DNA of 64,000 nucleotides from positions 32,001 to 96,000 of the IMG/VR virus record IMGVR_UViG_3300020457_000004. One strand, given 5' to 3'. The stretch comes from a virus. Shown here one piece after another: positions 1 to 64,000 of this stretch; within the stretch, counting starts at the first letter, position 1, and the number at the start of each line of letters is the position of its first letter. The notes beneath the pieces are model-generated. The model did not search any database and had not been told where the DNA came from. It saw only the letters and a program-made list of their open reading frames with translations. The translations under genes and the position numbers were made by a program.

Positions 1-108
1 TTTCCTAGACTTCAAATCGAAGTACGCGGTAGGTACATTCCTATGTTCAATCGAAACATCCTCAGTAGCGAGGAGTTTCGCAAGGTATGATTTAGAAGTT
101 ATGTCCAT
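1..108 (-). CDS. 5' part of CobT-like/vWA ('peptidase') protein conserved in marine T4-like phages; runs off the window
   Basis: Read manually from ATG at 108: MDITSKSYLAKLLATEDVSIEHRNVPTAYFDLKSRK. The LAKLLATED..EH..V.TA.F N-terminus is typical of the CobS partner in T4-like phages. Confidence 0.65.
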   Translation of the reverse strand, partial: MDITSKSYLAKLLATEDVSIEHRNVPTAYFDLKSRK

Positions 109-135
109 ATGTCTCTCACTCTCAATTACAGTACT

Positions 136-164
136 ATGATCGCATATCCCATAGCAGATGTCAA
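136..164 (-). promoter_or_regulatory. sigma70-type early promoter
   Basis: TTGACA (164-159), 17-nt spacer, TGc-GATCAT extended -10, upstream of the ORF starting at 108. Confidence 0.55.
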
Positions 165-180
165 GTAAAAGCTGCCTCTC

Positions 181-193
181 TAAGTCATTGATT
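181..193 (-). promoter_or_regulatory. IHF binding site
   Basis: AATCAATGACTTA matches WATCAANNNNTTR exactly, with an adjacent A/T tract, just upstream of a -35 element. Confidence 0.55.
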
Positions 194-228
194 TACAAGG
201 AAAAACAAAAAAAGTTTAATTTTTTTCG

Positions 229-384
229 CTAAAATTGTTCAGAAATCCACTTATCTACCGCTTCCATTTGCGCTTTTATCGCTTCTGCTTGGTCTACTAT
301 CGACTTTTTTTGGAATTTTAACTTATTTTTCTGGTGTTCTGTCATATCTTCTTGAGATATCATTTCCTCTTCTTGTTCGGCCAT
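229..384 (-). CDS. hypothetical protein (51 aa, coiled-coil-like)
   Basis: ORF track gives 229..411 (GTG). ATG at 384 has an AGGAG SD and is preferred. Confidence 0.6.
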   Translation of the reverse strand: MAEQEEEMISQEDMTEHQKNKLKFQKKSIVDQAEAIKAQMEAVDKWISEQF

Positions 385-410
385 GCGTTTTCTCCTATAA
401 AATTTACCCA

Positions 411-776
411 CTATATACGCTCAAAGTATCTTGTTACTGCCTGTATCTTTTCGATTTGTTTATCTATGATTACATCCCTGTTTGGCCAATGAATATAGTC
501 TTTTTCTGGATTCCTTTTTAAATTCTTTAACAATGGTAGTATCAAGTCTTCTGCATCGCGTAGTTTATTAGCGACATCACTTTCTACCAAAGCTCTGTGT
601 TCATTTATCATACCAGAATTATCTGCTGATAAAATCCTAGACTCTAACTGTTCTAGTTTGTCCATTATCTTATCTATTTGGTCTGTAGGTATTTCCGCCT
701 GTACAGGAACTTCTTGTCTTTCTCCTGCTGGTATATCGTCTACTGCGGTAAACCCAAAATCAAAATCATCTGCCAT
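411..776 (-). CDS. conserved hypothetical phage protein
   Basis: 121 aa, starts MADDFDFGFTAVDD, ends with LILPLL.NL..NPEKDYI.WPNR; AGGAG SD. Confidence 0.75.
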   Translation of the reverse strand: MADDFDFGFTAVDDIPAGERQEVPVQAEIPTDQIDKIMDKLEQLESRILSADNSGMINEHRALVESDVANKLRDAEDLILPLLKNLKRNPEKDYIHWPNRDVIIDKQIEKIQAVTRYFERI

Positions 777-785
777 GTTTCTCTC

Positions 786-935
786 CTAAAATGAATGGAT
801 ATATAACATCCAATCAATTAATAATATTAACCCAGCCTGTATTGTTACTGCCCCTAAAACTATGCATGATGGTAATACGGCATTGGCTAGAATGGGATTA
901 TCTTTGACCCATTGTTCAAGTTCGTTTTCGTTAAT
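786..935 (-). CDS. small membrane protein with apparent ATT start (49 aa)
   Basis: Fills the gap exactly: GGAG-taaaca-ATT, then (M)NENELEQWVKDNPILANAVLPSCIVLGAVTIQAGLILLIDWMLYIHSF*; one hydrophobic segment. Confidence 0.45.
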   Translation of the reverse strand: MNENELEQWVKDNPILANAVLPSCIVLGAVTIQAGLILLIDWMLYIHSF

Positions 936-944
936 TGTTTACTC

Positions 945-1268
945 CTATATTGCCGATGCGAATTGTATGCTTTCTCCGCACCCACAAGCACTTACTTCAT
1001 TTGGATTGGTTACTTGAATGTGAGACCCGCCTAGGTCTTTTTCAAATACTATTTCACTACCGTGTAAAAACATTTCCGCGTAGTCATCTACAACCAATAT
1101 ATCTTCTATCAGTACACCACGCTCAGAATTATCAGTATACTCCCATGTATAACTAAATCCGGCACAACCGCCACCCTTGACGCCAAGTCGTACATACTTA
1201 GCACTAGGTTTCTCATCTAAAAGTTTTTTCCAATATTTTTTTGCATCGTCAGTTAATGTTATCTGCAT
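945..1268 (-). CDS. iscA: A-type Fe-S cluster carrier (IscA/HesB family)
   Basis: ITLTD.A, VRLGVKGGGCAGFSY, NPN...ACGCGES; all three Cys present. Confidence 0.92.
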   Translation of the reverse strand: MQITLTDDAKKYWKKLLDEKPSAKYVRLGVKGGGCAGFSYTWEYTDNSERGVLIEDILVVDDYAEMFLHGSEIVFEKDLGGSHIQVTNPNEVSACGCGESIQFASAI

Positions 1269-1719
1269 GTGGTTCCTCTTTGGGCATGGTCATTTGTTCT
1301 AACCATGTAGTATTACGACCAGCTTTCTTCTCAGCCCAATCTTGTATCGCTCTTTTGATACTATCTTCTGCAAGCACCGAGCAATGTATCTTGATAGGCG
1401 GAAGTGCTAGGGCATCAGCGATGTCTTTATCTTTAATCATTTTCGCATCTTCGATGTGTAATCCTTTCAGCATTTCAACAAACATACTAGATGATGCGAT
1501 AGCTGAACCACAACCATATGTCTTAAACTTAACATCCTGTATAATATCTGTTTCGGGGTCAAGTTTAAGGTCTAATTTCATGACATCACCACATGCCGGC
1601 GCGCCTGTCATCCCTGTTGCTACATTGGGGTCATTGGGGTCAAATCTACCCACCCCATGAGCTTGGGGGTTATTTGTTACTTCTTCAAATCTTTTTATTA
1701 CTTCTTTACTATATGCCAT
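1249..1719 (-). CDS. iscU: Fe-S cluster scaffold IscU
   Basis: GAPACGDVMKL, FKTYGCGSAIASSS, LPPIKIHCSVLAED. Confidence 0.95.
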   Translation of the reverse strand: MAYSKEVIKRFEEVTNNPQAHGVGRFDPNDPNVATGMTGAPACGDVMKLDLKLDPETDIIQDVKFKTYGCGSAIASSSMFVEMLKGLHIEDAKMIKDKDIADALALPPIKIHCSVLAEDSIKRAIQDWAEKKAGRNTTWLEQMTMPKEEPHADNIN

Positions 1720-1746
1720 AGTTACGGTCTCTATTCATATGTGATA

Positions 1747-2280
1747 CTATTTATTATTTTCAATAGCTCTTTTTAATTTTTTGTGAAATTTTTTCGCCTT
1801 CTTTATCGCTCTGTCTAGTTTTACTTTAGATACCCTTTGAGTAAAATTTTGACCTAACATGTGGTCATACTCATGTAAGGCAACCCTTGCCCATAAACCC
1901 TCAAATTCTTCGATTACAACCTCATTTTCTTCGTTCTTATATGACATTGTACACTTAATAGGTCTACGCACCATCAGCGTGATGCCTGGCGCCGAGAGAC
2001 ACCCTTCTTCCATAGTATCAGTTTCTTCACTATATGTAGTTAACTCTGGGTTAAATAAAACTCTTTTAAAGTTATAGTCTGGGCCTTTATCTACACCCAT
2101 CGTAAACATTCTCGCGTTTCTTCCTACTTGGTTCGCTGATAGTCCTACACCACCTAGTTCCCTCTGTCTATTCCAAATCAGTTCAGCAAATTCTTTTGCA
2201 TCCTGTTTATCAAAATCAAACTCAGTTGGCGGAACCTTCAACATTGGATGGTTCAATGGTAATAATTCTAAATCGTTCAT
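1747..2280 (-). CDS. def: peptide deformylase
   Basis: GVGLSANQVG, EGCLS and HEYDH motifs. Confidence 0.95.
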   Translation of the reverse strand: MNDLELLPLNHPMLKVPPTEFDFDKQDAKEFAELIWNRQRELGGVGLSANQVGRNARMFTMGVDKGPDYNFKRVLFNPELTTYSEETDTMEEGCLSAPGITLMVRRPIKCTMSYKNEENEVVIEEFEGLWARVALHEYDHMLGQNFTQRVSKVKLDRAIKKAKKFHKKLKRAIENNK

Positions 2281-3947
2281 GACATCACACTATAGTTTCT
2301 TATCTTTTCAAATTTAATCTGATTTCTAAATTTATCAAACAACTGGTCACCCTTGTGAGAAATCACAAACACATTGGTTTCCTCTCCTATGGTATTCAAT
2401 AGGTTCATTACATAGTCAACCCCATTGTTATCCAAGGAACTGTCAAATACTTCATCTAGTAATAACAGGTTGGTACTCGCACTATTTTTCATTTTAGCAA
2501 TTGTACGCCATGTAAATAATAATGCCAAGTCTATTCTTTGTTTCTCACCCTCACTAAAACTGGAGTAAGAAAACTTATCTCTATGTCTGGACTTTATTGT
2601 TTCATTGAACTTTTCATCTAAATCAAAGTGAACAAAGAAATCCATAGCAGCCAAATATTTATTCACCAACTGATTGATGATTGGTAGATACTGTCTTATA
2701 ACTCTAGTCTTAATTCCTGTGTCTTTAAGCAGACTAGCAGCGGCAGTATTATAATGTTGTTCTTCACCCTTACTAGTTTTTTCTTTGTTTTTATTTGTTA
2801 GGTCAACAGCCATTTCTTTAAGTCTGTTTCTCTCATCATCTATATCAGCAACATTAGTTTCTGCTTCATTTAGTTCCAAAGTTAATCTATTCTTGTATCT
2901 TTCTTGAGTTATAAGTTCACTTTGAATCTCTGTTATGTCAGTCACAATCTGGTCATACTTTTCTATTGCATCGTGGACAGAACTATACTCTGCATCCATA
3001 TCGTGTAAACCAGTTTCTAACTCTTGTATTCTTTCTGATTTTTCTTTTTGTTTTTCTTCTTTGAACTCATGGGTTAATCCTTGTTTACAGGTAGGGCATT
3101 CTTCTGTGTCGTGGTAGAAGTCAAGTTCTTTTCTTGCTTTTCTGAGGTTAGAGTTGAGTTTGTCTTTGAGAGCATCCAGTTTGCGTTTCCGTTCTTTCGG
3201 GTCATCATGACTCTCCTTCTCTGCTGTTGTCTCTGCAAGTTTTGTCTCAAGTTCAGTAGTCGCCTCGATGAGCTCATCAATTTTCTCCTTAATTTTATCA
3301 ACTTTAATTTTCTTGTCCTTTTCCAACTGTTCAATATACTTTCTTTGAACCGTTGCTTTGGATTTTGCTACTTCCACTTCTGATTCCACATCTCTAATTT
3401 CATCTCTAAGGACGGCAATCTTCTCGCGTAACACTTGATTCATAGTCGTAAATATTTCGATATCAAGTATGTCCTCGATAATTTCTCGGCGAGATGCTGT
3501 AGGCAACTGCATAAATGGCGTAAAGGAAGCACTTCCCAGTATTACTATTTGAGTAAACGATTTGAAGTTCATCTTCAATATACTTTCTTCAAGGTATTTC
3601 TGTGTATCTCTTACAGCAGCATCTTGGTCTAACATCTGCCCGTTACAATATACCTCAAAGATACTTGGTTTAACACCGCGAATAACTTTAAACTCTTTAC
3701 CGCCTATTCTAAACTCTATTTCAACAATCATCTTTTTATTGTTGATTGAGTTTATCAACTGAGTTTTACTAATCTTACGGAATGGTTTATTAAATAAAGA
3801 AAAACATACAGCATCAAGCATTGTGGATTTACCACTACCATTCTCACCTACCACTAGAGTGCTAGGACTTCGATTAAACTCTATCTCTGTAAAACTATTT
3901 CCTGTAGACAAGAAATTTTTCCATCTTATTTTTTCAAATGTAATCAT
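2277..3947 (-). CDS. gp46: recombination endonuclease ATPase subunit (Rad50/SbcC-like)
   Basis: Walker A GENGSGKST, CPTC zinc hook, FSEGEKQRIDLALLF, LLLDEVFDSSLD. Confidence 0.96.
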   Translation of the reverse strand: MITFEKIRWKNFLSTGNSFTEIEFNRSPSTLVVGENGSGKSTMLDAVCFSLFNKPFRKISKTQLINSINNKKMIVEIEFRIGGKEFKVIRGVKPSIFEVYCNGQMLDQDAAVRDTQKYLEESILKMNFKSFTQIVILGSASFTPFMQLPTASRREIIEDILDIEIFTTMNQVLREKIAVLRDEIRDVESEVEVAKSKATVQRKYIEQLEKDKKIKVDKIKEKIDELIEATTELETKLAETTAEKESHDDPKERKRKLDALKDKLNSNLRKARKELDFYHDTEECPTCKQGLTHEFKEEKQKEKSERIQELETGLHDMDAEYSSVHDAIEKYDQIVTDITEIQSELITQERYKNRLTLELNEAETNVADIDDERNRLKEMAVDLTNKNKEKTSKGEEQHYNTAAASLLKDTGIKTRVIRQYLPIINQLVNKYLAAMDFFVHFDLDEKFNETIKSRHRDKFSYSSFSEGEKQRIDLALLFTWRTIAKMKNSASTNLLLLDEVFDSSLDNNGVDYVMNLLNTIGEETNVFVISHKGDQLFDKFRNQIKFEKIRNYSVMS

Positions 3948-4816
3948 AAATTTTTGATAAAAGGTACTACCATCTCCTCTGCATATTTTTTATGTTGTAT
4001 CACCGTGGGGTGCATAATGTTATTTTTCCTGTCCCAACCCAATCTAGTTTCTTCTACGAATTTAGTTTTAGTGTTTTCATAACACCACTCAAATTCACCA
4101 CTAGGTATAAAGTTTTCCCAATTAATTAAATTACTAATCCAAGATATCTCTGGGTCTTGGTAAACTTCACTCTGTTCACTAAAACAATTTTCGGCATATC
4201 TATGAAAAAAATATTTTATGTTTCTATTGATTAGAAACTCCTGTGTTCCCATGACGCATTGCAAACTGTGTATGATTCTTTGTACTTCATTCGCCCAAGT
4301 TTTAAAATAAATAGACCTTCCTATTTCAACATACTCTCTTGCTTTTGGATTAAATTTTACAAACGGTGTTTTTGAGTTGAGTTGTTCCTCTATGAAATAT
4401 ACGGTGGCTGGATTAAAAGGAATCCATTCTCCGTTACAATCTTTAATTGGTCTTCTTGGGTGGAATGGTACACCTTTAGCACCTATTTTTGGTTCCGAAT
4501 CATGTTTATAAATTTCAGTTCTATCATAACTAGACCACATAACACCAACCGTTATTGCCGATGTTGGGTATCCCATTTCAAACATCCTAGAAAGTGTATA
4601 CAACACTTGTCTCATAATCATGTTATTACCAACACCAGCAAAAGCAGCATTGATACAAACCATATCTAATTCGTCAGCAGTATGTTCTCCCCATGAATTA
4701 CTAGTGCCATCATTGGGAAGATTATTTTCTGGCCATTGATTAGTTGGTGCGGTAAACGAACATCCAGAAACTACCAGATATTTTTTACCTTCTTCATACT
4801 CTGGTATGTGTAACAT
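3944..4816 (-). CDS. SGNH/GDSL hydrolase-like protein
   Basis: VSGCSFT, INAA.AG.GN, VMWS..DR.E, HPT..QH..YA motifs; sits between gp47 and gp46. Confidence 0.55.
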   Translation of the reverse strand: MLHIPEYEEGKKYLVVSGCSFTAPTNQWPENNLPNDGTSNSWGEHTADELDMVCINAAFAGVGNNMIMRQVLYTLSRMFEMGYPTSAITVGVMWSSYDRTEIYKHDSEPKIGAKGVPFHPRRPIKDCNGEWIPFNPATVYFIEEQLNSKTPFVKFNPKAREYVEIGRSIYFKTWANEVQRIIHSLQCVMGTQEFLINRNIKYFFHRYAENCFSEQSEVYQDPEISWISNLINWENFIPSGEFEWCYENTKTKFVEETRLGWDRKNNIMHPTVIQHKKYAEEMVVPFIKNL

Positions 4817-5869
4817 CTAAACCTCTATGTGTTGTGCTTCTACATATAAGGATTGCAATACACTCTTTAATCTTTCTTTGTCTAAATCTGTTACGGTATT
4901 ATCAACATAATCATTTAACAATGTAATTGTATCATCAAGTTTCAAATCCATTTCTCCTACCGCGTTATCCTCAAACTCTGAAAAGTCTTCTATAATCTTT
5001 AACTCCACTAGATTACAACTGTATAATGAGTCAATCAGTTTGTCAAACTTAGCAAAGTTTTCTTTCTTTACAACAATAACTTTTACACATCCGCCAACTA
5101 AATTAGTCAAATCATATTCTACATCATCATCAACATCATTATAGAATATCTTATGAAACATTCTAAATGGATTTTGCATGAATTCTAATTCATTAGTTTG
5201 CGTATCATAGATATTGAACCCTCTATTATCGTTGAAATCAGACCATGTAATTTCATAAGGGTTACCAAGATACACCACATTATCCCTAGCAGAACGGTGA
5301 TGGTAATGACCACTACAAACCAAATCGAAGCGCTCAAAGGCATTATGATCCATTCCATGCTCATTTGGCAGACCTTTATACATTTGGAACCCAGCGAATT
5401 CAAAGTGGCCGAAACATACTTCTGCGTCAGTTCTTTTGACCATTTCCATAGTAGACTCATAATTATCGCTACATATCCAAGGAACAAATAAAATTTTTCT
5501 CCCATCAAATTCTAACTCTGTAATTTCTGGATATACGATGACATTATCATACTCTTGTAATAGTAATTCTGGTGCATTGACATCATTGGTGTTTTTGAAA
5601 TAAGTATCGTGGTTGCCTGGCACCACATGCATATCTATATTTAGGTCTTTTGCTTGGTTGAAGAAATACTCTTTACAACTCTTGAGTGTGTTGTAATTCA
5701 TATACTTTCTTCTATCAAAGATATCACCCAAATGCATAATTGTTTTTATCTCTCTTTCCGCTAGTGCTGGAAAGAAGAACTCATCATAGAATTTTCTGAA
5801 ATACGAATCAAACGGCAAACTGTCTGACCTCGCACCAAAGTGTGTATCGTTAACTAACGCTATCTTCAT
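4817..5869 (-). CDS. gp47: recombination endonuclease nuclease subunit (Mre11/SbcD-like)
   Basis: DTHFG, LGDIFDRRK, GNHD, SGHYH, YLGNPYEITWSD metallophosphoesterase motifs. Confidence 0.96.
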   Translation of the reverse strand: MKIALVNDTHFGARSDSLPFDSYFRKFYDEFFFPALAEREIKTIMHLGDIFDRRKYMNYNTLKSCKEYFFNQAKDLNIDMHVVPGNHDTYFKNTNDVNAPELLLQEYDNVIVYPEITELEFDGRKILFVPWICSDNYESTMEMVKRTDAEVCFGHFEFAGFQMYKGLPNEHGMDHNAFERFDLVCSGHYHHRSARDNVVYLGNPYEITWSDFNDNRGFNIYDTQTNELEFMQNPFRMFHKIFYNDVDDDVEYDLTNLVGGCVKVIVVKKENFAKFDKLIDSLYSCNLVELKIIEDFSEFEDNAVGEMDLKLDDTITLLNDYVDNTVTDLDKERLKSVLQSLYVEAQHIEV

Positions 5870-6851
5870 TCAATACCCCATTCATTTTATGAGAGAATAT
5901 CTCATAGTATCCCTCAAGAGTTAATAGTTTCTTACCATAGTTCATTCTATACTCTTCAAGTTTTTTATCTAACAAACTTTCATCCCTCAACTCCATGACC
6001 TTAGATTTCAAATCATCAAAGTCTTCTATTCTTTGCCAAGGGTCTATGTTATATGTGTTGTTCTTGTCGTACTGTTTCCACACAAAAGGTATCATTCCTA
6101 TTGCGAGTGCCTCCACATATCTAGATGTAGTAGCAGTCTCATCCTTCCAGTTAAAACATAATGTCCATCTGCATGGTTCTAACATAGGATATAATTGATT
6201 CCAATCTTTTATCCACGAAGCCTGTCTTTGAATACCAGATGGAAATCCACCAATCAAACATGTGCTTAAGTCTGGGTCACGATAAATCTTTCTAATAATC
6301 TTATCGCGGTTACACCCTGTCTTCATGCGTCCCCAATATCCAAAGTCGGTTCTCTTTGCCGTAGTGAATAGTGGGTTGCCAAATTTGTTTCTTATAAAGT
6401 GATACTTCATTCCGTGTATGTTACCAGAGAAATCAATCTCATCAATCTCTGTGTAAGATTTGATTGGCACATTCTGTAGTGTTTCTTCTCTGTATAACTT
6501 TTCGTCATCACCTCTATCACTTCTCATGACAATAACATGTTTGTCTTTAAAGAATGGTATGATGTTATCCATGTGGGCCTGTGACTTCGCCAAGTCTTTT
6601 GGATTCATTTGTAACTCACCATGATATCTAAACTCACTATCACTAGGGATTACTATCGCGTCAGCCCATTCTATTGACTCTGGTGTTCTCTTGGGTCTAG
6701 TACCATCAAATGATATGTTATAGGTTCCGTACTGGTGTTGGGGGTTTGCCCTCATCCACTTCACATAGTTCTCTAAAAAACTATCTAGTACCGTTTGTAG
6801 TGGGCCTTCATACTTTACATTAGACCGCAATCTAGCACATGTTATCTTCAT
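5850..6851 (-). CDS. DNA beta-glucosyltransferase-like GT-B glycosyltransferase
   Basis: C-terminal half aligns by eye with T4 BGT: KRTDFGYWGRMKTGCNRDK vs KKTLDVIYGGSFRSGQRES; TTSRYVEALAIGMIPFVWKQYD vs ITLRVWETMASDAVMLIDEEFD; DDLKSKVMELRDE vs AELIDRVNELKHS. Same position as T4 a-gt (upstream of gene 47). Confidence 0.7.
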   Translation of the reverse strand: MKITCARLRSNVKYEGPLQTVLDSFLENYVKWMRANPQHQYGTYNISFDGTRPKRTPESIEWADAIVIPSDSEFRYHGELQMNPKDLAKSQAHMDNIIPFFKDKHVIVMRSDRGDDEKLYREETLQNVPIKSYTEIDEIDFSGNIHGMKYHFIRNKFGNPLFTTAKRTDFGYWGRMKTGCNRDKIIRKIYRDPDLSTCLIGGFPSGIQRQASWIKDWNQLYPMLEPCRWTLCFNWKDETATTSRYVEALAIGMIPFVWKQYDKNNTYNIDPWQRIEDFDDLKSKVMELRDESLLDKKLEEYRMNYGKKLLTLEGYYEIFSHKMNGVLNEDSVS

Positions 6852-7180
6852 ACTTTTCTCTTTCCGTCAAACACACAAATGAAATATAAATCATTGTCAT
6901 CTGAACTATTATAAACTTTGTGAAAGACACCATCTTGAATTGGTACTATATCGCCAGCCTTAACATTGGTGTATAACGAATCTAATTCTATGATACCTTC
7001 ACCTTCAATAAAAAAATATACCTCTTCTTGACCATCGTGTTCATGTCCAGTAGTTTCCTGTCCACCACGCAATCGCGTACTACTAATTACTAATGTGTTA
7101 CCAAAAGGATTATCCTTGACAATATATCTATCGTCTTCCTTAGCAACATATCCACCAATGTCATTTTGGTTTAGGAGCAT
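6848..7180 (-). CDS. cupin-domain protein (mannose-6-phosphate isomerase type II-like)
   Basis: TTGHEHDGQEEVYFFIEGEG and GDIVPIQDGVFHKVYN cupin motifs. Confidence 0.85.
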   Translation of the reverse strand: MLLNQNDIGGYVAKEDDRYIVKDNPFGNTLVISSTRLRGGQETTGHEHDGQEEVYFFIEGEGIIELDSLYTNVKAGDIVPIQDGVFHKVYNSSDDNDLYFICVFDGKRKV

Positions 7181-7568
7181 TCCTCACTCGTTTTCTTAAA
7201 TCTGTAGAAGAGAAAGTGTGTGCTCTACTGGTATAGTAAACCTCTATGGGTAAATGACTCCCTGTAAACATCTCATCTTTATACTCTTCACCGACAAATC
7301 TTATGTCAATTCGTTTCGTATTGAGTATATCCATCAAACAACTTTCCCTGTCGTATGGGATAACCTCATCAACATATCTGAGACCATACAACTGAATGTA
7401 TCGCTCGTATATACTTTGTACTGGTTTGTTTTTATTTGACCTGTCTAGTGTGGGGTCTGTTTGTAATCCCACCATAAGAAAGTCACAATTATCTTTTGCC
7501 TCTTCAAGCATAACTACATGACCAGCGTGTAGTAAATCAAATGCACCACAAGTAAATCCTACTTTCAT
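7161..7568 (-). CDS. cytidylyltransferase (TagD/glycerol-3-phosphate cytidylyltransferase-like)
   Basis: CGAFDLLHAGH (HxGH), KPVQS..ER, VDEVIPY, R....SSTDLRKR. Confidence 0.88.
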   Translation of the reverse strand: MKVGFTCGAFDLLHAGHVVMLEEAKDNCDFLMVGLQTDPTLDRSNKNKPVQSIYERYIQLYGLRYVDEVIPYDRESCLMDILNTKRIDIRFVGEEYKDEMFTGSHLPIEVYYTSRAHTFSSTDLRKRVRNAPKPK

Positions 7569-7978
7569 TTTATTATCCTTGTAAAATTATCTAAGTCAAC
7601 AAAGTGTGGAGTGAAACTATAAATGTCACCAATCTCTTTACAATGACTCAAAACACTTCTACTTATTTTATGACTGCCTGTTATAATATAAACCTCGTCA
7701 TATTGATACTGTTTATAATACTTCCAAATTTTATGTGGTAGTTTTTCTTCTACACTACCCCCAACATTTTGATTTGTACAATCAGCATAAAATATTTGTT
7801 CGTCCTTGGTAATAATGAAATCAATTTCTCTCGCACCAGATTTAGCTCTTGTATATCCAATAGAGTTTTGCTTACAAAACTTTTCAACCAATAGTTCTAG
7901 TCTCTTACCAGAGTTTTCTGGTCTTCCTAGTATTGGTTCGTCTATATCCTCTACAACTAAACCAAGGGAGTTTTTCAT
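7565..7978 (-). CDS. PD-(D/E)XK restriction-endonuclease-like protein
   Basis: SGKRLE..V, EIDFII, ADCTNQNVGGSVEEKLP (canonical E.K.Q...GS.DEK.P, with K replaced by T). Confidence 0.6.
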   Translation of the reverse strand: MKNSLGLVVEDIDEPILGRPENSGKRLELLVEKFCKQNSIGYTRAKSGAREIDFIITKDEQIFYADCTNQNVGGSVEEKLPHKIWKYYKQYQYDEVYIITGSHKISRSVLSHCKEIGDIYSFTPHFVDLDNFTRIIK

Positions 7979-8226
7979 TGTCTGTCAGCCCACCACTCCA
8001 TTTTTTCAAAGTCATTGAAACCACCAATCAGTTCACCGTCCACAAATATCTGTGGGAATGTTCTGGCGTGAGGTGATTTTTCAAGCAGTTCATCAAATGT
8101 AAAATCTTCATCTAACATTTTTTTCTCATACTTGATATGTGTTGTTTCTTGTACTATTTGTTGTGCAATATGCACAGCCCTGTCACAGAAGGGGCAATCT
8201 GGTTTTGAATAAATTTCTATGTTCAT
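7975..8226 (-). CDS. glutaredoxin
   Basis: IYSKPDCPFC, TFPQIFVDGELIGGF. Confidence 0.93.
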   Translation of the reverse strand: MNIEIYSKPDCPFCDRAVHIAQQIVQETTHIKYEKKMLDEDFTFDELLEKSPHARTFPQIFVDGELIGGFNDFEKMEWWADRQ

Positions 8227-9335
8227 CTTATTATATCTATTTTGTTAATTGTTTCAGAATTCCAGACTTCCAAATCTTTTCTTATTCTTCCATCTGAGAC
8301 CAAGTTGCTATATCTTTTGACGGCTTTCTTTTTCCACCAATCAATAACATTTTCTAGTTCAAACCTATCAAAGTTTTCTGCCTTCTCTAGTGTATTTGTT
8401 TTACCAAGAAGAACATCGCGTACATTCTTATATCCATACTCTGACATATAAAATCTTTTTTGTGTAGTCACATCGGTTGACTTCTTGATTACATCATCAA
8501 ACAACTCATATGCTTTCACATCATGTTCTTTTAGGTTTGCCTTGAGAACTTGAATCATCTTTGTTTGGTATTTAAGTTTTCTACTAGATGCACCCTTGTG
8601 AATAAGAACTTCACCACCATTCTTTTCTTCAAACCAATCGCGTAAATGAAAATAAATTTCTTCACCCATAGTTAGTAAGAATGATGACATGGTATCTCCT
8701 TTATATCTTAGGAACGGTCTCATACCATCGTACATACTAGCACCCTTTATGTTACCATATAAAGATGTAGTTTCAAACAAACAAAACTCTGTATTGTATT
8801 TCTTGTTCAACATCCTTCGTACTTCATGCGAACAACAAATGGCAGCCAATAACTTACCACCTAGATAATTAAATCCAAATGGTTGTACTGGAACTATATT
8901 AAACCCCATGATTGCCCTCTTGTTAAAGATAGGCAAGTCGGGGACACCACCAAGAAAATCATTCCTTGGTTTGGAGTTTATTAACGGTGACCCCAACTTG
9001 ATAAAACCAACTGCTGTGTTTGTATTCGTTTCTTTCACAATCAGTTTTAATTCTTTGCCTGGCGCTTGGTCTGGTGAAAAAGATGCAGTCATCTCTAGCA
9101 TCTGGTCAAACACCTCATTGTTCATTTGAACAACTGAAAAATTCATTTCTTCTGGATGCATATCCCAACTCTGAAACATATCATCCTCTACACTCATACC
9201 AAAGAGAGGCGGAGGCAATGCCTTCACTCTTTCGATTTTTCTCGCACGAAAGTAATCGTCAATCCTTTCAAACTTTGAAAAGTAATCAACAACTATCTTG
9301 CTAGCATATATGGTATCTTCTTTTGATAATATCAT
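8223..9335 (-). CDS. DUF4338 / DruA-like protein
   Basis: PGKELKLIV, GFIKLGSPLIN.KPRN, VPVQPFGFNYLGGKLLA, FETTSLYG, MYDG motifs of the phage DUF4338 family. Confidence 0.7.
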   Translation of the reverse strand: MILSKEDTIYASKIVVDYFSKFERIDDYFRARKIERVKALPPPLFGMSVEDDMFQSWDMHPEEMNFSVVQMNNEVFDQMLEMTASFSPDQAPGKELKLIVKETNTNTAVGFIKLGSPLINSKPRNDFLGGVPDLPIFNKRAIMGFNIVPVQPFGFNYLGGKLLAAICCSHEVRRMLNKKYNTEFCLFETTSLYGNIKGASMYDGMRPFLRYKGDTMSSFLLTMGEEIYFHLRDWFEEKNGGEVLIHKGASSRKLKYQTKMIQVLKANLKEHDVKAYELFDDVIKKSTDVTTQKRFYMSEYGYKNVRDVLLGKTNTLEKAENFDRFELENVIDWWKKKAVKRYSNLVSDGRIRKDLEVWNSETINKIDIIR

Positions 9336-9871
9336 GCGACATTCATAAACTCTGGTACATCGCGGTTAGTCCATTTAGCGAAACCTTTTTTCTCTTCTCT
9401 GTAATAGGTTCTGTATCCATCAAGAGCGTTGGACTGTTTACAATAATCTGGCATACATTGTGGTGGTTCATTCCAAGAACCATGTGGTATATTCTTTGGT
9501 GACTCAGATAACAATTCACGCAACTTGGAATCGGTCATGTGTATTCTACCATACCTGTATGTGTACTCATCACAAAGATTAGTAAACATGTTGTACATGT
9601 ATTGATACTGAGAATTGTTTTCACGAACCCATATAGCAGATGGGTGATTGATGTGTGACGCTTTGTATAAGACACCATCCATATTAGAATTGTCTAGTCG
9701 CCACCGTTTGATTTTCCTACCACTAGATGCGTCAATCCATTGTGTACCATCCAACATTCTGTGGGCGGTAGACAATAACTGAGCATACTCAATAACCATC
9801 TTCACGACATGTTTGTCGCAATGCATTTTTACTGATATGGTAGGGGTTTTATGTAAATAAAATATGTTCAT
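9332..9871 (-). CDS. pyrimidine-dimer DNA glycosylase / endonuclease V-like protein
   Basis: MNIFYL, HCDKHVVKM..EYAQLLSTAH, H.NHPS.IW.R, PPQCMPD, YR.YY..EK. Confidence 0.75.
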   Translation of the reverse strand: MNIFYLHKTPTISVKMHCDKHVVKMVIEYAQLLSTAHRMLDGTQWIDASSGRKIKRWRLDNSNMDGVLYKASHINHPSAIWVRENNSQYQYMYNMFTNLCDEYTYRYGRIHMTDSKLRELLSESPKNIPHGSWNEPPQCMPDYCKQSNALDGYRTYYREEKKGFAKWTNRDVPEFMNVA

Positions 9872-9909
9872 AATAAAGAAAACTCCAATTAAACTTTATA
9901 TAACTACAC

Positions 9910-9938
9910 ATTATACGCTATCTGCGGGCAAAAGTCAA
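9910..9938 (-). promoter_or_regulatory. sigma70-type early promoter of the denV-like to gp47 operon
   Basis: TTGACT-17 nt-TATAAT. Confidence 0.8.
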
Positions 9939-10540
9939 GTACTTTTTTCTGCATCTTTCAACTCTGGTATTTTCTCCTTTGCCATCTTCATTGCTTCCTT
10001 GTCATCCAGATATTTCGGACGCCTTTTAGGAACCTTCTTATCTTGTTCTGCGTACTGAGCATTATGTTTTTCCGCTTCATCGATTTGTTTTTTCATATAC
10101 TCTACGAATTCAGCAGAACCCCCATGACCTTCTTCGCCATCTATGATAGATTGCATGTCAATGTTCTGGATGTACTTGTACTTAGTGTCAAGTTGTTTCT
10201 TTTCTTTTTGTATCCTTCTTAGAAAAGCATAGTATGTAATCTGCGTGAAGTACGCAAATGGATTCTTTGACTTTTCTGGATTGAAGTTATCAATGTATGT
10301 GATACAGTTTTCTATACCATCCAAAATCATTTCTTCTCTGAATGTATAGTTTACGAAATTTGATTTGTATGCGAGGTGGTTTGCAATTTTTACAAAACAC
10401 TCTCCGATATACTCTGTGACACGCGGTTTATCTTTTCCTTTCTCTGCGGCCTCCAATACCGATTCTCGGTATGCAGTCATAGCAACAAGGAATTCTTTGT
10501 TGTTCACATAGTGTCGATTAGTTTCTGATTTCTTATTCAT
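9935..10540 (-). CDS. gp55: late-transcription sigma factor
   Basis: HYVNNKEF, YIGECF.KIA.HL, NF.NYTFREEMI.DGIEN, NPFAYFTQI.YYAFLRRIQKEKKQ. The track start at 10552 overlaps the -10 box, so 10540 is preferred. Confidence 0.96.
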   Translation of the reverse strand: MNKKSETNRHYVNNKEFLVAMTAYRESVLEAAEKGKDKPRVTEYIGECFVKIANHLAYKSNFVNYTFREEMILDGIENCITYIDNFNPEKSKNPFAYFTQITYYAFLRRIQKEKKQLDTKYKYIQNIDMQSIIDGEEGHGGSAEFVEYMKKQIDEAEKHNAQYAEQDKKVPKRRPKYLDDKEAMKMAKEKIPELKDAEKST

Positions 10541-10550
10541 AATGTTGTCC

Positions 10551-10579
10551 ATTCTATAATAAAGTTACGCAAAAGTCAA
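10551..10579 (-). promoter_or_regulatory. sigma70-type promoter for gp55
   Basis: TTGACT-17 nt-TAGAAT. Confidence 0.7.
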
Positions 10580-10601
10580 GCAAAAAAATAAAATATTTTT
10601 C

Positions 10602-10631
10602 TTGACAACTGCCCAAGGTTTCATGTATAAT
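10602..10631 (+). promoter_or_regulatory. sigma70-type promoter, divergent from gp55, with no downstream ORF
   Basis: TTGACA-18 nt-TATAAT, both hexamers perfect. Confidence 0.65.
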
Positions 10632-10636
10632 GAGTT

Positions 10637-10681
10637 GTCGTTTAAGGATAGCTATATCTAATGTAGTATCCTTTTCTTTTT
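10637..10681 (+). ncRNA. candidate small antisense RNA (~45 nt)
   Basis: Consensus promoter followed by a 13-bp hairpin (10644-10673; one G-U pair that only works on +, one bulge) and a T tract; overlaps the stop of the 10658..11068 gene. Confidence 0.35.
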
Positions 10682-11068
10682 ACCTATCAATTCGTCCACC
10701 ATTTCTTTAAGTGTTTCGTGGTCGAACATATCTTCTTCCTCATCATTTTCAAACTCCTCATCAATTGGTGGCGGGAGGTCGATTGGGTTGTTGAAATACC
10801 CATCTTTTAAATTTTCATATCCAGCGTGATACCCTTCACTTAGGGGCGCGATTGCGACTATATTATTTGTATTCACTTCAAAAACAGTTTCGTTAGAAAA
10901 TGACATCCACGGTCTTATTGAATAAGCTTCAGTTGTCATAGATACTGGCAATCTTAAAATTTCCATAGGATAGTGTAATGTTATCTTACCCAAAATTTCG
11001 GATTCTTCAACACTCGCTACTATCTGTAGCCCACTATCAAATACAATTATTTTTGGTTCGTTTGTCAT
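10658..11068 (-). CDS. conserved hypothetical protein (Sm-like fold likely) between uvsW and gp55
   Basis: I.V.F.SG..IVA, P.EI, PWM.FS....F pattern, acidic tail; conserved synteny. Confidence 0.65.
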   Translation of the reverse strand: MTNEPKIIVFDSGLQIVASVEESEILGKITLHYPMEILRLPVSMTTEAYSIRPWMSFSNETVFEVNTNNIVAIAPLSEGYHAGYENLKDGYFNNPIDLPPPIDEEFENDEEEDMFDHETLKEMVDELIGKKKRILH

Positions 11069-12549
11069 ATCTTTCCTTGTGAGTCTAGCTTCACTACTTT
11101 GTAATCAAAGGATTCTTCATTATACATTTTAATTCTTTCTAACAGGTGGTTCAGAGTATAATTTTTTCTCTGTTTCCATGAAAGGTCATCACCAATATCA
11201 AACAAATTACATTTTGTTTTTATTTCACTTTTCCGAAGTCCTCTTCCAATCGACTGTAGATTTCTAATTCTACTCTTACTTGGAGAGGCAAACACAATAT
11301 TATTAAGGTTCCTTATATTTATACCTGTAGAAAAGGTTCCGTAACTGGCAATGATGATTGTATTATCAGATTTTTCTGTTAATGACCTAATTTTTTCTCT
11401 TTGGTCTGTTTCTGTGCCACCAAATACAAAATGAACTGGGCGGTCTGTCATTTTAGATATTATATCATATAGTTTCTGACCATGTTTTTCTACATACTGA
11501 TATAATAAAAGAGTATTTCCCTTCTGTGCTACAGTTAGTTTACTTATAATATTATTTCTGCCCGCGTGTCCGACTATAAAATCCATCTCTTCTTTGTAAG
11601 GCATCTTAGATACAAGTTTTCTTTCCTCATCTGGATACTCCAACAACATACAGACAATTTTTAAGTCTGCAAGTTCTTTCTTATCCATTAGTTTTTTGGT
11701 ACTAGTAACCTTATATACCTTACCAAACACACCCTCTAAGACTAATCTATGCGTTTGTGTACCATCTAATGTACCAGTAGTACCTATTCTAAATCTGGCG
11801 TTCGTGCATTTATCCATGAGAGTCATCAAAGACTTTGCTTTGAATAGGTGTGCCTCGTCACCGTACACTACATCAAATTCTTCAAACCATTTCTTTGGAT
11901 ACTTGTAGATAGATTGCCATGTTGATATAACAATGTCCGCTTTGTTTGTTTTTTCTTTACCACCGTATATCCTATGACAGTACTTTGATACATCAAAACC
12001 ATTGTGTGTGGAGTAATCAGCGAAGTCTCCGTACATTTGTTCTACTAAACTGGTAGTAGGGACTACAATAAGTTGTTTTCGTCCTAAGGCGTGATGATAT
12101 CGCGCCAGATTGTATATTATGAGGGACTTACCACTAGCGGTAGGGGAAAGTAAAAGAGTCCTGCCACCGTTGATTGCATCGAATACAGCGTCTTGTTGAT
12201 AGTCTCTTATCTGAATAGGTTTCCAGTTACTATGAAGTTTTAATTTACTGGCGAATTCTTTGACCTCATCGCGTGACATCTCCTCGCCAATCTCACCCAT
12301 CTCCAACTTGACTTCATACTCAAGTTGTTTTGCAAATTCTAATAGGTAAGGCAAAAGACCAACATATAGTTCTCGTCTGGATAGATTGTATAAACGAATC
12401 TTCCCATCCCAATGTCGGTTCCTATATGAAGGCATAAATGAGGCGCCAGGCACCTCAAAGGTAAAGAAATCTGATATCTCTTTTGTTATACCCTCATCGG
12501 AAGCTTCCACATACATATGCACATGGTCTTTCTGTTTGACAAATATCAT
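11065..12549 (-). CDS. uvsW: UvsW DNA helicase
   Basis: WDGKIRL, IRDYQ, SPTASGKS, GDEAH, GTTGT, YGTFSTGINI, LQSIGRGLR; start at 12549 gives an ATGA overlap with uvsY. Confidence 0.96.
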   Translation of the reverse strand: MIFVKQKDHVHMYVEASDEGITKEISDFFTFEVPGASFMPSYRNRHWDGKIRLYNLSRRELYVGLLPYLLEFAKQLEYEVKLEMGEIGEEMSRDEVKEFASKLKLHSNWKPIQIRDYQQDAVFDAINGGRTLLLSPTASGKSLIIYNLARYHHALGRKQLIVVPTTSLVEQMYGDFADYSTHNGFDVSKYCHRIYGGKEKTNKADIVISTWQSIYKYPKKWFEEFDVVYGDEAHLFKAKSLMTLMDKCTNARFRIGTTGTLDGTQTHRLVLEGVFGKVYKVTSTKKLMDKKELADLKIVCMLLEYPDEERKLVSKMPYKEEMDFIVGHAGRNNIISKLTVAQKGNTLLLYQYVEKHGQKLYDIISKMTDRPVHFVFGGTETDQREKIRSLTEKSDNTIIIASYGTFSTGINIRNLNNIVFASPSKSRIRNLQSIGRGLRKSEIKTKCNLFDIGDDLSWKQRKNYTLNHLLERIKMYNEESFDYKVVKLDSQGKI

Positions 12550-12989
12550 AGTAGGCCAGATTGTGTCTTGTTCCATTCAACAGCATTTTTGATGTCCCAA
12601 GTCCTCGAATTTAAACTACGCAATACCCTGTCCAAAAAATCTACTGTTGTTTCTAAGTACCAAATTTTATCTTGTTGTTTTATAATATCCCCATCTCCAT
12701 CTAGTACTGCTCTCATGTCAGATTTGAGTACGGAATTTTTATACCAAGGTTCCCAACCAAGTTGGTCAAGTTCCTCTTTGGATAATTCTCCACGAAAGTA
12801 TTCTGACTTAACTCTTTCAAGTCTTGCCAAGTCCGCCTGTGCTTTTCTTAATTGTAATTTAAAGTTAGCAAGGTGAGTTACATATTTTGCGTGAAGATTT
12901 GGTGTACCTATAGATTCGGCACCAAGGTCAAGTTCATCGATTTTACAATCTTCAGCCCACATATCTTGAAGTTCGTTCAATGTAGCCAT
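12546..12989 (-). CDS. uvsY: UvsY recombination mediator
   Basis: W.EDCKID..L..ES...P.LHAKY, EYF.G, R.WDIKNAVEW. Confidence 0.92.
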   Translation of the reverse strand: MATLNELQDMWAEDCKIDELDLGAESIGTPNLHAKYVTHLANFKLQLRKAQADLARLERVKSEYFRGELSKEELDQLGWEPWYKNSVLKSDMRAVLDGDGDIIKQQDKIWYLETTVDFLDRVLRSLNSRTWDIKNAVEWNKTQSGLL

Positions 12990-13005
12990 AATATATCCTT
13001 CAATG

Positions 13006-13593
13006 TTAAGTTACAGATTTAATATTAAATATCCTATATTTAAAAGATGCAAGTCCAACAAAGTATGGTGAGTCTCCACCAGATATGTCAAAGTCTAATC
13101 CACTCAATGCAATTGGAAAAGCATCTTTGAATAAAATTTCTTGATTTGGATTATTGTTAGAGTCGAGTACAAACAAACTCGCGTCACTAACTTGTCCAAT
13201 TGATTCTTGTTTAGCTGTTCTTTGTCCACCAGTTCTCCATTGTTGAGACTTAACAAACTCAGTAAACTGAGAATGTTTCTCTGGGAACCCTAGTCCAACT
13301 AACCAGTTATACAGTTCGATATAGTTTGTCATATCTTCTTGTATTAGGAATCTTATATTTAGGTCACCAAAAGTAATCTTATCGCCTGGAAATGGTATAT
13401 CCTGTAGCGGTGTAGTTTGTACTGGGAAACCAATAGTCATGTCTGGAATATTTGCACCTTGACAAAAGAACGCGACATTAGGAAGATTATGGACTTGGAA
13501 CTTAAACCCATTGGGTCTAAGATAGTCAAGTTCCGTCCCCGATTGAGCGGCGAAATTACCTTCTGATACATTTGGTGTTACTGTAAATGCCAT
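13006..13593 (-). CDS. gp3: tail completion / sheath stabilizer
   Basis: YLRPNGFKF, FFCQ.ANIP, PGDKI.FGDL..RFL..EDM.NY.ELYNW, DASL.VL.SNNNP, F.DAFP..LSGL.F. Confidence 0.9.
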   Translation of the reverse strand: MAFTVTPNVSEGNFAAQSGTELDYLRPNGFKFQVHNLPNVAFFCQGANIPDMTIGFPVQTTPLQDIPFPGDKITFGDLNIRFLIQEDMTNYIELYNWLVGLGFPEKHSQFTEFVKSQQWRTGGQRTAKQESIGQVSDASLFVLDSNNNPNQEILFKDAFPIALSGLDFDISGGDSPYFVGLASFKYRIFNIKSVT

Positions 13594-13617
13594 GGTTTTA
13601 AACCTAAAATGATTAAT

Positions 13618-13646
13618 ATTATACTGCTATTTATAACAAATGTCAA
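13618..13646 (-). promoter_or_regulatory. nested sigma70 promoter plus gp55 late promoter for gp3-uvsY-uvsW
   Basis: TTGACA-17-TATAAT with TATAAATA (13635-13628) inside the spacer. Confidence 0.75.
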
Positions 13647-13649
13647 GCG

Positions 13650-13676
13650 AAAAAAAAGGGAGTCTTGCGACTCCCT
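13650..13676 (-). terminator. intrinsic terminator after major capsid gene
   Basis: AGGGAGTC-GCAA-GACTCCCT stem with GNRA loop, followed by a T run. Confidence 0.92.
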
Positions 13677-13720
13677 CTAAAACTGTTGTTTTTACTGGTT
13701 GGTTGTCCCAACTCTTATTG

Positions 13721-14986
13721 TTACATAAGGTTAGTAACTTTAACAGACCTGTAGTACTGGTTTCTATCAGCAGTAAATGTGTCTGCATCTGTAGTACCGT
13801 CAGATTGTGTTACATATGGGTTAGCAATCATACCATATCTAGTTTTGAAACCGATTTTCGGTTGGAAAGTAGATGGGTCAATCGCACGAACCATTTGTAA
13901 AGGTACATACGGACAGTAGAACAGACCAGCGTCATAAGGTGAAGTTCCTTTATAACCGGCAACATAGAACTGAGAAGCAGCACCTGTGTTAGCAGAATAA
14001 GGGTCAACATACACTCTGTAGCGTCCGTTAAGAACACCAGCGAAAGTGTTACCTGTGTCATCGACATTAAGATTAGTGTCAAGAGCAGGAGCGTAATCTA
14101 ATACACCAGCCATTGAAAGTGCAGAGGCAACATCTGAAGAACAGATGATGAAGTTACCTTTTCCTCTACGAGTATCTTGAGCGATAACATTAGCATCTCG
14201 TTCAATGTTGAACAAGAGACCCTTGAACCTTTCTACAGACCAACGACCATTTGAATCAACATCAAGGTCGAAAGTACCAGCAGATGCAGTCGAAGCAGCA
14301 CCTGTCTTAGCAACTTTGTAGATAGTTCTAATTACTTCTCGGTTAATCTCAGCGAGAATTTCCTGTGACAGAATGTTTGATAATTCTGACTCAGCGTCAA
14401 GACCGTGAACTGCTTTAAGGTCTTGAGCAAGTTCCACAGTATATTCTGCTTTTAATGCCCTTGACTTAGCGGTTACAGTTGTCTTCTCGATTGAGAATGC
14501 CATTTGGTTCAAAGTAACTGTGTCACCGAACAATTCTGCATTGTCTCTAGTTACACCAGTACCAGTTGTGTATGAACCGTCAACTGGATTCGACCCAGCG
14601 TGAGTACCTGTACCAGCAAAGTCAGTATCAGCCTCATTGTACAGAGCTTCTGTACCTGTTTGAGAGGTGTAGTGTGACTTCATGGCAAAGATAAGACCTG
14701 TTGGGCCTGTCATAGGTTGAACACCACAGACATCATACGCCATCAAATTAGGAAGAGCTCGTCTTACTAATGAGATAAGGATGGGGTCATAAGTGTCAAT
14801 CGCAGATGACATATTATTTGCGTGAACTGCTTCAGAGATTATTGATTTCTCTTCTTGCAATGCCTTTTCTTGGTTTTCAAGAATTACAGCAGTTACCGCT
14901 TTACGATAACTATCCTTGATTTCGCCAAGGTCGGGGTGATCCAATACTGGACTCCACTTTTTTTGGATTTCTTCTGAAAGATACAT
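13721..14986 (-). CDS. gp23: major capsid protein
   Basis: KWSPVLDH, DPILISLVRR..PNL.AYDVCGVQPMTGPTGLIFAM, KSRALKAEYT.ELAQDLKAVHGLDAE, FQPKIGFKTRYG. Confidence 0.98.
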   Translation of the reverse strand: MYLSEEIQKKWSPVLDHPDLGEIKDSYRKAVTAVILENQEKALQEEKSIISEAVHANNMSSAIDTYDPILISLVRRALPNLMAYDVCGVQPMTGPTGLIFAMKSHYTSQTGTEALYNEADTDFAGTGTHAGSNPVDGSYTTGTGVTRDNAELFGDTVTLNQMAFSIEKTTVTAKSRALKAEYTVELAQDLKAVHGLDAESELSNILSQEILAEINREVIRTIYKVAKTGAASTASAGTFDLDVDSNGRWSVERFKGLLFNIERDANVIAQDTRRGKGNFIICSSDVASALSMAGVLDYAPALDTNLNVDDTGNTFAGVLNGRYRVYVDPYSANTGAASQFYVAGYKGTSPYDAGLFYCPYVPLQMVRAIDPSTFQPKIGFKTRYGMIANPYVTQSDGTTDADTFTADRNQYYRSVKVTNLM

Positions 14987-15028
14987 TGTAGTCTCCTATT
15001 TTCTTTCTGGTTATTTACCTATTGGTAT

Positions 15029-15036
15029 TATTTATA
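15029..15036 (-). promoter_or_regulatory. T4-type late promoter for gp23
   Basis: TATAAATA in the gp22-gp23 gap. Confidence 0.85.
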
Positions 15037-15042
15037 ATAAAC

Positions 15043-16305
15043 TTATTTTTTAAGTTGTCTGGAAATCGCCTGAGCGTACTTGTTAACTGTACTACCTTCG
15101 TCAAGCATTGCCTCTGGAACTGTGTCAGTCATCGGTTCTGGTGACTCTTCAGTTAAGGTTTCTTGTTTAGGAAAGTAATTCTCTTTAACGACTGATACTT
15201 TTTCAGCGAACATCTCCGCACTTCCAAAGTCAACATCCTCAACTAGAGATGTAAGTTTCTCTTGTTCAGTAAGTGTTAAATCTTCGGAAATCTCACCAAT
15301 GATTTTAGAACGCATTAGCGATTCCCTATCAGTAGTAAGATTAATTTGTGCTTCCACAGACTCATTGAGTTTCTTTTTGAGTTCCTCAATTTCGTCTTGC
15401 ATTTCGCCAAGTACATCGTACTTGTCTTGTGGAACTTCGATGTAATGTTCAGCGAAAACTTGTTTCAGAGACTTAATAAAGTCTTCTGTAATTTCAGTCC
15501 TAAGACCACGCTCAATAGCAAGCTCGTTCTCTTTCATCCAGTTTTCAGCAACATAGTTAAGATATTGGTCAATTTTACCAACCATCTCTTCCTTGAAAGT
15601 TTCTCTTTCAATATTAGACTGTTCTTCTAGTTCTTTCTGAATGGTTTCCATTTCATTAGCGAGTCTTGCGGTGACTACTGTTTCAAATAATTCAGCAGCC
15701 TTTACTTTAAACTCTTCTGAGAGGTGTTCCTCATCAGCGAAAAGGTTTTGAATGTCATTTTCAAACAAAGTTTCTTCTTGTTCTTCTGTTTCTGACACTT
15801 CTGTGTCCTCCTCTTCTTCTGATTCGACTTCTTCTACTTCAGACTCAGAGACAACTTCTTCTTCGTTATCTACTTCATCTTCAGCGATTACTTCATCCTC
15901 TTCTATCTCTTCTTCTTCTGAAACTTTCTGGTTACGAATACCTTCAGAAGATTTCTGAGCAACTACAGATGCGGTGTCTTCACCACCTTCGTAGTTTGGT
16001 GCCTGACCAGCGCCTGAGTTAGCAGGCCTTGGTGAATCACCTATTTTTGATGCGGAAGCGGGGCCAATAGCAGATGTTAAACCACCATGCTTGTCTCCAG
16101 TTCCACTAAGGTCTTGAATTTCTGGATTAGGATTTGAGTTCCCTTGAGTTGGATTTACTTTATGCCCATCTGTTGCATTTGGCCTCAGATTGTTAGCAAC
16201 TCCACCCCTAGACTCCTCGTCCAGTTCTTGAGTCTCCTCGTTAAGAGCGGATTCTACTTCCTTACCCTTAGCGAGCATTTCTCTTATTTTGCTTTCTACG
16301 CCCAT
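15043..16305 (-). CDS. gp22: prohead core scaffold protein
   Basis: LSEEFK.KA..LFE, YL.YVAE.WMKEN.LAIE.GLRTEI.EDF...LK..F.EHYI.VP; long acidic N-terminal extension. Confidence 0.92.
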   Translation of the reverse strand: MGVESKIREMLAKGKEVESALNEETQELDEESRGGVANNLRPNATDGHKVNPTQGNSNPNPEIQDLSGTGDKHGGLTSAIGPASASKIGDSPRPANSGAGQAPNYEGGEDTASVVAQKSSEGIRNQKVSEEEEIEEDEVIAEDEVDNEEEVVSESEVEEVESEEEEDTEVSETEEQEETLFENDIQNLFADEEHLSEEFKVKAAELFETVVTARLANEMETIQKELEEQSNIERETFKEEMVGKIDQYLNYVAENWMKENELAIERGLRTEITEDFIKSLKQVFAEHYIEVPQDKYDVLGEMQDEIEELKKKLNESVEAQINLTTDRESLMRSKIIGEISEDLTLTEQEKLTSLVEDVDFGSAEMFAEKVSVVKENYFPKQETLTEESPEPMTDTVPEAMLDEGSTVNKYAQAISRQLKK

Positions 16306-16342
16306 GTTAATTTCTCCTTTGAGATTTGCGTTATACTGTATT

Positions 16343-16350
16343 TATTTATA
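16343..16350 (-). promoter_or_regulatory. late promoter for gp22
   Basis: TATAAATA. Confidence 0.8.
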
Positions 16351-16355
16351 AATCT

Positions 16356-17009
16356 TTAGATTTTTGACAACTTATCCATGAATGAACTGAACACTTCCAT
16401 CTTCGCTTCCTCTAGTTCACGAGAACCAGCCTTCTTAATTCGCCTTACAGCCAAGTCTATGTCCTGTTCCATCCATGTTCCTTCAACCATTACCCACTCT
16501 TTGTGTTCCATAATACCCCTTACAAAGGCATCTGGAGCGGATGGGTCTGCGACTATATCAGCAGCAGTTGAAAGTACAAAGTCATCTTGAACCTCGTTTA
16601 TGCCATTCTTTTCTTTTAAAGTTCCGAGTCCTCTGGAACTCACACCAAGGGAGGCACCTTCGTCAATAAGGTTCTTTACGATATTTCCCATAGGTGTATC
16701 AAGAATTTTTGCTTTTCCAATATAATTGGAACCATCTTCTTTCAAAGAAGTTATCATGTGCGATACACGATCTAAATTGATTGTAGGGCCATCTGGATGT
16801 CCTAACTCACCCATCGCCCTTTTCTTCTTAATGCTTTCTTTAACATAACGGTTTACTTCCCTTTGCATAATTTCGCGTGGGTATACTCTACCGTTCCTGT
16901 TTTTAAGGTCAGATTGGAGAAAGACACCTTCAATAAAAAGGTTTGTCTTACCGTTACTTTCTTCTTTGATATATTGAATATCTTCTGTTGTTTCTGTTAT
17001 AAGTTTCAT
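16356..17009 (-). CDS. gp21: prohead core protease
   Basis: IEGVFLQ...KNRNGRVYP, GELGHP.GP.INL.RVSH, GVSSRGLG, ADIVADPSAPDAFV. Confidence 0.96.
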   Translation of the reverse strand: MKLITETTEDIQYIKEESNGKTNLFIEGVFLQSDLKNRNGRVYPREIMQREVNRYVKESIKKKRAMGELGHPDGPTINLDRVSHMITSLKEDGSNYIGKAKILDTPMGNIVKNLIDEGASLGVSSRGLGTLKEKNGINEVQDDFVLSTAADIVADPSAPDAFVRGIMEHKEWVMVEGTWMEQDIDLAVRRIKKAGSRELEEAKMEVFSSFMDKLSKI

Positions 17010-17010
17010 A

Positions 17011-17400
17011 TTATCCTAAGCTCCCATCTGCGCCTTGGTGTTGTTGTGAACCATATCCACTAACCTTAGCAGTCTCTACTATTACTGTTCCCCCAGCACC
17101 ACCAGCAATAACGACATCTATATCTTGGTCATTCTGGTGATTGTCATTGAACCCATAAAAATCTAGTGAACCACTCTCCATCAATTCATAGAGAACATCA
17201 CTATTCCTTTGTATTTTAGCACTTGCACCACTTGATAATGTCCAATGAATTGCTTTAATATCTGCCTTTGGTGAACTCTGTGTCTCTGTACTCTTCTTCA
17301 GAGTGGTTGCGAGAGCAATGGTGCCTGTCGCAGCTGTCCCACGAACGGCACAAACTCCTTGGACTTGAGTAAGTTTTAAAACATCGACTACGACTGCCAT
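17011..17400 (-). CDS. hypothetical virion-associated protein
   Basis: 129-aa ORF with AGGAG SD, in the head operon. Confidence 0.65.
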   Translation of the reverse strand: MAVVVDVLKLTQVQGVCAVRGTAATGTIALATTLKKSTETQSSPKADIKAIHWTLSSGASAKIQRNSDVLYELMESGSLDFYGFNDNHQNDQDIDVVIAGGAGGTVIVETAKVSGYGSQQHQGADGSLG

Positions 17401-17413
17401 TTAGTTTCTCCTG

Positions 17414-17764
17414 TTAATTCTTTTTCTTGGAGTGGTTACCATGTGGGCCTTCTGCTAAAATTTCTAGAGCATAAGTCTCACACATTTCAACTCCGTGTTC
17501 AAACATAACCCGATACCAAGCAACTTCACCATCTTTATTTGGTTCAGCATGCTCACCTACTATGGGGCTTCCCTCTCCGAATTTGGGATGGACTACCTTA
17601 GTTGCACACATATGTGTTAATTTAGGGTCTTCCGAACTTCCCTGTTTTGGGGGAGTGACATGACCTTCCGCGCCGTCTTCGGTAGGCAGATTTGCAGTAG
17701 GTTGTTCCTTCTTAGGTTTTTCTACAGCCTGCGCTTCCTCGCGTAGTTCTTTAAATGTCTTCAT
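17414..17764 (-). CDS. hypothetical prohead core-region protein
   Basis: MKTFKELRE N-terminus typical of T4-like internal/core proteins; H.CA.KV.HP.FGEG...WY.VMFEHG. Confidence 0.6.
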   Translation of the reverse strand: MKTFKELREEAQAVEKPKKEQPTANLPTEDGAEGHVTPPKQGSSEDPKLTHMCATKVVHPKFGEGSPIVGEHAEPNKDGEVAWYRVMFEHGVEMCETYALEILAEGPHGNHSKKKN

Positions 17765-18041
17765 CTGTTTCCCCTGTATCGGTTTCTGTTTGTTCTATTT
17801 CTTCCTCTGGTGCAGCCTCAAGTCCCATTTTCTGTAGTTCTGGGTCATTAAATATCGCATTAGATATTTCTTCCTTCCTCGCGGAAATTAATTCATCCGC
17901 CCTTGTACCCATTGCCTTTGCAAACTCATCGTTTGCTCCAGTATAGTCACCATCTGCCCACTTATCCATCATATTTCTGACAGCATCTTGTGGTGTTACT
18001 TCATCGGCAACTTCTACTTCTACATTATCTGTTTCACTCAT
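17751..18041 (-). CDS. prohead core protein (gp67-like)
   Basis: Small acidic protein directly after the portal gene; GGAG SD before ATG 18041. Confidence 0.6.
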   Translation of the reverse strand: MSETDNVEVEVADEVTPQDAVRNMMDKWADGDYTGANDEFAKAMGTRADELISARKEEISNAIFNDPELQKMGLEAAPEEEIEQTETDTGETDEDI

Positions 18042-19554
18042 TATCTTCTCCATTAGTTATTTGAGGTTCTTCACCCCCTTCTTCTTGACCAGCTGCAATT
18101 TGCTCGTCCATAATATCAATCTCTTCATCCGAAAAACGCATAATGTTTTTCTGGACATATTCTTTACTAAACAACTGACCTATAAATGGTACTACACCGT
18201 TTAGTATTTCTAACCTACTTCTAAGAATCTCTTGTTCCTTAGACTCAGTATAATAAGCATCTTGTGCAAACATATACTGTAGGTCATTCCTAATCTCTGG
18301 CCATTCCTCTTCGTTAATGACCCCTTTTAAAACTAGTTGAGTTTTTAGTAGGTCATCAAATATCCCACTAAATCTATTTCTCAACTTTGAAATGAACTTT
18401 GTAAATTTAAGTTCATCTCTAGTAATCTCAGCAGACCGTCCAAAATTTAGACCTGTCTGTTGTTCCAGACGCGAAATCGGAACATTAAGTGATTGATATA
18501 GTTTCTTTTGGAAGTAAACTACATCTTCAATCTCACCTAAGTTCGCACCGCCTGGCAATGTTTGAATCTCTGTACCTCTACCACCTTCTTTTCGTGGTAA
18601 CCAGAAGTCTTCAAGCATTGACATAAACTTCTTGTCATCTCTTATCTCACCAGTATCACTATCATAAACAAGTTTGTTTCTGTAGCGACTCATCACATCT
18701 TTTAGATATTGTTCTGCTTTTCCTGTGGGCAGATTCCCAACATCTATATAAAAAATTCTTCTTTCGGGAGCCCGTGTGATACGATAAATCACCACCGCGT
18801 TCTCCATCATTCTCAATTGGTTAGCAGGGCGTATCGCTTTATGTAAATAAGATAGTGGTATATTCCTATCTTGGTCAACTAATCCAGATGTACAATATGT
18901 AACTGAGTCTTTGCTAACCTTAATTGCCTTATCATTAACTACATCTGTCTTGTATGACATTTGAGAGTTAGTGGCAATTCCCTTCTCATCAAATACAAAA
19001 TATTCTTGTACATCTTTTACGAGAGTTACTTGAGATTTTTTATCTTTCTCTTTCTTAATCTCTCTGACCTTTCGGATTTTCCTTGGGTCTACATAACGAA
19101 CATCTTTTATACCTTCTTTTTTCTTTTCAGTATCGATGACCTTGTGGAAAAAAATTCTTCCATCAATGTACCATCGTCTAAAATAATCTTGTGCCCGAAC
19201 ATTAAAGTCTAACATTCTAAGAACACCATCAAACTCTTGGATGATTGCCCTTTTAACGGTGGCAGATTGTTGAACCTTGTCAAGATTTAACTTGACTGGT
19301 TTCTCATCGTCCAAGTTTGCGATGGCATCATTGACAACATCCTCGATGGCTGCGTCAACATCTCCCATCATTGATATATCTCTATACCTTTTGATAAGTT
19401 GGGTTTCACTATTAGCAGTTCCTTCTATGTCGAAGTAAGTGCCGTAGTATCCACCCGCCCTTATACTTTCTAAAGACCCATCGTCATGAGGCGGAACGAA
19501 TGATTTTTCCGTCTTAGACTTGGATCTTGATATTTCAAATCCAAATAATTCCAT
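18034..19554 (-). CDS. gp20: portal vertex protein
   Basis: MELFGFEI, FRRWYIDGR, SYLHKAI.P.NQLRMME.A.VIYRITRAPERRIFYIDVGNLP, EDFWLPR.EGGRGTEI.TLPGG. Confidence 0.98.
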   Translation of the reverse strand: MELFGFEISRSKSKTEKSFVPPHDDGSLESIRAGGYYGTYFDIEGTANSETQLIKRYRDISMMGDVDAAIEDVVNDAIANLDDEKPVKLNLDKVQQSATVKRAIIQEFDGVLRMLDFNVRAQDYFRRWYIDGRIFFHKVIDTEKKKEGIKDVRYVDPRKIRKVREIKKEKDKKSQVTLVKDVQEYFVFDEKGIATNSQMSYKTDVVNDKAIKVSKDSVTYCTSGLVDQDRNIPLSYLHKAIRPANQLRMMENAVVIYRITRAPERRIFYIDVGNLPTGKAEQYLKDVMSRYRNKLVYDSDTGEIRDDKKFMSMLEDFWLPRKEGGRGTEIQTLPGGANLGEIEDVVYFQKKLYQSLNVPISRLEQQTGLNFGRSAEITRDELKFTKFISKLRNRFSGIFDDLLKTQLVLKGVINEEEWPEIRNDLQYMFAQDAYYTESKEQEILRSRLEILNGVVPFIGQLFSKEYVQKNIMRFSDEEIDIMDEQIAAGQEEGGEEPQITNGEDNE

Positions 19555-19580
19555 AATTTATACCTTCTTCAACTCGTAGA

Positions 19581-20099
19581 TTATTCTACATCATAATGCG
19601 TATATTGCCATGTCACAGTAAATTCTTCAAAGATGTCATTCTGTGCATAGTTCAACGCAATTTCTGACATCTGAATAGGAAATGCATTTCTTAAAGTGTA
19701 TGTACCATTAGGTAATACTGCATCATTCCTATCTAAATGTTCTACAATTATATCACTCTGGTAACCAGAAGGTGTCAAAGTGATAGCTTCGTTGGATTCA
19801 CGGTCATTCATACCATTCATCCATGCTTCAAACGGCGCTCGTAAACTAAAATCTGAGTCATTAACTACTGTAATAGTCCAAGGGTCGAATATCCTTTCGC
19901 CTGCAAGTTTAATCTCCCTACCTCTATATTGTATAATGGCAGGGTTTACATTGGAAGCGGGAAGGGCGGCCCCAGTTACGAGCAGACTGTAAGATGGGTC
20001 AACACCAGTAACATAAGAAGGGAAAGCAAGCTTAACCCTAAACTGATTAGGTCTTGCTCCACCAGCACCTAGTCTGGCCTTAAACTCTTCAATATTCAT
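19581..20099 (-). CDS. gp19: tail tube protein
   Basis: GGARPNQFRV, LP.S, YRGR..KLAGER.FDPWT.TV.ND.DF..R..FE.W, EEF.VTW.Y. Confidence 0.95.
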   Translation of the reverse strand: MNIEEFKARLGAGGARPNQFRVKLAFPSYVTGVDPSYSLLVTGAALPASNVNPAIIQYRGREIKLAGERIFDPWTITVVNDSDFSLRAPFEAWMNGMNDRESNEAITLTPSGYQSDIIVEHLDRNDAVLPNGTYTLRNAFPIQMSEIALNYAQNDIFEEFTVTWQYTHYDVE

Positions 20100-20135
20100 C
20101 TGTTTTTTCTCCTAACTTTATTTTATTTATCTCTA

Positions 20136-22073
20136 TTAACCGCCAAGTTCTTCAAAAGATATTCCGCTTCTTGTCGCAACAAATGTTAGCGTTATGAAGT
20201 TAATAGACTTAGCAGGTTTGACAAATATGTCAGCCTTAAATTCGTTTGCGTCTATAACTTGCGGTGTATTGTTTGTTTCGTCACAAACAACGCGGAAATC
20301 AAAGATACCCCTTCTTCCTTGTACATCTCGCAAGAAAGGTTCTACTAGAGCAACAAACTGTGCCCTTGTAAATGCATCGTTGAACTCGAATAATTGGAAT
20401 TTAGCAGCAGTTGCAATTGCCTTTTCAAGGACAATAAACAATCTACGGACATTAATCCTGTTAAATGCACTTGGTGAATCAAGCATTGTCTTGTCTCCAA
20501 ACAATACAATACCAGAGCCAGGCGTTGAAATTACTGGGTTAACACCTTTAGCATAAAGTGTATCCCTCTGTGCCTTGGTAGGTGACCATGCGAGTTTGAT
20601 TGCATTTTTAATCTGTCCCCTATTAAGACCGCCAGGCGAGAACCAAGGGTCATCTGATTTATCTGTAACAACACAAGTACCAGCGACATCTCCGTTCAAA
20701 GGAACATAGACATATCTGTCATTGTACTTGTCGTACATGTATTTCCAACCAGAATCATATACTGCATAAGATGAACGAGTATATGCATTTAGGTCAGAGG
20801 TTGTAATAATTGATGTTGATTCTGAACCTTCGTTGTTTACTACGGCACTTCTCTGTGGAGAAATAAATACCATAGCATCTTTACGGATTTCAGCAACATT
20901 GTCGATAACATAATCACCTACAGCAGTTGGGTGAGCAGAAGTAAGAATTAAACTTACATCTACTAATTCGTCATTTGCGAATAGTTGATATCCTGCCTGT
21001 AAATCAGAATTAGCAGGAGAAGCATCAACACCACTTGCAAGTGAAGTTGAAACATCACTATCTGAAGAACCATTCAAGCAGGCAAAAACTGTTCCGCCAG
21101 CAGATGATGTTCCCCAGTTAGAACCATTTGTAGGATGATCCATCCAGTATATCCATTCTGAACGGTCATTGATTACATTCTTGTAAAAGTTTGTTTGGTT
21201 GATGTCATCTTTAGCATCGGATGCCTTAGATAATCCAGCAAATTTTTCTAGGACTGTTCCAGCAGTTCCAGTAATTTCTCCAGTTTCATCAATGACAATA
21301 ACATGAACCATGTCGCGTGAAGCACCATTGTTTTTTGCCCATGTAGTTGTGGTTGGTGTAAAATCAAACTGACTAGCATATGTCCATGCAGTTTGCAATG
21401 TAGATGTAGCAGTTGCAGATGAACCGTCACCACCAATAGTCACAGCAGGAGCGGATGAATATCCATAGCCTGGATGTGTAATTGTGATTGCGGAAACAGC
21501 ACCACCAGATATAGTTGCAGTTCCAGTAGCAGTAATACCACCTTGAGCGGGGGTAATTCCTGTTGGGTCAGCAAATGTGACTGTTGCGGATGTGTATCCA
21601 GAACCACCAGCGGTTACTGTTGCAGAACCTACTGACAATCCAGATGCAGATGCAATATCAGCGATTTCTACTTGAAGAGCATTACCTCGTGTGCCTGGGT
21701 ATTTTGCAGCCCATGGCCCTACAGAACCTTCTCCGTTGGAGTATGATTCTTGATATTGCTCTAGATTTTTAATTTGAACAGCAGTTCCAGTTGAGACTGC
21801 GTTTCTAGCAGCAGCTCCAACTTCTCTCACGGTTAATAAGTTTGAACCATAAGAAAGGAAACTTGATGCCACCATGTGGTCATAAAATATACTCAATGTG
21901 GGTTTACCGAACCTCTCAACAAGATTGTTCTCAGATTGTACTGAGATTATCTCATGAGCTGGGCCCCATTGAAAGTCTCCCACGATTCCACCAATAGTGG
22001 TGGCAACAGCGGGGACAACATTTGTGAGGTCTTTTTCTTGTACTAAGACGCCAGGCGATAATTGGAAAGCCAT
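20136..22073 (-). CDS. gp18: tail sheath protein
   Basis: SPGV.V.E.DLT, FQWGP, WFSPGG.NRGQI, FGDKT, FNRINVRRLF, FEFND.FTR. Confidence 0.97.
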   Translation of the reverse strand: MAFQLSPGVLVQEKDLTNVVPAVATTIGGIVGDFQWGPAHEIISVQSENNLVERFGKPTLSIFYDHMVASSFLSYGSNLLTVREVGAAARNAVSTGTAVQIKNLEQYQESYSNGEGSVGPWAAKYPGTRGNALQVEIADIASASGLSVGSATVTAGGSGYTSATVTFADPTGITPAQGGITATGTATISGGAVSAITITHPGYGYSSAPAVTIGGDGSSATATSTLQTAWTYASQFDFTPTTTTWAKNNGASRDMVHVIVIDETGEITGTAGTVLEKFAGLSKASDAKDDINQTNFYKNVINDRSEWIYWMDHPTNGSNWGTSSAGGTVFACLNGSSDSDVSTSLASGVDASPANSDLQAGYQLFANDELVDVSLILTSAHPTAVGDYVIDNVAEIRKDAMVFISPQRSAVVNNEGSESTSIITTSDLNAYTRSSYAVYDSGWKYMYDKYNDRYVYVPLNGDVAGTCVVTDKSDDPWFSPGGLNRGQIKNAIKLAWSPTKAQRDTLYAKGVNPVISTPGSGIVLFGDKTMLDSPSAFNRINVRRLFIVLEKAIATAAKFQLFEFNDAFTRAQFVALVEPFLRDVQGRRGIFDFRVVCDETNNTPQVIDANEFKADIFVKPAKSINFITLTFVATRSGISFEELGG

Positions 22074-22133
22074 TTTGTTCTCCTTCGTATTTCGTTTTTA
22101 ATCTATCTTGACTAAATAGTTATTCCTAGCAAT

Positions 22134-22141
22134 TATTTATA
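22134..22141 (-). promoter_or_regulatory. late promoter for gp18
   Basis: TATAAATA overlapping the gp17 stop. Confidence 0.8.
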
Positions 22142-23765
22142 AAAATTTTTCTTTCTCATCAGCCCATATCCAATAGTCACCATCCATAACTTGTGCTTCT
22201 GGTTCATGTCCGTCTACAACAAGCCCAAACGGTGTCAAATCATTTTCTATCATTCTCATCTGTGAATTGTATAGATTGTCACGAATATCTACATTAGTCA
22301 AATCCTTAAAAAATGTATTAGTTGATAACCAAGCAAATAGTACCATACACATTGCAAGGTCATCGTGGTATCCTTCATCAGCAGCAAATGTACCACTCCT
22401 TTCAACAAAAGTTGACAGTTCACTTATACATTCAGCATCAAATAATAAGAACTTCTGTTCTTCAATCAAACTTTTTAGTGCCAAACACCCCTGTCTTTTA
22501 ACTGCCTTTGATGTTCGTACACCTAGAGTACTTTGTTTTCCGAAGCCAGGCGAAACATATTGTTTGTTTTTTTCCTGTACACAACTAAAAATGTTCTCAT
22601 ACTCTAGTTCTTGGTGTAGTATATCGACTACCTGTTGTCCTATATCATTTGTTTCAAGTAAAACATACGCATCATTATAATCCTTTGCTACTTTTCCTAT
22701 AAAGTCTGGATATAACAATGGAGAAACTTTGTTATCTCTATACTTACCTACAACCTTAAACGGCATTTCTGTGATATCAACCACAATGAAAGCCGAAAAA
22801 TCTCCACCTATACCTCTAGCGGTATCTGCCGAGATTACATAGTATTTATCGTCTTGGGGTTCTTCATATATCTCTAGTCCATCCTTCCTATAAATTGGGT
22901 CGGTAGATGACATATTAGAAAGAGCTTTACCACTAATCAAAGTATTCGTTGACCCCAAGAAATCACACAATACTTCTTGGTTAAACTTCACTTCCCCTAA
23001 CAAATCAAACTGTTCTTGTGTCCACTTGTCATCGCGGCCTGGGATTTCAGTATGCGGTATAAACATATTCTCAAACCCATTAGTACCTTTCTCTGCCTCA
23101 TTCCAGAATTTCCAGAAATGATTATATCCCAAAGGCGTGGATGTCAATAGAATCTTTGTGGTCTCACCAGCAGAGATAGTAGGATATACAGATGCAAAAA
23201 ACTCATCTGCTATATTGTTTGGTATAATTGCAGCCTCATCAATGTACAACCAGTTAACTGATTTACCCCGAATACCAGATGATGTGGTTGCAGATGTAAA
23301 CACGCGAGAACCATTCTCTAAGTCCACATCCCCCTTGTTCCATGTCTTGACTCCCTGTTGCATCCATATAGGAAGATGTTCATACATAGTCTGATATCTT
23401 GACAACACCTCTCTGGCAGCCGCGGTCTTGTTAGCCATTATAGCGATGTTCTTGTCTGCATTGAATATAGAGTAATGTAATATACACGCGGCCGCTGTCA
23501 CCGTCTTGCCTTGCTGTCTACCTTCCATTAGAATAGTCTTTCGATTATTCATGATGAAATCTACTTTCCTTTTCTGACAGTCGTATAGCTTGAAAGGTTG
23601 TAGACCTTTATCCAAGGTTACTATTTGACAGTAATTCTCAATAAAATATATTGGGTCTTGTTCACACTTTACAAATTCTTCAAACTCCGTTTTTGTAAAA
23701 TCGTGTTGATACCCAATTGATTTTAGATTGGGGTTACCGTGATATGATGCTTCAGTTCCAGCCAT
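22137..23765 (-). CDS. gp17: terminase large subunit
   Basis: Y.GNPNLK, GRQQGKT, LYIDEAA, LTSTPLG.NHFW, D.ARG.GGD.S, HDDL.M. Confidence 0.97.
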   Translation of the reverse strand: MAGTEASYHGNPNLKSIGYQHDFTKTEFEEFVKCEQDPIYFIENYCQIVTLDKGLQPFKLYDCQKRKVDFIMNNRKTILMEGRQQGKTVTAAACILHYSIFNADKNIAIMANKTAAAREVLSRYQTMYEHLPIWMQQGVKTWNKGDVDLENGSRVFTSATTSSGIRGKSVNWLYIDEAAIIPNNIADEFFASVYPTISAGETTKILLTSTPLGYNHFWKFWNEAEKGTNGFENMFIPHTEIPGRDDKWTQEQFDLLGEVKFNQEVLCDFLGSTNTLISGKALSNMSSTDPIYRKDGLEIYEEPQDDKYYVISADTARGIGGDFSAFIVVDITEMPFKVVGKYRDNKVSPLLYPDFIGKVAKDYNDAYVLLETNDIGQQVVDILHQELEYENIFSCVQEKNKQYVSPGFGKQSTLGVRTSKAVKRQGCLALKSLIEEQKFLLFDAECISELSTFVERSGTFAADEGYHDDLAMCMVLFAWLSTNTFFKDLTNVDIRDNLYNSQMRMIENDLTPFGLVVDGHEPEAQVMDGDYWIWADEKEKFL

Positions 23766-24789
23766 TTACTTCCCCATGTGCTTGTTGTTTGATGTAATGA
23801 AAGAAGTCTGGTTCCTCTATATCTGGTAATCTGGGTATGTCTTCTGTCTCTAATATCATTTCAAAACATCTTCTGCGATTGTGTTCTCTCGCTAACTCTG
23901 TACCCCTTACTATTTCTTTCAAGGGATACTGTAATAAATTTGTAAATTGTTTGTAGAACTCTTTAAATCTTTCCCCTTCATCCTGTATATCATCAAACTG
24001 ATAGTCTACAAACCCATCATATAACATGAACCCCATTGATTTGAGTTCTTTATACATTCCTTGTCCACCAAACCCCATACATAATTTTCTATGCAAAAGA
24101 GGTTTAAAAGTTTTCTCAGTAAACCTAATGTGACTAGTCCTAGTCTCAACAAACAAATCTATGAGTATTTTGTCATAGAATTCTGCTGGACTCTGTGTTA
24201 CTGCCCATCCACCTTTCTTATGCAAAGGATGAGCTTGGTAAGAAAAATCCCAATTCTTTGACCAATCTAACATGAACTTCCTTTTAATATCAGTATATAC
24301 TCCTTGACGCAAGTTGGAACAATACTTATTGATTAAATTATCCTTTTCTAATAACTCCCACAACTTTTGTCTATATGGTCTCATAGAATGATTTAAACAA
24401 CAAAAGTGTGTATCTTCACTACCAGAGTAGTTTTTTATATTAGTTCTTTTTAGTTCGTCATCCCAATATGAACCATGTCCAATTACTTGCCACAAAAAAT
24501 ATAATCCATATGGTTTATGCACGGCATTTCTTGGTAATAATTTACTAGAGTCTATGTATGAACTATCGATAACAGTAAAACTTAAAGAAGGGAACTCTGA
24601 AAACAAATCTAACTTTATCAGTTCTTTCTTGGGTAAGAAGGGATTTAATATTTCCTCTTTTAAATTATGAACCACTAACCTATTTATCTTGTTTTCAGAT
24701 AGGTGTTCTTCTAACTTGGGAACGGTAAGGGCTTTCCTAAAATGTTCCATACACCAGTATTCAGCTGGATTCTGGGTCATCTGGGTCAT
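23752..24789 (-). CDS. glycosyltransferase-like protein (GT-B, GT10/exostosin-like C-terminus)
   Basis: FCCLNH..RPYR, LFVET....FTEKTFKPL, G..G.YKELK.MGF.LY....DY.FD.I.D...RF; sits between gp16 and gp17. Confidence 0.5.
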   Translation of the reverse strand: MTQMTQNPAEYWCMEHFRKALTVPKLEEHLSENKINRLVVHNLKEEILNPFLPKKELIKLDLFSEFPSLSFTVIDSSYIDSSKLLPRNAVHKPYGLYFLWQVIGHGSYWDDELKRTNIKNYSGSEDTHFCCLNHSMRPYRQKLWELLEKDNLINKYCSNLRQGVYTDIKRKFMLDWSKNWDFSYQAHPLHKKGGWAVTQSPAEFYDKILIDLFVETRTSHIRFTEKTFKPLLHRKLCMGFGGQGMYKELKSMGFMLYDGFVDYQFDDIQDEGERFKEFYKQFTNLLQYPLKEIVRGTELAREHNRRRCFEMILETEDIPRLPDIEEPDFFHYIKQQAHGEVNGWN

Positions 24790-25219
24790 GGTCTATAATT
24801 TTTTCATTCTCTTTCTTTAGTGCTTTCAACATATCAGAAGTTGTACCAGTAAAAACTAGGTTGTTTGTTGTTTTACTAATAGTTCTTGGTTCATCTGAAT
24901 TCTTTTGAATTCGATGTTTCTTCTCTTGGACTTCCATCATATCCTTGGCTTGTTCACCCATAGTCTTAATGATTTGTCCAGCAACTTCATAAGCACGAGG
25001 ATTGTCACTATTTGTAGCAACATTCAAAATACCTTGAGCGGCTTCCTCCGCGTACTCGGCTGAGCGTTTCAAAAGATTCCTTGCTTCCTCAAAATCTTTA
25101 TCTAGTTTCTCATCTTCTTTTTCAGGCACAGCGGGAACGCCACCCTTTTTCTCAGCAAGTTCTGTAGTTACGGTGTTGAATGTTTTATCAAGTGCATCAA
25201 ATACTTTATTTTTTGGCAT
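24761..25219 (-). CDS. gp16: terminase small subunit
   Basis: DF..AR.LL, A..SDNPRAYEVAGQIIK, TNN.VF.G.TSD.LK.L. Confidence 0.93.
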   Translation of the reverse strand: MPKNKVFDALDKTFNTVTTELAEKKGGVPAVPEKEDEKLDKDFEEARNLLKRSAEYAEEAAQGILNVATNSDNPRAYEVAGQIIKTMGEQAKDMMEVQEKKHRIQKNSDEPRTISKTTNNLVFTGTTSDMLKALKKENEKIIDHDPDDPESS

Positions 25220-25221
25220 AA

Positions 25222-26217
25222 TTATACATAAGTTTGGTCAAACTCCTCCACAAACCTATAGGGGTCATCCTTATAGGGATTTGCATTATGATTAGGTGGT
25301 TCCTCAAATGTTACGGTAGGTGCATCTGAATAACCACTCCCAGCGTCATCTATAACAATTTTAGTTACTACTCCATCCGTTAACTCAGCATGTGCTCTCG
25401 CGTTACCAGTAAGAGTAATATTGGGTGGACTAGTATATCCTGCTCCACCGTATGTTATAGTAAATCCTGTAACCGAACCACCACTTATTGTTGCGGTTGC
25501 GGTTGGTAGTGTATTCCGTACTTCAAATGACTGTGTGACTCTCGGCCCACCAAATTCTGAATTCTCATATGTTTCTGCTATTGCTTTTTTGATAAACGAC
25601 TGATTACTTACAAAACCATAATAATTTAATTTCATGGTAAAGTTAAGTGTCCAGTTAATACTTTGTCTATCTGCAAATGCACCCTCAAATGTATCTTCGT
25701 AACTAACACTATCCAAAGTTATTTTTATATCTCTTTTAATACCTAACTCAGGCAAATCATTTATTGTCACATTGAAGTCTGGGTTAAAGTATGGGAAAAT
25801 CTGTTCTACTATCTGCAATGCATCTTCTTGATTTTTTGCAAACACATATAAAGATATGTTCATATCATATGGTGTAGATACAAAACTTGTTCTATATGAA
25901 TTTGTTTCCGCACCAGATGTAGTTATGTTCTTTTGTACAGGCGAAACCTTTCTTGATGGGTCATATTGAAACCCAACAATCTCAAATCCCATGCGAGGCA
26001 AACTAATTGCAACTTCTCCACGAGATTCGGTGTCTGGTATCGCCTCAATTCTAGTTAAAAACTTTTGTTTTGTAGAGTATGAAAGAGGTACACGAATCAC
26101 TTGTTCAGTAACCCCACCAGCATTTGACCTGTTTATTTGGATATTATTAAAAATAGTACCAAATGCAATTATGGCCTTGCGTGTGTGTTGATTATAAAAT
26201 TGTTTATTTTTAAACAT
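25222..26217 (-). CDS. gp15: tail sheath terminator / proximal sheath stabilizer
   Basis: FYN...RK.IIAFG..FN.I, VPL.Y..KQKFL, LPRMGFEI....YDP.RK, QIVEQI.PYF.P; extra C-terminal G.GY...P repeats. Confidence 0.94.
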   Translation of the reverse strand: MFKNKQFYNQHTRKAIIAFGTIFNNIQINRSNAGGVTEQVIRVPLSYSTKQKFLTRIEAIPDTESRGEVAISLPRMGFEIVGFQYDPSRKVSPVQKNITTSGAETNSYRTSFVSTPYDMNISLYVFAKNQEDALQIVEQIFPYFNPDFNVTINDLPELGIKRDIKITLDSVSYEDTFEGAFADRQSINWTLNFTMKLNYYGFVSNQSFIKKAIAETYENSEFGGPRVTQSFEVRNTLPTATATISGGSVTGFTITYGGAGYTSPPNITLTGNARAHAELTDGVVTKIVIDDAGSGYSDAPTVTFEEPPNHNANPYKDDPYRFVEEFDQTYV

Positions 26218-26969
26218 TATATTTCACCAAATGGATTCTTCTCTGTAAAGTCTAATATGTTAGATGCGGATTGTAATGAATCAAAGTCCTCGTTGTCCAC
26301 GCCAACATTTCCTCTACTGGTTTGGAAACTCTCTAGTATCAGAGTAGATTGGTCTTCTAGTCTTAACAAGTCGCCATTCTCCAACTGGAACTGGAACTGT
26401 AGAATATCAAGACTTTGCAAGTCTTCGATTCCATCGATATCACTATCACCAGTATCAAGTCTTTCTGAACTGTACTCAAAGAGTTCGCATTGAAGTCTGA
26501 ATGTATAAATTTTTCCTAACTGATAAAAAGGATTCTGAAACTCTACCAGTTTAATTTCAAACAAAGATTTTGTTTTTGGAAAGTATAACAAGTCACCTTC
26601 AGCGGGTCTTGCCGTTAACTGGAATGTACCACCAGCATCTTCTTCTCTATCAACCATCTGTTCCCACCTTCTCTTGGAAAGAACAAATGTTGCTTGGTCT
26701 CTAATTTCTATTCCAAACCTAGTGAATAGTTCTCCTTCGCCCTCATACCCTTCTACATTTTCCAAGTACATTTCGAGTGGATATTGTTGCGTGAACTTAG
26801 ACAATTCATCTTCATCAAAGATAGTGTCCCTGTTTACCAAAGTCCTAGGCATATAGTGAACATCATGTCCATATATCTTTAGACTTTCAATAACCAAGTC
26901 TTCTACTAATCGTTGTTCGTTAGCAGTTCCACTTGTATTGCCAGATTGGAAGTAAACATTGGTTGCCAT
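26217..26969 (-). CDS. gp14: neck protein
   Basis: EQ.LVEDL..ES..IYG.DV.Y.PR, RFG.EI.D, P.EGDL.YFP, PFYQLGK, DFTE.NPFG. Confidence 0.94.
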   Translation of the reverse strand: MATNVYFQSGNTSGTANEQRLVEDLVIESLKIYGHDVHYMPRTLVNRDTIFDEDELSKFTQQYPLEMYLENVEGYEGEGELFTRFGIEIRDQATFVLSKRRWEQMVDREEDAGGTFQLTARPAEGDLLYFPKTKSLFEIKLVEFQNPFYQLGKIYTFRLQCELFEYSSERLDTGDSDIDGIEDLQSLDILQFQFQLENGDLLRLEDQSTLILESFQTSRGNVGVDNEDFDSLQSASNILDFTEKNPFGEI

Positions 26970-26973
26970 TTAT

Positions 26974-27930
26974 TTACCCTGTCATCATCATTGGGGGTAA
27001 CTCATACTTCATTTGCATTTCATCTTCTATTATAGAAATTTCTTGAATTGCTTCTCCGTATATTTGGTCACCATTGAGTGTTACTCCGCCTGGCAACGCG
27101 ATTCCCCCGAACTTTTTCATGTTCTCACCCCATTGTCTTTTGATAAGAGCAGTAGCATATCTTTTCAAGAACATATCATCATAAACCTCTGTGAATGTAT
27201 CTGGGTCTATTATAGCATATGCTTCCGCGACAATATAATTATCTATATCAAAAGTTGCATCCATGTCCGTATCTAGATACATTCTGTTTGTTTTTCTGTT
27301 AAACCTAATAGCTCTTTCATTACTGAATATACTTTCTAATACATTCAAATGGGTCTTAACCATTGAGTAGTATGTGATATCAGCAGAAAGTAGATTGTAT
27401 AAGTCATTCAATGCAAACTGATAATCTACATCAAACAGTCCATCTGATTTACTACCCACGAGAGCACCGAACTTAAACGCTCTTATTATATTCAAAATAT
27501 TATTACCTATAGGGATATATCCATTTTCTATATCACCCTTCGATATACTTTGAATAGTTGCAGTAGTACCAGAGTCCGAACCTGTAATTACTTCACCTAC
27601 TTCAAATGCTGAAGCGGTAACTGATTTTTCATATATTACTGAAGTACCAGAACTTGACTCATGTATTGTTGATTTCGCACCAGATGTTCCACCAATGAAT
27701 GTTTCCCCTGCTGTGAATGTAGCACTACCTGTCAAAGTTATGGTAGACCCAGTTAACTTGTGTTTGATAAACGACCTCTCGACACCATCAAAATGGTATT
27801 CATTCCAATGTTGAAAGGCATCATCTATTCTATCTGATATTTGGTCTTCATCGACATTGATTTCGATGACAGGAGCTCCCAATCTTCGCAAACAATAGTC
27901 AATGAGTCCTTGTCTTGTGGATAACGCCAT
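26974..27930 (-). CDS. gp13: neck protein
   Basis: TR..LIDYCLRRLG.PVIEINVD.DQI.DRID, LKRYATALIKRQWG.N..KF....LPGGVTLNG. Confidence 0.95.
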   Translation of the reverse strand: MALSTRQGLIDYCLRRLGAPVIEINVDEDQISDRIDDAFQHWNEYHFDGVERSFIKHKLTGSTITLTGSATFTAGETFIGGTSGAKSTIHESSSGTSVIYEKSVTASAFEVGEVITGSDSGTTATIQSISKGDIENGYIPIGNNILNIIRAFKFGALVGSKSDGLFDVDYQFALNDLYNLLSADITYYSMVKTHLNVLESIFSNERAIRFNRKTNRMYLDTDMDATFDIDNYIVAEAYAIIDPDTFTEVYDDMFLKRYATALIKRQWGENMKKFGGIALPGGVTLNGDQIYGEAIQEISIIEDEMQMKYELPPMMMTG

Positions 27931-27964
27931 GTGGACTCCTAAAAATAATTTTAATTTCTTCGAC

Positions 27965-27972
27965 TATTTATA
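27965..27972 (-). promoter_or_regulatory. late promoter for gp13
   Basis: TATAAATA. Confidence 0.8.
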
Positions 27973-27976
27973 AGAC

Positions 27977-29470
27977 TTAGGATTGGTCGTATGCGTATAG
28001 TAAGGCTTTGAGGGCGTCAATCTCTTGTTTTACAAACGCTGTAGTGGCAATTTGTGTTGTATTTGTCCCAGTTGACGCTGTTGGAGCGGTTGGTGTTCCT
28101 GTTAAAGCTGCACTAGCAAGAGGTGCCTTGGTAGCAATATTATTTGTTACTGTAGTAGAAAAGTTCTCATCATCTCCCAAAGCAGCTGCAAGTTCATTTA
28201 AAGTGTTTAAAGTTGATGGCGCAGAGTCAACAAGATTTGCAGTAGCTGTTTCAACATAGGCAGTTGTAGCAATCTTTGTACTATTATCACTCGCAGATTG
28301 TGTTGGCGCAGTAGGATTACCAGTAAGTGCTGGACTAGCAAGTGTTGCATACGCGCTTAAGTCTGGTGGTGTGTATGTAAATACACCAGTAGAATTATTA
28401 TATGAAATGCCACCGTCACCAGATGCAGATGCTTCACTACCCACAGACAATCCACTAAGGGTCACAAAACTACCAGATTGTTGAGCGTCAATTAATGTTC
28501 TAATCTCAGCTGCGGTTACACCAGTTGCAAGTGCTGGAGTTCCAGAGTTATCCAGTATTGCAGCTTGGTCACCAGAATCAATTGCAACTCCTTCCCACTT
28601 CTTAGTGGAAGAACTATATCGTAGGAACCTACCATCTGTTGTAGCAGATGAACGGTCAATATCATCTAAGAATTCTAGTCGAACTTCACCACCGCCACCG
28701 ATACCTTGCATAGCAAGAATCATTTGTCGGATATTTGTATTGATAGAGTCTATTTGTTTTTGAACACTAGCAGTCTCATCAACCTGTTCTTGTACAGATT
28801 CTTTTCTTTCCGCGAGATATTGAACTGCGAGTTCTTGTAATTGTCTTTCGTCCTTGTTCTTCTTCTCTACTGGTTTGAGATTAAGAATATCCATGACAGT
28901 ACTGTAAGCATCTTTAGTTACATTAAATGACTCTGGTTGCGCTTCTTCTGTTATCTCTTCTGTTTCTTGTACCGCACCAGCATATTTCATTTCTAACTTA
29001 TTAACCTTTGCTTCTAAGGCAGAAATATCTGGGTCTAATTTTCCTGTTGTATTTGGTTCTGGGGGTGGTAATTCTTCAGGCCACTCTTTATCCATATCTT
29101 CTGACATTTGACTTACTGGGCGAATGTCAAACTCTGAAGCCATTTTCTCTGGATTGATACCAGCAAAGAAATCGGGAGTTTCTTTTACTATCTTTTCTTC
29201 TGGTTCTTCATATATTAATGGAGTTACATCCTTAAACTCATCTCTAATTTCTTGTAACTTTTCTAATTTGTTTTTATTTTGTTCTTCAACTTCCGAAAGT
29301 TTTTTTAACTCGCTCTTAAATACTCCCCAGAAATCCTCTTGGACTTTTTTACTGTGGGACTTTTTCTTCTGAGATTTTTCTACTTCTTTGAGAATTTCTT
29401 CTTTTTGCAGTTGCTGGTTTCTAGTTTTTTCTTTTGCAATTGCCTCAAAGAGTTTTTTTAACTCATCCAT
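27977..29470 (-). CDS. fibre protein with charged coiled-coil N-terminus (wac/fibritin position)
   Basis: GGGGEVRLEFLDDID linker; C-terminal LASPALTG.PTAPT...IATTA.V and TLNTLNELAAALGDD.NF tail-fibre repeats. Confidence 0.7.
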   Translation of the reverse strand: MDELKKLFEAIAKEKTRNQQLQKEEILKEVEKSQKKKSHSKKVQEDFWGVFKSELKKLSEVEEQNKNKLEKLQEIRDEFKDVTPLIYEEPEEKIVKETPDFFAGINPEKMASEFDIRPVSQMSEDMDKEWPEELPPPEPNTTGKLDPDISALEAKVNKLEMKYAGAVQETEEITEEAQPESFNVTKDAYSTVMDILNLKPVEKKNKDERQLQELAVQYLAERKESVQEQVDETASVQKQIDSINTNIRQMILAMQGIGGGGEVRLEFLDDIDRSSATTDGRFLRYSSSTKKWEGVAIDSGDQAAILDNSGTPALATGVTAAEIRTLIDAQQSGSFVTLSGLSVGSEASASGDGGISYNNSTGVFTYTPPDLSAYATLASPALTGNPTAPTQSASDNSTKIATTAYVETATANLVDSAPSTLNTLNELAAALGDDENFSTTVTNNIATKAPLASAALTGTPTAPTASTGTNTTQIATTAFVKQEIDALKALLYAYDQS

Positions 29471-29640
29471 TACTCTTTCCTTTTTTCTTTCGGTTTCTCG
29501 AAATCTACCGTAACTCCAGAATCATTCCAAGACTTCTTTTCTTCTATGCTGTAGTCCTCGCCATACCTACCTCTATCACGGTTACCATCTCCGTTCAATT
29601 CGGTTAGGTCTTGTTGTGTTTCTTTAAAATTTTTTGCCAC
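29470..29640 (-). CDS. hypothetical protein (56 aa)
   Basis: GTG start, MAKNFKETQQDLTELNGDGNRDRGRYGEDY...; TAA overlaps the ATG of the next gene; below the ORF-track cut-off. Confidence 0.6.
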   Translation of the reverse strand: MAKNFKETQQDLTELNGDGNRDRGRYGEDYSIEEKKSWNDSGVTVDFEKPKEKRKE

Positions 29641-29651
29641 TTTTCATTTCC

Positions 29652-29987
29652 TTATGATTTAGTTACTTGTGGTGTTACCGTTATTATGCCTTCCTGTACC
29701 CTCAATACTTCTGGTGCGTTTGTAATTTCAACATCATAAACATATCTACCAGACTTCAACGCGGCTGTTTGTGTTGCTGTCAAAGACAAAGTTATAACAC
29801 CAGTAGCATCAACTTGAGCGGTTGTAAAACTATTATAAGTAGTACTGTCATAGCTTTTTCGGAACTGTGATTCTGTCGTATAGCCTGTAAGGTTTTTAGC
29901 GGTTGACCCATCTGTAGTTACTGTTAGGGTCTCACTAAAAGTAGTACCTTGGTCTATCGTTATATTTTTAATTACTTTTTTTGCCAT
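29652..29987 (-). CDS. small virion/baseplate Ig-like protein (BppU-N-like)
   Basis: ITIDQG.TF, NLTGY...SQFRKSY, G.I.LSLTA.QT..L..GRYVYDVEI, EG...VTP.VT. Confidence 0.7.
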   Translation of the reverse strand: MAKKVIKNITIDQGTTFSETLTVTTDGSTAKNLTGYTTESQFRKSYDSTTYNSFTTAQVDATGVITLSLTATQTAALKSGRYVYDVEITNAPEVLRVQEGIITVTPQVTKS

Positions 29988-30006
29988 GGAAAATACCTTT
30001 TAAATT

Positions 30007-30660
30007 ATGAGAACAATTGTCACCCTCAAATACGGAAACAAATACTCTGCCGATGATGTAAACACTATTTATAATATGTGTAAACCATATCTATTCGGTG
30101 GCAACTTTTGGTGTCGAACCGATGACCCAAAAGGATTAAAACAAGGAATACTTACACAGAAGTATACTGGTCTAGGCAACTGGGAAAAAATCTTACTTCT
30201 TGGTAAAAATTTTGGTGGCCGAACCATATATTTAGACCTCGATGTTATAGTTCAAGGTAACCTTACCCCTTTATTTGACCTTTGCGATGAACCTACCATA
30301 TGCGAAACATACTGGAAAGACTTTGGTGGCGCGTGGAACTCTAGTGTTATGGCATGGAAATGTGATAATGCCGCCTATATAACAGAAGCATTTTTCAAAA
30401 ACTTTGATTTAAACTTGCATAAATACGATGGTAAGGATGATAATTTTTTATATGATGGAAGGTTCTTTAAACGAACATTCCCAAAAGGATTGATATATTC
30501 GTTCCTTGCTGGGGTAGACATGGAAACAGATACCTCACCAAGAGCTCATCAAATAAAACCAGATTATCCAATTGTCTTGTTAAACGGACAAAATGAAGTC
30601 AATTACAATTTGAGACAAAAATATTATGATGCACTTTCTTTGCATGAAATGGGGGAATAA
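30007..30660 (+). CDS. glycosyltransferase (GT-A fold, DxD)
   Basis: LKYG.KY..DDVN..Y.M, F.C.TDD, WEK..L, YLDLDV.V, NSSVM.W. Confidence 0.8.
   Translation: MRTIVTLKYGNKYSADDVNTIYNMCKPYLFGGNFWCRTDDPKGLKQGILTQKYTGLGNWEKILLLGKNFGGRTIYLDLDVIVQGNLTPLFDLCDEPTICETYWKDFGGAWNSSVMAWKCDNAAYITEAFFKNFDLNLHKYDGKDDNFLYDGRFFKRTFPKGLIYSFLAGVDMETDTSPRAHQIKPDYPIVLLNGQNEVNYNLRQKYYDALSLHEMGE
30066..30073 (-). promoter_or_regulatory. late promoter for the 29987 gene, embedded in the divergent GT gene
   Basis: TATAAATA on the - strand, 79 nt upstream of ATG 29987. Confidence 0.55.
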
Positions 30661-33142
30661 GTACTCTCCAGAATATGTAAATAATCTATACAGAATGGTT
30701 CAGCAGAACTACACCAAAAGGTTTAAGTTCATATGCTACACAGACGAACCAGAAGATATACACAAGGATATTAAGATTCGGTCTATACCCAATGTAGACC
30801 CTCTCCATCCACGGCATTGGTTTGGTCAAGAAAACTTCTGTTGGGATAGAGCAAAGTTTCTTGTTCTCAATTCCCACCATTGGTTAAAAACCAAAGGGCC
30901 TTTCTGTTATCTGGATTTAGATGTCATAATTCAAAACAACATCGATGACATATTTGAACTATCGAAAACTCCGCACATGATTTATTCCAATTGGGAAAAT
31001 CCAAAAGTTCTCAATGACAGAAGATTTACAGACATGCGTGGCACATTATACAACTCTAGTGTCATGTTATGGTGTACTGACCAAGGGGAAAAGATTTACA
31101 ATGATGTAATGAAACACAAGGACACGGTGTTTAAAACCTTTTGGAAAGGAACCGATAACTACTACCCATACAGAGAACATCAAGCAGTAGGCGATAACTA
31201 TTGGTCGTTCTTACCTAGTGATTGGGTATACTCCTACAATAGAGGGAGACAACATCCCAATGATGTCACGCAACACCTGTATAGAGAAGGTGCAAAATTC
31301 TGTATCTTTGAAGCATCCGTTGGTGGTAGAAACAAAAACAATCTCAAACCACACGAGTTAAGAGATTACAATCTACTCACACATTGGCACGGCAAAACAG
31401 AATTTGAAAGATTGTGGTTACCCAAGTTTCCAGATAACTTCTTTGATAAAAATAAACATACCAATAAGATATCTCAGTTATTGCGTACTAAAGACTACGA
31501 TACACTAGAAGAAAAATTCTTCAAAGACTTACCACAACTAAAACAAGATTGGGAACAATATTCAAAAGAGTTTGAAACACTACGCGAGTGGATTGGATTT
31601 GAATCTTTAACAGATAGTATGCTACAAGAAAACTATATGGACAAGGATACAATATCAGACATAAAAGAACTTATTGAAACAAATGATTTGCAATCCCTTT
31701 CAGAAAAAATGATTAATGACTTCCCAGAGTTGGAAGAATATTTTAAAGGTACAATTTCTGAAGTGAAGGTACATGTACCAGAATTAGAAAGAGAGATATC
31801 TGACCTTATTTTTATACGACAAATAGAACCGCACCACAAGGATATTATCAAAGAACTATATGATTCTGGTGATATGATTTCAATGCATAAAAAGTTTCTC
31901 GCTGACTATCCAGATGACCCTGTACTGTTACAGGGTGATGAGTCTTTGTATTGGAACAAAGATGCAAATGAGATATATGACTTTTACAAACAGAGGTACA
32001 TATATAAGTCTCATCTAACCGCGTTTGATGAAGCGAAAGAACTGGGCGCTGTTAGATATTTCTGGAACATAAGTTTTCTACAATGTTTCGCGTTGTATAA
32101 AAGACTATGGGATAAAAACACACTACCACAAATCAAAAAAGATGTCATGGATAACATCAAAGAACATGGGATGCAAAGGGTGTTCTGGGATGCGTCAGCT
32201 GAAGATGTTCAATCCCTGTACAAGAAATACTATTTACAGAACCTAAAAGAATTATTTTATAAAGAAGATTATGAGAAAGTATTTGAAAGACTATACAACA
32301 TCATGCCCAAACAAGAACTCATATCAATCATTAATCAAGATAGTGTAAAAGATAATGATACTCTTGTCAAGTATTTTCAAATGCATGGGGAACAATATAG
32401 TGACTTATACACAGGATTGTATGATGATGGCAATCCAGAAGGTGCATTAATACAACTATCTACCAAACAAAATGATACTGGGAATGAATTTAATGATATT
32501 TTTGTCAATGGAAAAGAACATACACTAGATTCTCTCAAGACTGTAGTTGAAAACTTCAAGTTACAATGGGTTACATTTATGTGTGAAATCACAGACCCGA
32601 CAAACTGTGACCAAATTGAGTCTATTTGTCGGTATTTTAAAGAAAAATTAGGCTGTACAGTTACCGTTCAAACATTTAAGTCATATATAAAAGACCTACC
32701 TTTTGTTGATAGGGTTGAACATGTACTTCCTACACAACCAACCGAGAACGAAATAAAGGTAAATGATAGTATTGCTAGTGATATTCCAGTAAGTCTGGAA
32801 ACATTGAAACGGTTTAAGAAGGATGAGGAAGTACGAACCAAGAAACCTAAGATGAAAGAGAAGGAACCAGTATGGTGTGACGCGAGGAAAAGTGAATATT
32901 TTTATGTGAATTCGCAAGGCAACCTTTTTCCGTGTGCGTACATTGCTAGAGATGTAATGGAACACAAATTATTTCCTTATCATCCTATTGACTATACATA
33001 CAATTTCAAGTATAATGATGGGACGAAATTTAATATCGGTGAGATAATTTATAACCATGACTTTGAGAACATAAGTCAACACTTGAAGAGGAAACCCCTC
33101 AGCGTTTGTACCAGAAATTGTGGAGATTGCCATGCGAGTTAA
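30626..33142 (+). CDS. multidomain protein: GT-A glycosyltransferase + helical repeats + degenerate radical-SAM/SPASM-like C-terminus
   Basis: N-terminus CMKWG.KY.PEYVN.LY, YLDLDVII, YNSSVMLW; C-terminus C.....YVNSQGNLFPC...C..NC.DC (SPASM-like), but no CxxxCxxC. Confidence 0.7.
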   Translation: MMHFLCMKWGNKYSPEYVNNLYRMVQQNYTKRFKFICYTDEPEDIHKDIKIRSIPNVDPLHPRHWFGQENFCWDRAKFLVLNSHHWLKTKGPFCYLDLDVIIQNNIDDIFELSKTPHMIYSNWENPKVLNDRRFTDMRGTLYNSSVMLWCTDQGEKIYNDVMKHKDTVFKTFWKGTDNYYPYREHQAVGDNYWSFLPSDWVYSYNRGRQHPNDVTQHLYREGAKFCIFEASVGGRNKNNLKPHELRDYNLLTHWHGKTEFERLWLPKFPDNFFDKNKHTNKISQLLRTKDYDTLEEKFFKDLPQLKQDWEQYSKEFETLREWIGFESLTDSMLQENYMDKDTISDIKELIETNDLQSLSEKMINDFPELEEYFKGTISEVKVHVPELEREISDLIFIRQIEPHHKDIIKELYDSGDMISMHKKFLADYPDDPVLLQGDESLYWNKDANEIYDFYKQRYIYKSHLTAFDEAKELGAVRYFWNISFLQCFALYKRLWDKNTLPQIKKDVMDNIKEHGMQRVFWDASAEDVQSLYKKYYLQNLKELFYKEDYEKVFERLYNIMPKQELISIINQDSVKDNDTLVKYFQMHGEQYSDLYTGLYDDGNPEGALIQLSTKQNDTGNEFNDIFVNGKEHTLDSLKTVVENFKLQWVTFMCEITDPTNCDQIESICRYFKEKLGCTVTVQTFKSYIKDLPFVDRVEHVLPTQPTENEIKVNDSIASDIPVSLETLKRFKKDEEVRTKKPKMKEKEPVWCDARKSEYFYVNSQGNLFPCAYIARDVMEHKLFPYHPIDYTYNFKYNDGTKFNIGEIIYNHDFENISQHLKRKPLSVCTRNCGDCHAS

Positions 33143-33944
33143 TGTAGTTTGTAGTAAATGGGGAGAAAAATATGGCCCGCACTTTGTTAACCGTCTTTAT
33201 AACATGTCTAAGCGCAATACACCTTCGACAATGGATTTTCATTTCTACTGTTATACGGACAACGATAAGGGATTATTACCAGATATTAAGGTTATACCAT
33301 TTCCCGATATCCCTACCATCCATCCTAAATACTGGTTCGGCGCTGACGAGTTTAAGTACGGCATGGCTCGCTGTTGGGACAGGCCTAAAACTTTCGTTTT
33401 TAATACTCACAATTTCGGCCCAGATAAGCCGACAGGACGCTTCATCTTCTTTGATTTGGATGTAATTATTCAGAATGATATTACACCACTTCTAACTTAC
33501 AACACAGAACAACCAACTAAAATGCGGTCTTGGTGGCAAGACCCGAAACCCATGAAGACTAGACAATTTAAACTAGCACATGGTGCGTACACGAATGGAA
33601 GTTGTCAAGTATGGAGTGATGACCAATGTGAACCTATATGGGAAGATGTATTAGAAAACCAAGAAAAGATATGGTTCACATATACAGATGGGACTGATAA
33701 CTATCACTCTTGGAGATGGGGTGAGTATGGTGCTAAACTATGGGATTACTTTCCATCATGGATGGCGTACTCATATAATAGAGGTAGGTCATGGGATGAA
33801 GATGATTTGAATGTGGGTATATACAGACCCAATTGTATTTTGTGTGTATTTAATGTAGATTTGTTACCGTTTGAGGATGAAAGCAGAGGACACACTAAAC
33901 AAGATGACCTCGCAGACCCCAAACTATTAGAACATTGGAGGTAG
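33132..33944 (+). CDS. glycosyltransferase (GT-A fold, DxD)
   Basis: VCSKWG.KY...FVNRLY.M, FYCYTD, FFDLDVIIQ.DI, NGSCQVW, YSYNRGR; GGAG SD before 33132. Confidence 0.8.
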   Translation: MRVNVVCSKWGEKYGPHFVNRLYNMSKRNTPSTMDFHFYCYTDNDKGLLPDIKVIPFPDIPTIHPKYWFGADEFKYGMARCWDRPKTFVFNTHNFGPDKPTGRFIFFDLDVIIQNDITPLLTYNTEQPTKMRSWWQDPKPMKTRQFKLAHGAYTNGSCQVWSDDQCEPIWEDVLENQEKIWFTYTDGTDNYHSWRWGEYGAKLWDYFPSWMAYSYNRGRSWDEDDLNVGIYRPNCILCVFNVDLLPFEDESRGHTKQDDLADPKLLEHWR

Positions 33945-33946
33945 AA

Positions 33947-34105
33947 ATGAAAAAACTTTGGAAACTATGGTGCATGTCTTTAGGAGAAAAGGCATCGGAT
34001 GATTCACACGAGGCTGATATGGTTGCAATAATGAGAACCATAGTTGTCTTGGTAAACTTCTTCACCTGTTTCTTTATTATATCGGGAGTATTGAGACATT
34101 GGTAA
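33947..34105 (+). CDS. small membrane protein conserved in marine T4-like phages (52 aa)
   Basis: MKKLWKLWCMSLGEKASDDSHEADMVAIMRT...TCFFIISGVLRHW*; GGAGG SD; below the track cut-off. Confidence 0.7.
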   Translation: MKKLWKLWCMSLGEKASDDSHEADMVAIMRTIVVLVNFFTCFFIISGVLRHW

Positions 34106-34731
34106 TGATGAGTCCAAATTGGTTTATAGCCGAAGAACAGATATCAAAACATAATTGTATCTGGACAGGTGAGGTATCTATGGATACCTTGAATTATTAT
34201 AGAAAGTTTGTGGGTGAAACTTCAAACAATTATAACTTAGCAGGACATCTGGATAAACAAATAAGAATTGAGGATATGCCGTGGGAGGTTAAAGAAGATA
34301 TTATGAGTCACTTCTACAGACAAGAAGTACAACGGTATATGAAGATACATAAAGACACAAGTCATCCGTTATTACCTATTGGTTTAGAAAGCGTATGGAT
34401 TAACTATCAAAAGAAACACGAATTCAATCCTATGCACAATCATGGCGGATTGTTTTCATTTGTAATTTTTATCAATATTCCGTATAACTTGGAAGATGAA
34501 GATAAATTCTTCCCAGAAAAACAAGACCCAAAAACTTCAAGGTTATGTTTTGTGGTAAACTCACCAATGGGTGTACCAGAAGAACTGGCAATAAATGTTG
34601 ACCAAGGGTTTGAAGGAAAGATGATTTTGTTTGATGCAAAACTGCCACACATGGTTTATCCCTTTTATACTTCAGATGGTGAAAGGATTACCGCGTCTGG
34701 TAATGTAGTTTATGAGAGGGAACCATTTTGA
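34105..34731 (+). CDS. 2OG-Fe(II) oxygenase-like protein
   Basis: WINYQKKHEFNPMHNH.G.FSFV, G.MILF...L.H.VYPF...ERI..SGN. Confidence 0.8.
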   Translation: MMSPNWFIAEEQISKHNCIWTGEVSMDTLNYYRKFVGETSNNYNLAGHLDKQIRIEDMPWEVKEDIMSHFYRQEVQRYMKIHKDTSHPLLPIGLESVWINYQKKHEFNPMHNHGGLFSFVIFINIPYNLEDEDKFFPEKQDPKTSRLCFVVNSPMGVPEELAINVDQGFEGKMILFDAKLPHMVYPFYTSDGERITASGNVVYEREPF

Positions 34732-35411
34732 ATATCTACACAGTAAAGTGGGGTGACAAGTATAACTATCAACATGTCAATAATGTATATGAGGCGTGTA
34801 AAGAATTTTATACACCCCCAGATGGACACTTCGATTTCTTTTGCCTAACAGAAAATCCAAAGGGGTTAGATAAGAACATTACGCCACTCGCATTGCCTGG
34901 CGGAAACAAACTAGTGAAGTGGTGGAATAAGATGTACCTCTTTGACAGTAACATCGTCACGCAGAAAGGTGAAAAGATGTTCTTTGATATTGATACTATC
35001 ATTCAGAAAGACATAACTCCTATCGTAAACTATGACCCAGAGGATTGTCTTTGTTTCGTAAAGACATACTGGCACGATTTAGAAACTCAATATAAAAACA
35101 CTAGACACATTCCACATAAATATACAGATCTAAACTCTTCGGTTCTGAGGTGGAATGATAACTTAAACACAGAAGAGATTACAGAATACTTTAATAAATA
35201 TCAGAAACAAATACTATGGTACTATCGTGGTCTTGATAACTTCTTTTATAACAGAAGAATAACCAAAATCAAATTGTTTCCTATAGGTTGGGTATATAGT
35301 TTTAACCAAGGCTATGTCTTCCCACACGATATAGATAAACACACATACCGCGAACTACCTTATGTTTGTATTTTTGACTCAATGGGAAAAGGTGAAGATG
35401 TTAAATTTTAA
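34728..35411 (+). CDS. glycosyltransferase (GT-A fold, DxD)
   Basis: VKWG.KY...HVN, FFCLTE, WWNKM.LF, FFDIDTIIQ.DI, LNSSV.RW, FP..WVYSF. Confidence 0.8.
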   Translation: MNIYTVKWGDKYNYQHVNNVYEACKEFYTPPDGHFDFFCLTENPKGLDKNITPLALPGGNKLVKWWNKMYLFDSNIVTQKGEKMFFDIDTIIQKDITPIVNYDPEDCLCFVKTYWHDLETQYKNTRHIPHKYTDLNSSVLRWNDNLNTEEITEYFNKYQKQILWYYRGLDNFFYNRRITKIKLFPIGWVYSFNQGYVFPHDIDKHTYRELPYVCIFDSMGKGEDVKF

Positions 35412-36081
35412 TTTTTTAAATAACTTTAAATACTGGGGCGAGGCGTTACATGTTATAGAAAACAAAATGCCTCACAAACTTGTAGATTTTAGACAATCTC
35501 TACAGGAAAATAATATGGATGCTTCAATCTGGTTGGTTGAAGAACTGAAAGAGTACTTGGAAGAATATTATACCAAACAAGGTAATCTTAGAATATTAAT
35601 TCTTAATTCTTGGTTAGGTCTTCCTATGGTTCCTCTTTTATGTGAAAACTTAGATGTCGCACAAATTCATTTAGTGGACATGGATGAAGAGAGTATCAAT
35701 CTTTCTAAATCATTTCACAAGTACTATGCCCAAGAGAAGTTTGTAAACATTCGTCATTGGAATCTAGACATACCGTTTGAGTTTGAGAATCTAAATAAGA
35801 TTGATGTTGATATAGTAATTTGTATTCACACAGAACAAATGTATCCTCTAACAGAACTAGTGGGTAAGAATCCCAATGCCGTGTACGCGATGCAGAACTC
35901 TAATGTAGTTGAAGAGATGTATGGTATCAATTGTGTGAACTCAATCGAGGCACTAAAAGAACAGATAGGAATAGAAGAGTGTGGATATGAAGGAACCAAA
36001 CAACAAATATATTATTCTTGGGATGGTAAAAAGGAGTTTGATAGATTTATGATTATAGGACAGAGGGAAGGATTCTTCTAA
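35398..36081 (+). CDS. class I SAM-dependent methyltransferase-fold protein (divergent motif I)
   Basis: ILILNSWLG, IHLVDMD, DIVICIHTEQM, MQNSN...GINCVNS, RFMIIG; resembles the phage family with GGWYG/INTSCEH. Confidence 0.55.
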   Translation: MLNFNFLNNFKYWGEALHVIENKMPHKLVDFRQSLQENNMDASIWLVEELKEYLEEYYTKQGNLRILILNSWLGLPMVPLLCENLDVAQIHLVDMDEESINLSKSFHKYYAQEKFVNIRHWNLDIPFEFENLNKIDVDIVICIHTEQMYPLTELVGKNPNAVYAMQNSNVVEEMYGINCVNSIEALKEQIGIEECGYEGTKQQIYYSWDGKKEFDRFMIIGQREGFF

Positions 36082-36716
36082 AAATCTAATAGTGGATATT
36101 CACTCATATCAATATCTGCTACCATCTGTTTCCATAGGTATTCATCTGGTATAACAAAACCAAATGTTTGACGCGGGCCTCTACTTCCAGCAGTATGCCA
36201 GTATGGAGTTTCGTCTTTACCACCATAATATCCTATCTTCACATTCCACCCTACTGGGTCATGGATAGTCACAACATTTCCATCTTCATCTAAGTGTTTA
36301 AAGAATCCACACCCATCACTATAAGACATTAAAATATTATAGCCTGGACAGTCCCAGTTATTATGCCAAGACATGAAACCACCAGCAGGATAGTAAACAT
36401 GTACCGCGTTAAACTTAGCACACAACCACGCGGATAATTCAGCACAAGTCTTCAAAGACTCTCTTCTAAGTTCTTTATCAACTCCATGTGTCAAATGAAA
36501 ATCACATACCTTCGCATACTCTGGTGGGCCTTTGTGGTCTTCACCCTTTGCCTGAACCTCTCTAAGATATTCTTCCGAACAATAGTAATCCATATCCCTG
36601 TCACCAAATCTTCTTTCGTCCATAGGTAAAGGTTGTATTGCGTTGTTATTATAGAAGTCCATCCACTTGTCGAGGATTTCTATTAACTCTGGATTTACTA
36701 ATTTTATTGTTTTCAT
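36078..36716 (-). CDS. double-stranded beta-helix / 2OG-Fe(II) oxygenase-like protein
   Basis: YYP.GGFMSWHNN, GYNIL.SYS, G.F, YWH.A....R.TFGF. Confidence 0.6.
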   Translation of the reverse strand: MKTIKLVNPELIEILDKWMDFYNNNAIQPLPMDERRFGDRDMDYYCSEEYLREVQAKGEDHKGPPEYAKVCDFHLTHGVDKELRRESLKTCAELSAWLCAKFNAVHVYYPAGGFMSWHNNWDCPGYNILMSYSDGCGFFKHLDEDGNVVTIHDPVGWNVKIGYYGGKDETPYWHTAGSRGPRQTFGFVIPDEYLWKQMVADIDMSEYPLLDF

Positions 36717-37417
36717 TTTAACTGAAAAGATTCTTGTTCTTTATATATTCTATCCAAGGTGTAGTGTGTTATAATAATAGGCATTCCCGCCAACTCTTCT
36801 GGTCGTTGTCCCATGCAGAAGTTCCATCTAGCATCTGGCCATGGGAAGTCTCCAACTTTAATTTTGTCCTTATATTTCTTTTCTAAAAGATACCACATAC
36901 TAAATGTATCCCACTTACAGACTTCTCTCGGATATGGTGATTGGTCATACTCTGGTCTAATCTGGTCACAGTATTGTTGAAACCAATCGTCCATCAATTC
37001 AAGTACAATAGGTTTCTTTTTATATACAAAGACACCACAATGATATATCATTTCCTCCGTATCATTTAACTTAGTTATCTTTGCATTGTATGGTCTGTTT
37101 CTAGTAAATATTATATCATTATCTTTTACAAATGTAAAGACCTTTTTTATATCTTCGTGTTGAATATAGGTGTCACAATCTATATACATTGTCTTTTCGT
37201 ATGGAGTTCTGGATAATGCCCAGAGTTTTGCTCTCACATGGTCATCACAATAAAATACATTATCAAACATACTTTTATCATATGTTCCATCCCACCTTTC
37301 TTCTGTAAAAAGTGTAATCTTTGCTTTGGGATGAAAGTCTAATAATGATTCAGCGGATTGAATAGCGGCTTGTAAATATCTTTCATCACGAGAAGCAACA
37401 TAAAGATATCCATTCAT
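36713..37417 (-). CDS. glycosyltransferase (GT8 / nucleotide-diphospho-sugar transferase-like)
   Basis: GYLYVAS...YL..A..SAESL, RAKLWALSRTPYE.T.YIDCDT, HCGVF.Y, WD.FSMW; TAATG overlap with the upstream gene. Confidence 0.78.
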   Translation of the reverse strand: MNGYLYVASRDERYLQAAIQSAESLLDFHPKAKITLFTEERWDGTYDKSMFDNVFYCDDHVRAKLWALSRTPYEKTMYIDCDTYIQHEDIKKVFTFVKDNDIIFTRNRPYNAKITKLNDTEEMIYHCGVFVYKKKPIVLELMDDWFQQYCDQIRPEYDQSPYPREVCKWDTFSMWYLLEKKYKDKIKVGDFPWPDARWNFCMGQRPEELAGMPIIITHYTLDRIYKEQESFQLK

Positions 37418-37860
37418 TACGGTTCCGTTGGTAATGCTTCTTTTTGAATCAATATAGTAACCCATGCTTGTACTTCTAACTGGGTTTTTGCTTTACGAAT
37501 AAGTTTTTTGATTTCTTTGTTGTTAGAGTTTTTGATTGCATCGATTTCAAAAGCTTCTAGTTTCATATTGAATAATGATTCTTGCAGTATTCTGTTCCTA
37601 TGAACCTCGCGTTGTTCAGCATCTTTTAGTTCTTGTTCTGCTACAACCTCTTTGTGTGCTTCTGTATTTTCATCGATATCTTTTTCGGTGAAGATTTCCA
37701 TGATGGCATTAAAGTCCTCATTGACAAGACCTTCTTTGATATTACCAACATTGATTTGTGCTGGACGATAATTCTTTCCAACCAAAATCTCGCAGAATAG
37801 CGATCGGTTTTCTTTATCTATCCATCGGGGGTTGCGATATTTCGCCTTTTCTTCGGTCAT
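37417..37860 (-). CDS. hypothetical protein, possible tail-fibre assembly chaperone-like
   Basis: YRNPRWID.E...L.CEI N-terminus resembles Tfa-like chaperones; C-terminal LF..KL.AFEI..IKNS.N...K..IRKAK. Confidence 0.45.
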   Translation of the reverse strand: MTEEKAKYRNPRWIDKENRSLFCEILVGKNYRPAQINVGNIKEGLVNEDFNAIMEIFTEKDIDENTEAHKEVVAEQELKDAEQREVHRNRILQESLFNMKLEAFEIDAIKNSNNKEIKKLIRKAKTQLEVQAWVTILIQKEALPTEP

Positions 37861-37881
37861 AATATTTCCTCATGATTAAAT

Positions 37882-37921
37882 GGGTAGGTTTATTATACAC
37901 CTACCCCACTATATATGTCAA
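37882..37921 (-). promoter_or_regulatory. sigma70 promoter with its -10 enclosed by an 8-bp inverted repeat
   Basis: TTGACA(37921-16)-18-TATAAT(37897-92); GGGTAGGT-N9-ACCTACCC. Confidence 0.7.
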
Positions 37922-37924
37922 GTC

Positions 37925-38899
37925 TTAAGCGGTTCTAATAAACAGCTGTTTTGTTTCTTGCGTGGAACTTGAAGTTTGTACGGTGTTACCGTCATAGTAT
38001 CCAGTATATGTACCAGAATATGTACCAGCGTATGCACCATTTAAGAATCCAGCAAAGAATCGGTCATAAAACCCAGTATATGACCCAGTATAGTCTCCAG
38101 CGTATGCTACAGTTGAGATGTCTTTTAATTGGTCAGTCATCGTTGACCCCATCTGTACCCATGTTCCAGTAGCAGATGGTGAGCCAGTTTGAAGTAAATA
38201 TGTTCCTACTCCACTAGCAATAATTCTATTTCTAAATGCGGGCACCATTGTATGTAAGTTTGCAGTTGACATTTCGTTTGGTTCGCCATCGTCACCAGCT
38301 TTTAGTAACAAGTTTGAATCTGTTCCAGCGTCTGTAGTTGGTGCGGTTTTTTGATAAAGAAAGTATGAAACATCTGTACCGTCAACTTGTGTTTCTGTAA
38401 TAGTATATCTTGCAGTCCATGTTCCACCAGAAGGCGCACCAGTTCCAATTTTATATTGTCCGACTGTATTTGCATCTTCGGCAGCCATTGCAGTTATAAC
38501 TAAGTCTAATACTTCAGTATCTAATTCTGTATCTGTTGCTTGTTCTAAAGCGGTTCCTGTCCATCTAAGGGGATTGATTTGTCCAGACTCACTAACAGAA
38601 GCAGTTGGTTGATTGAATCGGTGTACAGTATCCGTAGTGCTTCCACCAGAGGGGTGAGTACCTACAGCATCAGTTCTCTCTCTGTTTGTGAATGTGCCGA
38701 TTTCATCTCCGCCAGCAGAACCCCCAATTACAACATTTAGCTCAGCAGTACCCGAACCGTCTGTATCATCAGCGAATTTCTTTGTGATAACTCCTGCTAC
38801 TTGGTCTTTTATTTCAGTAGCAGATAGCTCCCTAAGACCCTGTAGGCCCCCAGCGGGAGTCGGATATGATCCTGCTTTAAGTGTAACTGGCCCTGCCAT
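37925..38899 (-). CDS. virion structural/fibre protein with C-terminal YxGx repeats
   Basis: Thr/Gly-rich; YAGDYTGSYTGFYDRFFAGFLNGAYAGTYSGTYTGYYDG. Confidence 0.65.
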   Translation of the reverse strand: MAGPVTLKAGSYPTPAGGLQGLRELSATEIKDQVAGVITKKFADDTDGSGTAELNVVIGGSAGGDEIGTFTNRERTDAVGTHPSGGSTTDTVHRFNQPTASVSESGQINPLRWTGTALEQATDTELDTEVLDLVITAMAAEDANTVGQYKIGTGAPSGGTWTARYTITETQVDGTDVSYFLYQKTAPTTDAGTDSNLLLKAGDDGEPNEMSTANLHTMVPAFRNRIIASGVGTYLLQTGSPSATGTWVQMGSTMTDQLKDISTVAYAGDYTGSYTGFYDRFFAGFLNGAYAGTYSGTYTGYYDGNTVQTSSSTQETKQLFIRTA

Positions 38900-38910
38900 T
38901 CAATTTCTCC

Positions 38911-39756
38911 TTAGTTGAGCAACGAACCAGATGAATTGTAGACTGCAAGTCCTCTGTGTTTCACCCAATTGGTCGCGTCTTGACATGTTAAAGTAATAGT
39001 AGTTTTCGCAGGCAGCGTTACAGCGGCATTTGCGGAACCACTTTCAATAGTATCCGATGAAGCGGGATACAATTTACAATCAGTTGTAGTGATATTAGCG
39101 ACAACTACATGTAGTCCAGCAGCAGCGGTTGGTAAAACAACTCCTTCTGCAGCTCCACCGACTGTACCGATTACATTAATTGTTTCAGTCAAAGCAGTTG
39201 CATCACCTTGAGCAGAACCAGCAGTTGAAACTGAAGCAGTTACTCCGTATTTCAACGAACCTAGCAATTCTGCGGAATCGTTTACTGTTATTTGAGATAA
39301 ATTACTACCACCAGAACCAACTTGTCTCCAACCACCAGTACTAACACCAACTAACTCAGCACCGTTTGAAGTTACTACTTCGATTGGTGCATTTGCAGAA
39401 CCACCATCTATGGTTTCTGTAGAAGCAGGATATACTTTAATAGTATTACCACTTACATTGTATATGTTGATTACTAGTCCAGCAGCGGCAGAGGGTAAAA
39501 TTACCCCTTGGTTAGCTGATGCAGTAGATATAATATTGTATGTTTTGGTTAATGCGGTTGCAGTACCCTGTGTACTACCAGCAGCGGATACCGTGGCAGC
39601 GATGCCAAAAGTAACATTGCCACTCGCAGTAAGAGTACCAACTGACACATTATTACCCGACTCATACTTGTCGTTGTTGAGGTTACTAAAGTTAGTATCC
39701 ACCTCAGTATTAGTGAGGGGTGAACCCTTAGATGCTCTTAGTGTTATAGTTGACAT
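38911..39756 (-). CDS. short fibre protein with duplicated domain
   Basis: TLR..KGSPLTN.EVD.NF.NLN fibre N-terminus; two copies of VS.AGS.QG.ATALT...GV.LP.AAAGL...YPAS..TI..GSANA. Confidence 0.7.
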   Translation of the reverse strand: MSTITLRASKGSPLTNTEVDTNFSNLNNDKYESGNNVSVGTLTASGNVTFGIAATVSAAGSTQGTATALTKTYNIISTASANQGVILPSAAAGLVINIYNVSGNTIKVYPASTETIDGGSANAPIEVVTSNGAELVGVSTGGWRQVGSGGSNLSQITVNDSAELLGSLKYGVTASVSTAGSAQGDATALTETINVIGTVGGAAEGVVLPTAAAGLHVVVANITTTDCKLYPASSDTIESGSANAAVTLPAKTTITLTCQDATNWVKHRGLAVYNSSGSLLN

Positions 39757-39771
39757 GTCTCTTCCCTATCT

Positions 39772-40005
39772 TTATTTATCAATGTTATTAACAAGTTGCA
39801 TTAAAATGCTTTTGATTTCTTGGAAATCTTCTTTCAGACTATTTATATCATCTGACATTTCAGTTATTTGACTGTTTCTTTGATTCGCCAAATATTTTCT
39901 TCGTTTGTACGCAGCTAAACCAGAATTGTCTACATTTACCAAAGCACCAGATTCTTTATCTCTGTTATATTCTAAACTTGATACTTGTCCTAATTCGCTT
40001 GCCAT
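39772..40005 (-). CDS. conserved hypothetical protein downstream of the VrlC-like gene
   Basis: RD..SGALVN.D...L.AYK plus C-terminal coiled coil. Confidence 0.7.
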   Translation of the reverse strand: MASELGQVSSLEYNRDKESGALVNVDNSGLAAYKRRKYLANQRNSQITEMSDDINSLKEDFQEIKSILMQLVNNIDK

Positions 40006-40015
40006 ATTCTATTTA

Positions 40016-43000
40016 TCACGCCTGTAAGGCGATAATCCTCAATTGTTTTGCTTCTGGTACTTGAGAAGTGTTTGATGTAAGCATTACCAATTTACTTGAG
40101 AAATACTTAAATCTCTTAAACTCTGTGTCTGCAACCGTACATGTGACAGCGGGTCTTGTTCCTCTAAATGTCCATGTAACCGTTCCATCTGTAGCAGTAC
40201 CAGAACCGTGTGTAGGCGCAGAACTAGCAGAAGCTGCACCAGTTGTACCACCTACTGTTGCTTCATATATGTTACCAGAATTACCTATAATTGTTCCTGT
40301 AGCATAAAATTTACTTACCGCGTGGTCATCGAATACTTTAACAGTTGGTGCGGTAGTATATCCTCGGCCTGGGTCTACAATTTCTAAAGTTGCGAGACCA
40401 CCAGCAGACAATGCAGTACATTTAATTTGTGCCTGTTTAGTAACAGCAGAACCACCTCCACTAAATGAGAAGTTTACAGAACTTGCACTTGCGATACCAC
40501 TTCCAGCAGTACCGATTGTTAGAGCGTTTACACGCTTAACAGATTGTGTAAATATTCCATCTGAGTCTAAAGCAGTACTAGGCAACTTGTAGTTAAAGTC
40601 GATAAACCTACTTTGTGACATAGCAATTCCTTTCGGATTTGTATCGTCAAGTTCCATTTCTATCCAAGGTAAATCTTCGTAAAAATCTCCATCATCTTCT
40701 ATTGCTTGTCCTTTGAAGTAAATTTTAAATGAAGAGCCAGGCGGTTGTCTTAGAGCAACTGAAAGTCTTACATCCTCTGCTTCTTGTCCATCAGCAAGAC
40801 GAACTCTCCTTGAAATAAACTTAGATAATGCGTTACCAGTATTAGTTTCTTCACCAGTAGAATCATTGTTGATATCAAATTTTCTTAGTATAGCAGCATT
40901 ACGATATAGTGATATAACTGGAGAAAGAAGTGTGGTATCAGTACTCAATTCATACCTGTGTCGATAACTCTTCTTAGCTACTTTAGAACCACCAGTAAAT
41001 GCAAACTCGTTCTTCGCGGAGAACAGACCAGCCTCTAGAACAGTAGGTTGTCTGACAACTGGTAATATATCCGTAAATGTAGAACCAGCAGCAGTTGAAC
41101 CAGTAGAGTTTGTTACACATGCTTTATATTTAATTTGAGCTTCTGGGAATTCTTTAACAGTCATGTTAGTTCTAAGACTATTAAAGGTCTTGTTAAAGAT
41201 ACTGGCAATCTTAAATGAAGTATTCCTATTGAATCCTTGTTCTCCGTCAGCAGTAACAGGGTCACCTGTTCCCAAGACATCACCTACAGCAAAAAGGAAG
41301 TCAGAATCACCAGCGTAAGCAGCATCTATTGTTTCTTTATCATAGATGATTTCCATCTTTTCTGTTCGTGGGTCTACTTCGTCTATCTGTCCGTGTTTAA
41401 TCTTTAATGTAAATGTAGCACCAGAACCACCAGTAGGAGTAACAGAAGCCTGTCCTGTAGTTGGTATAGAAACATTAGCAGGAAAATCACTTGCTCTTTG
41501 TGGTTTAAATCCTATACCAGCATCATGAATTTCTACTCCAGTTACTACACCAGAACTTACTGAAGTTACTTTTAATTTGACTCCAGAACCAGAAAGATTA
41601 TTACTGGATGAAGCAGTAGCAGTCTGGACATTAATTGCGTTCAATGTAATAATATCATTGACACTATAACCAGAACCACCACCAGCGATACCAACTTTAA
41701 ATGTATGAACATCTTGTCCATCAATCGGTCTACCGTTTAGATAATCTGAAGCAGTAATAAATTCTGCATCTTCGTTTACAAACTCGCATGTTCCAGAACC
41801 AACTGTAAATCTTTCATAGAAAGCCACATATTTCAAGTCTTCTGTTTGGTGAGGACTCCAAGCCCTGTTGTTTGATGAAGTAAATAACATTCCAGCGATA
41901 TCAGTTTCTTCCGCAGTTACCCTTTCTTCTGTTCCTATTTTATTTTCACCTAACTTAGAACACCAAACATTGTAATTGGGGTCATTTCGTTGAGGCATAA
42001 GAACCATGGCGTATTCTTCATTTGGTGCGACATAAATTGGTTCATCAAACTCAAAGTCTGTAGCAACATCTGCTGTAAACTGATAGTTAGTTTGTCTACC
42101 ACCAGATATATCTGGAGTTGTTTTTACTTCTGATGCTTTTAAGAACTTCCTAGCACCAGAAAGAACTACATCGGTTGGGAACCCATTTAAAACTTTTCTA
42201 AGTTCACATGTAATACCCTGTCCAGTATCAGTTGCTGAATTTGCAACATTAGCAGATTGGCCTGGTCTGTCTCTAAACCAAACTCTCATTTTCTTTATAA
42301 ATGCTCCACTTGGTGCATCACCGATACCAAATGTTTGAGCGATTGGGTCTCCCCTTCTTATAGGTGGATGGTGAATAAATGTTGGTGAGGTAACATCAAG
42401 TCTGGCGTTTAAGTCTGCATTGAGAGTCATTTCGCCTGGCTGAAGGTCTACATCTGTAACCATTGTTCCTTTCTTTTCAAGTACTGGTTCACCTACAGTA
42501 GTTGAAGTAGTCATCGCGTGTTGTTCGTAAACTATATCTGTTTCCTTTTGGAAAACATTCATGGCAAAAGCAGAGTAAATATTTTCTGCTGATGTTGTTA
42601 CAAAATTGTATCTATCTTCTGGGTCATCTGTTACTCGCATCCTTCTTGTACCTACGGCAAATGTAGGTAGTCCAGCAGCTTCCGCTGAACCATCATTACC
42701 TCTTGGTAACCAGTAAACAAAAGCAGCGTCACCGTTTGAGTCAGTAACAATAGGTGAACCTATATCAGCAGGAGCAGAAGCACTAAACAGATAGTTTTTA
42801 CTTTCATCTTCAACACCACCCAAAGGAGCGGCATTTAATCTTGCACCTAAGAATATGTGTCCTGTTCTGGAACCAGATGCTTTCCATGCTGGAATCAGAG
42901 CGTCAAACCCGCCTGGGTCACAAGGACAACATCTATCATCTTGTCTGATATCATCAAAGTAGAAATATAATCTTGTGTTGGGTTTCATTCTGCGAACCCT

Positions 43001-46000
43001 AACACCTATTCTGTTTCCTCTCATGTTTGGTAGTAGAGAAACATCCGTAACAAAGTTACCTAATGGGTGTACTTGAGTGTCTACAGCGGATGCTGTCGCG
43101 GTGGTTATTATGGAAGTAGTTTTCTGTACAATGTCTTGAACCTCCATAGTTTGAGTAGCAGTTGCACTCGCAGAAATTGTACCGCCAATATCACCAGTTA
43201 CCGAACCATCTCCTCTTTGTTCAAACCATCCATTTCTTGCACCGCCATTTAGTGTTGTAATACTTTGTGATACATCACCAGTAATTGTTCCAGTTGCGTC
43301 AGTTTCACCAGAAATTGTAATCGCTTCTTTTTCAACTGGTCGGGTTCCCCCCTCAACAAAACTTCCATCTGAATTTAACAAACCAGCTTCAAAACTAGTT
43401 TCAAATCTAACAGCATTATCACTATTATTAAAAGAGTCAACTTGAGCTTGAACAGCGGCAGCATTTGATAATGTAATTACATTTTTCTGTTGTTGAGTTT
43501 TAAAAGTAGCACCCGAATCTGAACGAGGGAATAAATCCATTTCACCGTCATAGTTAAACAACAATTCACCTACACAGTTTCTTACCTTAGTTGCGAATCT
43601 ATTTTCTAATCCAGCTTCTAAAACAAAAGGTCTTGTAATTGAACTACCTTGTTGAACCCACCCAGAAGTGCCATGTGTGTCATTTAATTTTAAGTCTACT
43701 TGATAGTCATCAAAGTTAGGCCCTAATCTTTTCTTCTGAGAATCATAAGAAGCAGCATAACTTGGGTCTGATAAATCACTTAGTAGGTCTCCATCAAATG
43801 AGTTTACATAGATACCATTTTTAAATCTATCATTTCCGTTTGAGTCTAGAATAACTTGGTCTTTTGCTTGCATTTCCATTAGACTTAAAGCAAGATAATA
43901 TTCTAGTCTATCAATTCTTTTTGAGATTGCACCAATGTCTCTCATGGTGAATCGTCTATGTTGTCCCTCTAGTTTATGAAAGACAGCATTTAATTCTTGT
44001 CCAAATCTAGCAGCAAGTCCTGGCGCCAATGATGGGAAAGGTGGAATTTGTATTTCAGCAATCTGCATTGCATCATCCATAGATGGCCCTTTAGCAGGCA
44101 GAGCAGATATACCCTCGACAATCTTCATCTGACCAGATTTACTTATAACAAGTTTATCTATTCTAGGCAGATAGTATTCTACATCTGTTGTAAAATTACT
44201 ATTAGGTGTCGGGAATTGAATACCGTTTGAAGGTAAATCAAAATCATCTGTAGGATATGGATTTTCAGTAGCAACTTCTAATGTTGTAGCAGATACAGCA
44301 GTCTGTTTACTTCTTGGTCTAAAATCAATCGCATCCCTAAGATTAAAGTTACCTAGTTTTTTAGAATTGTGATAAGGAATTTCAAATGTGTATATACCAG
44401 TAGCACCAGTATCGTCTACTGGATAAGAATCTTTTGCAAAGTATGTTCCATTTGAACCACCATAGTTAGCGGTAAAGTGACTCAATTTAACTGTTAAAAG
44501 TTTGTCTGTTGTGTTGAGAGAACTTGTTGCTTTTTTAACTATTTTTGAGTGACCATAGAAGTTATCGTTCTGTCCAGTATCTAAAATAAAATCTTTTTTA
44601 TGGTTAATTTTATTATCTGAATCGTCTAAGTATGTGTTTAAGTCTGAAGAAACATATATCGCTTCAATTTCCTTAACATCTACTATACCAAGAGGCCATG
44701 GCCCGTTTGCACCGCCGACATTATCTCGCGTGTCAATCTTGACATATCTACCAGTATTGAGTGCTTTTGGTACTGGAACAGCATCAACTACTTTTACTTC
44801 TACTTGTAAGTAAGCGTCATATGTTCCACTAGGTGTACCAACATCAAACTCCATTGTTTGACCGTTAGCAGCAGCTGTAACCATGCTTGGGGTAATTCTA
44901 ATAACTCGACCTTCAGAACCAGAAATAGTAGTACCATCACCAATATCTGTGATACCAGAAGTCTTACATACCATGTAAATTTTATTATCTAATATTGTCT
45001 GTGTCAAACCAGCAACACTATATGGGAATATTACTTCTGAACCAAGTGATGCAGTACTGATACTAAACTGACCATTAGCAGGAACACTTACATTGAATTC
45101 TTCTGTATAAAAATATTGAGTATCATATGTTCCACCACCAGCAGCTGCAAGGGTCTTAGTTGACTGCCAAGGTGCTTGATAAACTAATTTGTTGTAATCT
45201 GTTCCGTGTACAAAAGCAGTATCACCAGTTCCATTTCCAGTTGTATCATCGAGTATGATGTCAGCGAAACCACTATCAGTAGAATTTGGGAATTGAATAC
45301 ATCTCGCGTCCCCAATTTTTCCATCTCGTATTCTTACATCATATACAAAAAGTCTGTATTGTGTAGCAGCAGCGCCTGGGTTTCCAGATGCCCTCTTTAA
45401 GGCACGAACCCTACATGTACCAATAGTTGTTCCTAAAGCAGCATGTCCACCAAATGTTCCATCTGAGTGAGCGGCTGCACCTGTCTGTGAACCTATACTT
45501 CCAAAGAATCCAATATTACATACCCCACCATTTTCTATATCAAATGTACCAACAACTTCTTTAACATTAAAATAGTTACCATATCCTAATGTGACATCTC
45601 TAGATTCTTTGGTTTCTGTAGATGTTCCTTTTCTAATTTTTATTGGTTGGTTTTTGAAATATTCTCTTCGGAATCCATTTGCGTATGCAATGCCTGGCGA
45701 AACAAGTGCCATAAGCGCATTTGCATCGCCTGGGTCTGTAGCGTTTGTACTAAATCTATATCCTTCGTTATCTATTCTATATGATACACCTCTGTAACCA
45801 AAACTTACTGTGCCACTAAGAACATCTCCACTTGTATGTACTGGTGGAGTACCAGAATTAGAGGTTCCAGCAATATTCACTTCATAAAGATTACCTAAGT
45901 GATTTACATATTGACCCACACTATAATTGGTATTTGTTGATGTATTAAAAGTTACACCTTTTAATGTTTTTAAATGCTCTACTATTTTTATAGTAAACGG

Positions 46001-47122
46001 TTCAATTACATAATCACCATCTGTTTCATTTTTCTCTACAGCAAGAGCTTTACCGAGTTCTGCAAGTTCATTTAATCTGGTATCATATTTCTTTTGTATC
46101 TGTCCTTGTTTTACTTTATAAAGAGCAGTAAACCCAGTTGGCATTTCAAAATATTTAAATACCACAGTACCATCTGTCGCGTTACCTGTAGTATGAGTTG
46201 GGCCATCACCAACTGAATTAGTTGTACCAGAGGTAGTAACTTCGTAAATGTTATCACCGTTTGATATAAACTCACCGATTTCATATATTGTTGAGTTAGC
46301 GTAATCTTTTCCGTATGGAACTTTTGTAATTACGGTGTCTATTTTAGTTCTATCGGCGCCTGGTGCATTAAAGTTGAAAGCACCTGTAGCGGGGTCTAGA
46401 AGACTTGAATCATCATCTGAAGTTACAATTGACTCATTTACTTTGATACCAACAAAGAAGTTGACATTCATATTGAAATCGTCAAGTCTTAGTGTCTGAG
46501 TATCATGAGCAATAAATTTACCTTGAGCGTATATAATACCTTCTTCTATAACAAAGTCTATCGCGTACCCATAAAAGTTTTTGGTAAAACTAGCAATGTC
46601 TGTATTATTATCTACAACAAAGGTATCTCCGTTTCTTCCAGAGTCAGTACTAGTTACAGTTAATGTTTCTCCTGCCTCAAATCTTATTGAAGATTCAATA
46701 ATACCAGATTCTAATTCATTACCTTTGGTGTAGTTAAGATAAAATGTTTTCTTTTTAACTGCATCTGTGTCACTTCCAGTTTTACAATCTTTAATTTCTG
46801 CTTTGATTCCTGTCGTAGAACCAGTTATTGTGTCGCCAATATAATTTGCAAGAGTGTCATTTGATACGGCAGTACCAGAAGAATCAACATCGTTAATTTT
46901 AATATAAGGGACAAGGACAGGATATCCAGAACCACCTCTTACTGTAGCACCATCGGTGAATACAAAATCACCAAATTCTTTTATGGTGTTTAACACATAA
47001 TCTTGTAACTGGGTTAACTCTCTGGCTTGTACCGCAACTCCAGGCTTGAAGACTACGCGATTAAACTTTTTCGCTGCTGAAAAATCGTTATAATAAGGTG
47101 TTACATTTAAATCAATCGCCAT
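40016..47122 (-). CDS. large baseplate/virion structural protein (VrlC / DUF4815-like)
   Basis: LNVTPYY.DF, RV.F.PG..VQARELTQLQ, APGADR, YYLPRID, RFTMRDIG....RI.RLEYY..LSL.E, RFKNG..V..F, DPIAQTF. Confidence 0.9.
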   Translation of the reverse strand: MAIDLNVTPYYNDFSAAKKFNRVVFKPGVAVQARELTQLQDYVLNTIKEFGDFVFTDGATVRGGSGYPVLVPYIKINDVDSSGTAVSNDTLANYIGDTITGSTTGIKAEIKDCKTGSDTDAVKKKTFYLNYTKGNELESGIIESSIRFEAGETLTVTSTDSGRNGDTFVVDNNTDIASFTKNFYGYAIDFVIEEGIIYAQGKFIAHDTQTLRLDDFNMNVNFFVGIKVNESIVTSDDDSSLLDPATGAFNFNAPGADRTKIDTVITKVPYGKDYANSTIYEIGEFISNGDNIYEVTTSGTTNSVGDGPTHTTGNATDGTVVFKYFEMPTGFTALYKVKQGQIQKKYDTRLNELAELGKALAVEKNETDGDYVIEPFTIKIVEHLKTLKGVTFNTSTNTNYSVGQYVNHLGNLYEVNIAGTSNSGTPPVHTSGDVLSGTVSFGYRGVSYRIDNEGYRFSTNATDPGDANALMALVSPGIAYANGFRREYFKNQPIKIRKGTSTETKESRDVTLGYGNYFNVKEVVGTFDIENGGVCNIGFFGSIGSQTGAAAHSDGTFGGHAALGTTIGTCRVRALKRASGNPGAAATQYRLFVYDVRIRDGKIGDARCIQFPNSTDSGFADIILDDTTGNGTGDTAFVHGTDYNKLVYQAPWQSTKTLAAAGGGTYDTQYFYTEEFNVSVPANGQFSISTASLGSEVIFPYSVAGLTQTILDNKIYMVCKTSGITDIGDGTTISGSEGRVIRITPSMVTAAANGQTMEFDVGTPSGTYDAYLQVEVKVVDAVPVPKALNTGRYVKIDTRDNVGGANGPWPLGIVDVKEIEAIYVSSDLNTYLDDSDNKINHKKDFILDTGQNDNFYGHSKIVKKATSSLNTTDKLLTVKLSHFTANYGGSNGTYFAKDSYPVDDTGATGIYTFEIPYHNSKKLGNFNLRDAIDFRPRSKQTAVSATTLEVATENPYPTDDFDLPSNGIQFPTPNSNFTTDVEYYLPRIDKLVISKSGQMKIVEGISALPAKGPSMDDAMQIAEIQIPPFPSLAPGLAARFGQELNAVFHKLEGQHRRFTMRDIGAISKRIDRLEYYLALSLMEMQAKDQVILDSNGNDRFKNGIYVNSFDGDLLSDLSDPSYAASYDSQKKRLGPNFDDYQVDLKLNDTHGTSGWVQQGSSITRPFVLEAGLENRFATKVRNCVGELLFNYDGEMDLFPRSDSGATFKTQQQKNVITLSNAAAVQAQVDSFNNSDNAVRFETSFEAGLLNSDGSFVEGGTRPVEKEAITISGETDATGTITGDVSQSITTLNGGARNGWFEQRGDGSVTGDIGGTISASATATQTMEVQDIVQKTTSIITTATASAVDTQVHPLGNFVTDVSLLPNMRGNRIGVRVRRMKPNTRLYFYFDDIRQDDRCCPCDPGGFDALIPAWKASGSRTGHIFLGARLNAAPLGGVEDESKNYLFSASAPADIGSPIVTDSNGDAAFVYWLPRGNDGSAEAAGLPTFAVGTRRMRVTDDPEDRYNFVTTSAENIYSAFAMNVFQKETDIVYEQHAMTTSTTVGEPVLEKKGTMVTDVDLQPGEMTLNADLNARLDVTSPTFIHHPPIRRGDPIAQTFGIGDAPSGAFIKKMRVWFRDRPGQSANVANSATDTGQGITCELRKVLNGFPTDVVLSGARKFLKASEVKTTPDISGGRQTNYQFTADVATDFEFDEPIYVAPNEEYAMVLMPQRNDPNYNVWCSKLGENKIGTEERVTAEETDIAGMLFTSSNNRAWSPHQTEDLKYVAFYERFTVGSGTCEFVNEDAEFITASDYLNGRPIDGQDVHTFKVGIAGGGSGYSVNDIITLNAINVQTATASSSNNLSGSGVKLKVTSVSSGVVTGVEIHDAGIGFKPQRASDFPANVSIPTTGQASVTPTGGSGATFTLKIKHGQIDEVDPRTEKMEIIYDKETIDAAYAGDSDFLFAVGDVLGTGDPVTADGEQGFNRNTSFKIASIFNKTFNSLRTNMTVKEFPEAQIKYKACVTNSTGSTAAGSTFTDILPVVRQPTVLEAGLFSAKNEFAFTGGSKVAKKSYRHRYELSTDTTLLSPVISLYRNAAILRKFDINNDSTGEETNTGNALSKFISRRVRLADGQEAEDVRLSVALRQPPGSSFKIYFKGQAIEDDGDFYEDLPWIEMELDDTNPKGIAMSQSRFIDFNYKLPSTALDSDGIFTQSVKRVNALTIGTAGSGIASASSVNFSFSGGGSAVTKQAQIKCTALSAGGLATLEIVDPGRGYTTAPTVKVFDDHAVSKFYATGTIIGNSGNIYEATVGGTTGAASASSAPTHGSGTATDGTVTWTFRGTRPAVTCTVADTEFKRFKYFSSKLVMLTSNTSQVPEAKQLRIIALQA

Positions 47123-47132
47123 TTCTTTTCCC

Positions 47133-48731
47133 TTAGAAAGTAAATATTATTTTTACTGTCTCTACTTGACCCTCTTCTCTTGTAATAGGTTTTCTATTAT
47201 CAAAGTAAACTATGTCTCCAGAGTTGTGGTCTATTTCTGGATTTGTAAGACTATTTATAGGTAAACTAGAGAGTCCTTTTGTTAAATTTGTAATTGTGTC
47301 ACTAATGCCTATTCCTGCCACATCTTCCTGTAAATAAACACTATCGTCCGTTCCATTTCCTGTTGTATCTCTTAACTGTGCTACTGTAAAACTACCTCCA
47401 CTTGTCGCGGTTAGTTTATCGTCTGGGCCATAATTGTTGGGGTCACTTATTCCTATGATGAAATGAGGAGAACCAGTTGCATCATCGAATAAGGTACTTA
47501 AACTATATTTAGTAATGTTTTTCATCAACCCAACTTGTCTATAGTCGTTTCCTGTAATTAAATCTCTAGAATCATTATCAAAAGAAACTGTTACGCCCAC
47601 CCTCTTACAAAACAATTCTTTTTGTGGGTGAGCTCCGTGTCCGTCAATAGGTGATATGATAACTCTAAAAGCAGCATTAATTCCACCACCAGATGCCTGA
47701 GTAAGTTCAACACTTGCATTTGTATATCCAGAGCCTGGATTTGTTATGGTTACCCCTGTGACATTTCCATTTGTATTTACCACAGCGGCTGCAGTAGCAC
47801 CAACACCATCACCTAATATTTTTATACTTACATCACCAGCAGTATAATCTGAACCTTGATTTGTAACTACTATTTTATCAATGGTTCCTTTTACAGCAGT
47901 ACCTTCCACATTTGTTTGTAAACTTGGTGTGTCTGTACTTCCAAGAACAGCATCTGCTTTCGCGTTAGCACCAGCACCACCAGTTATAACTATGTCTGCA
48001 AAAGTATATCCAGAACCAGCACCAGTTATGGTTATAGCGGTTACTGCTCCACCACTTATAGTAGCAGCTGCAGTAGCACCAACACCATCTCCGTTTATGG
48101 TAATAGTAGGTGGTGAAGTATATCCACTTCCCCCATTACTAACTGTAATACTATCAATCTCACCGTTTACATCAAACGATGGTTGACCAGCACCAGATAC
48201 TTTTCTGACTGGCATAAATGCTGTAGATAAAAACTTAGTTCTATCTGAAGCACCTATTTGAAATAAAAATTTCCATTTATAACCATCTGAGGTTGTAAAT
48301 ATTTCAGTTCCAGTACTGTTTGGTTTTACGGTACTTTGTCCATTACTGTTATTATCAATACATTTGTAAACATTAAAATCGTCTGTTAAGGCATAAAAGT
48401 TTGCAGTATGTAATGATGTAGCACCAGAATTGGATGGATTTGAGGAACTATAAGCATCATCATACCTATCATAAACCGTACCAGTTACCCAATCAATCCT
48501 ACGAGCTAACATAGCCGTATCAGCAGACTGTACTCTTTTTACAAAAAGTATCTTGTCTCTGAAGTTCTGCACATCGACACGATTATCTACCGATGTATCA
48601 GGCGCAGTATCATCCGTCCATGTTTCAGTACGCGAGGCCGCAAGATAAAATTTATCATTGCCGTTATAGATGTCTCTATAGAAAGACCTCGCCTGATGAA
48701 ACCTTGCCTGTTCTAGTAACAGAATGGCCAT
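47133..48731 (-). CDS. gp8: baseplate wedge subunit
   Basis: [61 protein letters not shown]...Q.E..KII..F. Confidence 0.9.
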
Positions 48732-48754
48732 GCACTAACTCCTTAGTTTAACTC

Positions 48755-49204
48755 TTAGGAGTCAGATACAGTAACCGTCCAAGTGATCTTTAGTGTATCA
48801 GCAGCGGCTTTGTTTACCACAGAAAATACAGTTCTACACAGTAGCGTACCACCAGAACTAGCGTTTAAGATTCCTGCCTCAACAACCGCACCTGTACCAG
48901 TACCAGCGGGGAAGTCCCCAACATAAGCGACTGAATTTGAAGTGACAGTAGTAGAAGTAAGAGCAACCCTACCAAGTTCTGTACCTAATGCGGTATTACC
49001 AGCAGCGGCAGCAGTATTATCTGAACCGATTGCCATATGTGACATCGCGGTAGCAGATGCATCTTTCATACGAGATGCGATATAGTTAAGACCGTTGTTT
49101 ACAACGACATTTTTTATTTCTTGGGTTTCTTTTAAGTTCCCAAACTCATCAAACAACTCAAGAGTCAATCGACCCTTAGCGTCTAAGGCATTTTTTTGCA
49201 ACAT
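48755..49204 (-). CDS. small virion protein (tail-collar/fibre attachment domain-like)
   Basis: N.VV..G...IA.R, MSHMAIG, TALG.ELGRV, EAGI.NA...G..L.RTVF.VVNK...DTL.ITW. Confidence 0.65.
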   Translation of the reverse strand: MLQKNALDAKGRLTLELFDEFGNLKETQEIKNVVVNNGLNYIASRMKDASATAMSHMAIGSDNTAAAAGNTALGTELGRVALTSTTVTSNSVAYVGDFPAGTGTGAVVEAGILNASSGGTLLCRTVFSVVNKAAADTLKITWTVTVSDS

Positions 49205-49245
49205 TGTTATCTCCTCTAAAAATTAGTTATTGCCTTGTTATTCCT

Positions 49246-49253
49246 TATTTATA
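49246..49253 (-). promoter_or_regulatory. late promoter
   Basis: TATAAATA in the gap upstream of 49204. Confidence 0.8.
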
Positions 49254-49270
49254 AGAATTAAAATTAGTTT

Positions 49271-52200
49271 TTAAAAATTCACTACCGTATCAGCAACATA
49301 ATCTTCGGCAAAGTAAGTTAAATCGACTGTATATGATTGTGAGATAAGACTACCACTATCACTTATAGCAGCATCTTCGTCCACGGAAGAACCTGTGAGG
49401 TCTATCTCTATATCAAGTTTAGTAATTGAATCAGCAGTATTTGAAGTATCTGTTGGGCCAGTTGTGATATCAAAATTATTTATACTGTCAGCAGTAGCAC
49501 TTGTATCAGTTGGATTGACACCTATATCAAACTTATTCACACTATCTGCGGTAGCTACTGAGTCAGTAGGTCTTGGTTGTGCCTCTACAGATGGAGTGTC
49601 TTGCGTTAGTGTTGTATCAGTACTAATCAATTGTGGTTCTATTGATAGTGTATCATCACTTGTAAATGTGTCAGCTCTACCAGCGGTTACATCAAATGCT
49701 GTTGAATCATCCGCATTTGGTGTATCTGTTGGGTTAACTCCGATATCAAATTTATCAATCGCGTCAGCAAACAGAAGAGTCTCAACAGCACCAACACCTC
49801 TTTCTACACTTACTGAATCTTGCATTGTAAATGAGTCAGTCGGATTTCTGAAGAATACGAATGATATCAATACAGACTCACCCATTTCTACACTATCCGT
49901 TGCGACAGCCTGAACTTCAAGTGATGTTAGTGTATCATTAGCAAAGAAGAATTCTGTACTTCTTTCGGTATCATCTGCAATAAGAACCGTATATCTACCA
50001 GCATCGTTAGCAAAGTAATCCAATGCGTATTCACCAGTATCCGTTGAATTGAAATTCATCTCTACTAGTTTTTGTGGATTACCAAGTTCTACATACGGGC
50101 CACCGTCATTTAAGAAATAGTCACCAACACCAAATCTTTCTACATAGTCATCTGATGCAGAACTGTGTTGTTCAAAGTATGGGTCACCAGTTTCAGTTCC
50201 ATCTGAAGTCGCGTAGAAAACTCTTACGGATGTACCAACAAATGTATACGGGCCTTCTTCAGATTGAATTCCAACACTCTCTGTTTGAGTAGTTGTGACA
50301 TCAAATGTATTGATGGCATCGCCTGGGAAAATTGAATCAGGCCCTGCTTCTGCAATCTCAACTGCCTTAACCACACTTTCATCAACAAGAATTTCCTCAA
50401 TGTCTGGATACTTGAAGAACATGTAAACATCTGTTTCAACTGTAAATCCAGCAGAGAAATCAATATCCTGTTTAATTTGTAGGTCACCATATAATGCAAA
50501 ACCAGCTGGGTGAGCAGCTCGTTTGACATAATCTTTCCATTCAGATGCTTGTAATTCTGATTGTATCTGATAGGCGAATGGTTGATAAACTATGTTATCG
50601 AATAGTCTGTTTGCATCTGATAGGAATCCACCAGCGTCACCAGCAACTCCACCTAGAACTGCATTATATCCTGTATTAAAGTCAACTAAAGCAATCTGAC
50701 CAGTAGGTGATTCCAATTCTATTTGGAAATCCTGTCTGTTAAATCCTTGTCCTACCGCGAGAACTTCAAATGTAGCAGGATATCCAACATCGTTCAATGA
50801 TGTAATTCTTACATAGGCATTATTAGATACGCCTGTTAGTGTATAATCCTCTCCAAAATAATCTATAGCATAGACACCCAGAATACCACCACTTTCATTG
50901 ATAACATAAGAATCACCAATTTTAAATCCACCAGCGGTTGTGCTTGACCCATCTTTTATTGAGTTAAATTTAGCAGTATTTAAAACCCTAGTTACCATAC
51001 CTTTCATAGCAGAGAAGACATCACCACTAGTGGTGTCTGGGAATACTTCTCCCGCTAAACTAACAAAGGTAAGAGTTAATCCTGTTGATATTCTAAGGTC
51101 TGGTAAATTATTATATCCTGCCCCTTGTTGGTTATTTGTAAATAAAATTTGGTCTACAACACCATTTGTGGTTCTAGTTTCTATTAGCGCTTCTTGAGTA
51201 ATAGTATCAGAAGCATTTTCGCTTACGATAATTTGTGGGTTAGCAGCAAATCCAGTACCACCATCAATAATAATAACTTTCTTTACTTTACCATTTGTAA
51301 TAGAGGCAACTTTTATTTTAACCCCTGTTCCTGTTCCACCAAATTCAGTAGCAGGAATTTCTATTATTTCATTTGGATAATAATCAGTACCATTATCTGT
51401 CACCGTAACACTAGATACCGCGTTGCCAGCAATAACTACTGTAAATGTCGCACCAGAACTACCACTAGAATAATGTCCTGTAGCACTAGTTATTTCAATA
51501 AATCTAAACTTAACATTACCATCTATAGCGTCACCCGACTCATGATTTGGCCCAGTTCCAACACCATTGGTAACTCCTTGGTTAGTAGCAAGGTATATTT
51601 TATTATTTGCTTTTACATATGTTCCTTTAGATATTGCTAAAGAATTATCGTAGTCAATATCAATGTAAGAAGTAAAGTCTGAATCAGTAATACTATATGT
51701 ACCATCAACTACTGAGGGGTCTGGTGTGTTAAAAGAACCTCCCCCCTCTGTTCCTGTAATTGTACCTATGTCTCCTGCTACTTCTGGTTGAAGCATTTCA
51801 TCATTTGAAAGACTACCAGCGCCTGGGCCTGGCAAACTAAAAGTATTGTTTATTCCAGATAGTACAAGTTCATATGCTTGGGGGTTAGTGTAAGCAATTT
51901 TTTTGACAGATTGGACACTTGCTCTTTTAGTAAAAGCATTTGTAACCGAACCAGTTGATTCATAGTAATGAAGGTCTACTTGTTGACCAACAAAATTCTG
52001 TGGGTCGAAATCTTCTGTATCCGCGTTGATAAAAGTTTTTCTTTCATAAACTTTTACAACATAATCTTCTTGCCATTTACTTGAAGATGGTCTAAGTACA
52101 AACTCCTGTGCATTGAATAGTTCTACTTCTTCATTATAAAGTATTCTGAATAAAAGTTTGATTGCTTCTCCACTACCTTTCGCAGTATAGAAGTCATTAA

Positions 52201-53065
52201 TATTTTTTAAAACAAGACTTAATTTAGCAGTCTGACCTAAAGGTAAATCTTTTACATAGTCCTTATAAAACTCTTTAAGAAAATTATCGTCTGTATTGAT
52301 ACTTCCATCATCGTTAAAATCAACATCTAGTTTAGCAAGAAAATCTTGTAATACTTTAAGTGGGCCGTGTTTAGAAGAATCAGTTTCATTAGTGAGTTCC
52401 ATGAACTCAAAATACTTTTCAATAAATGTTTGAAAAAGAGCGTGGTCGTTTCTAATAAATTCTGGTAATTGTTGACCAACAAGTTTTGAAATTTTAGGTT
52501 GTGCGTATACATCTGCTTTCGCAATGATGTCAACTTCTGCTGTTAGGATTGCCCCCTGCCCACCATTGATGTGAGTAATAGTACCAACAACAGTTAATTC
52601 TGAACCAGTACCACCAAGAGCGGTAGGTAAAAATGAAACAGTATCACCTTCTACATAATCATTACCATTTGAAACTGGTGTTATAGAAGTTACATCACCA
52701 TTGCCATTGATAACAATAGTAAATGTACCAAATTGACCAACCCCACTCGTAGAAGTAGGTTCAACACCAGTATATGTTCCAGCGTCAAGTCCTGTGTTTG
52801 TAGTAGTACTAGTAACAGTTGTAGCACCACCAGATACTTTTACTGAAGGAGTTAGAACATATCCATCACCACCCTCAGTAATATTAATCGCGGTTATATC
52901 ACCAGAACCAGAAAAGTCAATCGTAGCAGTAGCTGCGGCTTGTATCGGGTTATCACCAGTAGGTGCATCTATTAAAAGGGTGACTCCCGATGTATATCCA
53001 GAACCAGCGCTGGTGATAGCGATGGTTTTGATATATTCTAGATATGATGGTATTCGATTAGTCAT
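49271..53065 (-). CDS. gp7: baseplate wedge initiator with C-terminal repeat extension
   Basis: QLPEFIR.D...F..F..KYFE.ME, K.I.DFY..KGS..A.KLLFRILYN, L.PS...W, D...YQ.F.Y.I.S, HPAGF..YG; follows gp6. Confidence 0.8.
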   Translation of the reverse strand: MTNRIPSYLEYIKTIAITSAGSGYTSGVTLLIDAPTGDNPIQAAATATIDFSGSGDITAINITEGGDGYVLTPSVKVSGGATTVTSTTTNTGLDAGTYTGVEPTSTSGVGQFGTFTIVINGNGDVTSITPVSNGNDYVEGDTVSFLPTALGGTGSELTVVGTITHINGGQGAILTAEVDIIAKADVYAQPKISKLVGQQLPEFIRNDHALFQTFIEKYFEFMELTNETDSSKHGPLKVLQDFLAKLDVDFNDDGSINTDDNFLKEFYKDYVKDLPLGQTAKLSLVLKNINDFYTAKGSGEAIKLLFRILYNEEVELFNAQEFVLRPSSSKWQEDYVVKVYERKTFINADTEDFDPQNFVGQQVDLHYYESTGSVTNAFTKRASVQSVKKIAYTNPQAYELVLSGINNTFSLPGPGAGSLSNDEMLQPEVAGDIGTITGTEGGGSFNTPDPSVVDGTYSITDSDFTSYIDIDYDNSLAISKGTYVKANNKIYLATNQGVTNGVGTGPNHESGDAIDGNVKFRFIEITSATGHYSSGSSGATFTVVIAGNAVSSVTVTDNGTDYYPNEIIEIPATEFGGTGTGVKIKVASITNGKVKKVIIIDGGTGFAANPQIIVSENASDTITQEALIETRTTNGVVDQILFTNNQQGAGYNNLPDLRISTGLTLTFVSLAGEVFPDTTSGDVFSAMKGMVTRVLNTAKFNSIKDGSSTTAGGFKIGDSYVINESGGILGVYAIDYFGEDYTLTGVSNNAYVRITSLNDVGYPATFEVLAVGQGFNRQDFQIELESPTGQIALVDFNTGYNAVLGGVAGDAGGFLSDANRLFDNIVYQPFAYQIQSELQASEWKDYVKRAAHPAGFALYGDLQIKQDIDFSAGFTVETDVYMFFKYPDIEEILVDESVVKAVEIAEAGPDSIFPGDAINTFDVTTTQTESVGIQSEEGPYTFVGTSVRVFYATSDGTETGDPYFEQHSSASDDYVERFGVGDYFLNDGGPYVELGNPQKLVEMNFNSTDTGEYALDYFANDAGRYTVLIADDTERSTEFFFANDTLTSLEVQAVATDSVEMGESVLISFVFFRNPTDSFTMQDSVSVERGVGAVETLLFADAIDKFDIGVNPTDTPNADDSTAFDVTAGRADTFTSDDTLSIEPQLISTDTTLTQDTPSVEAQPRPTDSVATADSVNKFDIGVNPTDTSATADSINNFDITTGPTDTSNTADSITKLDIEIDLTGSSVDEDAAISDSGSLISQSYTVDLTYFAEDYVADTVVNF

Positions 53066-54992
53066 CCTTTACCCTTGATATCATAGTAACAGCAACACCT
53101 TGTTTGACATTATTGGTGGTATCTACTTGAGAATCATCAAGGGATAGGATTATGTTTCTTGCTGGCAAAGCAGTAACAGCATAACTTTGTTCTTCGGTTG
53201 CACGAACTAAATCATCTGTAGAAATATTTTTAGCACTTTCATGTGGTGTTATGTAAACCCTAACATCATTATTTCCTGCCCCACTTATAGCATCTATTCG
53301 CAAAGATGTTATATCCAATGACCCTGTGTCATAATCGATAGTCCCTACAGTACCCCCTATAATTGTATTTGTTTCTTTTGTTTTTAAAATAAGGTCACCT
53401 TTTGCAAGGTTAAATCGTTGACCGTTATATTGTTGTGAGGCAGTAAATGTCTCATCTGGTTTATCTGTAATATAAACTTCATCTTGAGAACCGTTTATAT
53501 TTACAGTAAAATAATTTGTTCTAACAGAACTAGCTAATAGTTTGTTATTGTACTTCAATTGATATCTAGTAGGAGTTTCAAGAGTAGGCGTCAATTTTTT
53601 CATTAACCTCATCTCTATATTATTTGCCAAAATAGAATCACTTACTGAATCTAATTCTTTACTTAATTTTGAGAAGAAGAAGTTTTTCTTTAATTCGTTA
53701 ACATTAGTATCAAAGTGAGATGTTACTTGGTCTAGTACTTTTGTCTTAATAGCATCTGAACTTTCCGTAGTTAGTTTCGGGTCATAAGTTACAGCAATAT
53801 TGAAACCTATGAATAAAGTTTCCGCGTCAACAAATTCAGTAACCAATGATACTGGAAGTTTTGGTTTGATAACATTATTAGCAATCTCATTTTTTTCTGT
53901 ATCAGTTATAACAAATCCAGTTTGAGGTTGAAGTGATATATAAACTGTTCCATAGACAGGCGGTACATTATCTTCTCCGCCCCAGACTGTTACAGATTTA
54001 ATATTTGGATTTGATTGTTTGATTGCAGTTTCGTAGTCAGTAGATGTCACAACCCTACCTTTAGCAGAATTAAATCGCGGTGCATTAAAACGAATACTGT
54101 TTATGTTTTCTAACTCGAATCCACCTGTAGCTGCTGAAACAGTTTTACCTGTAAGGTTTTCAGCTGAACCTGTAATACTTGATGGTGGAGAAAATTTCCT
54201 AGCACCATTTCCTTTTGTGGCATTTCCTAGAATGTATTCGCATATGACAATGTTTCCTACATCTAATTGTTTACCAAGAACACCGTCACCAAAAACAACT
54301 TGGTAAAATCCATCTGTTCTTTCTTCTAAGTAAAATACAGTAGACTTAGATGTAACTCCAGTAATTTGTTCTGACAACGCGAATGGCGTAGCATTTAAGT
54401 TAGTACTAGAAGTCTGTACTCTTACTGACAAAGTAGTTGTATCAACATTATCATTGGGTAATATTACTGGGCCAGACCTATTCGTACTATTAATAACCTC
54501 AGAAGTGGTAACTCTTGTTCCTTCCACCAAAGTTATATTAGTAAATCTAAAAGCAGCCACACCATTAATAACTGATTTGTCTACGGTGTAATCTTTATCT
54601 GGTAAAAAGTTAAAGTTTCTTCCGTTTACATTAGATGTAAATATCCTGTCTTTTGTTAAAGTAAGACTCGTTGATGTAAAAGCTGGGTCTGGTACTATTG
54701 TAAGGTCAATAACAGCCTTAGCAGAACGGGCAGACCTTGGTGTGTATCCCATTGTTTTTGCAATCGATACAACTGAATTTCTTTTGACAGCAGAATCAAT
54801 AAATGCTTCATTGGATACCATATGAGCAAGGACGGCATTGTAGTGTGTATTATATGCGAGTAAATCTATAAGTTGCGAAATACCAGATGCTTCAAAGTCG
54901 TAGTCTGCAAACTCAGTTTGATTTTTTAAGTGTGTTTTTAGATTTGTTTTTATAGTATCGAAATCTAATTCTGTTACATTCTTGACTGCCAT
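53058..54992 (-). CDS. gp6: baseplate wedge subunit
   Basis: LDFD.IK.NLK..L..Q.EF.DYDFE.SG...L.DLLAYNTHYNA, FGDGVLGK, R.VT..DY, WGGEDN.PP.YG. Confidence 0.95.
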   Translation of the reverse strand: MAVKNVTELDFDTIKTNLKTHLKNQTEFADYDFEASGISQLIDLLAYNTHYNAVLAHMVSNEAFIDSAVKRNSVVSIAKTMGYTPRSARSAKAVIDLTIVPDPAFTSTSLTLTKDRIFTSNVNGRNFNFLPDKDYTVDKSVINGVAAFRFTNITLVEGTRVTTSEVINSTNRSGPVILPNDNVDTTTLSVRVQTSSTNLNATPFALSEQITGVTSKSTVFYLEERTDGFYQVVFGDGVLGKQLDVGNIVICEYILGNATKGNGARKFSPPSSITGSAENLTGKTVSAATGGFELENINSIRFNAPRFNSAKGRVVTSTDYETAIKQSNPNIKSVTVWGGEDNVPPVYGTVYISLQPQTGFVITDTEKNEIANNVIKPKLPVSLVTEFVDAETLFIGFNIAVTYDPKLTTESSDAIKTKVLDQVTSHFDTNVNELKKNFFFSKLSKELDSVSDSILANNIEMRLMKKLTPTLETPTRYQLKYNNKLLASSVRTNYFTVNINGSQDEVYITDKPDETFTASQQYNGQRFNLAKGDLILKTKETNTIIGGTVGTIDYDTGSLDITSLRIDAISGAGNNDVRVYITPHESAKNISTDDLVRATEEQSYAVTALPARNIILSLDDSQVDTTNNVKQGVAVTMISRVKDD

Positions 54993-55388
54993 TTATCTCA
55001 ACCTCTCTAAAACTATTCCGAGTTCTTGCAACTCCCTAATCCCTCTTACGAAAAAGAACACTTTACATGAAAATGAATTTTCATTTTGATCTGGGTAAAC
55101 CTCTACCTCTTCTACTACAACCCTTGGTTCAAAGTTAACAATCGCTCTTTTTATTTCTGTCGCAAGACTCGTACCAGTAGCCACATCGACTGGTTCAAAT
55201 AATAGTCCTCTTATTGGAGAACCATATTGCGGTTTAAATGGTTTTTCATAGTATTGAGTTAACAACAATGACTTCAACGATTGTTTAACCGCTTGAACAT
55301 CTACTCTCCGAGCAATATCCTTTGTATTTGGGTTTTTTGTAAAACTCAAATCAAAATCTTTATATATTGTAGTAGGTCGTTTAAGCAT
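54993..55388 (-). CDS. gp25: baseplate wedge subunit (sheath initiator)
   Basis: YKD.DLSF..NP...D, AVKQS...L.LT...EKPF.P..GS.I..LLFE, NFEPRV, LER.R; start moved from 55412 to 55388 (late promoter directly upstream). Confidence 0.93.
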   Translation of the reverse strand: MLKRPTTIYKDFDLSFTKNPNTKDIARRVDVQAVKQSLKSLLLTQYYEKPFKPQYGSPIRGLLFEPVDVATGTSLATEIKRAIVNFEPRVVVEEVEVYPDQNENSFSCKVFFFVRGIRELQELGIVLERLR

Positions 55389-55393
55389 GTGAC

Positions 55394-55401
55394 TATTTAT
55401 A
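55394..55401 (-). promoter_or_regulatory. late promoter for gp25 (probably leaderless transcript)
   Basis: TATAAATA-GTCAC-ATG. Confidence 0.75.
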
Positions 55402-55411
55402 ATACTTTGCA

Positions 55412-56038
55412 CTAGGCAAATGCGTTCTTAGTATCTTTATCTACTTTAGATTCTTTTTGTACAACTTCCAATCTTAAATTCTTGAGAAAGTCCTTTAACC
55501 TTTCTATCGTGGGTGAAACCCCTTCGTTTATTAATTCTTCAGCATCTATCTCTCCAGCATCAAGATTAAACTTGGCAGAAGTTACTTTAATCTTACCGTT
55601 TTTTGCCTTTTCAAAATTTGGCATTGCCTCACATAGACTTTCCAAATCTGAACCAAGACTATCAAAGAATCCAACTGGGTCTCTCATGATGTTGTTTATG
55701 GTATTGTTCTTATCACCATATTTTTCTTCAATCTCTTTAGCTTTAGCAATAAACCGTTCTGTTTGTGCCGCTAATGCCACCAAATCACCAAGTTCATCCG
55801 CGAATGGTATACCATCTCTTAATTGTTTAAGAAAGTTTTCTAGGTTACCAAATTCTTCTTGGAACAAGGCCTCAAACTCTCCTTGCATAGCAAGAAATTT
55901 TGCTTTAAGAAAATTGATACCCAGTTCACTCGCAATCGCATCAACAGTAGTATCAACTGCTAGGTCAATTTGGTCTTGTAGTTGGTCAATCTTATCCGCG
56001 ATTTCCCCAAATGCTTTTCCTATACCTTTACAACTCAT
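55412..56038 (-). CDS. hypothetical helical protein between gp5 and gp25
   Basis: 208-aa ORF, GGAG SD, in operon. Confidence 0.65.
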   Translation of the reverse strand: MSCKGIGKAFGEIADKIDQLQDQIDLAVDTTVDAIASELGINFLKAKFLAMQGEFEALFQEEFGNLENFLKQLRDGIPFADELGDLVALAAQTERFIAKAKEIEEKYGDKNNTINNIMRDPVGFFDSLGSDLESLCEAMPNFEKAKNGKIKVTSAKFNLDAGEIDAEELINEGVSPTIERLKDFLKNLRLEVVQKESKVDKDTKNAFA

Positions 56039-56049
56039 TTATTTCTCCA

Positions 56050-58158
56050 TTAAAGCGGTGGTGTCGTTTGATATGTACCAGAAGAAGACCCGCCAGGTAC
56101 AGGTGTGTTATGAGTATGAGTCTGAAGTACGGTGCTACCACCAGTAACCAATCCAGTAACAGTAAGAGTACCAGTAATTCCAGTTGCACCAGTAATGGAT
56201 GTTGCACCCACTATGCTTGTTACACCAGTAATATTTGTAATCGCAGTAATATCAACTATCGGAGTAACCGTCAAGAGTGAAGCATTCGTCATTATCGTAC
56301 TTGATGTTCCAATAGGTATGGCACTTGGTGTTCCAAATGTTGTTGGAAGAGCAGCACCAGTAGTATCAATAATAGTACCAGCACCAGCAATCGCGTTATT
56401 AATAAATCCAGCACCTGTTACGAAATTATTAATAGCACCAACCCCTGTAATGTTATTCTCAATTACACCAGCACCAATCAAGGTATTTTGAATACCACCA
56501 ACTCCACTAGGATTCACAACATAAGTCCTTTTGTTTCCGATAATTTGAGCTGGGAAGGGAACCGAAACTGGGCCAACTCTCTCTACATAGTCAACTCTCG
56601 CGGTTGTGTTAATTCTATCAGAAACTATGGAAACAACACCACCAAGAGGCGAGCCAGGTACTTTCGGTAAATCAGTCGGAGCAGCTGCAATGTCAACTTT
56701 CTGAATTGCCTCTAATTTGATTGAACCACCTTGAACAAGTGCATCTGGAGATGGAGCTGCCCCAGCCGAAGCAGCTTCTAAAGCTGCAGTTGGGTCAAGC
56801 CCTGTTCTAAGCGCGGTAGTAAACCCTATGTCACCTTTGACAATGTGTTTAAAATCATTACCACCCATTATTTTATGTTTACCTTGAACTGTTTCGTTCA
56901 TTTCTCCCAAAACACGCAAACGATAATTACCTATTTTCTTTTGGTCTTTATCAGACTGTCCTACTTGACAATTGAAGTTACCAGCAGTCATTAATAGATA
57001 TGAACTTTGAGTATCAACTAACTCATGTCCTTGTATCTTGTTTAACCTATTACCCATTACAGTATTGTATGAGTGACCACTTATATGTTCGTATTTGTTT
57101 CCCTTGACATTAATATTGTAATCGCCCTCTACCATAAGGTTGAAGTCGCCTCTAACATACATGTATCTGCTTTTTAAATCAATGACATAATCTTCACCAA
57201 CAATTTTTTCTACTTTGGTTCCGTCTGGTTGAATTTCTCTAAATGTTCCAGCAGTATGATATTCGTGTATTCTTTCCGCGTCTGGTGTGTCATCAACCTC
57301 AAAGACATGTCCACTCTCTGTTTCCCTTACATGGTTGTATGGGTACTGAGATTTAGAAATTTCAGAACCTTGTGGGTGGGGTTCCTCCCAGAAAGTTGGT
57401 TCGTATAGGCCTGGAAATACTGGAATGTCTTCACCACCATTATCATGTTCGTATGGTAGTTCTGTATTATTCCACCCAGATATTTTAGTTGCAAATCCTC
57501 GTGGCACACCATCGTCTTTAGCTCCTATTCTCGTTTCTCTTTTTCCCTTTAACGAATAGTGATTTTCTGACATATCACCCCTAGCAAGTCTAGAGGATGA
57601 TGCTTCTCCCAGAACATTCTTACCTACATCAACTTCATCAACACCTTCTGCGAGACCAGTAAGTTTATTGCCTTCCGCGTCTAATATGCCACCAAGTCCA
57701 TCACTAACCATTCCTTTGACTTTATCTGCAAGACTCTCGTCTTCTGATATCTTTAATTCTTTTCTGCGTGGGAATTTTCCATTTGGGTCATAGAATCCTC
57801 TTTCTGCCAATGACTCTGGTGATTCTGGTGTATCTTTATCGTCTATCGTGGGTACATTATCTTCTACACCAAAAGAACCCATGATAACTGGTATTTGACC
57901 ATCTTCACCATCAACAAAGAATCCGATTACAGTTGAACCCTCTACCAATCCAGTAGGTGATGAACCAACACCAGATATCGCTGCTGAGGTAACTGGTTGC
58001 ATAGGAATAGACCAAGGCAAAGACTCTGTAGGTAATATATTCTTATCAAGTGTGTGATAACCTATTATACGAACACGATATCTACCAAACTGTTCTGGGT
58101 CATTTCTGTCTTCTACGACACCCTGCCACCAAGCAAAATTGGGGTATCTATTCATCAT
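56050..58158 (-). CDS. gp5: baseplate hub / tail spike protein without lysozyme domain
   Basis: WW.GVVEDR.DP...GR.RVRI.G.H, LPW, G..V.GFF.DG...Q.P.I.GS (OB fold); YPYNHV.ETESGH..E.DDTP..ERI..YH..GTF.EI; C-terminal LQTHTH. Confidence 0.92.
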   Translation of the reverse strand: MMNRYPNFAWWQGVVEDRNDPEQFGRYRVRIIGYHTLDKNILPTESLPWSIPMQPVTSAAISGVGSSPTGLVEGSTVIGFFVDGEDGQIPVIMGSFGVEDNVPTIDDKDTPESPESLAERGFYDPNGKFPRRKELKISEDESLADKVKGMVSDGLGGILDAEGNKLTGLAEGVDEVDVGKNVLGEASSSRLARGDMSENHYSLKGKRETRIGAKDDGVPRGFATKISGWNNTELPYEHDNGGEDIPVFPGLYEPTFWEEPHPQGSEISKSQYPYNHVRETESGHVFEVDDTPDAERIHEYHTAGTFREIQPDGTKVEKIVGEDYVIDLKSRYMYVRGDFNLMVEGDYNINVKGNKYEHISGHSYNTVMGNRLNKIQGHELVDTQSSYLLMTAGNFNCQVGQSDKDQKKIGNYRLRVLGEMNETVQGKHKIMGGNDFKHIVKGDIGFTTALRTGLDPTAALEAASAGAAPSPDALVQGGSIKLEAIQKVDIAAAPTDLPKVPGSPLGGVVSIVSDRINTTARVDYVERVGPVSVPFPAQIIGNKRTYVVNPSGVGGIQNTLIGAGVIENNITGVGAINNFVTGAGFINNAIAGAGTIIDTTGAALPTTFGTPSAIPIGTSSTIMTNASLLTVTPIVDITAITNITGVTSIVGATSITGATGITGTLTVTGLVTGGSTVLQTHTHNTPVPGGSSSGTYQTTPPL

Positions 58159-59609
58159 GATATATCTCCTACACTATCTCTTACTACTTCTAACTTCATT
58201 TGATGACTATTAGTTGCAACTGATATGTGATGTCTAATAGATGTAACACTATAGATTCCAGATATTCTTTCATCAAACAAATCTTCTGGTTTGGGGTCAC
58301 TACCTTTTTCAGAAGTGTTTGGAAAGTTTAGATATACTAACATACCCAAGTCAAGGTCTGTTCGGCCTGGAACCTCAAAATCAATTTGTAATCTTTGCAA
58401 TTCTGCTAATGCCGTATCTCTATAAGCGGTATCTAATAAAAATCTCCAATCATATCCAAAACTTTGGTCAGTCCACATTTGCGAGGAACCTATTTGCACA
58501 TTTAATGCAGACCTCGGATTTGTCAATGGCACTTCTCTTATTGGACTATTATTTTCTATATGAAAAAAGTCATTGTATCCTGCCCCTATTGTCCTTTTAT
58601 TTTGTTTTACTCTTGTTGGTTGGAGTGGTGTATAATCAAACTCCATGTGATAAGGAATTCTGGTAGTCATATCAAACCCTATTGTCATGTTTCCTTGATA
58701 CCCAGAAAGTTGGTCATCTAAGTCATTTGTAAAATGGGGAATATTTAATCCAGACATTGTATTTTGTTTCTTTGATAAGAAAGGACTAAGATAACTATAA
58801 CCACCTCTTTCTCTTCTTTTTTCAGACAATTGAAATGCATCACTACCTGTGGGAATATAAAAGAATTCATCATATATTGCATTTTGTTCTTTATAAAACG
58901 CAGCCATTTTAGAAAGACTAACTGCATAAGTTCCCTTATCAGATTGAAAATACCTAACATTGGGCATCAACTCTTTACCACCAGCTGCAGTTGGAGCGCA
59001 TTTATTTGAAAGAAAGTTAAGACACTTATATGGAGTCCAATAATTAGAGATGAAACATATATTTTCTTTTTTAAATCCTTGACTTCCACCAACATCCATG
59101 AAGTTGAGGTCGGGCCCATCTCGCGTGCCACCCTTGTTACTAATTACTTTTGGTTCTTTTAAAAACCTAGTGTAAATATCTGTAAATATTTCTTTTGGTG
59201 AACCAGTAAACCTTTCGTTAATAACAACCGTATTGTTTTTATATCCCTCTGGTGTTATACACCGTAATATATAAAATTGTTCCCTATCATCTTTGAATTG
59301 TCTTTCAGAAATAGAATGAACAACAAATGATTGTTCTATACATTGCGATGGATTTGTATCATTTAAATGTCTAGATACAAATTTTACTGTAATAATCTCT
59401 CCACCCATGATAGGCAGATTACCTAATAAATTTCTACTATCACCTATGGACATCTCCATCGTAAAATAGTTAGTAAATATACTTTCTTTAATAACAACAT
59501 CACCAACATAATTTCTTATGTCAATAGTCTGACTTCCCGATTCTGGGGATGTTAAAAGGTCTATAGCATCTATACTTATAGAACCTGCTGTTGGGACTGA
59601 ACTATCCAT
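58155..59609 (-). CDS. baseplate hub / tail protein (gp27-like)
   Basis: I.ESIF, DS.NL...LPI.GGE.I, P...L..L, I.VPG..DL..G..V...P, SG.Y.V..IRH; position between gp53 and gp5. Confidence 0.65.
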   Translation of the reverse strand: MDSSVPTAGSISIDAIDLLTSPESGSQTIDIRNYVGDVVIKESIFTNYFTMEMSIGDSRNLLGNLPIMGGEIITVKFVSRHLNDTNPSQCIEQSFVVHSISERQFKDDREQFYILRCITPEGYKNNTVVINERFTGSPKEIFTDIYTRFLKEPKVISNKGGTRDGPDLNFMDVGGSQGFKKENICFISNYWTPYKCLNFLSNKCAPTAAGGKELMPNVRYFQSDKGTYAVSLSKMAAFYKEQNAIYDEFFYIPTGSDAFQLSEKRRERGGYSYLSPFLSKKQNTMSGLNIPHFTNDLDDQLSGYQGNMTIGFDMTTRIPYHMEFDYTPLQPTRVKQNKRTIGAGYNDFFHIENNSPIREVPLTNPRSALNVQIGSSQMWTDQSFGYDWRFLLDTAYRDTALAELQRLQIDFEVPGRTDLDLGMLVYLNFPNTSEKGSDPKPEDLFDERISGIYSVTSIRHHISVATNSHQMKLEVVRDSVGDIS

Positions 59610-59615
59610 GATGTA

Positions 59616-60128
59616 TTATCTTCCTTTTATCAATCGTTTAAATTGTCCTGCTATTTCTGCAATGAATTCTACTCTTGGTACTTTAATTCTTCTTTTTTCT
59701 TCATTAACTTTTTCTTCATGTTCAATATTACTTACTGCTTTAATAGCACCAGTATTAAACTTAGTTTGGTCAAAGTCAACTCTAATATTTTCATTTGTAC
59801 TATCGACATAATGATGTACTTTTTGTAAGTTAAGTTCACCATACCTTTGTTTTGCAAAGTTGTTTAAATCAATATTAGATTTAGGCCAATCATGGTATGG
59901 GTCTATAACTTGATTACAAAGTAATATGACCCAGTAATAGTCTACAGTATCATATAAGTCATAAGAAAGATGTTCTGGTCTTTGTCCATCTTGAACATCA
60001 TACTCATCCATATAGGTGAGATTATCAAAAATATCTTTTGTTCCCACACGGCGAAACAGGTCTGGAATGTTAACAAGAGTTCCATCTATTACATACGCGG
60101 TTCTAGGAAATTGTCTAAAAAATGCCAT
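59616..60128 (-). CDS. gp53: baseplate wedge component (LysM-like)
   Basis: FF..FP...Y, Y.V.DG.RPE.LS..LY....YYWVILL.N...DPY.DWP, E...NE.KR.I. Confidence 0.93.
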   Translation of the reverse strand: MAFFRQFPRTAYVIDGTLVNIPDLFRRVGTKDIFDNLTYMDEYDVQDGQRPEHLSYDLYDTVDYYWVILLCNQVIDPYHDWPKSNIDLNNFAKQRYGELNLQKVHHYVDSTNENIRVDFDQTKFNTGAIKAVSNIEHEEKVNEEKRRIKVPRVEFIAEIAGQFKRLIKGR

Positions 60129-61453
60129 TATCCATTCTCTCCTGCTGCTTGTGCGGAACTAGTTTCTGTTATTGTTTCTGGTGTTTCTGGTTCTTCTGCT
60201 GGAACCTCACCCGATACACTTGGGCCTAATCCTTGGAAACCACCCATCACATCTTCTTGGTCGGTGAGATCAACAATAGCATCTCTGTGAAGAAGTGTTA
60301 GTTCTTTGAAGTTTAAAGACATAGTAATTTCTGATGGAGCACCTTCTGTTCCTTGGAATGAAGTATAATGTCCACCTTGACCATAGTCTACCACAAAATT
60401 TACCAAAGCAGTATCATTAAAGAAGTTAGTAAAGTAAGCATTTTCTTTGTTTTTATACTGGTAGATTATCTCAAACTCAGCAGGATACTGTAAAAATAAC
60501 TGGTGTTCACTTTTTTCTGGTGTCATATATCTTTCAAATACATTAACTATTTTTAAAGCTTGTAACAATTCATGTCTATTCTTGGGTGCAAATTTAAATG
60601 TAAAAGGAAAATTCCTAAAGTTCATCGTTTTAAACAATGTCTCTGTAAATGGGTTTTGTACTTTACGCGACATTAACTCTATACTGGATTGAAGTGGTAA
60701 GTTTACTCCTAGTTGTTTTGTTATGTTTAATGTACCAGCTGCAGTTCTAAGTAATGCTTGTCCAGCTTCAGTTGAACCATCAGCACTTTTCAACATATCT
60801 GTTACACCTCTAGTTCCACCTTCGGTTACCAATGCACCCATAATAGAACCAAAATCTGTAACATCCCATTGTGCTTGCATTTCATTTTTTGGAGACATTG
60901 GCATAGCCATTCTAATACGAGCAACACATTTTCTGGTAGTTTTAGTTTCTACTAATCCAGCTGCTAATTTACCAGCCTCTCCAGAAAGTAAAACACCAGC
61001 AGCGCCCGCTGCCTTAGTAGTAGCACTCCCAGTTACAACCGCAGCTGCACCAACGCCCGCAACTAAACCAGTTGTTGTATCTTGAACTATTTGATTTGCT
61101 TGGTCATTACTAAGATTACTCATTAAGTCTTCTCCACGGCCCGCATTTCCTAGATGAGTATTGGCAGCTGCTTCTGCATCTGTCTGTCTTATCAAAACAT
61201 TGAACATTATTTGATGGGGGAATTCATCTGTATTATCTAATCCATTTGGGTAAGACAAAGACTGAAATGTAATTTTTTGTTTTGTTGGTTTTTCTTTTTT
61301 GGTGCCTCGTGCTTCTTGAGTGGCACCAGCTGCTGTTGCAACTGCGTCTTCGGTGTTCGTTGGGTCACTTCCTTCTTGTTTACTGCCTCCGCGTGGGATG
61401 CCGCCTGGCAACCAACCACCAAGCTTTTCATCTAACCAATTGTAAACACTCAT
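60128..61453 (-). CDS. gp48: baseplate tail tube cap
   Basis: LSYP, I.M.MP, NP..E.LF....FR.F.F.FKF.PKN..E, L.YP.EF.I, V.Y, G.P.E..M.L.FKE. Confidence 0.85.
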   Translation of the reverse strand: MSVYNWLDEKLGGWLPGGIPRGGSKQEGSDPTNTEDAVATAAGATQEARGTKKEKPTKQKITFQSLSYPNGLDNTDEFPHQIMFNVLIRQTDAEAAANTHLGNAGRGEDLMSNLSNDQANQIVQDTTTGLVAGVGAAAVVTGSATTKAAGAAGVLLSGEAGKLAAGLVETKTTRKCVARIRMAMPMSPKNEMQAQWDVTDFGSIMGALVTEGGTRGVTDMLKSADGSTEAGQALLRTAAGTLNITKQLGVNLPLQSSIELMSRKVQNPFTETLFKTMNFRNFPFTFKFAPKNRHELLQALKIVNVFERYMTPEKSEHQLFLQYPAEFEIIYQYKNKENAYFTNFFNDTALVNFVVDYGQGGHYTSFQGTEGAPSEITMSLNFKELTLLHRDAIVDLTDQEDVMGGFQGLGPSVSGEVPAEEPETPETITETSSAQAAGENG

Positions 61454-61465
61454 GTAAGAACTCCG

Positions 61466-61502
61466 AATAAATAGTAATTATGTTATTAATGGACTATTTA
61501 TA
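61466..61502. promoter_or_regulatory. overlapping face-to-face late promoters for gp4 (+) and gp48 (-)
   Basis: AATAAATA on + at 61466-61473; TATAAATA on - at 61502-61495. Confidence 0.65.
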
Positions 61503-61504
61503 AG

Positions 61505-61945
61505 ATGCCGTACCGAAAAGATATCCACCAAGGAAAATTTATTCCAAAAAACACAAAAAAATATCGTGGAGACATTTCAGAGGTTATTTATAGGTCTGCC
61601 TATGAACTAAAATTTATGAATTGGTGCGACAAGAACCAAGATGTTTTAGAGTGGGCATCTGAACCTATAGCGATACCCTATAGGTCACCAATCGATAGAA
61701 GAATACATCGTTACTTTGTTGACTTTTATTTGAAGACAGTTGGTGGTACATATCTGATAGAAATCAAACCAGAACGGTTTACAAAACCACCAGAACCAAG
61801 AAAGAAAACAAAAAAGTATTTACAAGAGATTGCCCAGTATGGTATCAATGAGTCAAAGTGGAAGTCAGCAAAAGAATTTTGTCTTGATAGAGGATGGGAA
61901 TTTAAAATAATTACTGAAAAAGAATTGGGAATGTATTATAAATAG
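61505..61945 (+). CDS. gp4: head completion nuclease
   Basis: GKF.P.N..KY.GD...V.YRS.YE..FM.WCD, W.SE...IPY.SP.D.R.HRYF.DF, IEIKP, N..KW..A..FC..RGW.F.I.TE. Confidence 0.95.
   Translation: MPYRKDIHQGKFIPKNTKKYRGDISEVIYRSAYELKFMNWCDKNQDVLEWASEPIAIPYRSPIDRRIHRYFVDFYLKTVGGTYLIEIKPERFTKPPEPRKKTKKYLQEIAQYGINESKWKSAKEFCLDRGWEFKIITEKELGMYYK
61937..61944 (+). promoter_or_regulatory. late promoter for gp2
   Basis: TATAAATA-GTCGCT-ATG. Confidence 0.75.
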
Positions 61946-61950
61946 TCGCT

Positions 61951-62520
61951 ATGGCGAATCCATTTCTACAAATAAGACCTAACTCTGACTCTGGAAGAAA
62001 GTCATTTAATTGGTACATGAACCAAGTAAGGCAGATTATGCGTGGCGTATCTACACCTTCAAGTGCCATAGCAAATGACATTGGTAAACCAGTAAGTCAA
62101 TTTGATATAGGTTCAATGTACTTGTTTAGGTATGACGCGAAATGGAAAGATAAACTACCATACTTTGATGCGTTTCCTCTTTGCCTTCCATTTGAACCTA
62201 CAAAAGATGGATTCTGGGGATTGAATTTGCATTATCTACCTTATATGATGAGAGCTCAGTTATTAGGCAAATTAATAGAAACAACAAACGATAGAGCGAT
62301 AGATGATAAAACTACAATGAGATACAACTGGGAACTATTGTCAAACTCTGCACAATTTCCAGAAGTAAAACCATGTGTAAAAAGATATTTAACAAAACAA
62401 ATAAGGTCTAGATTTTTTGAAATCAATCCACAAGATTGGAAAGGTGCTATATTTTTACCAGTAGAAGACTTTAATGTTAGTAAAAACACCGTATTCCAAG
62501 CGTCTAGGAGAATGATTTAA
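61951..62520 (+). CDS. gp2: DNA end protector protein
   Basis: G.MYLF.YD.K.K..LPYFD.FPL, GF.GLNLHYLP...R..LL, KPC.KRYL, W..A..LP.E.F. Confidence 0.93.
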   Translation: MANPFLQIRPNSDSGRKSFNWYMNQVRQIMRGVSTPSSAIANDIGKPVSQFDIGSMYLFRYDAKWKDKLPYFDAFPLCLPFEPTKDGFWGLNLHYLPYMMRAQLLGKLIETTNDRAIDDKTTMRYNWELLSNSAQFPEVKPCVKRYLTKQIRSRFFEINPQDWKGAIFLPVEDFNVSKNTVFQASRRMI

Positions 62521-63152
62521 TGGCATATTTTAAAACAAAAGATTTCATTGCGAAAGTTAGAAAGAATGACCTTGCGAGGTCTAATAGGTTTGAGGTGGTT
62601 ATTAATTCGCCAGGCCGATTTGTAGAGGATAGAGACATATCATTAATGTGTGAAGAGGCACAAATACCAGGCTTACAAATTCAATGGTCGCCAACAAAAA
62701 TATCTCATTGGACAGAACAAAGAGCGCATGGTATAGAATACTTTGGAGACACAGCCGCGTTCACATTTTTCTGTGACGATAATTGGGATGTAAGAACATA
62801 TTTTGAAAACTGGATGACCACTATCGCTGACCCCCTTTCAAAAGAAGTCAGTTTTCCAGACGAACATGTGGGACAGGTAGAAGTATATGCTCTTGACAGA
62901 GAAGATAACATAGTAACAAGATGGAAACTATATGATGCATTTCCAAGACTCATGAACATTCTACCAATGGGTCAAAGTGCTGAAGGTATAGTGAGAGTTA
63001 ATGTGACATTTGCTTTTAGAAGGTGGACTTCTAGAGGTGTTGTAGCGGGTGATGCAGAAAGGTTGTTTGGAATACTCAATTTCCGTAAGAACGGTATTAA
63101 AAACGCTATCAAAAGTAAAATTGCTCATAATATTAATGATTGGATTGATTAA
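62520..63152 (+). CDS. gp54: baseplate tail tube initiator (gp19-like)
   Basis: LARSNRFEV.I, CE.A..PG, F.CD....VR.YFE.W, L.DAFP, V.VTFA.R.W. Confidence 0.8.
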   Translation: MAYFKTKDFIAKVRKNDLARSNRFEVVINSPGRFVEDRDISLMCEEAQIPGLQIQWSPTKISHWTEQRAHGIEYFGDTAAFTFFCDDNWDVRTYFENWMTTIADPLSKEVSFPDEHVGQVEVYALDREDNIVTRWKLYDAFPRLMNILPMGQSAEGIVRVNVTFAFRRWTSRGVVAGDAERLFGILNFRKNGIKNAIKSKIAHNINDWID

Positions 63153-63169
63153 ATTATTGGAGGTTTGTA

Positions 63170-63853
63170 ATGACACTACCAAAGGCGAAATATCCTTTGA
63201 CAGACATTTTTGTCTATTCGTTAGATAAAAAAATTCCGTTTAGACAATTCTTAGTAAAAGAAGAAAGATTATTTGAGAGCCCAGACTCGGACAGACATGT
63301 TCTAATAAAATCAATATCAGATTGTATCACTAGTTGTTCTCTGGGTAAAGTGGATGGAACTACTTTACCTATCTTTGACTTACAGAACATATGGATTCAA
63401 TTATCTAAAATTTCTGAAATAGAAATACCAGACTGGGCATTCATGTGTGGAGACTGTGGAGAGTATAATACACAGTCAATAAATTATGATGACTTTGGAT
63501 TCAAACTAACTGATTATCACACCGACATACTTCCACTAAGAGATGATTTGATAGTAAAAATGAGATATCCTACCGCTGGTGAATTATTTGAATTTGATAA
63601 AGAAAAAATACCGTATTATGATATAGCTGCTACATGTATCGACTCAATTAAAATAAAAGGGGAAAAGGTAGAGAATATATCAGAAGAAGAAAAAATAGAA
63701 TTTATAGAAACTTTGACAAGTTCAGAGTTTGAAATGATAACATTATTTTTTGCATCAATGCCTGTGGTGCAAAATGTAATAGAGTTTGAATGTGGAAAAT
63801 GTGGAACTGAAAATCAGGCAGTAATGAATGGATTTTTCGGTGAATCAGAATAG
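63170..63853 (+). CDS. gp26: baseplate hub assembly protein, gp26 paralog 1 (divergent)
   Basis: M.LPK, FRQFLVKEE, LP.FD...I...L, C..C, MRYP, F.E.L...EF..I..FF..MP, C..CG.EN. Confidence 0.75.
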   Translation: MTLPKAKYPLTDIFVYSLDKKIPFRQFLVKEERLFESPDSDRHVLIKSISDCITSCSLGKVDGTTLPIFDLQNIWIQLSKISEIEIPDWAFMCGDCGEYNTQSINYDDFGFKLTDYHTDILPLRDDLIVKMRYPTAGELFEFDKEKIPYYDIAATCIDSIKIKGEKVENISEEEKIEFIETLTSSEFEMITLFFASMPVVQNVIEFECGKCGTENQAVMNGFFGESE

Positions 63854-63867
63854 GTTTGGAGGATAAT

Positions 63868-64000
63868 ATGGCACTACCACAAACTGAACATCCTCTGATA
63901 GATGTTCATATACACTCTCTTAATAAGAGTGTTAAATTCAGACCTTTCCTAGTAAAAGAAGAAAAATTGCTTGTCTTAGCAAATGAAACTAAAGACCAAG
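63868..64000 (+). CDS. gp26: baseplate hub assembly protein, gp26 paralog 2 (5' part; runs off the window)
   Basis: Read manually: GGAGG SD, MALPQTEHPLIDVHIHSLNKSVKFRPFLVKEEKLLVLANE; canonical RPFLVKEEK.L motif. Confidence 0.8.
   Translation, partial: MALPQTEHPLIDVHIHSLNKSVKFRPFLVKEEKLLVLANETKDQ

What the first reader, a model, noticed from the sequence alone, without database searches (positions are those of the whole stretch)
5850..9938. Candidate new DNA hypermodification operon: BGT-like transferase + cupin + cytidylyltransferase + PD-(D/E)XK nuclease + DUF4338
Seen: one near-consensus sigma70 promoter (9910-9938) precedes seven overlapping ORFs (ATGA junctions at 9332, 8223, 7975, 7565, 6848) that run into gp47. 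The last ORF aligns by eye with the UDP-binding C-domain of T4 beta-glucosyltransferase, while its N-domain is divergent. Established: T4 a-gt sits at this position upstream of gene 47; T4 glucosyltransferases use host UDP-glucose; T4-like phages that arabinosylate DNA carry their own sugar isomerase/NTP-transferase genes. Inference: the TagD-like nucleotidyltransferase and the cupin make a non-glucose donor (CDP-polyol or unusual NDP-sugar) that the BGT-like enzyme transfers to a DNA base, and the nuclease could cut unmodified DNA. No hydroxymethylase is visible in this window.
Basis: partly seen in the sequence, partly recalled or inferred. Interest (0 to 1): 0.82.

Follow-up and report, generated by a model that had tools for sequence, protein, structure and literature searches.

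The report
Marine phage DNA-type glycosyltransferase cassette
An ocean T4-like phage carries a distant relative of T4's DNA glucose-adding enzyme, almost always paired with an acyltransferase-fold protein and with no known way to make that enzyme's usual target base, which suggests an undescribed sugar decoration of phage DNA.

Summary
Seven minus-strand ORFs (9871 to 5850), five ATGA junctions and a conserved sigma70-type promoter lie between gp55 and gp47, the slot of T4 a-gt.

The 333-aa ORF is a GT-B glycosyltransferase. T4 beta-glucosyltransferase is its closest relative by profile, fold and language-model features.

The proposed operon logic is only partly right. In 80 related loci the constant partner is the DruA/DUF4338 GNAT-fold protein (71/80; 37/38 with full flanks). 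The single exception has a true Mom gene there. The cytidylyltransferase is in 45/80, the cupin in 8/80 and the nuclease in 1/80.

No ThyA-type hydroxymethylase or hydroxylase is present in this contig or in 10 related records.

Relatives add TAGT-like, GT4 and FkbM genes, or a ParB/DNA-methylase fusion. This genome also has Mom next to a cytidylyltransferase-PMI-cupin fusion.

Best reading: a GNAT plus BGT-like DNA hypermodification module with variable sugar-supply genes. The acceptor base is unknown and no chemistry has been tested.

The scan reached the same reading on other genomes.

The parts
9910..9938 (-). sigma70-type (early) promoter, TTGACT-17-TATAAT, 39 nt upstream of the p179 start codon
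   Evidence: Scores 11 of 12. The -35 box is invariant and the -10 box conserved in 10 of 10 aligned related loci. Sequence read.
9332..9871 (-). 179-aa protein of unknown function (phrog_624, labelled 'DNA binding protein'); first gene of the run
   Evidence: phrog_624 at 1.3e-50. No Pfam or NCBIfam family. No Pyr_excise/DenV signal in the contig. Within 3 kb of the GT in 23 of 80 loci. A homologue lies near a distant GT homologue in L093.
8223..9335 (-). 370-aa DruA/DUF4338-family protein with a GNAT-fold core (about residues 60-310) and a helical insertion (about 225-287); the constant partner of the GT
   Evidence: PF14236 at 31.2 bits (cut-off 27) and phrog_19197 at 7e-150. PADLOC DruA at 5e-5. 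AF2 model pLDDT 80. All 50 rows shown by VIA are GNAT-fold or GNAT-related proteins, led by phage Mu Mom at Z 9.2, which is tied with others at 9.0-8.0. Foldseek top rows are mostly GNATs at E about 4e-3. Within 3 kb of the GT in 71 of 80 loci.
7975..8226 (-). 83-aa glutaredoxin (NrdH/GrxA-like); probably nucleotide-reduction housekeeping rather than part of the module
   Evidence: PF00462 at 1.4e-12. Below the cut-off for every NCBIfam glutaredoxin equivalog. Present in 14 of 80 loci. T4 has nrdH near gene 55.
7565..7978 (-). 137-aa PD-(D/E)XK-like protein; a lineage-specific insertion
   Evidence: PF20472 at 25.3 bits against a 23.7 cut-off. Present in only 1 of 80 related loci, L006.
7161..7568 (-). 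135-aa HIGH-motif cytidylyltransferase-like nucleotidyltransferase; accessory, probably donor supply
   Evidence: PF01467 at 4e-15. TIGR02199 rfaE_dom_II 70.7 bits and TIGR01518 TagD 67.3 bits, both far below their cut-offs. PDB matches: ethanolamine-phosphate cytidylyltransferase 1.7e-19 and TagD 1coz 9.7e-15 over the full length. Within 3 kb of the GT in 45 of 80 loci and within 100 bp in 37 of 80. 41% identical to the CT half of the Mom-adjacent fusion.
6848..7180 (-). 110-aa metal-binding cupin (an HxH...E...H motif read by eye); accessory, function open (sugar isomerase or oxygenase)
   Evidence: PF07883 at 8e-11. Best PDB match 1o4t at 4e-7. Adjacent to the GT in 8 of 80 loci, all close relatives. 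Not similar to the HTVC008M gp105 cupin or to the PMI cupin of the fusion.
5850..6851 (-). 333-aa GT-B glycosyltransferase of a large uncharacterised marine-phage family, distantly related to T4 beta-glucosyltransferase; core enzyme of the module
   Evidence: No Pfam, PHROG, NCBIfam or PADLOC family. 907 relatives. AF2 pLDDT 93.6. Foldseek ranks 1-11 are T4 BGT or AGT. VIA: BGT Z 19.1, AGT 16.8, next 15.8. Profile and hhalign hits to the BGT C-domain. ESM Atlas neighbours carry PF09198.
4817..5869 (-). gp47 (SbcD-like recombination nuclease subunit); downstream flank that defines the a-gt-equivalent slot
   Evidence: phrog_100 at 5.6e-106 and Metallophos. T4 gene order.
9935..10552 (-). gp55 late sigma factor; upstream flank
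   Evidence: phrog_234 at 9.7e-60.

Best explanation
The region holds a phage DNA-hypermodification module. Its conserved core is two genes: a DruA/DUF4338-family GNAT-fold enzyme (8223-9335) and a T4-BGT-like GT-B glycosyltransferase (5850-6851). Both are transcribed early from the promoter at 9938-9910, in the slot where T4 keeps a-gt.

Proposed mechanism (inferred, not shown):
1. After replication, the GNAT-fold enzyme either prepares a non-hydroxymethyl acceptor on a DNA base or tailors the product. By analogy with Mom, this could be an acyl- or aminoacyl-derived group.
2. The BGT-like enzyme flips the base out and transfers a sugar from an NDP-sugar.
3. The cytidylyltransferase and cupin are lineage-specific accessories. 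They most likely supply or alter the activated donor, just as the TAGT-like GT-A, GT4 and FkbM methyltransferase genes found in related phages would extend or tailor the glycan.
4. The glutaredoxin and the PD-(D/E)XK gene are passengers.

Shown here: the gene structure, the promoter conservation, the folds, homology to the BGT C-domain, the co-occurrence figures, and the absence of ThyA-type precursor enzymes.

Inferred: DNA as the acceptor, the order of the steps, and the identity of base and sugar.
For: GT identity:
- A profile of 38 family members hits only T4 BGT in the PDB (E 6.1e-4).
- hhalign against T4 BGT gives E 3.4e-4 over GT residues 161-323 and BGT residues 175-349. It aligns D169/Y172/G174/K177 with BGT D183/Y186/G188/R191, and the near-invariant R244 and invariant E247 with R269/E272.
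- Foldseek ranks 1-11 are all T4 BGT or AGT.
- VIA over 48,161 chains: BGT Z 19.1 (rmsd 3.6, 287 aa), AGT 16.8, generic GT-B 15.8 or lower.
- Both ESM Atlas neighbour clusters that carry a DNA-GT family carry PF09198 (scores 0.97 and 0.96).
- A distant family member, P0268, weakly hits PF09198 itself.

Links to DNA:
- The gene occupies the slot of T4 a-gt.
- True Mom genes (PF25680, 3e-39 and 2e-43) lie next to the GT in L043 and L036. A TAGT-like gene (PF20691, 5e-15) directly follows it in L036.
- By tblastn, TAGT-like genes lie within 3 kb in 18 of 80 loci and Mom in 7 of 80.
- An N6_N4 DNA-methylase-like gene sits two genes upstream in L081.
- P0191 fuses a GT homologue to ParB_N and an N6_N4 methylase.
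- Distant homologues sit among gp32, UDG and RNase H genes.

The partner:
- The DruA-like gene lies within 3 kb in 71 of 80 loci, and in 37 of the 38 loci that have at least 3 kb on both sides. This holds across several different gene orders. The exception, L043, is from a 36.6-kb phage rated 97% complete and has Mom overlapping the GT's end.
- HTVC008M keeps a second, divergent DruA paralogue beside its GT.
- The fold is GNAT, with Mom as the top VIA row. A passage of PMC10853773 calls DUF4338 a GNAT domain.

This genome also encodes Mom (7e-60), translationally coupled to a cytidylyltransferase plus PMI-cupin fusion. The same pair occurs in G001.

Precedent: phage DNA glycosylation clusters combine a first GT, further GTs and NDP-sugar genes (PMC13326640, abstract and sections 25 and 27).
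Against:
- The acceptor (N-terminal) domain has no sequence match to the BGT N-domain family PF09198, so acceptor specificity may have changed.
- No precursor pathway was found. ThyA homologues are in 0 of 11 records, Tet_JBP in 0 of 11 without a positive control, and no C5, N6/N4 or Dam methylase is in this contig.
- The contig is only 83% complete.
- The DruA-like family shows no sequence relation to Mom (hhalign E 0.12 and 0.41). Its Mom fold match is tied with ordinary GNATs.
- DruA-like genes occur in 25 Synechococcus phage records where tblastn finds no GT homologue. Part of the adjacency could therefore be inherited synteny; many of the 80 loci are close relatives or near-duplicates.
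- Mom is present in only 5 of 26 GT-bearing records. It is absent from a 100%-complete one and from HTVC008M.
- Isoelectric points do not discriminate: the family median is 8.25, BGT 9.05 and AGT 6.11.
- The pelagimyophage paper (passages read) attributes such GTs in general to host O-chain modification.
- Earlier first-reader notes report other glycan islands in this genome that could also use NDP-sugars.
Confidence: 0.55

Rival explanations
1. The GT acts on a non-DNA acceptor, such as a host envelope glycan or LPS, a protein or a metabolite. On this view the GNAT, cytidylyltransferase and cupin form an auxiliary glycan or sugar-nucleotide tailoring set, as has been proposed in general for pelagimyophage glycosyltransferases.
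For: No precursor base pathway was found. The N-domain lacks PF09198. The cytidylyltransferase is RfaE-II/TagD-like, typical of envelope pathways. Passages of PMC7029224 argue that pelagimyophage GTs and rfaE serve O-chain modification. FkbM, GT4 and GT-A neighbours are also typical of polysaccharide clusters. First-reader notes report other glycan islands in this genome (untested).
Against: The only sequence-detectable relative is the DNA enzyme BGT, and BGT and AGT lead both fold searches. The gene lies in replication and recombination modules in every arrangement seen. It neighbours or is fused to Mom, TAGT-like and DNA-methylase genes. The paper's argument concerned GT8 enzymes in the tail-fibre region, not this family.
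Confidence: 0.2
2. The GT is a DNA glycosyltransferase that works alone on a hydroxylated pyrimidine, made by an enzyme not recognised here: a divergent oxygenase, a host enzyme, or a gene in the missing 17% of the contig. On this view the DruA-like gene is merely a syntenic neighbour with an unrelated role.
For: BGT, AGT and TAGT enzymes all act on hydroxymethyl pyrimidines (family descriptions). TAGT-like genes follow the GT in 18 of 80 loci. HTVC008M has a JmjC-type cupin between its GT and its DruA paralogue, and a 2OG oxygenase nearby. The Tet_JBP search had no positive control. DruA-like genes exist without the GT in cyanophages.
Against: ThyA homologues, which are needed for hmC, hmU and 5hoC (PMC13326640 abstract), are absent from all 11 records, including HTVC008M and two others that are at least 90% complete. 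No oxygenase is consistently nearby: the gp105 homologue is in 0 of 80 loci and the gp102 and gp112 homologues in 4 of 80 each. GT-GNAT proximity survives several rearrangements, and Mom replaces the DruA-like gene in L043.
Confidence: 0.13
3. One reading: cytidylyltransferase plus cupin make a CDP-polyol or unusual NDP-sugar, the GT transfers it to a hydroxymethyl-type base, and the PD-(D/E)XK nuclease cuts unmodified DNA. All five genes would form one functional unit.
For: The CT is adjacent to the GT in 37 of 80 loci. The CT is TagD/ECT-like over its full length. A second CT-plus-cupin pair, fused, lies beside Mom in this genome. The genes are translationally coupled.
Against: The cupin is adjacent in 8 of 80 loci and the nuclease present in 1 of 80. 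35 of 80 loci have no CT within 3 kb. No hm-base pathway was found. The nuclease assignment is borderline at 25.3 bits against 23.7.
Confidence: 0.07

Closest known systems
Phage T4 DNA beta-glucosyltransferase (Bgt; CAZy GT63, Pfam PF09198; PDB 1bgt, 1c3j, 1j39); second, T4 alpha-glucosyltransferase (Agt; PDB 1xv5, 1y6f)
   Same: Two-domain GT-B fold, best match over the whole chain (Z 19.1, 287 aa). Detectable homology to the C-domain, with the nucleotide-binding TxRxxE and YxG..(K/R) motifs aligned. Phage gene in the a-gt slot between genes 55 and 47. Transcribed from a sigma70-type promoter.
   Different: About 14-16% identity. No PF09198 (N-domain) match. The genome lacks dCMP hydroxymethylase and every other ThyA homologue. 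It is constantly paired with a GNAT-fold protein, which T4 lacks. The donor may not be UDP-glucose, given the CT and cupin neighbours.
Phage Mu Mom (PF25680), a GNAT-fold enzyme that uses Gly-tRNA to make N6-carbamoylmethyl-adenine in dsDNA (PMC13219725: abstract and sections 13 and 38 read)
   Same: The DruA-like partner has a GNAT core with an inserted helical element before the last strand, and Mom is its top VIA match (Z 9.2, 165 aa). True Mom genes sit beside the GT in L036 and L043, and one is encoded elsewhere in this genome.
   Different: There is no sequence-level relation between the DruA-like and Mom families. The fold match is tied with ordinary acetyltransferases. Mom is not known to work with a glycosyltransferase: the Mom paper has no occurrence of 'glycosyl' or 'glucosyl'.
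Druantia type I DruA (PF14236, formerly DUF4338; PADLOC DruA)
   Same: Pfam hit above the gathering score (31.2 against 27) and PADLOC DruA at E 5e-5. HTVC008M gp106 hits more strongly (5.5e-18 and 4e-14).
   Different: It is phage-encoded, with T4-type phage genes as the neighbours seen; druB-E were not searched for. Only residues 70-192 match the model. No function is known for DruA itself.
Arabinosyl-5-hydroxycytosine clusters of RB69, DLP3 and HY126 (PMC13326640)
   Same: T4-like phages. A first DNA GT plus further GT-B enzymes, plus phage-encoded sugar isomerase and nucleotidyltransferase genes that build the donor. The glycan composition varies between relatives.
   Different: Those systems start from 5hoC made by a ThyA homologue, which is absent here. 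Their GTs resemble GT4 enzymes rather than BGT. Their nucleotidyltransferase is MurU/NTP_transferase-type, not the HIGH-motif cytidylyltransferase type. They have no GNAT partner.
TET-associated glycosyltransferase (TAGT, PF20691) systems
   Same: A TAGT-like GT-A gene directly follows the GT in L036 (5e-15), and similar genes lie within 3 kb in 18 of 80 loci.
   Different: No Tet_JBP or C5 methylase was found. The window itself has no TAGT-like gene (search of this genome).

Membership tests
T4 beta-glucosyltransferase family (GT63 / PF09198) | GT-B two-domain fold closest to BGT | tested here: met
   Foldseek ranks 1-11 are BGT or AGT, with TM 0.60-0.66 for BGT. VIA: BGT Z 19.1, rmsd 3.6 over 287 aa, which is 2.3 above AGT and 3.3 above the best generic GT-B.
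T4 beta-glucosyltransferase family (GT63 / PF09198) | Sequence match to the Pfam model PF09198, which covers BGT residues 1-167, the N-terminal (acceptor) domain | tested here: not met
   No Pfam hit at E up to 0.1 for the 333-aa protein. PF09198 matches T4 BGT residues 1-166. Only a distant family member, P0268, hits it weakly (7.7e-4, below the cut-off).
T4 beta-glucosyltransferase family (GT63 / PF09198) | Nucleotide-sugar-binding C-domain residues. The roles of BGT R191, R195, R269 and E272 are recalled from the literature, not from any call. | tested here: met
   K177 aligns with R191. Near-invariant R244 and invariant E247 align with R269 and E272. Invariant R182 falls one position from R195.
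T4 beta-glucosyltransferase family (GT63 / PF09198) | Catalytic base equivalent to BGT Asp100 (role recalled) | tested here: inconclusive
   Conserved D112 (32 of 38) and D115 (36 of 38) follow strand 105-110. No residue-level structural alignment was available.
T4 beta-glucosyltransferase family (GT63 / PF09198) | Acceptor is 5-hydroxymethylcytosine in phage DNA, so the genome encodes dCMP hydroxymethylase | tested here: not met
   PF00303 is absent from this contig and from 0 of 10 related records, including HTVC008M and two further records that are at least 90% complete.
T4 beta-glucosyltransferase family (GT63 / PF09198) | Transfers sugar to DNA | not testable with these tools
   Support comes only from context: Mom, TAGT-like and methylase neighbours, and a ParB-methylase fusion.
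Druantia DruA (PF14236) | Match to the family model above its cut-off | tested here: met
   31.2 bits against a 27 cut-off, over residues 70-192. PADLOC DruA at 5.3e-5.
Druantia DruA (PF14236) | Encoded in a druABCDE defence operon with the DruE helicase | not tested
   The neighbours seen are T4-type phage genes. No search for DruB-E was run, so this feature was not tested.
GNAT superfamily (for the DruA-like protein) | GNAT fold | tested here: met
   All 50 VIA rows shown are GNAT-fold or GNAT-related proteins, Z 9.2-7.2. Foldseek top rows are mostly GNATs, with probability 0.98-0.99 for the best. A passage of PMC10853773 calls DUF4338 a GNAT domain. No CoA- or tRNA-binding residues were checked.
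Mom family (PF25680), for the DruA-like protein | Sequence membership | tested here: not met
   Pfam gives only DruA. hhalign against Mu Mom gives E 0.12, and profile against profile gives E 0.41. Mom is the top VIA fold row but is tied with others.
Glycerol-3-phosphate cytidylyltransferase (TagD, TIGR01518) / RfaE domain II (TIGR02199) | Equivalog-level score | tested here: not met
   67.3 bits against a cut-off of 165.4, and 70.7 against 181.5. Superfamily membership (PF01467, TIGR00125) is met. Full-length alignment to TagD 1coz at 9.7e-15.
PD-(D/E)XK nuclease superfamily | Family model match and catalytic motif | tested here: inconclusive
   PF20472 at 25.3 bits against 23.7, over residues 47-101 only. 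The catalytic residues were not examined.

The most novel reading that the evidence does not exclude
A GNAT-fold enzyme (the DruA-like protein, or Mom where it takes that place) installs an acyl- or aminoacyl-derived group on a purine in phage DNA, most plausibly at adenine N6 as Mom does. The BGT-like enzyme then glycosylates that appendage. Two examples: N-glycosylation of a carbamoylmethyl amide, which resembles an asparagine side chain, or O-glycosylation of a hydroxy-amino-acyl group. Variable extra GTs, a methyltransferase and nucleotide-sugar genes would then diversify the glycan. This would be the first glycosylated adenine hypermodification, and it would be common among abundant ocean T4-like phages, including pelagimyophage HTVC008M.
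Probability: 0.17. Interest if true: 0.92.

Novelty: new variant of a known kind. Interest (0 to 1): 0.74.

Why it matters
Every phage DNA glycosylation characterised so far starts from a hydroxylated pyrimidine (hmC, hmU or 5hoC) made by a ThyA homologue or a TET enzyme. This BGT-related family is large: 907 clusters at 90% identity, mostly from ocean metagenomes. It sits in genomes without such enzymes and is tied to a GNAT-fold protein of the DruA/DUF4338 family, whose function is unknown both in phages and in the Druantia defence system.

If the module modifies DNA, three things follow:
- It defines a new route to glycosylated DNA in some of the most abundant viruses in the sea.
- It gives DUF4338 a first testable activity.
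- It bears on how native marine viral DNA behaves in restriction, cloning and nanopore or SMRT sequencing.

One cultured phage, HTVC008M, carries the pair, so the question can be tested directly.

Tried and rejected
- Sequence searches of the GT alone found nothing useful in Pfam, PHROGs, NCBIfam, PADLOC or the PDB. Only the family profile reached BGT.
- Megablast of the region against phage records found no match.
- The search for related loci with distant homologues P0183 and P0206 found no relative in viral contigs. The A3 subfamily profile found none in 185,579 prokaryote genomes and two in viral contigs.
- A search for longer fused forms found none. This is weak evidence, because P0191 exists.
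- DruA-like against Mom at the sequence level was not significant.
- Complex prediction on the DruA-like protein plus the GT returned 'no answer' (score 0.00). This counts neither for nor against binding.
- Isoelectric point as a proxy for DNA binding was uninformative.
- The window cupin is not similar to HTVC008M gp105 (JmjC-like) or to the PMI cupin of the Mom-adjacent fusion. The idea of one conserved cupin step was therefore dropped.
- No oxygenase is consistently near the GT.
- The 'DenV-like' reading of p179, made by other first readers and suspected by me, found no support. There is no PF03013 in the contig and no similarity to the part of the HTVC008M endonuclease V gene that was held.
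- The cupin's Acinetobacter phage homologue lies about 2 kb from an annotated b-gt. I judged this too loose to use.
- BFVD fold search added only unnamed phage proteins and one entry labelled 'DNA beta-glucosyltransferase'.
- Supplementary files were not consulted. Table S4 of PMC7029224 and the similarity network of PMC13219725 might already list these families.
- Not-in-print claim: no paper in the library holds DUF4338, glycosyltransferase and phage together. A search combining beta-glucosyltransferase, cyanophage, pelagiphage, DNA glycosylation and hypermodification gave two papers, neither about this family.

Full report
**Where the window lies.** The window is bases 32001-96000 of a 137,116-bp IMG/VR viral contig that CheckV rates 83% complete. 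Its gp55, UvsW and gp47 genes are 44-56% identical to those of Pelagibacter phage HTVC008M. This makes it an uncultured marine T4-like myovirus.

**The observation.** All seven minus-strand ORFs exist at the stated coordinates. The five named junctions read ATGA. The CT/cupin pair and the GT/gp47 pair each overlap by 20 nt. The promoter TTGACT-17-TATAAT at 9938-9910 scores 11 of 12. Promoter-like sites are not enriched in the region as a whole (34 found, 31.5 +/- 5.9 expected). This site, however, is a phylogenetic footprint: in 10 of 10 aligned loci the -35 box is invariant and the -10 box is kept while the spacer drifts. In T4 the order is 55 ... a-gt, 47.1, 47, so the 333-aa ORF occupies the a-gt slot.

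**The glycosyltransferase.**
- It has no Pfam, PHROG, NCBIfam or PADLOC family.
- Among 50,697 phage records only HTVC008M gp104 resembles it, at 40% identity. That hit appears twice, as the GenBank and RefSeq copies.
- In metagenomes the family is large. 907 cluster representatives reach E of 0.001 or better among 1,819 scored candidates. 148 of the 50%-identity representatives do so among 1.84 billion.
- A 38-sequence alignment gave an AlphaFold model with pLDDT 93.6.
- In Foldseek against the PDB, ranks 1-11 are T4 BGT or AGT.
- In VIA-align against 48,161 representative chains, BGT has Z 19.1 (rmsd 3.6, 287 of 333 residues), AGT 16.8 and the best generic GT-B 15.8.
- At the sequence level the family profile hits only BGT in the PDB (6.1e-4). 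hhalign gives E 3.4e-4 over the whole C-domain. The near-invariant R244 and invariant E247 fall on BGT R269 and E272, and G174 and K177 fall on G188 and R191. The roles of those BGT residues are recalled, not taken from a call.
- ESM Atlas features point independently to PF09198 clusters.
- One distant family member weakly hits PF09198.
- The N-terminal domain has no detectable sequence similarity to BGT's, so acceptor specificity is open.

**What travels with it.** I fetched 80 IMG/VR loci encoding relatives of 64-97% identity. I located homologues of every neighbour by tblastn. The table gives the number of loci, of 80, with a homologue within 3 kb of the GT (for gp47, within 100 bp).

| Neighbour | Loci of 80 | Note |
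|---|---|---|
| DruA-like protein | 71 | 37 of the 38 loci with at least 3 kb on both sides |
| Cytidylyltransferase | 45 | within 100 bp in 37 |
| gp47 (within 100 bp) | 34 | |
| TAGT-like GT-A | 18 | |
| Glutaredoxin | 14 | |
| GT4-type GT | 10 | |
| Cupin | 8 | all adjacent, all close relatives |
| Mom | 7 | |
| PD-(D/E)XK | 1 | |

Many loci are close relatives or duplicates, so these counts are not independent events. Even so, GT-DruA proximity persists through several different gene orders:
- gp55-p179-DruA-...-CT-GT-gp47
- DNA polymerase-DruA-X-GT-TAGT-...-Mom
- DruA-GT
- DruA-CT-GT
- GT-X-GT4-DruA
- DruA-GT4-GT-gp47
- gp46-GT-JmjC cupin-DruA paralogue (HTVC008M)

The one full-flank locus without a DruA-like gene is L043. 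It comes from a 36.6-kb phage rated 97% complete, and there a true Mom gene (PF25680, 3e-39) overlaps the end of the GT.

DruA-like genes also occur without the GT in 25 Synechococcus phage records. The dependence therefore runs one way.

**The partner.**
- The 370-aa protein matches Pfam DruA above its cut-off and PADLOC DruA.
- Its model (pLDDT 80) has a GNAT core. All 50 VIA rows shown are GNAT-fold or GNAT-related proteins. Phage Mu Mom leads at Z 9.2 over 165 residues but is tied with ordinary GNATs at 9.0-8.0. Foldseek's top rows are mostly GNATs.
- A passage of PMC10853773 calls DUF4338 a GNAT domain.
- Sequence profiles show no relation between the DruA-like and Mom families.
- Mom transfers glycine from Gly-tRNA to adenine N6 in dsDNA. 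It has an inserted HTH-like element that is needed for activity (PMC13219725: abstract and section 13). The DruA-like model also has a helical insertion before its last strand, but this is only an analogy.

**Further links to DNA modification.**
- This genome encodes a strong Mom homologue (7e-60) about 6 kb before the window start.
- That Mom gene is ATGA-coupled to a 255-aa fusion of a cytidylyltransferase-like domain and a PMI-type cupin. The CT half is 41% identical to the window's cytidylyltransferase. The same pair is kept in G001.
- Mom is nevertheless present in only 5 of 26 GT-bearing records. It is absent from a 100%-complete one and from HTVC008M.
- P0191 fuses a GT homologue to ParB_N and an N6_N4 DNA methylase.
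- L081 has a methylase-like gene and a PLP enzyme upstream of the GT. L093, which carries a 35%-identical homologue, has the same PLP enzyme, plus UDG, RNase H and a p179 homologue nearby.
- FkbM-type methyltransferases follow the GT in 4 of 80 loci.

**What is missing.**
- ThyA homologues make hmC, hmU and also 5hoC (PMC13326640 abstract). They are absent from this contig and from 0 of 10 related records.
- Tet_JBP is absent from all 11 records, but that search had no positive control.
- No C5, N6/N4 or Dam methylase is in the contig.

**Accessory genes.**
- The cytidylyltransferase aligns over its full length with TagD and also matches ethanolamine-phosphate cytidylyltransferase. It is equally close to RfaE domain II and is well below every equivalog cut-off. 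Its substrate is therefore unknown.
- The cupin carries a metal-binding motif and has no informative relative.
- By analogy with the ara-5hoC clusters (PMC13326640 sections 25 and 27), these genes most likely supply a special donor.

**Verdict.** It is wrong about the conserved composition and probably about the acceptor. The chemistry is wholly untested.

**Earlier reports.** Follow-up reports of this scan on other genomes reached the same reading. I saw them only. New here are:
- the Mom-for-DruA substitution in L043;
- the Mom plus CT-PMI-cupin pair in this genome;
- the TAGT-like, GT4 and FkbM variability;
- the ParB-methylase fusion;
- the co-occurrence counts.

Noticed in passing
outside the window: G000:C1:24455-26037 (locus L085 596-2181, minus strand): A strong Mom-family gene (273 aa, PF25680 2e-58) is ATGA-coupled to a 255-aa fusion of a cytidylyltransferase-like domain and a PMI-type cupin. 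A peroxiredoxin and the gp45 clamp lie upstream. The same Mom plus fusion pair occurs in G001 (L086).
   Followed up: partly
L043 9977-11915 (record G015, 36.6 kb, rated 97% complete): A small phage that is not T4-sized carries a 67%-identical GT homologue, directly followed by and overlapping a 313-aa Mom-family gene. tblastn found no DruA-like gene in the locus (20,984 bases). An HTH_36/DnaT-like gene lies upstream.
   Followed up: partly
protein P0191 (808 aa, metagenomic representative): A GT-family domain (residues 28-276) is fused to ParB_N and part of an N6_N4 DNA methylase.
   Followed up: partly
L001 9028-9555 (HTVC008M gp105): The gene between HTVC008M's GT (gp104) and its DruA paralogue (gp106) is a JmjC_2/cupin protein (1.8e-7). 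This raises the possibility of a hydroxylase step in that phage. No homologue was found in the 80 loci or in this genome.
   Followed up: partly
L036 8790-10001; L051 4018-5352; L049 7962-9389: Large ORFs are inserted next to the GT in some loci. Two have N-termini that look like GIY-YIG homing endonucleases (by eye only; no Pfam hit). One hits GmrSD_N weakly (25.1 bits, below its 33.2 cut-off).
   Followed up: no
window 10602-10631 (+ strand) and 10579-10551 (- strand): A perfect 12-of-12 sigma70-like site (TTGACA-18-TATAAT) lies on the plus strand in the gap upstream of gp55, back to back with a 10-of-12 minus-strand site before gp55. No plus-strand gene was examined there.
   Followed up: no
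window 3944-4816 (- strand): The 290-aa ORF after gp47 gives only a weak, sub-threshold DUF6071 hit (25.0 bits against a cut-off of 27). Homologues follow gp47 in a number of related loci at 33-94% identity.
   Followed up: no
L093 7177-7992 and L081 8602-9378: A PLP-dependent enzyme of the PALP fold (22.7 bits, below its cut-off; the two copies are 51% identical) sits immediately upstream of the GT homologue in two distant lineages.
   Followed up: partly
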